Source of the DNA: an uncultured virus (IMG/VR IMGVR_UViG_3300034815_000029)
Taxonomy: Duplodnaviria > Heunggongvirae > Uroviricota > Caudoviricetes
Length of the DNA: 20,000 bases
Reading direction: 5' to 3' (one strand)
Virus record (IMG/VR): IMGVR_UViG_3300034815_000029
Shown: positions 1 to 20,000 of the stretch, piece after piece
How the letters are laid out: each line of letters opens with the position of its first letter
Numbering within the stretch: the stretch's first letter is position 1
Position numbers and translations under genes: made by a program
Notes under the pieces: generated by a model
Told to the model about the DNA's origin: nothing
What the model saw: only the letters and a program-made list of their open reading frames with translations
Database searches by the model: none

Positions 1-20
1 ATCACCCGGACGAACTGCAT
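1..20 (-). CDS. Possible 5' end of a fourth nested +1-frame ORF (MQFVRV...) inside the giant gene
   Basis: The minus strand reads TATAGT-AGAGG-cgaca-ATG CAG TTC GTC CGG GTG, in the same +1 frame as the other nested ORFs. Only 6 codons are visible. Confidence 0.3.
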
Positions 21-3000
21 TGTCGCCTCTACTATACAGCGCCGTGCCTTGGTCGGTTTCCTTGGCTACGTTGCTGCCAGAATACTCACGCAGCGCATCG
101 CCGTAACCCATCTTCACCAGCTTGGCCTTTTGCGCCTCGATGCCGGCCGCCACGGCCGCCTTCTGTTCATCCGGTACGGCGGGGCCTTTCGCCATCAGTG
201 CGCGCTGGACCTTCTTGTGTTCCTCCCGTGCGTGTTCCAGATCAGCCGACTGCGCAAACGGTTGCTTGGATTGCTCGACCATCGCTGCCGCGTCCTGCTT
301 CGACTTCTCGATCTTGGCTTTGGAATCCTCCAGCGCAGCCGGCAGGCGGCCGGCATAGTTCACCAGTCGCTGAACGAATCCGCTGGCAGAGAACAATTCA
401 GAGCCCGACCAGGTGCCGACACCACCGGTGGGGGAATCCAGAACCATGATATTAGCGTGCGGAGCGGACAGCCTGAACGATATGCCGCGGTAAACAATCG
501 TCGCCGACTCGCGCAGCCCGGAGCGAACCAGCCCTGCAACACTTTCAATCTCCTTGATGGCCTTCTCTTTGTCGGCAAACTTCGAGGTGTTGACAGTGAT
601 TGGCGAGTAGCCATCCTTGTTCAGCGGGTGCTTCTTGATCTCGTCCAGCAGCTCCTGTAGCTCTGCCACATTCTTTGGACCGTAGGTATCGGCGTACTCC
701 TGCGCTGCCTTGGCCTTGCGTGCCATCGCCACCACTTCATCGGCGTGTCCGGCCTGCAATTGCTCCAGCCGGCGTACATCGTTGCGCAGTTTGGTTTCGT
801 CCAGGATCAGCGGGTCGCCGGAAGCGGCTGCCTTCATGTCGGCTGAATTGGCGGCCTCGCCCTCGATGTCGTCGATCTCGTTGATGGTGCCGTCGAAATT
901 GCGCAGTTGCTCGATGCCGCGAGCCTTGTGCTCCAGGATCTGCCAGCGCCGGGTGTCATAGGTCTGTTCGGTGGCATAGCGGCCGATGTAAATCTCGAAG
1001 CTGTCCGGGTTGCCGGCTTTGGCGGCGCGCTCGTAGAGCTTGTTGCCGCGGCGGATAATCCGCCCCTCGCGCTGCTCCAGATCAGACGGACGCCATGGCG
1101 CATCGATATGATGCAGGCCGACCAGCCGTTCCTGTACGTTGGTGCCGGCGCCCATCTTCGGGGTGGAGCCCAGCAGGAAGCGAATCGCGCCTTTGTTCAC
1201 CGCCTTGAACAGTTTGTCCTTGGCGGCCGGTGTTGAGTAGTCATGAATGAAAGCGATTTCGCGTTCCGGTATCCCCTGCTTAATCAGCTTGGCCTTGATG
1301 TCATCGTACACGGAAAACCTGGAAGAACCGGACATCCCGGCCACATCCTCGCGGCTGAAGAACTCGAAGCCTTCGGTTTCCACCTCGTTTTCATTGTTGT
1401 ACTCGTCGATCTGCTCCTGGCTGATTTCGCCAAGCCGCTCGCGGTTTTCTATCCAGGTCTGGCGCTGGTCGGTGTTGGCCAGGATTTCATTGGCTCGGTC
1501 GCGCGCCTCCTGCTTGGTGCGCATGTCGCCGAACAGCTTGCCGCCTGATACCGCATCGTAGGCATCGAAGCGCTTGGTATCCTTCTCGCCGCGCTGAACC
1601 ACGAAGTAAGGCAGATCCTCATGCCCTTCCAGGGTGTGCAGGGTGCCGCGCTTCATTTCCAGCGCCTGATACTCGTCGCGCACATACAGCCGGCGCGCAG
1701 ATGCGCCGAAGGTGGCACGGGCTGACAGGGGAATCGACATGTCACAGAACACCAGTTGCGCGCCCTTGTCGGCGTCCCACTGGTGATAGACCTTGACCAT
1801 TTTATCCACGGCCAGGTTGATCTTGCTGCCGGCGAAGTCTGGCGCGGACGGGTCAATCAGGCGATAATCCAGTCCCAGTTTGTTGGCTTCGCCCGTCAGT
1901 GACAGCGCATTGACCTTGCCCTTGGTGGCACGGGTCAGTTCGCGCAGTCTACCGAAGCGACCGAGGATAGATTCGGGGTCCACCGTCACCACCGGCGACA
2001 AGGCGCGCTCGACGATCTTCAGGCGCGCATCTTCTTCGGTGTCGAACTGGCCAATGTCGGTCAGGTATTCAATTCCTTCGCCGTTGATCTGCGTGGCCTT
2101 GGCGTGCCACTTGCCGGTATCCTTGACCTGCTCGATCTCCGGCAGCGCATTCGAGTTCAATGACAGGTCGAACTTGATGGCGCCGCTCTCGTCCTCTTCC
2201 GCGCGCGGTATGCCCATCCGTTCCGCCACCATCGGCGAACGCTTGGCCACGACGATCTCCGGCCGGCCGCCAACCAGTTTCGGCACCGGGAAACGCTTGC
2301 CCTGCGCTTCTTCCTGCGCCTTCAAGTCGTCCAGCGTCACGGTGTCGGCGAAGGTGTTATACATGTTCATCAAGCCGGTCAGGTTGGTGAACTTGGCGAA
2401 GCGGGTAGACTGGCGATAGCCGCTGCCTGACGGCGAGACTTCGTAGACGTTTTCCACGCTGCCGAACTGCTTGGCCCAGGCGTCGAACACATGCAAGCCC
2501 TCTTTCTTCATGGTCGGGTACTGCATGTAACGCTGCATGTTATACATCTCGACCAGCGAGTTGGATACCGGCGTGCCAGTGGCCGAGATAAACGGCGTCT
2601 TGTCGCCGAAGGTGTCGAACAGCCAGCGCGTCTTGACGAACAGGTCGAAGGCTTTGGCTGATCCGGCCGGGTTGCCCATGCCGGGGTTGCGGTCCATCGT
2701 CGAATGGTAGGTAAGGTTCTTGAATTCGTGCATTTCGTCGATGAACATGGCGTCTACGCCAAGCTCGTCGAACGTCACCATCTTGTCACGCTGCCCGATG
2801 TTGGCCAGCTTCTCCTTCATCTTGGCCTCCAGGTTCTTCCTGATCTTCTCCATGTCGCCGATGATGTTCCTGTCACCGCGGCCGCGCTTCATTTCCTCGA
2901 TGGCCTCGGTGATCTCGTCAAGTTGCTCCTGCAATACTGCGCGCTCGGTGGCTTCAGGCAGGCCGATTTTCTTCAGAGAGGAATGGCCGATCACTACGGC

Positions 3001-6000
3001 GTCCCAATCCCCGGTGATGATCTTGGCGAACATGCGCTCGCGGTTGCCCTTGCCGAAGTCCTCCGGCGTTGCCGCCAGGATATTCGAGCCGGGATACAGC
3101 CGGGTGAATTCGCTGCGCCATTGCAGGGTGAGGTGATTCGGCACCGCAAACAGCGGCTTGCGCGCAATCCCCATGCGGCGCATTTCCATCGCCAGTGCAG
3201 CCATTTCAAAGGTTTTGCCAGCCCCGACCACATGGTCATAGAGCACCTGGTAGGATTGCAGCCCACGCCACACCCCGTTTTTCTGGTGCTCCAGCAGGGT
3301 GATGGCCGGGTTCATGCCGGGGAAAGTCATGTGTCCGCCGTCGAACTTGCGCTCCACGATACGGTTCATCTTGTCGTTGAAGATCGAGGCCACACGGTCG
3401 GCGCGTGCCGGTTCGCTCCATAGCCATTTCTGCCATTCGGCCTTGATCGCATTCTGCTTCTCGCGCGCAGCCTCAGTTTCCTTCTCCAGCAGGGTCGTCG
3501 TCGTTGAGCCGTCGCCGTTCTTGATGATCTTCTTGACCACGGCGCCGCGGCCCAACATGCTCAGACTGAACAGTTCCTGCGCGCTCAGGTGCGAGGTGCC
3601 GAACTTGCCGGTATTCAGCGCCGCATCCGCGCCGCCATGATAGGAAATCAGCCATTGCCCGGTTGCCTTGACGTAGGAGGCCGTCGCTGTGCCGCCAGAT
3701 ATCTGCTGGATGAACTGCTCGTAAATCTCGGCTGGGACGAAGGCCGCCCCGATAGCTGCCGAAATTTCGCTGGGTTTCTTGTCTGCGGGTATGACCGGTT
3801 CCAGCGCCTCGACGTTGCGCTTGTACTTGGGATTGTCCAGGGCGGCCGCCTTGGCCTCGACCAGCTTGGTCTTGACATCGCCGGACAGGTATTCATCGGC
3901 GGTCACGATGCCGGATTGCGGGTCGTCAAACACCACGTCGCCCAGCTCTTCGATAATCTCGTCGGCTGTCTTGTGGTAAACCTCAGTCATGTAATCACGG
4001 TCCACCTTGCCGCGGTAGTTGAGCGAGGCCAGCAGCGCATCCTTGGCCGTGGTCACGGTGATGAAGTCCTGCGGCGGGAAGGCGACGCGCTGCCTGAAGA
4101 TATCCGCCTTGGTGGCGCTGGGCTCACGCAGCTCCAGATCTTCCTTGTCGGCAACGGCCTTGCTGATGCCCTTGTCGAAATCGAATTCCAGTCCTTGCAT
4201 CAACGGCGCTTCGGTATCATCGAAGAACAGTTTGCGGTTGACCTGGCTGTTGACATGGCCGAACTGCTTGAGGAAAGTGTCGTACTGGTTGTTGAGGCGC
4301 TTGCGGTTCAGCTCGATTTCGTCCGCCGTCGCATCAACCGATCGCTCCAGGCGCATCTGCTTGCGCATCGAATCACGCAGCCCGATCATGCCAGCCATGC
4401 GGTCCGTCGCCTTGCCATTGGGCGGGGTCCATGGGGTTGCGGTCTTGTTGCCCATCACATCCTCGCCGCGCTGCATGATCTTGCCGCTGGCATCCATATA
4501 GTAGGAGCCCGGCTTGATCCCGTCGGGGATCGCCATATCGACGATGGCCTTGTCGGATTTGCGGTCGATGGTCTTGAAGATATCCTTCGGCAGCGTTTTT
4601 ACCCATGCGTCGAGCTGGTCCTTCAGCTTGCCGCTGGCTTCGACGGTGTACTCATTGGCCGAATACATCGAACCAGCAGCAGATACCGTGCCAAGGATAT
4701 TGTCAGGGTAGGCAATCAGGAACTTGTTGACCTTGTGGGTCACGGCCTCGCCGGTCTTGGGGTTGTGGTTGACCTGGTCCGCCACATCCACCCAATGCGC
4801 CGCGCCGCTAGCAGGCTCTCCGCTGTGTTTCTTCTGGAAGATCACGATGTCGGTCACAACCTCGGTGCCGGCGTTTTCCTTGAAGGCGGTATTCGGCAGG
4901 CGTGCCACCCCGATCAGGTTGGCGCGCTCGGCGATCCACTTGCGCGCGCGGTTATCCTGCGCGTCGAGGAAGTTGTGCGATACCACGACCTGCATAATTC
5001 CACCGGGACGCAGCTTGTCGATGGCCTTGGCGAGAAAGTAGTTATGGATTGAGAAACCGGAATACTGGCTGCGGTCACTGTCCACGATAGGCGAGCTGCC
5101 GAAAGGCGGATTTCCGACCACGACATCGAAGTATTCAGCCGGGATATGGAAGTCCTCAAATCCGCTATGGGAGATTTTGGCTTTCGGGTACAGCGCCGTG
5201 ACTAGCCGGCTGGTCAGAGAATCCAGTTCGACGCCGTGCAGGTTGGACGCATTGCGCAGCGCGGCCGGCATCAGGCCGAAGAAGTTGCCCACACCGACGG
5301 AGGGCTCCAGGACGCGGCCGCCAGCAAACCCCATGCGCTCAAGGCTGGAATACATCGCCTTGACCACATCCGGGCTGGTGTAGTGCGCGTCCAGGGTGGA
5401 AGCGCGAGCTGCTTTGAATTCAGCGTCGGTCAGCAGTCCTTTAAGTTCTTCGTGCTGCTTGGCCCACTGCTTGTTGGCAGGATCGAAAGCGCCCTTGAGT
5501 GCGCCCCATCCGGCATATTTGGCGATCAGCTTACGTTCTTCTGGAGTGGCGACGCGGCTTTCTGCCTCCATCGCTTTGATGATCTTGATCGCGGCAATGT
5601 TGTCCCGGTACTTCTTGGTCAGTCCGCCCTTGCCGATTTCCTCGGCATCAATTACGAAGTCGTCGGTGGGCTCAGACTCAGGCCGTACTCCTGAATGATC
5701 TCGTGGCGCGCCAGGTGATTGTTCCCCGGATTGCTCAATACTTCCCGCTCCTGTTCCTCCTGGCTTTGCAGGGCTTCCAGATACTGCCCCGCTTCCACCA
5801 GCGCCTTCACGTCCTCCGGCCAGCCCAGCGCCCAGCGGTTGGCTATCTCGACTGCCAGTTGCGGCATCCGCTTGAGTTTCGCTTGCAGATCCTGCGGGTA
5901 CTGACTCGGTTTGTATAGGGTTTGCATGGTCGTCACCATTGGTTGGTCCTGATTTGAGTGTAGCAGAATCAACGTGTTCTGCAATGTTTGCTGCATCCCA

Positions 6001-9000
6001 TCCGCGATACCAGTCTTTTGGATTCTTACCAGATGGCGTAGTGAAGTAGGACGGAAGCACGCGGGGCTTGCCGGCTTTGAAGTCAGCTTTTCCGGCTGCG
6101 TAGTGGGTGCCTTCGTTCGTGGCTGCTGGCTTTTGACCATCCTGCGCCAGTTCCTCGACCGTCTTGTACTCATCCTTGCGGTTGCGGATTTCAATGCCGC
6201 CGCCAGGGATGATACCGACTGACTCACTCACCCTGAATCCGCTGTCCGTGTAGAAGCGCACACCGCGCGCGTCCTGATAGATTGCCTTGCCATCCGTGTT
6301 GCGACCGACGAAGGTATCCTTGTCCGGTTCATTCGCTGTTTGCGAACCGCGAACCTCTGGCCGGACCACATGCCGCATCCGGATGAACCAGCCGCCGTCT
6401 TTCTTGAACGTGCCGGTAGGGTCCAGCGTGCGCGCCTGCTTCTCGGTCAAGGTCTTGGCAATCACGCCTTTAATAGTCTTGCCGGCGCCGCCTTTGGTCA
6501 CATGCTCGACTTCTGGCAGATTGGTTTCCAGCTTGTCGCCGACGATCTTCTCGATGTTCCCGAAGTTGGTTTCGGTAACATCCGTCTTGGATGGCGTTGT
6601 ATCTTTAGTGAAATCATCAACCGGATTGGCCGCGGAATTAGCGCCATGCCAACCTGCGCTCCACTCATCCGCAGATTTTATTGTTTCACTTGCGCTTTTG
6701 CCTTTGATATAGGCGTCAATGTAATCCTTGTCCATGGCGGGTGAGGATAGCTTGCCAGCCTTGAATGCGGCGGCCCCCATTTCTCTGGCGGATAGCTTGG
6801 GTTTATCCTCTGCCTTTGGCTCCGGATTGATGGTTTTCGCGTAGGCGATAGCCGCCTCTTCCGTAGGGAATATCTTGGCCTCCAGCGTGAACTCGCCAGA
6901 ATCCGTGTCCTTCTGGACCACATTGAACCGGCCATTCGTGCCGGTGACAACGTGAGACTCCATGCCGGTATCTTCATTGCGGAAGATATGGAGCGGCCCG
7001 GCAGGTTTATCTGCTTGCAGACTATCAACATCGACCGACTCGACCGAAGCAGCACTATCCATTTCACTTGAGAAGGCGGCAGCGCGTGGATCGAATTTAA
7101 CCCCCAAAAACCAGCTTTTCAGGTAAGGCTTCACCGCGTCGCCCAAATCCTCGATCATCGCCTTGGCGTAGGCCGTGAAGGTGCGTGCGCCTTTTTCTAT
7201 ATGATACCCGGCCAAAGTAATCCCGGCCTGCATGACTTCCGGGTCCAGCCCGGTGTTGACCTGTCCGAGTTTCTTCTTCAGCAATGCGCGCGCAGCGGCG
7301 GCGGCATCTTCGGTGAATATGGTATTGGTAGATGGCTTGCTAGATTGCTGGCTTGCTGGCTCATTGCGTAGATCAAACCCGCCCTGGGTGTTGAACATGT
7401 CCACTTGATCTGACGTAACGCTCGGACCGGTCGCCTTGTTGGCTTCGCGCTCGGCCTTGTCTGCGGCGGCTTTGGCTTTTCTTTCTGCTGCGGCTACCTG
7501 GCTTTCGGTTTGTCCTTCGAGGCTGAACTCTTGTGATGGGCTATCGACTCCTGCGCTTTCTCCAGGTGCTTCGCCCGGATGATCTTCTCCGCGACTTTCC
7601 GCGCCGCGGGTGTCAGCTTCGCCATGTCCGCCTTCAGTTCCTGTAGCCGTTCCTTCATCGGTGCTTTCATTGAAATCTCCAAAAATTGCCGCTTCTTCTT
7701 CCTCGATGGTCTTGAATTGCTTGCTGGTAATCTTGTTCGCCGTCCGGATGTCCATGAACGGGATGTCGTCCAGCATGTCCTCGTCGGCTGCGACCACTTC
7801 CGATACCGCGGACTGGTCCGCTTCGGTCAGGTCGTCGTAGCCATGGCGCACGCCTTCATGCTCCTGCTCCGGCTCTTCGCCGCGCTGGTGCTGTGCATAC
7901 TTGCTGCCCTGATCCTTGTCATTATAGAGCTTGTCGAGCATGTCATTCATGTCGTGCTCATCCAGGTAGCCATGCTCATGCAGGGCGCCGGCCATGTCAT
8001 CGGGCTTCTTGCCGTTCTTATTGAACAGGAACACCGGCAATCCGCTGCCGACCTGGATCTTCATGTTGCCCGTCACGCCCAGCAGGGTGCGGATATCGTT
8101 GGCTTCCACGCTGTCGGTATGGAATCCGCCCAGCTTGCCGATGGCGGTAATCAGGCTGTCGCGGGTATTATCCACGATGCGCTTGGCCTTGACCTTGGGC
8201 TTGGGCTCTTCCTTCTCGACGCCGAACACCTTGACGCCGCGGCCGATTGCGCCGGCTGCCTTCAGGGCATCGCGGATCTGCGCATTGCTCGCTCCCGGCT
8301 TGACAGTGATGTCCTCGCCAGTCTCGAAATGCTGCGCCGGATACTTTCCGATGAAGATCGCGCCGTCCTTGACGGTGATCGGCTCGGCATTGTTCGGCAT
8401 GGTGCCGATAGACAAGACCTTGGGACCGGCTGGCACTTCGGCAACCGGTGCGGCTGCTTTCGGCGCTGGCGCTTTGGGCAGGTATTGACCTCCGGGCAAA
8501 GGTGCGGCAGGCGTTACTGTGTCATCCCGCACTCCATTTCCAACAGGTCCACCCGCTCCAGCGCTTCCAGCATCCGGTCCGGCAATTCCAGGTCGTCCAG
8601 TTCCGTCAGCGACAGGAATTCCATTGCCATCCACAGGAACGACATTTCCGCCAGTTCCTCCGGCGATATCGCTGCCTGCTGGTAGGCTTCCAGCATCCAG
8701 TCCTCCGTCTCCAGGTTCAGCAGTTGCGCCATTTTGTTCCCCTTGGTAAGCGAGCCCTTGAACATCGGATAGCAGCGCGTCGTCTGCGGTTGTAACGGGC
8801 GCCGCTTGAGGCAATACGCCCGACCGTGCAGCCAGGTTCGCCGCTCGGGTAAGGATGCCGCGCTCCGGCACGATCTGGCCGGCGGGGACTTGCGGCGGGT
8901 TTGGTGACATCGAGGCGATCACACCGGCATCGATGCCGCGCTTGGCAAAATTGGTGTTCCCGACTTCCTGATCGATAGCTTCGCCTATCTGCGCTCCCGC

Positions 9001-10323
9001 GCTCCGATCTTTGGTGGATTCTGTTGCCGCACCACCAATGACGGCAGACCCGCCGCCCGCGATTGCGCCGATCAGCGCGGCCTCTCCGGCCCCTTCCATG
9101 AGCGGCCTGCCGGTCAGGTAGTTCTGAATCATCTGCTGCGGCAATTCCTGCCAGGGGCCTTCTGATAATGCGCCGACGGCCCCCTTCTTGACGGCGTTGT
9201 CGAAAACGAACTTCCCGGCGTCATCAAACATCTTCAGGTCATTGAACAGGCCGATTTTGTTGGTGACGCCCAGCACGACCATGTTCGCCATGAAGCCTTT
9301 GTCTGCTTCGGCCATGGCCTGCTCATCGGTATAGCCTTTGCGCTTTAGTTCCTTGAAAACGCCATCGGCCTCTGCTGCCGCCTCAATTGCCGACATTGTT
9401 CCGGCACCAGCCCATTTCGCCATCACCGGAGAAACGATAGATAGCGCACTGGCTCCCTTCATTACGCCGATGCCGGGAACGTAAAACGACGCCATCGATC
9501 CGACAGCGTTTACCAGCTTGTCTGTGAAATTCCCCTCTGCCGGTTGCTTCCCTTGCGCCCATGCGTCCATGCTGTCGCCGATATCGGACAGCGATTGCGC
9601 GTTGGTTTTTTTGCCTAGGTAGGACAGCGATGCGCCCGTAGAGCCGACAACACCACCGGTAAAGTCGTTCCAGTATCTTTCGACGCCACGCTGCGCCTCG
9701 AAATCCAGTTTTGAATTTTGAGCAATACCCGGCATGTCCACGGCGCTCCCCATGGCCACATCGGACCGCGCCTTGTTGTCTGCTGCTTCCGGCGTCATCC
9801 CGCCTGTCGTGATCAGGTTGCGACGGCGATCTTCAACACGGGCAGACATCCCATCGAGGGCTGGAAGCTCTGCCGCCATGGCATCCTGCTTCTGCCATGC
9901 CGCTACCTGCGGCGCGGCGACCTGGCCCACATAATCAGGACGGCCCGCGATTTCTGCGCGCTTTTCTGGTGTGGCCGCTTCAAGGGTATGGGTGATACCA
10001 AGACGGGCTTCAGGTCGAACCGGGGCGCCAGCTGGGTAGGCGTTGCCTTTCTCTGCGGGCTTGCCGTGCATTACCGAGCCGGGAAGATTGATTGTTTCTG
10101 ATTTTGCTTCTGCGGGTTGGTCAGACAGGCCGACTGCATCCTTGAGATTGTCTATCGTGCCGCTTGCCGCTAGCTTGGCTGCAGATCCTACCTTGGACAG
10201 CAGGCTCTGCTTCGGAGCGAATTCTGGATACTCGCTCTGGATCGCGGTTTCGATATCCTTGTCCGCCATGCCATCAGGAAAATCAAGGTTATCGCCATTC
10301 GGCAAGACAATGCGTTGGGCCAT
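1..10323 (-). CDS. Giant DarB-like polyvalent internal virion protein (N6-adenine MTase + SF2/SNF2 helicase), >3441 aa, 3' end outside window
   Basis: Read codon by codon, there is no stop from ATG 10323 (MAQRIVLPNGDNLDFPDGM...) to base 1. GGAG Shine-Dalgarno lies 6 nt upstream. Motifs: VLEPSVGVGNFFG, VVGNPPF, DHVVGAGKT, FIDEMHEFKN, SATGTPVSN, QLVFCD, KMGAGTNVQ, PWRPSDLEQREGRIIR. It is absent from the ORF track, presumably because the stop lies outside the window. Confidence 0.95.
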   Translation of the reverse strand, partial: MAQRIVLPNGDNLDFPDGMADKDIETAIQSEYPEFAPKQSLLSKVGSAAKLAASGTIDNLKDAVGLSDQPAEAKSETINLPGSVMHGKPAEKGNAYPAGAPVRPEARLGITHTLEAATPEKRAEIAGRPDYVGQVAAPQVAAWQKQDAMAAELPALDGMSARVEDRRRNLITTGGMTPEAADNKARSDVAMGSAVDMPGIAQNSKLDFEAQRGVERYWNDFTGGVVGSTGASLSYLGKKTNAQSLSDIGDSMDAWAQGKQPAEGNFTDKLVNAVGSMASFYVPGIGVMKGASALSIVSPVMAKWAGAGTMSAIEAAAEADGVFKELKRKGYTDEQAMAEADKGFMANMVVLGVTNKIGLFNDLKMFDDAGKFVFDNAVKKGAVGALSEGPWQELPQQMIQNYLTGRPLMEGAGEAALIGAIAGGGSAVIGGAATESTKDRSAGAQIGEAIDQEVGNTNFAKRGIDAGVIASMSPNPPQVPAGQIVPERGILTRAANLAARSGVLPQAAPVTTADDALLSDVQGLAYQGEQNGATAEPGDGGLDAGSLPAGSDIAGGTGGNVVPVDGNGIPVADGTGRPGIAGPDAGSAGAGGPVGNGVRDDTVTPAAPLPGGQYLPKAPAPKAAAPVAEVPAGPKVLSIGTMPNNAEPITVKDGAIFIGKYPAQHFETGEDITVKPGASNAQIRDALKAAGAIGRGVKVFGVEKEEPKPKVKAKRIVDNTRDSLITAIGKLGGFHTDSVEANDIRTLLGVTGNMKIQVGSGLPVFLFNKNGKKPDDMAGALHEHGYLDEHDMNDMLDKLYNDKDQGSKYAQHQRGEEPEQEHEGVRHGYDDLTEADQSAVSEVVAADEDMLDDIPFMDIRTANKITSKQFKTIEEEEAAIFGDFNESTDEGTATGTEGGHGEADTRGAESRGEDHPGEAPGESAGVDSPSQEFSLEGQTESQVAAAERKAKAAADKAEREANKATGPSVTSDQVDMFNTQGGFDLRNEPASQQSSKPSTNTIFTEDAAAAARALLKKKLGQVNTGLDPEVMQAGITLAGYHIEKGARTFTAYAKAMIEDLGDAVKPYLKSWFLGVKFDPRAAAFSSEMDSAASVESVDVDSLQADKPAGPLHIFRNEDTGMESHVVTGTNGRFNVVQKDTDSGEFTLEAKIFPTEEAAIAYAKTINPEPKAEDKPKLSAREMGAAAFKAGKLSSPAMDKDYIDAYIKGKSASETIKSADEWSAGWHGANSAANPVDDFTKDTTPSKTDVTETNFGNIEKIVGDKLETNLPEVEHVTKGGAGKTIKGVIAKTLTEKQARTLDPTGTFKKDGGWFIRMRHVVRPEVRGSQTANEPDKDTFVGRNTDGKAIYQDARGVRFYTDSGFRVSESVGIIPGGGIEIRNRKDEYKTVEELAQDGQKPAATNEGTHYAAGKADFKAGKPRVLPSYFTTPSGKNPKDWYRGWDAANIAEHVDSATLKSGPTNGDDHANPIQTESVPAGSASETQADAATGSRDSQPLGAGLAGGREGAGGSGAVSGSPAKPGGTGAGSIEQSGEQSPGAPRDHSGVRPESEPTDDFVIDAEEIGKGGLTKKYRDNIAAIKIIKAMEAESRVATPEERKLIAKYAGWGALKGAFDPANKQWAKQHEELKGLLTDAEFKAARASTLDAHYTSPDVVKAMYSSLERMGFAGGRVLEPSVGVGNFFGLMPAALRNASNLHGVELDSLTSRLVTALYPKAKISHSGFEDFHIPAEYFDVVVGNPPFGSSPIVDSDRSQYSGFSIHNYFLAKAIDKLRPGGIMQVVVSHNFLDAQDNRARKWIAERANLIGVARLPNTAFKENAGTEVVTDIVIFQKKHSGEPASGAAHWVDVADQVNHNPKTGEAVTHKVNKFLIAYPDNILGTVSAAGSMYSANEYTVEASGKLKDQLDAWVKTLPKDIFKTIDRKSDKAIVDMAIPDGIKPGSYYMDASGKIMQRGEDVMGNKTATPWTPPNGKATDRMAGMIGLRDSMRKQMRLERSVDATADEIELNRKRLNNQYDTFLKQFGHVNSQVNRKLFFDDTEAPLMQGLEFDFDKGISKAVADKEDLELREPSATKADIFRQRVAFPPQDFITVTTAKDALLASLNYRGKVDRDYMTEVYHKTADEIIEELGDVVFDDPQSGIVTADEYLSGDVKTKLVEAKAAALDNPKYKRNVEALEPVIPADKKPSEISAAIGAAFVPAEIYEQFIQQISGGTATASYVKATGQWLISYHGGADAALNTGKFGTSHLSAQELFSLSMLGRGAVVKKIIKNGDGSTTTTLLEKETEAAREKQNAIKAEWQKWLWSEPARADRVASIFNDKMNRIVERKFDGGHMTFPGMNPAITLLEHQKNGVWRGLQSYQVLYDHVVGAGKTFEMAALAMEMRRMGIARKPLFAVPNHLTLQWRSEFTRLYPGSNILAATPEDFGKGNRERMFAKIITGDWDAVVIGHSSLKKIGLPEATERAVLQEQLDEITEAIEEMKRGRGDRNIIGDMEKIRKNLEAKMKEKLANIGQRDKMVTFDELGVDAMFIDEMHEFKNLTYHSTMDRNPGMGNPAGSAKAFDLFVKTRWLFDTFGDKTPFISATGTPVSNSLVEMYNMQRYMQYPTMKKEGLHVFDAWAKQFGSVENVYEVSPSGSGYRQSTRFAKFTNLTGLMNMYNTFADTVTLDDLKAQEEAQGKRFPVPKLVGGRPEIVVAKRSPMVAERMGIPRAEEDESGAIKFDLSLNSNALPEIEQVKDTGKWHAKATQINGEGIEYLTDIGQFDTEEDARLKIVERALSPVVTVDPESILGRFGRLRELTRATKGKVNALSLTGEANKLGLDYRLIDPSAPDFAGSKINLAVDKMVKVYHQWDADKGAQLVFCDMSIPLSARATFGASARRLYVRDEYQALEMKRGTLHTLEGHEDLPYFVVQRGEKDTKRFDAYDAVSGGKLFGDMRTKQEARDRANEILANTDQRQTWIENRERLGEISQEQIDEYNNENEVETEGFEFFSREDVAGMSGSSRFSVYDDIKAKLIKQGIPEREIAFIHDYSTPAAKDKLFKAVNKGAIRFLLGSTPKMGAGTNVQERLVGLHHIDAPWRPSDLEQREGRIIRRGNKLYERAAKAGNPDSFEIYIGRYATEQTYDTRRWQILEHKARGIEQLRNFDGTINEIDDIEGEAANSADMKAAASGDPLILDETKLRNDVRRLEQLQAGHADEVVAMARKAKAAQEYADTYGPKNVAELQELLDEIKKHPLNKDGYSPITVNTSKFADKEKAIKEIESVAGLVRSGLRESATIVYRGISFRLSAPHANIMVLDSPTGGVGTWSGSELFSASGFVQRLVNYAGRLPAALEDSKAKIEKSKQDAAAMVEQSKQPFAQSADLEHAREEHKKVQRALMAKGPAVPDEQKAAVAAGIEAQKAKLVKMGYGDALREYSGSNVAKETDQGTALYSRGDNAVRPGD
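780..3330 (-). other. SF2 (SNF2-like) helicase region of the giant protein
   Basis: Walker A GAGKT (~3211-3225), motif II DEMH (2728-2739), motif III ATGTP (~2570-2583), motifs V/VI GAGTNVQ and EQREGRIIRRGN (~1040-1155), and C-terminal MKAAASGDPLILDE (~800-840). Boundaries are approximate. Confidence 0.9.
4690..5620 (-). other. N6-adenine DNA methyltransferase domain of the giant protein
   Basis: AHYTS, SAM-binding LEPSVGVGNF (~5281-5310), GVELD, catalytic NPPF (5101-5112), IHNYFLAKAIDKLRPGG and RLPNTAFKENAGTEVVTDIVIFQK. Boundaries are approximate. Confidence 0.9.
5652..5939 (-). CDS. Nested (+1 frame) 95-aa hypothetical protein inside the giant gene, just upstream of the MTase domain
   Basis: MVTTMQTLYKPSQYPQDLQAKLKRMPQLAVEIANRWALGWPEDVKALVEAGQYLEALQSQEEQEREVL... 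looks like a folded helical protein. AGGA lies 7 nt before ATG 5939 (alternative ATG at 5927). The host frame here is a Gly/Ser/Ala low-complexity linker. Confidence 0.72.
   Translation of the reverse strand: MVTTMQTLYKPSQYPQDLQAKLKRMPQLAVEIANRWALGWPEDVKALVEAGQYLEALQSQEEQEREVLSNPGNNHLARHEIIQEYGLSLSPPTTS
5957..5984 (-). promoter_or_regulatory. Putative internal sigma70 promoter for the nested 5652-5939 ORF
   Basis: TTGCAG (5984-5979), 16-nt spacer, then TACACT (5962-5957) preceded by TGc (extended -10 pattern), a few nt upstream of the nested ORF's SD/ATG. Confidence 0.4.
7494..7670 (-). CDS. Nested (+1 frame) 58-aa basic hypothetical protein inside the giant gene
   Basis: GGAG 6 nt before ATG 7670. 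MKAPMKERLQELKADMAKLTPAARKVAEKIIRAKHLEKAQ... has an amphipathic helical pattern. The host frame is a low-complexity linker (ESTDEGTATGTEGGHGEADTRGAESRGEDHPGE). Confidence 0.55.
   Translation of the reverse strand: MKAPMKERLQELKADMAKLTPAARKVAEKIIRAKHLEKAQESIAHHKSSASKDKPKAR
8514..8732 (-). CDS. Nested (+1 frame) 72-aa highly acidic hypothetical protein inside the giant gene
   Basis: AAGGGGA about 5 nt before ATG 8732. MAQLLNLETEDWMLEAYQQAAISPEELAEMSFLWMAMEF... has 18 D/E, 2 R and 0 K. The host frame is Gly-rich with atypical GGA codons. Confidence 0.65.
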   Translation of the reverse strand: MAQLLNLETEDWMLEAYQQAAISPEELAEMSFLWMAMEFLSLTELDDLELPDRMLEALERVDLLEMECGMTQ

Positions 10324-10333
10324 GCGGGACTCC

Positions 10334-10366
10334 AAAAGAAAATGGCGAGGTATCTACCCCGCCATT
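10334..10366 (-). terminator. Intrinsic terminator-like hairpin directly upstream of the giant gene's RBS
   Basis: RNA AAUGGCGGGGU-AGAU-ACCUCGCCAUU (11-bp stem including one G-U) followed by UUCUUUU and then the GGAG RBS. Confidence 0.6.
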
Positions 10367-10392
10367 CTCCTGTTTAGGCCAGCATTGAAAGC

Positions 10393-11682
10393 CTACTTAT
10401 CGACAAACCCCTTTCCTGGCACGTAGACTCGTGTTCTTGCTGCGGGTTGATCGGTTGGCGCTACAGCCACCCCGCCCTTCGCCTTGGTAGCCGGACGTAC
10501 TACGGTCTTTGTTCCATCCGATGAAAAGCGAGTGATCTCCCCGGTCTGCGGGTCTGCCGTCGTGGTGTTGCCGTACTGGTCGGTCGTCACCTTCTCGTTG
10601 ACCGCCTCGCCCAATTGGGTCGCCATCTTCCAGGCTTCCGCATCGGTCTTGGCGATTCCCCTCTCCTTCAGCCATTCCGCCGTGGCCACATGGGTAGGCT
10701 GCTTGCCGTTAAGCTCGCCGCGCTTGGCGCGTGTCTCAGCAACGCTCAACATGGCGGCGAACCGCTTGTCGTCACGCATGGCATTGGCGGTATTCCTCAT
10801 TTCCTCTCGCGCCATCTTCCCGGCCTCGGTCTTGTCTAGCTGCGCCTGCTTCTGGGTCAATACCCCCATTTCCATATTATGCTTGGTAATCAGCTCGATG
10901 GCTTTTGCTGGCTCCAGGCCTTGTATTGCGCTGCCAGCAATTTCTTTCGCCGTGGCGGTTTTCGCGCCCAACTGATTGCCGGTCTCGTCGTACTGCGTCA
11001 CCGTGAAAGCATCGCCTTCACCTTTAGTGACCTTGACGAATTTCCCGTCCGGCAGACTCTGGTTATATAACTTCTCCAACACCGGCAAAGCGGCCTCATA
11101 GTTTCCAGACTGGACGGCATTGTTCGCCGCCATCCAGGTCTTGCCGTACTGCTGCAACTGGTTGCTCTCGCGCAGTTTCCTTACTGTTTCCGCTGCGGGT
11201 AGGTTGTTGTTCTTGATATGTTGCGCCTCAAGCCCTTGGGAGTATTCGTTCCAGAACATATCCTCCTTGGTGACTTTTGGCCGGTCGATGGTATCGGTGG
11301 CCGCTGAGGCAATCGGTGAGCGCAAATCCTGAGACACGCCAATCTGAGCCGCCATTGAACTGGGATTCGGTCCATAACTCGGCGCGTCAGGATTGGCCGC
11401 CATGGATTGAGGCGCGGAAACTGGCGACTCGGCATCTGGAGTTAAGGTTACGCGGGTCGATGAAGGCGACGGTAGCGCATTCCGCCTATTGGCCTCGGCC
11501 TCGGCATCGCTCATCGCCTTCTCGCTGGCGGCATCTGCGGTATCCTCTTTGGCGTACTTCTTCTGCGCACGCTCGCGCTCGGTGCGCTTCCATTGGATAT
11601 CTTCGTCCTGTGCCTGCATGTCCTTGGCAAATTTGTACCCGGTGCCGGCGCCCCCGATGAAGGCAGCTAGATTGAAAGCCAT
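10393..11682 (-). CDS. Putative internal virion / DNA ejection protein (429 aa)
   Basis: GAGGT RBS; Gly/Ala-rich N-terminus (MAFNLAAFIGGAGTGY) and coiled-coil segments; second of three size-graded genes after the GNAT, the usual position of podovirus ejection proteins. Confidence 0.7.
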   Translation of the reverse strand: MAFNLAAFIGGAGTGYKFAKDMQAQDEDIQWKRTERERAQKKYAKEDTADAASEKAMSDAEAEANRRNALPSPSSTRVTLTPDAESPVSAPQSMAANPDAPSYGPNPSSMAAQIGVSQDLRSPIASAATDTIDRPKVTKEDMFWNEYSQGLEAQHIKNNNLPAAETVRKLRESNQLQQYGKTWMAANNAVQSGNYEAALPVLEKLYNQSLPDGKFVKVTKGEGDAFTVTQYDETGNQLGAKTATAKEIAGSAIQGLEPAKAIELITKHNMEMGVLTQKQAQLDKTEAGKMAREEMRNTANAMRDDKRFAAMLSVAETRAKRGELNGKQPTHVATAEWLKERGIAKTDAEAWKMATQLGEAVNEKVTTDQYGNTTTADPQTGEITRFSSDGTKTVVRPATKAKGGVAVAPTDQPAARTRVYVPGKGFVDK

Positions 11683-11717
11683 ATTATTTTACCTCGCTCA
11701 TTTTTCGCTAGTATTCT

Positions 11718-12587
11718 CTACCTGATCGATCCGCCGATTTTTGATCCGGCAGCAGCGCCGGCTGGTCCGCCAAAATAGAATCCTGCTGCGGTTCCGATTG
11801 CGGAACCAATTCCTGCGCTTGCCTGCCCGGATGCCGCCGTGTTTGCCGCATAGCCGCGCATTTGTGCATCGTACTGGCCAAGATACAGATTCCCGCTTGC
11901 CGTATTCGCGCCGACTGAGGTGTTGAATCCTTGGTTCATCAACCCAGCACTGGCATTTGCCGCGGCACTTCCTGCGCCGACGTTCGCTGTCGCGCTGTTC
12001 CCGGCAGTCAAAGCCAGTCCGGCGCTGGTCGCCTGGCTGCTGGGCAGGTTGCGCCCAAGCCCGGCCGCGTCCATCTTCTTCGCCCAACTGATTTGCTTGG
12101 TAGCGAGCCGCGCCTTGTTCATCGCGTCGGCTTTGCTCGCCGCCTGCTGGTCGCCGGACTGCTGATTGACCGTCGCCCACTTTCCAGAATTCGGGTTGAT
12201 CCCCAGCGAGGCCATGCCGCGCGCCGTGTTCTCGCGCTGCGCATTGAACTGCGTATCCACCCCAGCGCCTGCATCCGTGGCAGCCTGTTCCTGCTCGCCG
12301 GTCGTGTCCTTCATCGCCTCGCCAACAATGGCGCCTTCAACCGGCCGGAAGGTGCCTTTCATGTAGTCGGCGTAGTCCTTGGCCAGCGCGGTCGAACTGT
12401 CCATCGAAGCCAGCGAGGCGTCTGCCGCCTTGATGCTGTATTCATCAGTCAGCGCCTGCCTTGGCTTGTTATCTTCGTAGACTTGCTTGTTGAAGGCTAG
12501 TGCTTCACGTCCGACCTCTGCATTGGCCTGGGCGGCGACTCCGATAGCTGGATCTGGTGCTGGTGCTGATGGGGTTGAGCTGCACAT
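11718..12587 (-). CDS. Putative ejection / DNA pilot protein (289 aa)
   Basis: Start reassigned to ATG 12587 (GAGGT RBS; MCSSTPSAPAPDPAIG). Ala/Gly/Gln/Asn-rich with a hydrophobic Gly-rich C-terminus (GIGSAIGTAAGFYFGGPAGAAAG). Confidence 0.75.
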   Translation of the reverse strand: MCSSTPSAPAPDPAIGVAAQANAEVGREALAFNKQVYEDNKPRQALTDEYSIKAADASLASMDSSTALAKDYADYMKGTFRPVEGAIVGEAMKDTTGEQEQAATDAGAGVDTQFNAQRENTARGMASLGINPNSGKWATVNQQSGDQQAASKADAMNKARLATKQISWAKKMDAAGLGRNLPSSQATSAGLALTAGNSATANVGAGSAAANASAGLMNQGFNTSVGANTASGNLYLGQYDAQMRGYAANTAASGQASAGIGSAIGTAAGFYFGGPAGAAAGSKIGGSIR

Positions 12588-12597
12588 AGTCTTTACC

Positions 12598-13083
12598 TCA
12601 AATAATCTTGCTGTACTGCACTGCGACGGCCTTGAATCCCATGCGCTCCAGTAGCACATTGGCCTTGTTCATGGTCTTGACGCTGACGATCACCTCCTTG
12701 ACGCCAAAGGCTCTCAGTACGCGCTCGATATATTTCTGGAACCGCAACGAGGCAAACCCGCCGCGGATTTCTTTCAGAAAAAACAGCGAATCCTCGGTCG
12801 CCATCGGAAGTTGCGTGTGCATACTTGTAGCCAGGTACATCGAGCAATCCCCTACCAGCCTTCCATCCTTGCGCACCGTGAACAGGATATAGCCGCCGTT
12901 CCGCTCGTAGGCGATCAGGCTTGCGTAGTTCGGGTTGAGTGCGATCCCCTGCATGTGGCCCTCGGTTTCTTCCCAATGCGCCAGGTGCAACGGCTTCAGT
13001 TCTTCAAGTACGGTTTCCATGCGCTCCACGGCGAACACCAGGCCGGAATACTCGGTACTCGGAATCTCGTCGTATGGAATCAT
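12598..13083 (-). CDS. GNAT-fold acetyltransferase-like virion morphogenesis protein (161 aa)
   Basis: GNAT-like motifs FTVRKDGRLVG, LFFLKEIRGG and NKANVLLERMGF. It lies between nozzle and ejection genes, like T7 gp13 / P22 gp14. Confidence 0.75.
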   Translation of the reverse strand: MIPYDEIPSTEYSGLVFAVERMETVLEELKPLHLAHWEETEGHMQGIALNPNYASLIAYERNGGYILFTVRKDGRLVGDCSMYLATSMHTQLPMATEDSLFFLKEIRGGFASLRFQKYIERVLRAFGVKEVIVSVKTMNKANVLLERMGFKAVAVQYSKII

Positions 13084-13084
13084 G

Positions 13085-13264
13085 TCACCCCTGCAAAAGT
13101 TCGATTACCTCGTTCACTTTGGCTACGATATCAGCAAGGGTAGCATTAGCGGCCAATGGCGCGATTTTCACTCCAGCCCGACCGGTAATAATGTCCACGA
13201 TCTGCGCAATCGCCTGGATGTTCTTCTTGGTCGGCTCGCTGCCTGGTATCGCTGGCTTCTTCAT
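13085..13264 (-). CDS. Small virion-region hypothetical protein (59 aa; below ORF-track cutoff)
   Basis: MKKPAIPGSEPTKKNIQAIAQIVDIITGRAGVKIAPLAANATLADIVAKVNEVIELLQG. Its ATG overlaps the upstream stop (TGATG) and it fills the gap to the next gene exactly. Confidence 0.8.
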   Translation of the reverse strand: MKKPAIPGSEPTKKNIQAIAQIVDIITGRAGVKIAPLAANATLADIVAKVNEVIELLQG

Positions 13265-15462
13265 CAGGCGCCTTTCAGTCCGAGCATGGATTCGGCGGCG
13301 ACCACCGCATAAACCCGGACATTCCCAGCCAGCCGGTGCGCCATCGTGTCGGACTTGTACCCGGCCGGCAACGAAAATGCCTTGCTGTCTACCACCTGCT
13401 TGGTGAACTTGAGCGCGCCCCCAATGTAAAGGCTGTACTGTAGCGAGTCGAACGTCAGCGGAGGCAGATCGGCCAGCGCGTCGCCTCCAAGCGGATAAGC
13501 GCCGATGGCAGAAGAGCCCAACGCACCGTACAGCAGCGCTGGATCGCCGAAGAATGCCAGCGTCGGAGTGGTCGAGGTCGTTGCCGCCGCGGTCAGGGTA
13601 ATCTGCGTTGCGCTGTCCACGCTCTTGATCCGCGTGCTTGCCGGTATCCCAGAGCCAGTCACGTTAAGAGATGCGTATAGGTCCGCCGTGGTGGCCAGTC
13701 CCGTTACTATGGCGGTTGAGTTTGTCACGGCTGCGCGACTGATCGATGCCGCCCCGATTCTTACCTGGTTGGCCGTATAGACCGCATCGTAAGCTGTCTG
13801 CGCAGCCAGTTGCTCGGCTTCTGTCATGGTGAAGTCGGCATCAATCTTCACCGCTCCCATGTTGACTGGCGGGAGCGTCAGGAATTCCTTGCTCATCCAG
13901 TCGTACAATCGCCTTACCCCGGTATCGCCTTCCCATTCTAGGATCTCGATTCCGACTGCCACATACAGTTTTCCGGTTTCCGGGTCGTTCCATGCCGCGG
14001 TGATGGCATCATTGGCCTTGGCCAGAATCCCGTTTCCGCCGTCAAGGATCAGCATTCCGCTGACGGAGGCGCTTGCCTCGTAGTAAGCGTAATACTTGCT
14101 GTCATGCAGGGCGGCAATGAAAGAACTCGGAACCAGCGGCAGCCACTCTGCCTGGGTGTAAAGCGGCTTTGTCAGAAGATTTGCGCCGCCCGCTCCAATA
14201 AACGCAATCCCGCTGTTGGTCGGATACATCACCCCGCCATCACCGGACACCATGCCGCGCTTGGACAGGCACGGCCAGATATTGTCGATCCGGTCCATGC
14301 TCATCGCGTCCGGGCTCGATCCGCTCAGGGTGTAGGGCGTTCCGGTCGTGCCGATCACGATAGTCGTGCCAATCGAACCAAGTGCCACAATCGGGTAATC
14401 CGTGGTTTGCCGATACCCAACCGGCCAGGCATTAGGATGCCACGGCTCGCACAGGCACATTTCATTGCCCGCGAATCCAGCCATCATGCCGTTTGGCAAG
14501 GAAATCAGCCCGAGCATGTCCGCGGGCGGCATGTGGTAGCTGGTGCAGGTCATCTGCGCGCCGTTGGCCGTGCTGCCGGCCACGGTGTCGCTGGTCGTGG
14601 CGACGGCGATATTCTCTTTCACCAGCCAGTAGACGCCATTATCTGACCAGTAGATGCGCTTGGTCATGCTGGCGATATTGTGCGGCGCCAACCGCGTCGA
14701 CGTGCCGACACCATCCGTGACGGTGGGATCAACTGCCATCGCCACGCGATAGGTGGTCGGGCTCGGCACGTCATAGACTTTCTGCTCGCCGTTGAGCGAG
14801 GCCGGCGCAAAGCCGGAATTGGTCACATACTCGTTCGCGCGCAAGCCGAAGGTGCTGGTGCAGGTGAAAGTCAGATAACCGCCCGACCATGCTACGCCAG
14901 TGACGACGTAGCTGTTCAGAGGCGCCGTGTCCATGCTGGCAATGGTCCAGGTGCCGTCAACCTTGCCGGTAATCACTGCCGAAGCCGGTGACGGCGCGCT
15001 TTCCTCGCCCCATGCGGTGACGAAGGTATATTGAAACGATCTCGATACCGCCGCCCCCGTTCCACCCGCATGGCTGGGTGACGCCGCCGTAGTGGGCTGG
15101 AATACGCCCAGCACATAGAACGCCGTCGGGTAAGGCGCGGAAGATGTTGCCAGCGCGTAATTGGTGACACGGGGCTCGCCGGCACCGGTAAAGTAGGTAC
15201 GGTACGACGTATCGCCGGCAATCGGTCCGCGGCAGGCGTTGACATCCTTGTTCCAGGCCACAAACTTGTCGTTGATGCGGAAAATCGACTTGATGATGCC
15301 GGAAATTCCTGGCGTATTGGCAACGGAATTCCCGTTAAGCGATTTCAACTCGCCGGACACCAGGTTGCAGTTGATGGCGACCTGCGCTTGGTTGTCAGCA
15401 AGCAGTCGCTTGGATAGGCGCGGTACTATACCGCCAAAACCGTGGACGCGGAAGGCTACCAT
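13264..15462 (-). CDS. Tail nozzle / packaged-DNA stabilisation protein (tail tubular protein B-like, 732 aa)
   Basis: N-terminal FGGIVPRLSKRLL..AQVAINCNL..GEL motif and beta-rich repeats (YTFVTAWGEESAPSP, LPNGMMAGF, EPWHPNAWP). Size and position before the GNAT/ejection genes fit. Confidence 0.75.
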   Translation of the reverse strand: MVAFRVHGFGGIVPRLSKRLLADNQAQVAINCNLVSGELKSLNGNSVANTPGISGIIKSIFRINDKFVAWNKDVNACRGPIAGDTSYRTYFTGAGEPRVTNYALATSSAPYPTAFYVLGVFQPTTAASPSHAGGTGAAVSRSFQYTFVTAWGEESAPSPASAVITGKVDGTWTIASMDTAPLNSYVVTGVAWSGGYLTFTCTSTFGLRANEYVTNSGFAPASLNGEQKVYDVPSPTTYRVAMAVDPTVTDGVGTSTRLAPHNIASMTKRIYWSDNGVYWLVKENIAVATTSDTVAGSTANGAQMTCTSYHMPPADMLGLISLPNGMMAGFAGNEMCLCEPWHPNAWPVGYRQTTDYPIVALGSIGTTIVIGTTGTPYTLSGSSPDAMSMDRIDNIWPCLSKRGMVSGDGGVMYPTNSGIAFIGAGGANLLTKPLYTQAEWLPLVPSSFIAALHDSKYYAYYEASASVSGMLILDGGNGILAKANDAITAAWNDPETGKLYVAVGIEILEWEGDTGVRRLYDWMSKEFLTLPPVNMGAVKIDADFTMTEAEQLAAQTAYDAVYTANQVRIGAASISRAAVTNSTAIVTGLATTADLYASLNVTGSGIPASTRIKSVDSATQITLTAAATTSTTPTLAFFGDPALLYGALGSSAIGAYPLGGDALADLPPLTFDSLQYSLYIGGALKFTKQVVDSKAFSLPAGYKSDTMAHRLAGNVRVYAVVAAESMLGLKGA

Positions 15463-15800
15463 CAGCGTTTCCCGCCTTCATACGGAACAGCCAGGCCCAG
15501 CGCCAGCATTTCCTGATTGATCGATCTCCACCCGCCATCAACCCGCTCCAGGATGTCTACCAGCCAGCGCCCGTATTTGTCCGCCTTGGCGGTTTCTACC
15601 TCTAGCCTGCTCAAGTCGTTGCCGATACGCCCGATCAGCCATTGCTTTGCCGCCTCGCCGCCGCTCGCCATTTCCGGCGTGTTAATATGTGCCATTCGGC
15701 AGATGGCCCGATAGCTCATTCTGAAACCACAATCGAAGGTCATTTCTACGCTATCCCCGTCGATTACGCGAGCAGCAATGATTTTGTATCGGTAGGTCAC
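15462..15800 (-). CDS. Thermonuclease (staphylococcal nuclease-like) family protein (112 aa)
   Basis: RVIDGDS, RMAHINTPE, DKYGRWL and SINQEMLALGLAVPYEGG are SNase-family motifs. The GTG start overlaps the upstream TAG. Confidence 0.88.
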   Translation of the reverse strand: MTYRYKIIAARVIDGDSVEMTFDCGFRMSYRAICRMAHINTPEMASGGEAAKQWLIGRIGNDLSRLEVETAKADKYGRWLVDILERVDGGWRSINQEMLALGLAVPYEGGKR

Positions 15801-16195
15801 TATTTTGCTCCGTCATTCATATATGTGGCCTGTCCATAATTTGGGCCGTCCATACCTGCTGCGCTGGATTCATCATGCTGAAACCGAATTGGGATGCCAA
15901 GCCTACCATTACCCTTCCACCCTATACCACACTGGAAATAACGTTCTGTAAATGGGCGAATCTGAATCCCGATCCAGAATGGAAGGCGCATTTGCAGGAA
16001 GAAAACCCCATTCATGAACAGGCTGGGCGGATCACGATAGATTAGTCGCGCCAACGTGAAACCCACATGGTCGAAGAACCCGCATTGCAGGCTCAACAGG
16101 TGGATGGAGTATCGTTCTGGTATAGCAGTGCGATCACCGAGCCAGTCGATGATCTGCCAGAGCGTTGTAAGATTCTCGAATGGTCTGCTCATCAT
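15800..16195 (-). CDS. Hypothetical phage protein (~131 aa)
   Basis: ATG overlaps the tail fibre stop (ATGA); aromatic-rich sequence; fills the gap between coupled genes. Confidence 0.7.
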   Translation of the reverse strand: MMSRPFENLTTLWQIIDWLGDRTAIPERYSIHLLSLQCGFFDHVGFTLARLIYRDPPSLFMNGVFFLQMRLPFWIGIQIRPFTERYFQCGIGWKGNGRLGIPIRFQHDESSAAGMDGPNYGQATYMNDGAK

Positions 16196-17262
16196 TGGTC
16201 GCCAAAGCAAACGAAATTAACATCCACAGGATCAAAATACGCGCTGTCCGCTACGTTTCTGCAAAGAATTTGAAATGATCCTGCGGCGCGACTGGCATAT
16301 ATGACGAATCCGCTGTCGTGCATTGAAGCGACAATGGTGTAATTCCCGCTAGACATATCGTCACCAAGTGTCACAGCGTAAATTCCAAGTGATGAGCGCA
16401 CCACGCTGGTTATGTTGTGACCGGCTTGCAATGTCCCAGCGCCAGTGAACATACCCCACGCCTTTGCTACACCGGGATTATGTTTTACTACGCTAGGTGT
16501 AACAACAACTGTTGCGCTAGTTGCCGCCTCCATGTCGGCCTGAGATGCCACATTTGCAGTCAGTGCGCCCGCTGATAGCGATAGACCGGCTCCAACCGTC
16601 AATTCTTCAATAGCGCCTGTTGATGCTGTTGTCCGGCCAAGTATTCTCCCCGTTGCCTGCGTCAATCCAGACCCGGTTATTGCGCCAATGGCGGCGTACA
16701 GTGCATCGAAATAAGTCTTGAGCGTTGCCTTAACATTTGCCCAGGTGACGTTCTTCAGCACACCGCCGACCATCACCGGCATTACGTTCGCATCGACAGG
16801 CGTTACCGCTGCGGCGGCCACAATATCCGCATCCGTGATGACATTCCCGTCACGATCTGCAAAGGTATAGGTGCGTGCCGCCGTGTTGGTGTTAGTGAAT
16901 ACTGACTTGAAGGTCTTGGCCGCGTTGTAAAAATTGTTCTTGAACTCGTACAGCAGATCCAGCAGCGAGGCGTTGACCGCGCACAACTCGATTACATCCC
17001 CAGCAACCCATGAAGCATAGGCCGTGCTGCCATCAGCACCTCGTCCACCCGATGCGGGCGTCAGTGTGGTTCCAGCAATCGTGCCGATCTTGATGACTTC
17101 GCGCACTAGGGAAGAGTTCTTGATGACCACATAGCACCAGTCGCCAGCGCCAAGAGTTGGCAGGTTTGAGGCGGAGGTGACGGTAAATGCGGCCTCGGTG
17201 GTGCCGGTCGGCGGTGTCGCAAGCGTCGTGGAAAAAAAGTTGCTGTGTTTGACTGCGCCCAT
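16192..17262 (-). CDS. Tail fibre / receptor-binding protein (356 aa)
   Basis: N-terminal virion-attachment-like domain (NFFSTTLA...EVIKI...RGADGSTA...GDVIEL), Thr/Ala/Gly-rich shaft, ASQADMEAATSATVVVTP segment, and C-terminal AKAWGMF..GHNITSVVRSSLGIYAVT module common in fibre proteins. Confidence 0.75.
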   Translation of the reverse strand: MGAVKHSNFFSTTLATPPTGTTEAAFTVTSASNLPTLGAGDWCYVVIKNSSLVREVIKIGTIAGTTLTPASGGRGADGSTAYASWVAGDVIELCAVNASLLDLLYEFKNNFYNAAKTFKSVFTNTNTAARTYTFADRDGNVITDADIVAAAAVTPVDANVMPVMVGGVLKNVTWANVKATLKTYFDALYAAIGAITGSGLTQATGRILGRTTASTGAIEELTVGAGLSLSAGALTANVASQADMEAATSATVVVTPSVVKHNPGVAKAWGMFTGAGTLQAGHNITSVVRSSLGIYAVTLGDDMSSGNYTIVASMHDSGFVIYASRAAGSFQILCRNVADSAYFDPVDVNFVCFGDQ

Positions 17263-17272
17263 AACCTATCCC

Positions 17273-17917
17273 TTAGAAGTATTGCCCGCGCACGCGTAGC
17301 TTGGCGCGACCAAATCCAGTAGCGACTTTGTGCTTGGTGTTGTCGATCTCGGTATTGAAGAAAGCGAAGCACTGCGCCGCACCCGCGGGATCGGAATAGG
17401 GTTTGCCCACACTGATCTTCAGCCGATACAGCGCGCCGTTCTTGATCGCCTCCAAATACTCTTCATGGATGCGCTGCTCTATCGTTGTGGACGCGCGAGT
17501 CGGCTTGAGCGCAACCCGCATCTTCAACGCACTGGCCAGGCTGGCAGAAGGGAATGGCACCAGCCGGATATTCGTTTCGTCGTCCTGGGTGTAATACAGC
17601 GGCGTCCCGGTTTCGTTGCGCCAGTCGCTCGACGCATAGATGGCCTTCAGCTCGTCCGGCGTCTTGGGTGTAATCTCGATGCCGTTGTAGAACGCCTGCA
17701 GCACCTTGGCCACTACCGTTCCAGATGTCGGCACAAAGGCATAGGTCGCCGTTGCCGCTACTGCGCTGATGGCCGGATGGTTGTAGATGTAGGCCAGTGT
17801 TTTCTGGCAAAACTCGATGGCCGCATTGCGAATCGCATTCAGCGCGACGGCCTGCAGGCATCCCGGCACCTCGGGCAAGACCTCATCGTAAAAAGCCGTG
17901 TAGGCAACGGTCGTCAT
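17273..17917 (-). CDS. Head-tail adaptor / tail tubular protein A-like (214 aa)
   Basis: VLPEVPGC...AIRNAAIEFCQKT, IRLVPFP, VALKPTRAS and EAIKNGALYRL pattern; size and position upstream of fibre/nozzle. Confidence 0.7.
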   Translation of the reverse strand: MTTVAYTAFYDEVLPEVPGCLQAVALNAIRNAAIEFCQKTLAYIYNHPAISAVAATATYAFVPTSGTVVAKVLQAFYNGIEITPKTPDELKAIYASSDWRNETGTPLYYTQDDETNIRLVPFPSASLASALKMRVALKPTRASTTIEQRIHEEYLEAIKNGALYRLKISVGKPYSDPAGAAQCFAFFNTEIDNTKHKVATGFGRAKLRVRGQYF

Positions 17918-18243
17918 ACTTGCCCCTTAACCAGATTGAAGAACAGGGCGGCACGCTCAGTCAGCACGCTCTCGTCGTTTTTCGTTTCTGCGCGCGCGGT
18001 CACGTAGTCGGCCAGCGCCGGCACAATCTCTGCATTCAGCGGGAAAGTGTCGTCCAGCGCCAGATTCTCAGTGGTTGACAGCGTGCCAAACAGCCCGAAG
18101 AACAGATCAGGGCGCTTGTTGCGCAGCAGCAGAATGCCGTCTTGGGCGAACACCAGCAGGGCCGCATCGGTGAAGCGCACCTTGTCGTCGTCGTTGATCG
18201 GGGTGCGTCCACGGTCAACGATATTTTGCATGGTGTAGCTCAT
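17914..18243 (-). CDS. Small phage adaptor-like protein (109 aa)
   Basis: IVDRGRTPINDDDKVRFTDAALL...KRPDLF and ALADYVTARA resemble the helical part of phage adaptor proteins; ATGA overlaps on both sides. Confidence 0.6.
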   Translation of the reverse strand: MSYTMQNIVDRGRTPINDDDKVRFTDAALLVFAQDGILLLRNKRPDLFFGLFGTLSTTENLALDDTFPLNAEIVPALADYVTARAETKNDESVLTERAALFFNLVKGQV

Positions 18244-18740
18244 GGCGCCCGCCCGTTCTCGAAGTCAATCAAGGTGTTCAGCCTGGTTGCGCAGGTATCG
18301 TAATATTGGCCGGCTTCGACGGCCCAAGTCGCAATGTCGGCGTCAGAGGCGGCAAGTGTTCTGGAACTTTCTGGCGTAGATTCCCCGGCGCCTCCACCTG
18401 TGGTGGTGCCGTTGGGCATGTCTCGCACCCCGTTAATGAGATCGACAGCAGCAGGGCCAAGGCAAGGCTGGCCAGTAGTGACTTTGGGAACATACTTGAT
18501 CCTTTCGATGGTCTTGATCTGGATGGTGGATTCAGCGGTAGCGAGCTGGGCAGACAGGGCATTCCCGCGTGCGACTTCCTCTTGGTGCTTCTTGGCCGCC
18601 GCGCGCTCCGCGATCATATTCTTGGCGTCGCGTCTGTCATTGGTTGAGCTCGTCCCGTACCACACCCCTGAAGCGAACAGAGACAGCGCCAGCAGCAGGG
18701 CGCCCAGCATTCGGTACGGCAGCGGAATCATGGTCAACAT
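18240..18740 (-). CDS. Rz: Inner-membrane spanin (Rz-like, 166 aa)
   Basis: N-terminal TM helix (MLGALLLALSLFASGVWYG) followed by a coiled coil; immediately after the endolysin; contains an embedded lipoprotein gene. Confidence 0.8.
   Translation of the reverse strand: MLTMIPLPYRMLGALLLALSLFASGVWYGTSSTNDRRDAKNMIAERAAAKKHQEEVARGNALSAQLATAESTIQIKTIERIKYVPKVTTGQPCLGPAAVDLINGVRDMPNGTTTGGGAGESTPESSRTLAASDADIATWAVEAGQYYDTCATRLNTLIDFENGRAP
18278..18493 (-). CDS. Rz1: Outer-membrane spanin lipoprotein (Rz1-like, 71 aa) embedded in the +1 frame of Rz
   Basis: AAGGA RBS 6 nt before ATG 18493; signal peptide MFPKSLLASLALALLLSISLTG-C (lipobox LTGC); Pro-rich mature part. Confidence 0.82.
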   Translation of the reverse strand: MFPKSLLASLALALLLSISLTGCETCPTAPPQVEAPGNLRQKVPEHLPPLTPTLRLGPSKPANITIPAQPG

Positions 18741-19262
18741 TCAGCCTACCTCTTCGCGCAGACTGCGCAGTCGGTTCTTCCAGCCGTTGATGAACTTCCC
18801 CTGAGTCGGATCGTTCTCGACAATCGCGTCATAAAATTCAGCGCGCTGATCCAGATAGGCGTGAATGATTGCATCCTCGTCAGTCATCATCAGCGCAGTT
18901 TCCAGCGCCTTCATGGTGCTGCGCCCCATTACCCCGTCGTCACTGGTGCCGATGGCCAGTTGCAGCAGCTTGATGGCCCGGTGTACGCCATGGTTTACCG
19001 CGGCATCGAAGTGGATCAGACCCAGGCGCTCCGGCATCTTTTCGCACCAGGCTGGATTCCAGTATTGGGTCAGATAGATCGCGGCGACTTCGGTGTTGCT
19101 GATTTCTCCGACGGATTGCGCCGGCTGGTTATGCGAAGTTCTCCAGGCGTCATAGACGCGCTGGGTAATCCCCTTGTTGGTTGCCCCGCCGCGGTCGGTC
19201 TTGTCATCGACGTAGCCGCCCTCACGAATCAGGACCGTTTGCAGCGCACGCTCGAAGCTCAT
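18741..19262 (-). CDS. Endolysin, glycoside hydrolase family 108 with C-terminal peptidoglycan-binding domain (173 aa)
   Basis: EGGYVDDKTDRGGATNKGIT, FDAAVNHG, DGVMG..T and FINGWKNRL. Start set at ATG 19262 (GGAGG RBS, ATGA overlap). Confidence 0.92.
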   Translation of the reverse strand: MSFERALQTVLIREGGYVDDKTDRGGATNKGITQRVYDAWRTSHNQPAQSVGEISNTEVAAIYLTQYWNPAWCEKMPERLGLIHFDAAVNHGVHRAIKLLQLAIGTSDDGVMGRSTMKALETALMMTDEDAIIHAYLDQRAEFYDAIVENDPTQGKFINGWKNRLRSLREEVG

Positions 19263-19507
19263 GCCGACCTCCGGCTGCACCACATCATCATCGCCACGCC
19301 GCTATGGACAGCGACTTGTGGCCAGGCTGGCTGAGTCATGCCGAATAGCGGCGCGACCAGTACCGAGAAAGCCCCGACCGCGGCCAGGATATAGCCCATC
19401 CGGATCTGGAAGCGGGTGGATTTAGTCATTCTGTTGGCGCCGTTCAACGCCAGAATCAGGATGGTTAAGACGGCAATGCTGTTGACGATAGAAAGAAGGA
19501 GGTTCAT
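19259..19507 (-). CDS. Small multi-TM membrane protein, putative holin/antiholin (82 aa)
   Basis: Two to three hydrophobic segments; directly upstream of and coupled to the endolysin. Confidence 0.7.
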   Translation of the reverse strand: MNLLLSIVNSIAVLTILILALNGANRMTKSTRFQIRMGYILAAVGAFSVLVAPLFGMTQPAWPQVAVHSGVAMMMWCSRRSA

Positions 19508-19830
19508 TTCTTCCCCCTATTTATCAAGCTCATCGGATCATTTCTGACGATTTCCGACAGCTTCATCACGCCCGGCACGATGTTCATCGACGTAAGACCA
19601 AGGATGAAGGCCATGCCGTTGCTTAACACTTCCTCAAGATCGAAGTACCAGTTCACGATAGGCGTCATGTAACCCGCGACCAGCGCACCCGTCAGGACTG
19701 CCAGGACCATTTGCCACTTGGTCAGTTCTTTGAGGTAGGACAGGCTGACCACCGCACCAGCCAGACCGGCGATCAGTGACGCATACTTGACGCCGAGCAG
19801 GCTGCCAATTCCCCCCGATGGATCAGCCAT
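19504..19830 (-). CDS. Putative holin (108 aa)
   Basis: Three hydrophobic segments (LIAGLAGAVVSL, LAVLTGALVAGY, GMAFILGLTSM), basic C-terminus, AAGGGGG RBS; first gene of the lysis cassette. Confidence 0.72.
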   Translation of the reverse strand: MADPSGGIGSLLGVKYASLIAGLAGAVVSLSYLKELTKWQMVLAVLTGALVAGYMTPIVNWYFDLEEVLSNGMAFILGLTSMNIVPGVMKLSEIVRNDPMSLINRGKK

Positions 19831-19843
19831 AAAACCCCCTTGA

Positions 19844-20000
19844 TTACTGTTTGATGGTCACATGTGCCATGATGGCGTCGCGGATGGTCTGCGCGCTGTT
19901 GCGGCCGCTCACTTCAAGCTCCATTTCGATGGCCATGGCCAGCAGTTCCGGCTTGTCCAGATCCATCAGGTTGATGGTTTCTGCACCGTTGGTGATAATC
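19844..20000 (-). CDS. 3' end of hypothetical protein with a Rho-N/SAP-like helix-loop-helix tail (partial)
   Basis: Open frame ...NLMDLDKPELLAMAIEMELEVSGRNSAQTIRDAIMAHVTIKQ* with stop at 19844-19846. Confidence 0.55.
   Translation of the reverse strand, partial: IITNGAETINLMDLDKPELLAMAIEMELEVSGRNSAQTIRDAIMAHVTIKQ

What the first reader, a model, noticed from the sequence alone, without database searches (positions are those of the whole stretch)
5652..8732. A series of small genes overprinted in the +1 frame of the linkers of a giant DarB-like virion protein gene
Seen in sequence: three same-strand ORFs (5652-5939, 7494-7670, 8514-8732) lie wholly inside the stop-free giant ORF. All are in the same +1 frame, and each starts with ATG 5-7 nt after an SD motif (AGGA, GGAG, AAGGGGA). 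Where they lie, the host frame becomes Gly/Ala/Ser/Glu low-complexity linker and loses its codon bias. By hand count, Gly codons in 8521-8732 are 17 GGA versus 4 GGC, against 9 GGC versus 1 GGA in helicase stretch 2401-2760. The +1 products, in contrast, look like folded helical proteins. Inference: selection acts on the +1 frame, so the gene works as a 'gene containing an operon'. The small proteins could be inhibitors or chaperones of adjacent injected domains, or independent anti-defence factors that travel with each module. Standard annotation would miss them.
Basis: partly seen in the sequence, partly recalled or inferred. Interest (0 to 1): 0.9.

Follow-up and report, generated by a model that had tools for sequence, protein, structure and literature searches.

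The report
Small genes nested in giant phage gene
A 3,445-codon phage gene for an injected anti-restriction protein carries at least two, probably three, small independent genes in a shifted reading frame inside its flexible linkers, and standard annotation misses them.

Summary
The giant DarB-like ORF lies on the minus strand (10335..1).

Openness and length alone are no evidence. The Gly/Ala/Asp/Glu-rich host sequence leaves the +1 frame open in 43-83% of synonymous shuffles.

**ORF1 (5652-5939) is a real gene.**
- It belongs to a ~91-aa family with 69 database proteins.
- It is nested in the same frame in 46 of 57 fetched loci and outside any giant ORF in 11.
- pN/pS is 0.55 in its frame against 1.39 in the host frame.
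- The fold model is confident (pLDDT 89).

**ORF2 (7494-7670) is supported.** Against a ~90%-identical metagenomic contig, 8 differences change 1 residue in the +1 frame and 7 in the host frame. The pattern flips at the ORF border.

**ORF3 (8514-8732/8765) has intrinsic evidence only.** It has the strongest gene-like codon usage (z=5.7) but no homologues.

Functions are unknown. This scan noted nested genes in DarB-like genes of other genomes. Five literature searches found no paper on it.

The parts
1..10323 (-). Host gene: giant DarB-like polyvalent virion protein, 3441 codons from ATG 10323 (ORF open from TTG 10335). Its 3' end lies beyond the window.
   Evidence: No stop in 3445 codons. 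phrog_10089 'DarB-like antirestriction', 1894.6 bits. Pfam Eco57I/N6_Mtase at aa 1644-1860; ResIII (21.0 bits, below its 22.5-bit cutoff) and Helicase_C at aa 2360-3097. Neighbouring genes are virion, tail-fibre and lysis genes.
5652..5939 (-). Nested gene ORF1, +1 frame, 95 aa from ATG 5939 (91 aa from the family-conserved ATG 5927), stop at 5652-5654. It is a five-helix small protein with invariant IANRW.LGWP and near-invariant HLARHE.
   Evidence: 69 database homologues. 46 of 57 loci nested in the same frame and 11 outside a giant ORF. pN/pS 0.55 against 1.39 for the host frame. AlphaFold pLDDT 89.2. Codon score +0.25 against host -0.09.
5947..5950 (-). SD-like AGGA, 7 nt before ATG 5939.
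   Evidence: A core SD lies upstream of the conserved start in 24 of 37 distinct nested loci, against an 11.4% background.
7494..7670 (-). Nested gene ORF2, +1 frame, 58 aa, basic (pI 10.3).
   Evidence: Against the ~90% relative in run X7: 8 nt differences, 6 of them at +1-frame third positions, giving 1 aa change in the +1 frame and 7 in the host frame. L058 keeps a 24-residue core at 12/24 in the +1 frame against 3/24 in the host frame. Codon z=3.4.
7677..7680 (-). SD-like GGAG, 6 nt before ATG 7670.
   Evidence: GGAG is untouched by the X7 differences listed at 7673, 7675 and 7676. L058 has GGAG 9 nt before its ATG.
8514..8732 (-). Candidate nested gene ORF3, +1 frame, 72 aa (83 aa from ATG 8765), acidic (pI 4.05), 11% Met.
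   Evidence: Highest +1 codon score of the gene (0.48 against host 0.01; z=5.7). Host GC3 is 0.27-0.42 here. No homologue found. Single-sequence fold is poor (pLDDT 57.7).
8738..8744 (-). SD-like AAGGGGA, 5 nt before ATG 8732.
5632..5982 (-). Host-frame low-complexity linker 1 (host aa 1452-1568), read over ORF1.
   Evidence: GC3 0.37, Gly codons 11 GGA against 5 GGC. Host-frame aa identity among relatives is 36%, no better than the third frame at 38%.
7450..7731 (-). Host-frame low-complexity linker 2 (host aa 869-962), read over ORF2.
   Evidence: GC3 0.44, Gly codons 8 GGA against 4 GGC.
8446..8805 (-). Host-frame low-complexity linker 3 (host aa 511-630), read over ORF3.
   Evidence: GC3 0.27-0.42.
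1..5651 (-). Conserved methylase-helicase core of the host protein. It begins at the codon next to the ORF1 stop.
   Evidence: In relatives the conserved host sequence (IDAEEIGKGGL..KYRDN..) starts at, or up to about 60 aa after, the small gene's stop. 74% identity over aa 1562-1900 in related loci.

Best explanation
The giant DarB-like (polyvalent, virion-injected methylase-helicase) gene contains independently translated small genes in its +1 frame. Each sits in a stretch that the host frame reads as a disordered Gly/Ala/Ser/Glu linker.

Shown:
- ORF1 encodes a member of a conserved ~91-aa five-helix protein family that is under purifying selection in the +1 frame. The host frame over the same DNA is only kept free of stops.
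- ORF2 shows the same frame-specific selection in a close relative.

Inferred:
- ORF3 is a third such gene, from its codon signature alone.
- All three are translated by internal initiation at their own SD-ATG on the giant gene's late mRNA; no promoter-like site lies inside the region.
- The overlap is cheap. A high-GC3 small gene puts G or C at the host frame's first codon position, so the host frame rarely meets a stop and reads Gly/Ala/Glu/Asp/Pro-rich linker. This points to the small gene as the older frame and the linker as the overprinted one.
- The most likely role of the ORF1 protein is as an accessory partner of the methylase-helicase module, because it lies directly 5' of that module in phage-like loci and on plasmids. 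It could hold the module inactive or help load it in the producing cell. This is a guess at about 35%. An independent conflict or regulatory protein is about equally likely.
For: ORF1:
- tblastn hit in cultured Pseudomonas phage 8P (66% identity, E 3e-31), again in the +1 frame of its giant gene, with the same ATG and stop position.
- 69 of 70 candidate proteins at E<=0.01, mostly 89-95 aa. 133 cluster representatives at E<=0.001.
- The alignment has invariant IANRW.LGWP.
- 46 of 57 loci are nested in the +1 frame of ORFs of 610 to over 3800 codons. In 11 loci the host-like frame is short or closed.
- Nucleotide diversity at small-frame positions 1/2/3 is 0.333/0.286/0.476 in 36 distinct nested sequences.
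- pN/pS is 0.545 in the small frame, 1.39 in the host frame and 1.02 in the third frame. Amino-acid identity is 57%, 36% and 38%.
- A core SD lies upstream of the conserved start in 24 of 37 distinct loci, against an 11.4% background.
- AlphaFold2 on 32 sequences gives pLDDT 89.2 and pTM 0.79.
- PGAP annotates homologues as separate CDSs just 5' of N-6 methylase genes on two plasmids.

ORF2:
-. Inside 7504-7670 there are 8 differences, 6 of them at host position 1, giving 1 change in the +1 frame and 7 in the host frame.
- Outside (7672-8028) there are 32 differences, 20 at host position 3, giving 10 host changes and 25 +1 changes.
- L058 keeps the core at 12/24 in the +1 frame against 3/24 in the host frame, with nucleotides identical at positions 1/2/3 in 14/18/9 of 24 codons.

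All three:
- The codon scan flags 10 of 170 windows, all on these ORFs, with z=5.0, 3.4 and 5.7.
- In four cultured phages the same kind of scan mainly marks one nested +1 ORF just upstream of the methylase. That ORF accounts for 3 of 3 flagged windows in 8P, 5 of 6 in JC1, 4 of 4 in Skulduggery and 4 of 7 in PEp14.
Against: - No expression data. No RNA run holds the region, and no proteomics or ribosome profiling is available here.
- Openness and length are expected by chance given the host protein.
- A control +1 ORF inside the conserved helicase (834-1103) also gives tblastn hits in 38 alignments, so frame-shifted similarity alone proves nothing.
- ORF2 rests on one close relative (8 differences) and one distant one (E 0.008 in a small local database). 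No other homologue was found.
- ORF3 has no homologue in any search. L058 has stops in the +1 frame at the equivalent place. The X7 differences in ORF3 were not shown by the tool. It is 11% Met, and its single-sequence model is poor.
- One control ORF reached z=2.9 in the resampling test, so z of about 3 (ORF2) is not exceptional.
- The pN/pS alignment was guided by the small-frame protein, which favours that frame slightly, though the core has almost no gaps.
- The function is not established. No fold match was found.
Confidence: 0.8

Rival explanations
1. Chance ORFs. The +1 frames are open and look helical only because the host linkers use GNN codons (Gly/Ala/Asp/Glu/Val), which force NNG codons and exclude TAA and TGA in the +1 frame. 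No +1 protein is made.
For: The +1 spans stay open in 66%, 83% and 43% of 2000 synonymous shuffles. The longest +1 run is matched in 18% of shuffles. Antisense frames hold open runs of up to 514 codons. ORF3 and ORF2 have no database homologues.
Against: This cannot explain several results for ORF1: conservation of its protein down to 44-55% identity with pN/pS 0.55 against 1.39 in the host frame, its copies outside giant ORFs, or its confident fold. For ORF2, 6 of 8 differences are silent in the +1 frame while 7 host residues change. For all three, host GC3 collapses only in these linkers and not in the Gly/Ala-rich control stretch, and the +1 codon scores are at z=3.4-5.7 above host-synonymous resampling.
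Confidence: 0.03
2. Fossil frames. The linkers were recruited from former genes read in another frame when modules fused. The +1 signature is a remnant, and one or more of the ORFs (ORF3 above all) is no longer translated.
For: ORF3 has a strong codon signature but no homologue, and the colinear relative L058 has +1 stops at that place. The N-terminal part of these giant genes is mosaic: few of the 57 loci match aa 1-1465.
Against: A fossil would lose its codon signature and its ATG and SD quickly. ORF1 has kept start, stop and sequence across deep divergence while nested. ORF2 shows ongoing +1-frame constraint at 90% identity. ORF3's signature is the strongest of the three, which argues for recent or current constraint.
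Confidence: 0.12
3. Programmed +1 (or -2) ribosomal frameshifting. The +1 sequences are alternative C-termini of truncated forms of the giant protein rather than separate genes.
For: The ORFs are on the same strand in a fixed +1 register. The +1 frame upstream of ORF1 is open to 6227 in this window.
Against: The family start (M-Q-x-L-Y) is an ATG, or GTG in one locus seen in two collections (L030/L049), in all loci where the start lies on the locus, and it is usually preceded by an SD. In 8P the +1 frame is closed 14 codons upstream of that ATG. Copies outside giant ORFs and plasmid copies begin at the same Met. I did not search for a slippery motif.
Confidence: 0.05

Closest known systems
Embedded spanin genes Rz1 within Rz (phage lambda type)
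   Same: A small gene lies wholly inside a larger same-strand gene in the +1 frame, with its own start. This window has such a pair: the Rz-like gene at 18240-18740 holds a +1 ORF with a signal-peptide-like start, a lipobox-like LTGC and a Pro-rich tail (PHROG spanin hits).
   Different: In Rz/Rz1 both frames encode structured partners of one complex. Here the host frame is a featureless linker of a 3,445-codon virion protein, up to three unrelated small genes are nested in one host gene, and none is a lipoprotein.
TnpV-like nested genes in DarB-like genes of cultured phages (PEp14, JC1, SopranoGao, Itty13, Atu_ph08, POI1126, VvAW1, PBC5, Mwe-JY07)
   Same: They occupy the same place (directly 5' of the methylase core), the same +1 frame and a similar size (102-132 aa), and have an SD-like motif upstream. 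The host frame is open in all except Itty13, where the record annotates a gene on the opposite strand. Profile-profile alignment to the ORF1 family is colinear (W..P..K.L...G.L..AL ... PP), with E=0.0019.
   Different: They are not demonstrably the same family. 0 of 81 ORF1-family members hit Pfam TnpV at E<=0.5. The phage proteins hit it only below threshold (20.7 and 14.8 bits against a cutoff of 27). ORF1-family tblastn finds only phage 8P among 50,697 phage records.
Polyvalent proteins of phages and conjugative elements (Iyer, Burroughs, Anand, de Souza, Aravind 2017, PMC5512222; passages read)
   Same: The host gene matches the paper's description: a multidomain early-injected protein with a DarB-type adenine methylase fused to an SF2 helicase, preceded by a domain the paper calls LPD36.
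   Different: A term search of the paper's main text gave 0 occurrences of 'overlapping', 'frameshift' or 'linker', and 'nested' is used only for a hairpin. No nested genes are described there.
Overprinted genes of small phages (phiX174-type; recalled, not searched here)
   Same: Two proteins are read from one DNA stretch in different frames, one frame being compositionally odd.
   Different: Those phages are under extreme genome-size pressure. Here the phage is about 60 kb in its cultured relatives, and the overlap is confined to linkers of one giant gene.

Membership tests
Same-strand nested (embedded) overlapping gene | The ORF lies wholly inside a longer ORF, on the same strand, in a different frame. 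| tested here: met
   All three ORFs are at offset +1 inside the stop-free 3445-codon ORF.
Same-strand nested (embedded) overlapping gene | Purifying selection acts on the nested frame. | tested here: met
   ORF1: pN/pS 0.545 against 1.39 for the host frame, 36 sequences. ORF2: 1 aa change in the +1 frame against 7 in the host frame for 8 nt differences. ORF3: not testable with the data shown.
Same-strand nested (embedded) overlapping gene | Own translation start with a ribosome-binding site. | tested here: met
   ATG with AGGA, GGAG or AAGGGGA 5-7 nt upstream. SD enriched upstream of the ORF1-family start: 24 of 37 against 11.4%. This is sequence evidence only.
Same-strand nested (embedded) overlapping gene | The nested protein is actually made. 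| not testable with these tools
   No RNA holder was listed and there is no proteomics or ribosome profiling.
Same-strand nested (embedded) overlapping gene | The host frame is functional over the overlap. | tested here: met
   The host frame is open across the small gene in 46 of 57 loci. Given the ORF1 protein and usual codon usage, the host frame would be open in only 2.1% of resamplings. The host sequence itself is not conserved: 36% identity, against 38% for the third frame.
TnpV (Pfam PF14198) | Match to the Pfam model at its gathering score (27 bits). | tested here: not met
   ORF1 has no TnpV hit at E<=5. 0 of 81 family members hit at E<=0.5.
TnpV (Pfam PF14198) | Remote homology by profile-profile comparison with the TnpV-like nested genes of other DarB-like genes. 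| tested here: inconclusive
   hhalign A1 against A3 gives E=0.21. A4 (81 sequences) against A3 gives E=0.0019, probability 14%, 53 colinear columns.
DarB-like / polyvalent virion protein (host gene) | N6-adenine methylase fused to an SF2/SNF2 helicase in one giant protein. | tested here: met
   Pfam Eco57I (37.6 bits), N6_Mtase (33.6) and Helicase_C (25.0) are above their cutoffs; ResIII (21.0) is just below its cutoff. phrog_10089, 1894.6 bits.
DarB-like / polyvalent virion protein (host gene) | Lies in the virion/late gene module of a phage. | tested here: met
   Neighbouring genes hit PHROGs for virion structural protein, internal virion protein, tail fibre, spanin, endolysin and holin.
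DarB-like / polyvalent virion protein (host gene) | Packaged in the virion and protects injected DNA from restriction. | not testable with these tools
   Needs virion proteomics and restriction assays.
Programmed ribosomal frameshift product | A slippery site and stimulator with no independent start; a junction peptide. | not tested
   No slippery-site search was run. The conserved ATG and SD, and the stop 14 codons upstream of the start in 8P, argue against it.

The most novel reading that the evidence does not exclude
Giant polyvalent virion-protein genes are systematically 'genes that contain operons'. Each inter-module linker hides an independently translated small gene that is the dedicated partner (inhibitor, chaperone or regulator) of a module. 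The ORF1-family protein would be the specific keeper of the DarB-type methylase-helicase. The copies outside giant genes, in integrase/primase islands and beside a Type III restriction enzyme, would then be host or satellite weapons that neutralise incoming DarB-like proteins, a form of anti-anti-restriction.
Probability: 0.12. Interest if true: 0.9.

Novelty: new variant of a known kind. Interest (0 to 1): 0.74.

Why it matters
Giant DarB-like or polyvalent genes are annotated as single ORFs in hundreds of phages, plasmids and prophages. If their linkers carry conserved, separately translated small genes, three things follow.
- Phage gene counts and 'linker' annotations are wrong in a systematic way.
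- A widespread small-protein family with no Pfam match and no name beyond 'hypothetical protein' (133 clusters at 50% identity) gains a genomic address next to an anti-restriction enzyme.
- A simple codon-periodicity scan can find such genes. It marked the nested gene upstream of the methylase in each of four cultured phages, with only four other flagged windows.

It also gives a clean natural case for how overprinting arises. A high-GC3 gene leaves the neighbouring frame nearly stop-free, so a read-through fusion yields a ready-made flexible linker. Phage 8P and its Pseudomonas stutzeri host offer a cultured system in which to test the ORF1 family.

Tried and rejected
- **Whole-genome relatives.** No genome is held for this window.
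- **Homologues of ORF3 and ORF2.** None was found in the protein collection at near lengths, in IMG/VR, in GenBank phages (best E 3 and 0.2) or in plasmids. The protein atlas gave no usable hit for ORF3. Local tblastn of ORF2 and ORF3 against the first 57 loci also found nothing significant.
- **Host segment aa 610-880 in IMG/VR.** No relative was found.
- **Fold of ORF1.** Foldseek against PDB and BFVD gave nothing at E<=0.001. VIA-align wide gave a best Z of 4.9, with weak rows including sigma-factor, KorA/KorB and NLR helical domains, too low to use. No fold was assigned.
- **Fold of ORF3.** The single-sequence model has pLDDT 57.7 and is uninformative.
- **Complex prediction.** I tried to fold the ORF1 protein with host core aa 1562-2000.
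- **Pfam, PHROGs and PADLOC on the three products.** There were no hits apart from a chance-level DUF4164 match for ORF2 at E 0.019.
- **Neighbours of ORF1-family copies outside giant ORFs.** The adjacent 235-476-aa proteins have no family, apart from a faint phrog_26400 'DNA ejection protein' N-terminal match at E about 3e-4. They show no similarity to the giant protein.
- **Sequencing runs.** No RNA holder was listed. Runs X2-X4 gave mostly identical contigs and so no variation.
- **Promoters.** There were 0 sigma-70-like sites in 5400-9100.
- **Tandem repeats.** None lies in the ORFs.
- **Long profile hits.** P0142, P0173 and P0197 from the profile search are repeat proteins, not fusions.
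- **Literature.** Five searches and a term search of PMC5512222 found no report of nested genes in DarB-like or polyvalent genes. Subscription journals and supplements were not searched.

Full report
**1. What is there**

The window is the late/virion region of a phage or prophage from an uncultured source; a sediment metagenome run holds it in full. All genes run on the minus strand. They include a holin, endolysin, Rz-like spanin, virion and tail-fibre proteins and an internal virion protein (PHROGs).

Downstream of these lies a stop-free ORF from 10335 (TTG; first ATG 10323) to position 1, where it leaves the window. It has 3445 codons. It matches phrog_10089 'DarB-like antirestriction' at 1894.6 bits. 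It carries an Eco57I/N6_Mtase domain at aa 1644-1860, with ResIII (just below its Pfam cutoff) and Helicase_C matches at aa 2360-3097. This is a 'polyvalent protein' in the sense of Iyer et al. 2017 (PMC5512222; passages read).

**2.

The host frame over them is Gly/Ala/Ser/Glu/Asp/Pro-rich.

**3. What openness does and does not show**

- The +1 frame has 96 stops in 3445 codons. Its longest open runs are 191, 146, 134, 120 and 110 codons. An antisense frame is open for 514 codons.
- In 2000 shuffles that keep the host protein and permute synonymous codons, a run of 191 or more appears in 18%.
- The three ORF spans stay open in 66% (ORF1, 91 codons), 83% (ORF2) and 43% (ORF3) of shuffles.
- The cause is mechanical. 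Host codons of the GNN type put G at the third position of +1 codons. Only TAG can then stop that frame, and Leu/Glu/Met/Gln/Lys codons abound.

So 'open' and 'helical-looking' are by-products and no evidence.

**4. The codon signature is real and specific**

I trained a codon model on the 11 other genes of the window (2855 codons) and scored 60-codon windows in the three sense frames.

- The +1 frame beats the host frame in 10 of 170 windows. All 10 lie at host codons 501-620, 881-940 and 1421-1560, which are ORF3, ORF2 and ORF1.
- The +1 scores are 0.48 (ORF3), 0.25 (ORF1) and 0.13 (ORF2). The host-frame mean is 0.35 +/- 0.15. Five other +1 ORFs of 81-117 codons score -0.16 to -0.38.
- I resampled host-synonymous codons with the usual usage. 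The observed +1 scores lie at z=5.0 (ORF1), 3.4 (ORF2) and 5.7 (ORF3). Three controls lie at z=2.9, 1.4 and 1.4.
- Host GC3 is 0.27-0.44 in the three linkers. A Gly/Ala-rich host stretch without a +1 ORF (aa 407-457) has GC3 0.65, no GGA preference and three +1 stops.
- Scans self-trained on each giant gene's host-frame codons, run on cultured phages, mainly flag one nested +1 ORF just upstream of the methylase. That ORF accounts for 3 of 221 windows in 8P, 5 of 6 flagged in JC1, 4 of 4 in Skulduggery and 4 of 7 in PEp14.

**5. ORF1 is a real gene**

*Homologues and context*
- tblastn finds it in Pseudomonas phage 8P (66% identity, E 3e-31), again in the +1 frame of that phage's 5145-codon 'structural protein'. 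The Met start and stop position are the same, and the frame is closed 14 codons upstream of the Met.
- The protein collection holds 69 relatives at E<=0.01, mostly 89-95 aa. A profile search finds 133 cluster representatives.
- The alignment shows a protein-like pattern with invariant I-A-N-R-W-x-x-G-W-P.
- I fetched 33 viral and 23 genomic loci. Counting 8P, 46 of 57 loci have the small ORF in the +1 frame of an ORF of 610 to over 3800 codons. In 11 loci the host-like frame is short or closed.
- In L044, L045 and L048 those 11 copies lie in islands with a P4-type integrase and a primase-helicase (PriCT_2/AAA_25 or Toprim/DUF927). In L042 the copy lies just downstream of a Type III restriction enzyme. 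In most of them a 235-476-aa protein of no known family comes directly before the small gene.
- Two of the 11 (L037, L056) may be decayed giant-gene fragments.

*Selection*
- In 36 distinct nested sequences, nucleotide diversity at small-frame positions 1/2/3 is 0.333/0.286/0.476. The host frame's third position is therefore the least variable and its first position the most variable.
- pN/pS is 0.545 in the small frame, 1.39 in the host frame and 1.02 in the third frame. Amino-acid identity is 57%, 36% and 38%.
- The host frame therefore keeps only its openness. That openness is not free: given the ORF1 protein and normal codon usage, the host frame would be open in 2.1% of resamplings.

*Control*
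- A +1 ORF inside the conserved helicase (834-1103) also collects tblastn hits. It is the frame comparison and the non-nested copies that carry the argument, not the hits.

*Start and fold*
- A core SD (AGGA, GGAG or GAGG) lies 4-17 nt before the conserved start in 24 of 37 distinct loci, against 11.4% of positions in the same genes (the loci are related, so the P value is not a probability).
- In six of the rest, and in the window, the printed upstream sequence shows an in-frame ATG 4 codons upstream with an AGGA, AGGAG or GGAG before it.
- AlphaFold2 with 32 sequences gives five helices, pLDDT 89.2 and pTM 0.79.
- No structural relative was found.

**6. Position of ORF1**

Its stop abuts the start of the conserved host core (IDAEEIGKGGL..KYRDN..), which begins 0 to about 60 residues after the stop in 31 relatives. 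That core is 74% identical across loci, whereas the N-terminal 1465 residues of the host are mosaic and rarely alignable.

On two MOBP plasmids (Cupriavidus metallidurans, Acidovorax carolinensis) PGAP annotates the homologue as its own CDS, directly 5' of an 'N-6 DNA methylase' gene. The methylase frame is nevertheless open upstream across it.

Other cultured phages have a different small gene at the same spot and in the same frame. They are PEp14, Pavtok, Stean, SopranoGao, LASTA, SJM3, Itty13, Atu_ph08, POI1126, VvAW1, PBC5 and Mwe-JY07 (21 records; 7 further records fetched).

- This gene is 102-132 aa, with an MNLNNW... start.
- It hits Pfam TnpV below threshold, at E 4e-4 and 20.7 bits against a cutoff of 27.
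- Profile-profile comparison with the ORF1 family is colinear but weak: E 0.21 with 32 sequences and 0.0019 with 81.
- None of 81 ORF1-family members hits TnpV.

I leave homology open.

**7. ORF2 is supported**

One run (X7, groundwater) holds a 27.7-kb contig that matches 7504-8997 with 150 differences and 8 gaps. The first 40 differences, up to 8028, were listed.

| Span | nt differences | Position pattern | aa changes, +1 frame | aa changes, host frame |
|---|---|---|---|---|
| Inside ORF2 (7504-7670) | 8 | 6 at host position 1 (= +1 position 3) | 1 (A3K) | 7 (S>K, D>H, R>G, G>S, E>Q, P>A, S>P) |
| Just outside (7672-8028) | 32 | 20 at host position 3 | 25 | 10 |

The constrained frame switches at the ORF2 border.

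- The GGAG before the start is untouched by the listed differences.
- A second, distant colinear relative (L058; 44% identity over host aa 312-1180) has a 42-codon +1 ORF at the same place, with GGAG upstream.
- L058 shares a core (A-K-[LM]-[TS]-P-A-A-R-x-V-A-E-[KR]-[IM]-I) at 12 of 24 residues, against 3 of 24 in the host frame. Nucleotides are identical at positions 1/2/3 in 14/18/9 of 24 codons.

The sample is small: one close and one distant relative.

**8. ORF3 is open**

It has the strongest intrinsic signature (section 4). Against it:
- No homologue was found in any collection.
- L058 has +1 stops at the equivalent place.
- The X7 differences in ORF3 were cut from the table.
- The single-sequence fold is poor.
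- It is very acidic (pI 4.05) and 11% Met, and both traits can follow from GGA/GAT host codons.

By analogy with ORF1 and ORF2, which share the signature and are supported by comparison, I put it at about 55-60% for a currently coding gene. Otherwise it is a fossil frame.

**9. How it most likely works**

No promoter-like site lies in 5400-9100. The small genes are therefore presumably translated by internal initiation on the giant gene's late mRNA.

The overlap costs little. A small gene with G or C at most third positions gives the host frame G or C at its first position. That avoids stops, which begin with T, and spells Gly/Ala/Glu/Asp/Pro/Arg/Gln, a ready-made flexible linker. The pattern fits the small frame being the older one, with the linker overprinted when modules were fused.

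In both relatives the mosaic junction lies at the 3' end of ORF2. X7 similarity ends at 7504, and L058 near-identity begins at about host aa 940.

Function is not known. The constant position 5' of the methylase-helicase, in phage-like loci and on plasmids, suggests a partner of that module. The copies in integrase/primase islands without a methylase suggest a role that does not need it in cis. The complex prediction that could have tested binding was not available.

**10. Novelty**

Nested same-strand genes are known. Rz/Rz1 is the classic case, and this window has such a pair at 18240-18740.

What I could not find in print (searches; term search of PMC5512222):
- Conserved small genes hidden in the linkers of giant polyvalent/DarB-like genes.
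- More than one such gene per host gene.
- The ORF1 family as one of them.

This scan has noted nested +1 genes in DarB-like genes of other genomes.

Noticed in passing
window 18240-18740 (-), inner ORF about 18278-18493 (-): The Rz-like spanin gene holds a +1-frame ORF that starts MFPKSLL..., has a lipobox-like LTGC and a Pro-rich tail. This is a classic embedded Rz1-type o-spanin, so the phage uses +1 nesting elsewhere too.
   Followed up: partly
window 1-10335 (-), +1 frame: The +1 frame of the whole giant gene has fewer stops (96) than synonymous shuffles give (119.1 +/- 5.2). This depletion is not confined to the three ORFs.
   Followed up: no
window about 7494-7504; L058 host aa about 940: The mosaic junctions of two relatives fall at the 3' end of ORF2. 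The X7 contig stops resembling the window at 7504, and L058 turns from about 30-40% identity to near-identity just after the ORF2 stop. The linkers are recombination joints.
   Followed up: partly
L079 (JC1) 7696-7875; L081 (PEp14) 7680-7919: The codon scan flags a second +1-favoured window at host codons about 820-900 in JC1 and PEp14, upstream of their TnpV-like nested gene. These may be further nested genes.
   Followed up: no
L042 402-4565: An ORF1-family copy outside any giant ORF lies at the end of a same-strand row: a Type III restriction enzyme (PADLOC REase_III, 1536 bits), a 121-aa ORF and a 236-aa ORF. In L046 the copy is followed by a T5orf172 / PDC-S57-like protein.
   Followed up: partly
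P0142 (2809 aa): A giant protein carries many repeats of a ~65-aa unit that contains '..R..LGWP..', which the ORF1-family profile matches six times. The relation to the IANRW.LGWP motif is unclear.
   Followed up: no
L010/L036 6750-6752: In one relative the giant frame carries a single in-frame stop about 440 nt after the small gene and then goes on for 1840 codons. It could be a split gene, read-through or an assembly error.
   Followed up: no
window 3508-5049 (+) and 7537-8682 (+): Antisense frames of the giant gene are open for 514 and 382 codons. This is typical of GC-rich coding DNA and a reminder that ORF length means little here.
   Followed up: no

Follow-up and report, generated by a model that had tools for sequence, protein, structure and literature searches.

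The window, a 20,000-nucleotide stretch of DNA from an uncultured tailed virus (IMGVR_UViG_3300034815_000029), is the late module of a tailed phage, with holin, endolysin, spanin, tail fibre, and virion genes on the minus strand. The gene at 1..10335 (minus strand) encodes a giant DarB-like polyvalent virion protein. Its open reading frame starts at 10335, runs for more than 3,445 codons, and extends past the window edge (below position 1). The protein matched phrog_10089 (DarB-like antirestriction) with an E value of 0 in the PHROGs search, as well as the Pfam families N6_Mtase, Eco57I, ResIII, and Helicase_C. The translation and the Pfam matches place a helical lead-in and an adenine methyltransferase domain at 4675..5664 (minus strand), and from the description in PMC5512222 we infer that the lead-in is LPD36-like. 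The combination of an N6-adenine methylase, a SWI2/SNF2 ATPase, and a helical lead-in is that of the DarB-like methylase-SNF2 dyad. The motifs of the host protein are NPPF, GWGA (defined as GXGU), and YTSP where the TP cap is expected. This dyad of polyvalent proteins was defined in PMC5512222, the accessible main text of which does not mention a nested gene, and the accessible text of PMC9144972 reports that the JC1 homologue of the host protein is virion associated by proteomics.

A second gene lies entirely within the host gene on the same strand, in the +1 frame (5652..5939, minus strand; stop codon TAA at 5654-5652). It has 95 codons from the ATG at 5939 and 91 from a second ATG at 5927. 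All of the elements that the earlier note had read here inside the giant CDS (the nested 95-amino-acid ORF, two promoter hexamers, an extended -10 TG, an AGGA, and the ATG) are in place on the minus strand. That note had also proposed that the nested ORF ends where the host frame resumes its methylase region. The small gene does adjoin the methylase lead-in; however, the host frame does not resume at 5652, since it is open all through the overlap and the lead-in begins with DDFV at 5664, 12 nt ahead of the end of the nested stop. The host-frame reading of the overlap (5665..5939, minus strand) is rich in Gly, Ala, Ser, and Asp, is nearly devoid of aromatics (17.6% Gly, 14.3% Ala, 0.1% Trp, and 0.1% Tyr), and its residues are not conserved. 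In the host frame, the overlap is a disordered linker that must remain open and polar and is otherwise free in sequence. A contig of run X1, possibly the source of the window itself, covers 5000-6800 with no differences from it and no variants.

The nested protein (P0001) is predicted to form five helices (model pLDDT 82) and is acidic, with a net charge of -4. There were 103 homologues at 51-83% identity among 105 candidates; candidate L001 was discarded as a spurious 20-residue match. A profile of the family found 130 representatives of 50%-identity clusters. The homologues share the motifs IANRWxxGWP and HLAxHE, and they start at the second methionine (5927, MQTLY), M5 of P0001, which is almost invariant among 95 aligned homologues. 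Thus, the ATG at 5939 from which the gene was originally read is present with its AGGA, but the conserved start is the one at 5927. P0001 had no family match in Pfam or PHROGs, no helix-turn-helix or other match in the Pfam and structure searches, and no fold match for its model (best Z of 4.7 across the PDB; none under an E of 3.4 among viral structures), and the ESM Atlas returned unnamed clusters; the lack of a fold match carries no information. A strongly acidic DNA mimic is disfavoured by the median net charge of -2 in the nested family.

Selection was evaluated with 69 representatives obtained by dereplication at 95% nucleotide identity, after exclusion of 10 loci that were truncated or broken, 5 free-standing ones that lacked a start, and any with N in the ORF. 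In 22 giant-phage pairs at 80-95% identity, which are not independent of each other, dN/dS was 0.20 in the small frame versus 2.18 in the host frame. In the plasmid-type class, the values were 0.16 and 3.06, respectively. The 47 nested representatives had no stops in the host frame, as the definition of the class demands, and 2-12 in the third frame. Therefore, both frames are open and the inner one is under purifying selection, as in an embedded same-strand gene, and the homologues and dN/dS put ORF 5939-5652 far beyond chance as a real gene. The nested gene is known here from DNA alone, and a small ORF of this kind could in principle be a shadow of host-protein conservation. This explanation is rejected because selection falls on the small frame, and we regard it as practically impossible. 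For example, substitutions in the giant-phage pairs pile up at the third codon position of the small frame (0.10, 0.07, and 0.24 at positions 1, 2, and 3), and the host frame is the divergent one. The closest relative (L051) is 81% identical to the window in the small frame versus 67% in the host frame. Free-standing copies with a broken host frame exist, and the predicted fold is confident.

The claim that the nested gene has its own sigma-70 promoter stood in part. The putative promoter (5957..5984, minus strand) consists of TTGCAG at 5984-5979, a 16-nt spacer, the extended -10 TG at 5965-5964, and TACACT at 5962-5957. Both hexamers are identical in L051. However, the site agrees with the consensus at only 7 of 12 positions, and a consensus promoter scan of 5000-7000 found no site. 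For comparison across relatives, the highest-scoring site between 14 and 60 nt upstream of the nested start was ranked against windows of the same gene, with an approximate weight matrix. By this approximate matrix, the window promoter ranks in the top 6% of upstream and the top 2% of downstream host-gene windows, which on its own is suggestive only. Among 30 phage representatives, which are related to each other, 17 had top-decile scores against upstream windows and 16 against downstream windows, where about 3 would be expected, and the promoter-like sites are not conserved in sequence. Translation signals are also present. A Shine-Dalgarno-like AGGA (5947..5950, minus strand) precedes the ATG at 5939, and GGTGA (5933..5937, minus strand) is a possible ribosome-binding site for the conserved ATG at 5927; it presumably pairs with the anti-Shine-Dalgarno sequence of the 16S rRNA. 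Shine-Dalgarno-like runs of at least 4 bases were found in 19 of the 30 nested phage relatives versus a background of 15%. The enrichment of promoter and Shine-Dalgarno signals across the class supports, short of proving, independent expression of the small gene. A short inverted repeat, GCAGAA-N8-TTCTGC, extends over the promoter spacer (5963..5982, not assigned to a strand), with arms kept in L051 only, and is possibly due to chance. An operator is not claimed because the repeat is not general among relatives.

To place the family in its genomic contexts, 130 loci were examined (129 relatives plus the window, with duplicates across collections included). The small gene was nested before a methylase in 82 and free-standing in 39. 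In 6 others the locus was cut by the contig end, and in the remaining 3 a methylase was nearby but the host frame was broken. Nested copies occurred in two contexts, one deep within giant phage proteins, including an unannotated copy in Pseudomonas phage 8P, at 31545-31817 of its record inside 8P_023, and the other in shorter genes that start with a QxxLF-type motif, their frame opening just 26-150 codons ahead of the small gene. This motif resembles a sliding-clamp motif. The nested layout is thus kept across different host N-terminal architectures. All 14 more distant viral loci (34-57% identity) kept the overlap, with a methylase downstream in 13 and a contig end in 1. Nested relatives were found in 5 of seven taxonomically spread records (Burkholderia, Pseudomonas, Campylobacter, and Alteromonas plasmids and one faecal record), whereas the Agrobacterium and Rhodococcus plasmids had none within 2.5 kb upstream. 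The distance from the nested stop to the lead-in ranged from -45 to about +1300 nt and was within about 60 nt in most phage loci.

The linkage was also evaluated in reverse, with 48 viral loci chosen by the methylase domain alone (35-78% identity), 47 of which had upstream DNA. In 46 of the 47 phage loci (38 of 39 after dereplication), a +1 ORF that has a start codon and spans at least 80 codons ends -60 to +95 nt from the lead-in, compared with 0 of 47 for the +2 frame and 160 of 2187 null positions within the same genes. These results agree with the earlier proposal of a separate gene, with translation signals of its own, in tight linkage with DarB-like methylase-helicases. Of the 47 loci, only 15 carry a member of the P0001 family. 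A Pfam search covered 28 of the other 32, and 13 of these matched TnpV (E values of 5.7e-6 to 0.044, all below the Pfam cut-off). One ORF outside the P0001 family was found in 21 records of 12 cultured phages, each time beneath an annotated giant CDS; in PBC5 the counterpart had been read as the end of orf33. Phage JC1 carries an unannotated nested ORF at the equivalent spot.

The 39 loci without a methylase-helicase downstream limit the prediction that homologues co-occur with such genes. They modify the idea, toward action in trans, more than they refute it because they seem to have escaped from the nested state. Among the 79 proteins of a tree (92 columns), free-standing copies were scattered among nested ones with 10 label changes, at least 9 of which were forced by well-supported branches. 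The free-standing copies still avoid T before GA codons, a combination that would read as TGA in what was once the host frame (10 of 250, compared with 53 of 377 ahead of other G codons; P = 2e-5 for sequences that are not independent), and 13 of 22 still have no stop in that frame. This pattern suggests that the free-standing copies arose by repeated escape. Many are located at the cargo end of satellite-like elements with an integrase and a primase, or on small plasmids, and dN/dS was 0.14 in one clade of 11 free-standing copies. One satellite copy, at L044:8010-8306, has a membrane-protein gene upstream. A search with a single query of 10 genomes with a free-standing copy, which are draft assemblies, found no match to a DarB-like methylase in 9. 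The protein is therefore useful without the host gene in cis.

The likeness to TnpV that had been proposed from the sequence pattern appears to be a remote and transitive homology. P0001 itself did not match the TnpV family (PF14198; cut-off of 27 bits) at E values up to 1. The 95 aligned homologues had no match either, nor did 93 distant homologues at E values up to 0.1. Direct comparison of the P0001-family profile with TnpV gave a weak match (score of 14.2-15.4, E of 0.036-0.07) that exceeded all 25-30 shuffles. An intermediate family connects the two. Its match to the P0001 family exceeded all 30 shuffles (E of 0.0023; 3.6e-4 with a probability of 37% when three bridging sequences were included), and it matched TnpV with E values of 1.4e-5 to 2.5e-7 (probability of 80-93%). 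One ORF (L236) matches both the P0001-family profile (3e-10) and the TnpV profile (0.0012). The aligned register was identical in all of these comparisons, and both models share the order of helix, Pro, nine-residue helix, long helix, loop, and helix. TnpV is also like P0001 in size and in its pattern of helix, W/Y-x4-P, short helix, G, and long helix. P0001 is therefore probably a remote TnpV relative that falls outside PF14198 and occupies an equivalent genomic slot.

That slot is seen in true TnpV genes as well. Annotated TnpV matched 125 plasmid records, 96 of them from Listeria. Among the 60 TnpV matches listed, 51 were covered by a CDS bearing the annotation SNF2, helicase, ArdC-like, LPD25, or methyltransferase and 6 by one called 'TnpV protein', and the other 3 had no CDS over them. 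Twelve regions were examined, 7 with an annotated host CDS, 4 free-standing, and 1 before an unannotated methylase. In all 7 with an annotated host CDS, which are SNF2 genes of Firmicutes plasmids, TnpV was in the +1 frame, 78-1224 nt upstream of the methylase. Three of those seven (L222, L226, and L232), plus L235, are nested TnpV genes above the Pfam cut-off. In 101 sampled genomes, PF14198 had one sub-threshold match. A search for homologues of the L200 ORF and a scan of viral sequences with TnpV yielded no informative matches. The literature, as far as it is accessible, regards TnpV as a transposon gene that stands alone and serves excision or integration, not as the nested partner of a methylase-helicase. 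For example, TnpV of Tn4451 adjoins a serine recombinase gene, and its role in excision was postulated by homology with lambda Xis (PMC3158075, accessible text), whereas P0001 lies within a virion gene in a structural module. Stand-alone TnpV genes follow recombinase genes in L229 and L233 as well.

The best PDB match to a model of the intermediate family was PG0816 of Porphyromonas gingivalis (2APL; Z of 7.3, rmsd of 4.0 over 72 residues; the next structural match was 5.7). 2APL belongs to DUF1896 (PF08989), and its gene may lie next to methylase-helicase genes. DUF1896 is described in the accessible part of PMC6739104 as a Bacteroidetes mobile-element family found near AcrIIA9 homologues. 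A Z under 8 for a helical domain may reflect a common arrangement, there was no sequence match to DUF1896, and 2APL was absent from the listed matches of the P0001 model. The link to PG0816 is a lead only, as is a 0.77 match of the intermediate family in the ESM Atlas to a cluster with 11% TnpV.

Complex prediction was carried out with the 91-amino-acid protein and host residues 1558-2340 (the 783-residue methylase region), with 43-row alignments. The complex score was 0.55 versus 0.00 for the best of 3 controls, the runs agreed in at least 56% of contacts, and the partner pLDDT was at least 78. Of 157 solved pairs, 116 attain the pass mark, as do 2 of 215 mismatched ones; scores of 0.60 or below were given by only 18 of the 157 solved pairs, plus both false passes, and no interface was returned. 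The prediction lends weak support to a complex between the small protein and the methylase region. The suggestion that the small protein is a cognate regulator of the methylase-helicase gains from this score, which makes no distinction between an inhibitor, a chaperone, and an activator. Expression in a lysogen and superinfection exclusion, which the earlier note had also suggested, are hypothetical.

Our preferred reading, to which we give a probability of roughly 45%, is that the nested protein is a cognate inhibitor or regulator that binds the enzyme and restrains it until delivery. The stretch would be dual coding. The giant gene would be expressed late to give a DarB-like methylase-SNF2 enzyme, which would be packaged in the virion and delivered along with the DNA, and the host frame would cross the overlap as a floppy linker whose sequence is of little consequence. 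The +1 frame would have its own ribosome-binding site, and probably an internal sigma-70 promoter of its own, from which a small, helical, TnpV-like protein is made. The small protein would bind the methylase-proximal part of the host protein and keep the enzyme inactive in the producing cell, or alternatively switch it off once the element is established, and the enzyme would turn active when delivered without the small protein. Nesting would keep enzyme and brake inseparable as the methylase-helicase module moves between phages and plasmids, and in satellites or small mobile elements the free-standing copies would target, in trans, the enzyme of a helper or an invader.

Several observations bear on a cognate regulator. 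The linkage in the reverse test, selection on the small frame, the signals for independent expression, and the complex score speak for it. P1 DarB works without a nested gene and 2 of the 7 taxonomically spread records have no nested relative within 2.5 kb upstream, which speaks against it, and the selected free-standing copies in genomes without a DarB-like match also fit a function unrelated to the enzyme.

Tight linkage and the complex score fit equally well with a cognate chaperone or loading factor that keeps the giant protein soluble or routes it to the capsid or conjugation pore without inhibition, as Ulx and DdrB do for P1 DarB. The protein is small, acidic, and helical, and according to the accessible text of PMC9024508, Ulx aids DarB localisation and P1 DarB needs both Ulx and DdrB to reach the capsid. 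The accessible text of PMC9144972 annotates JC1 gp69 as one gene and reports no identified homologues of the P1 helper proteins in Bcep22-like phages, yet JC1 has its unannotated nested ORF. However, a chaperone could come from the same late mRNA, which would make a separate promoter unnecessary, and its selection in elements without the giant gene would be hard to explain. Moreover, neither Ulx nor any other protein encoded in the first 30 kb of P1 resembled the nested family; when 355 six-frame segments (P1 1-30000) were searched with three profiles, the best E value was 0.2 and fell outside ulx. We consider a chaperone rather unlikely. Selection on free-standing copies far from any DarB-like gene would instead be expected if the nested gene were an independent accessory, for DNA binding, recombination, or host interference, that hitchhikes in a linker free of constraint and has no action on the methylase-helicase. 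The recombinase genes next to TnpV in Tn4451, with its postulated excision aid (PMC3158075, in the part accessible), and next to the stand-alone copies point the same way. Near-universal retention in one phase, beside one domain, and across phyla would be unexpected for such a passenger, which would also have to be reconciled with an acidic protein that has no helix-turn-helix or other match and with a complex score above all controls. This possibility is unlikely.

It is also conceivable that the small ORF is a frameshift partner, in which ribosomes that initiate at its ATG shift to the host frame and produce a short isoform of the methylase-helicase, or that the internal promoter mainly serves a truncated enzyme. 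The proximity of the stop to the lead-in in most phage loci would suit this, and 1 of 25 longer database matches, P0225, fuses a portion of the small protein with the lead-in. The wide range of stop-to-lead-in distances would not, nor would the conserved C-terminal motif and own stop of the small ORF or the lack of a convincing full-length fusion among the 130 representatives of all lengths, and we find slippage very unlikely.

The host gene, which sits in a virion module in the window, has the lead-in, N6-methylase, and SNF2 domains of the DarB-type dyad. P1 darB begins at the methylase without a nested gene, and its helper ulx is a separate downstream gene. Rz1 embedded in Rz is likewise a complete same-strand gene within another in a shifted frame. 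The Rz and Rz1 products act together. An 'embedded class' of spanins is described in the accessible text of PMC9144972. Unlike in Rz/Rz1, the host in the window is an enzyme of more than 3,400 codons, the inner gene is under selection while the outer frame is a linker, and the nested pair is distributed over phages and conjugative elements from several phyla, with repeated escape of the inner gene.

Nesting of a small gene in DarB-like genes is apparently undescribed in the openly searchable literature, which leaves aside subscription papers, the original Tn4451 papers, and supplements. The accessible text of PMC5512222 contains neither 'overlap' nor 'TnpV', and both uses of 'nested' concern a hairpin; its supplementary gene-neighbourhood files may bear on novelty. 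Embedded genes, TnpV, and DarB-like hosts are already known, and what is apparently new is the nested TnpV-like gene in a DarB-like host. The window contributes a divergent subfamily without a Pfam match, the evidence for escape, and the promoter statistics. It also gives a clear natural example of an ancient overlap where selection acts on the inner gene, which subsequently breaks free to exist on its own.

Few cargo proteins of phages and conjugative elements are as common as the DarB-type methylase-helicases. For example, 1,237 plasmid records match the window methylase at E values up to 1e-40, and the accessible text of PMC5512222 ranks these enzymes as the third most prevalent domain of polyvalent proteins. 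The accessible parts of the papers examined held no description of how DarB-type enzymes are controlled. In a broader and decidedly improbable extension of the regulator reading, TnpV-like proteins, possibly including DUF1896, would be cross-phylum inhibitors of DarB-type methylase-SNF2 enzymes that are hard-wired in the second frame of the target gene. Prophages, phage satellites, and mobilisable elements would express them, nested or escaped, to disarm an injected enzyme so that host restriction destroys incoming phages or plasmids, a form of counter-counter-defence. If true, this would give TnpV a function, a concrete and testable role, and might bear on why mobilisable elements that carry tnpV insert into snf2 genes, as found in streptococcal ICEs in the accessible text of PMC9815147.

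Among cultured phages, the records of 8P, JC1, and 11 others do not annotate the nested gene, and knockouts, proteomics, and structure work on the giant proteins would overlook it. Elsewhere, the small gene is annotated while the giant gene is wrongly truncated.

The enclosing DarB-like methylase-SNF2 frame can be broken while the small nested gene within it persists. Among the retrieved loci (L numbers), L013/L035 has a host-frame stop at 8752 and L003 has one at 3539, each lying inside the methylase or shortly past its end, and the nested gene is intact in both cases.

Free-standing copies of the small gene in satellite-like elements are preceded by a gene for a predicted membrane protein with a signal peptide. 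This gene occupies L044:6994-8004 upstream of the small gene, and the same arrangement recurs in L043, L045, L047, L105, L108, L110, and L112. Residues 42 to 105 of the membrane protein match, at 55 to 77%, a domain located N-terminally in the giant DarB-like phage proteins of L005, L007, L008, L030, L057, and L155. The satellite-like elements appear to have picked up two segments of the giant phage gene; to propose that they serve as a decoy or in exclusion would be a guess.

Free-standing tnpV genes are also present in L229 and L233. The snf2 genes of streptococcal ICEs are reported to be insertion sites of mobilisable elements that carry free-standing tnpV (PMC9815147). The gene class targeted by those elements is the same class that holds nested TnpV on Firmicutes plasmids.

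Public records for plasmids of Acidovorax, Burkholderia, and Pseudomonas (L004, L236, and L237) annotate the small gene and place the helicase start downstream of it, even though the reading frame of the helicase continues open to an ATG well upstream. In Sinorhizobium phage PBC5 (L218, AF448724) the TnpV-like sequence (record positions 26200-26463) is annotated in frame as the C terminus of orf33. There the giant gene is split into two annotated pieces, probably because the deposited sequence carries a frameshift or because the gene is truly broken. The one hit of the structure search is probably this protein.

Short host proteins, including those of L050, L056-L068, L071, and L073-L075 and others, have short QxxLF-type motifs at the N terminus. 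The giant protein of the window has one, QVDMF, at host residue 977 (7393-7407). These motifs may resemble a sliding-clamp-binding motif.

The virion module of the window also includes, on the minus strand, an acetyltransferase-like gene (12598-13083) and a small endonuclease gene (15462-15800). Within the Rz-like gene (18240-18740), a minus-strand, 94-codon open reading frame (18278-18562) with a lipoprotein-like LTGC is probably an embedded Rz1 spanin, judging from its sequence.
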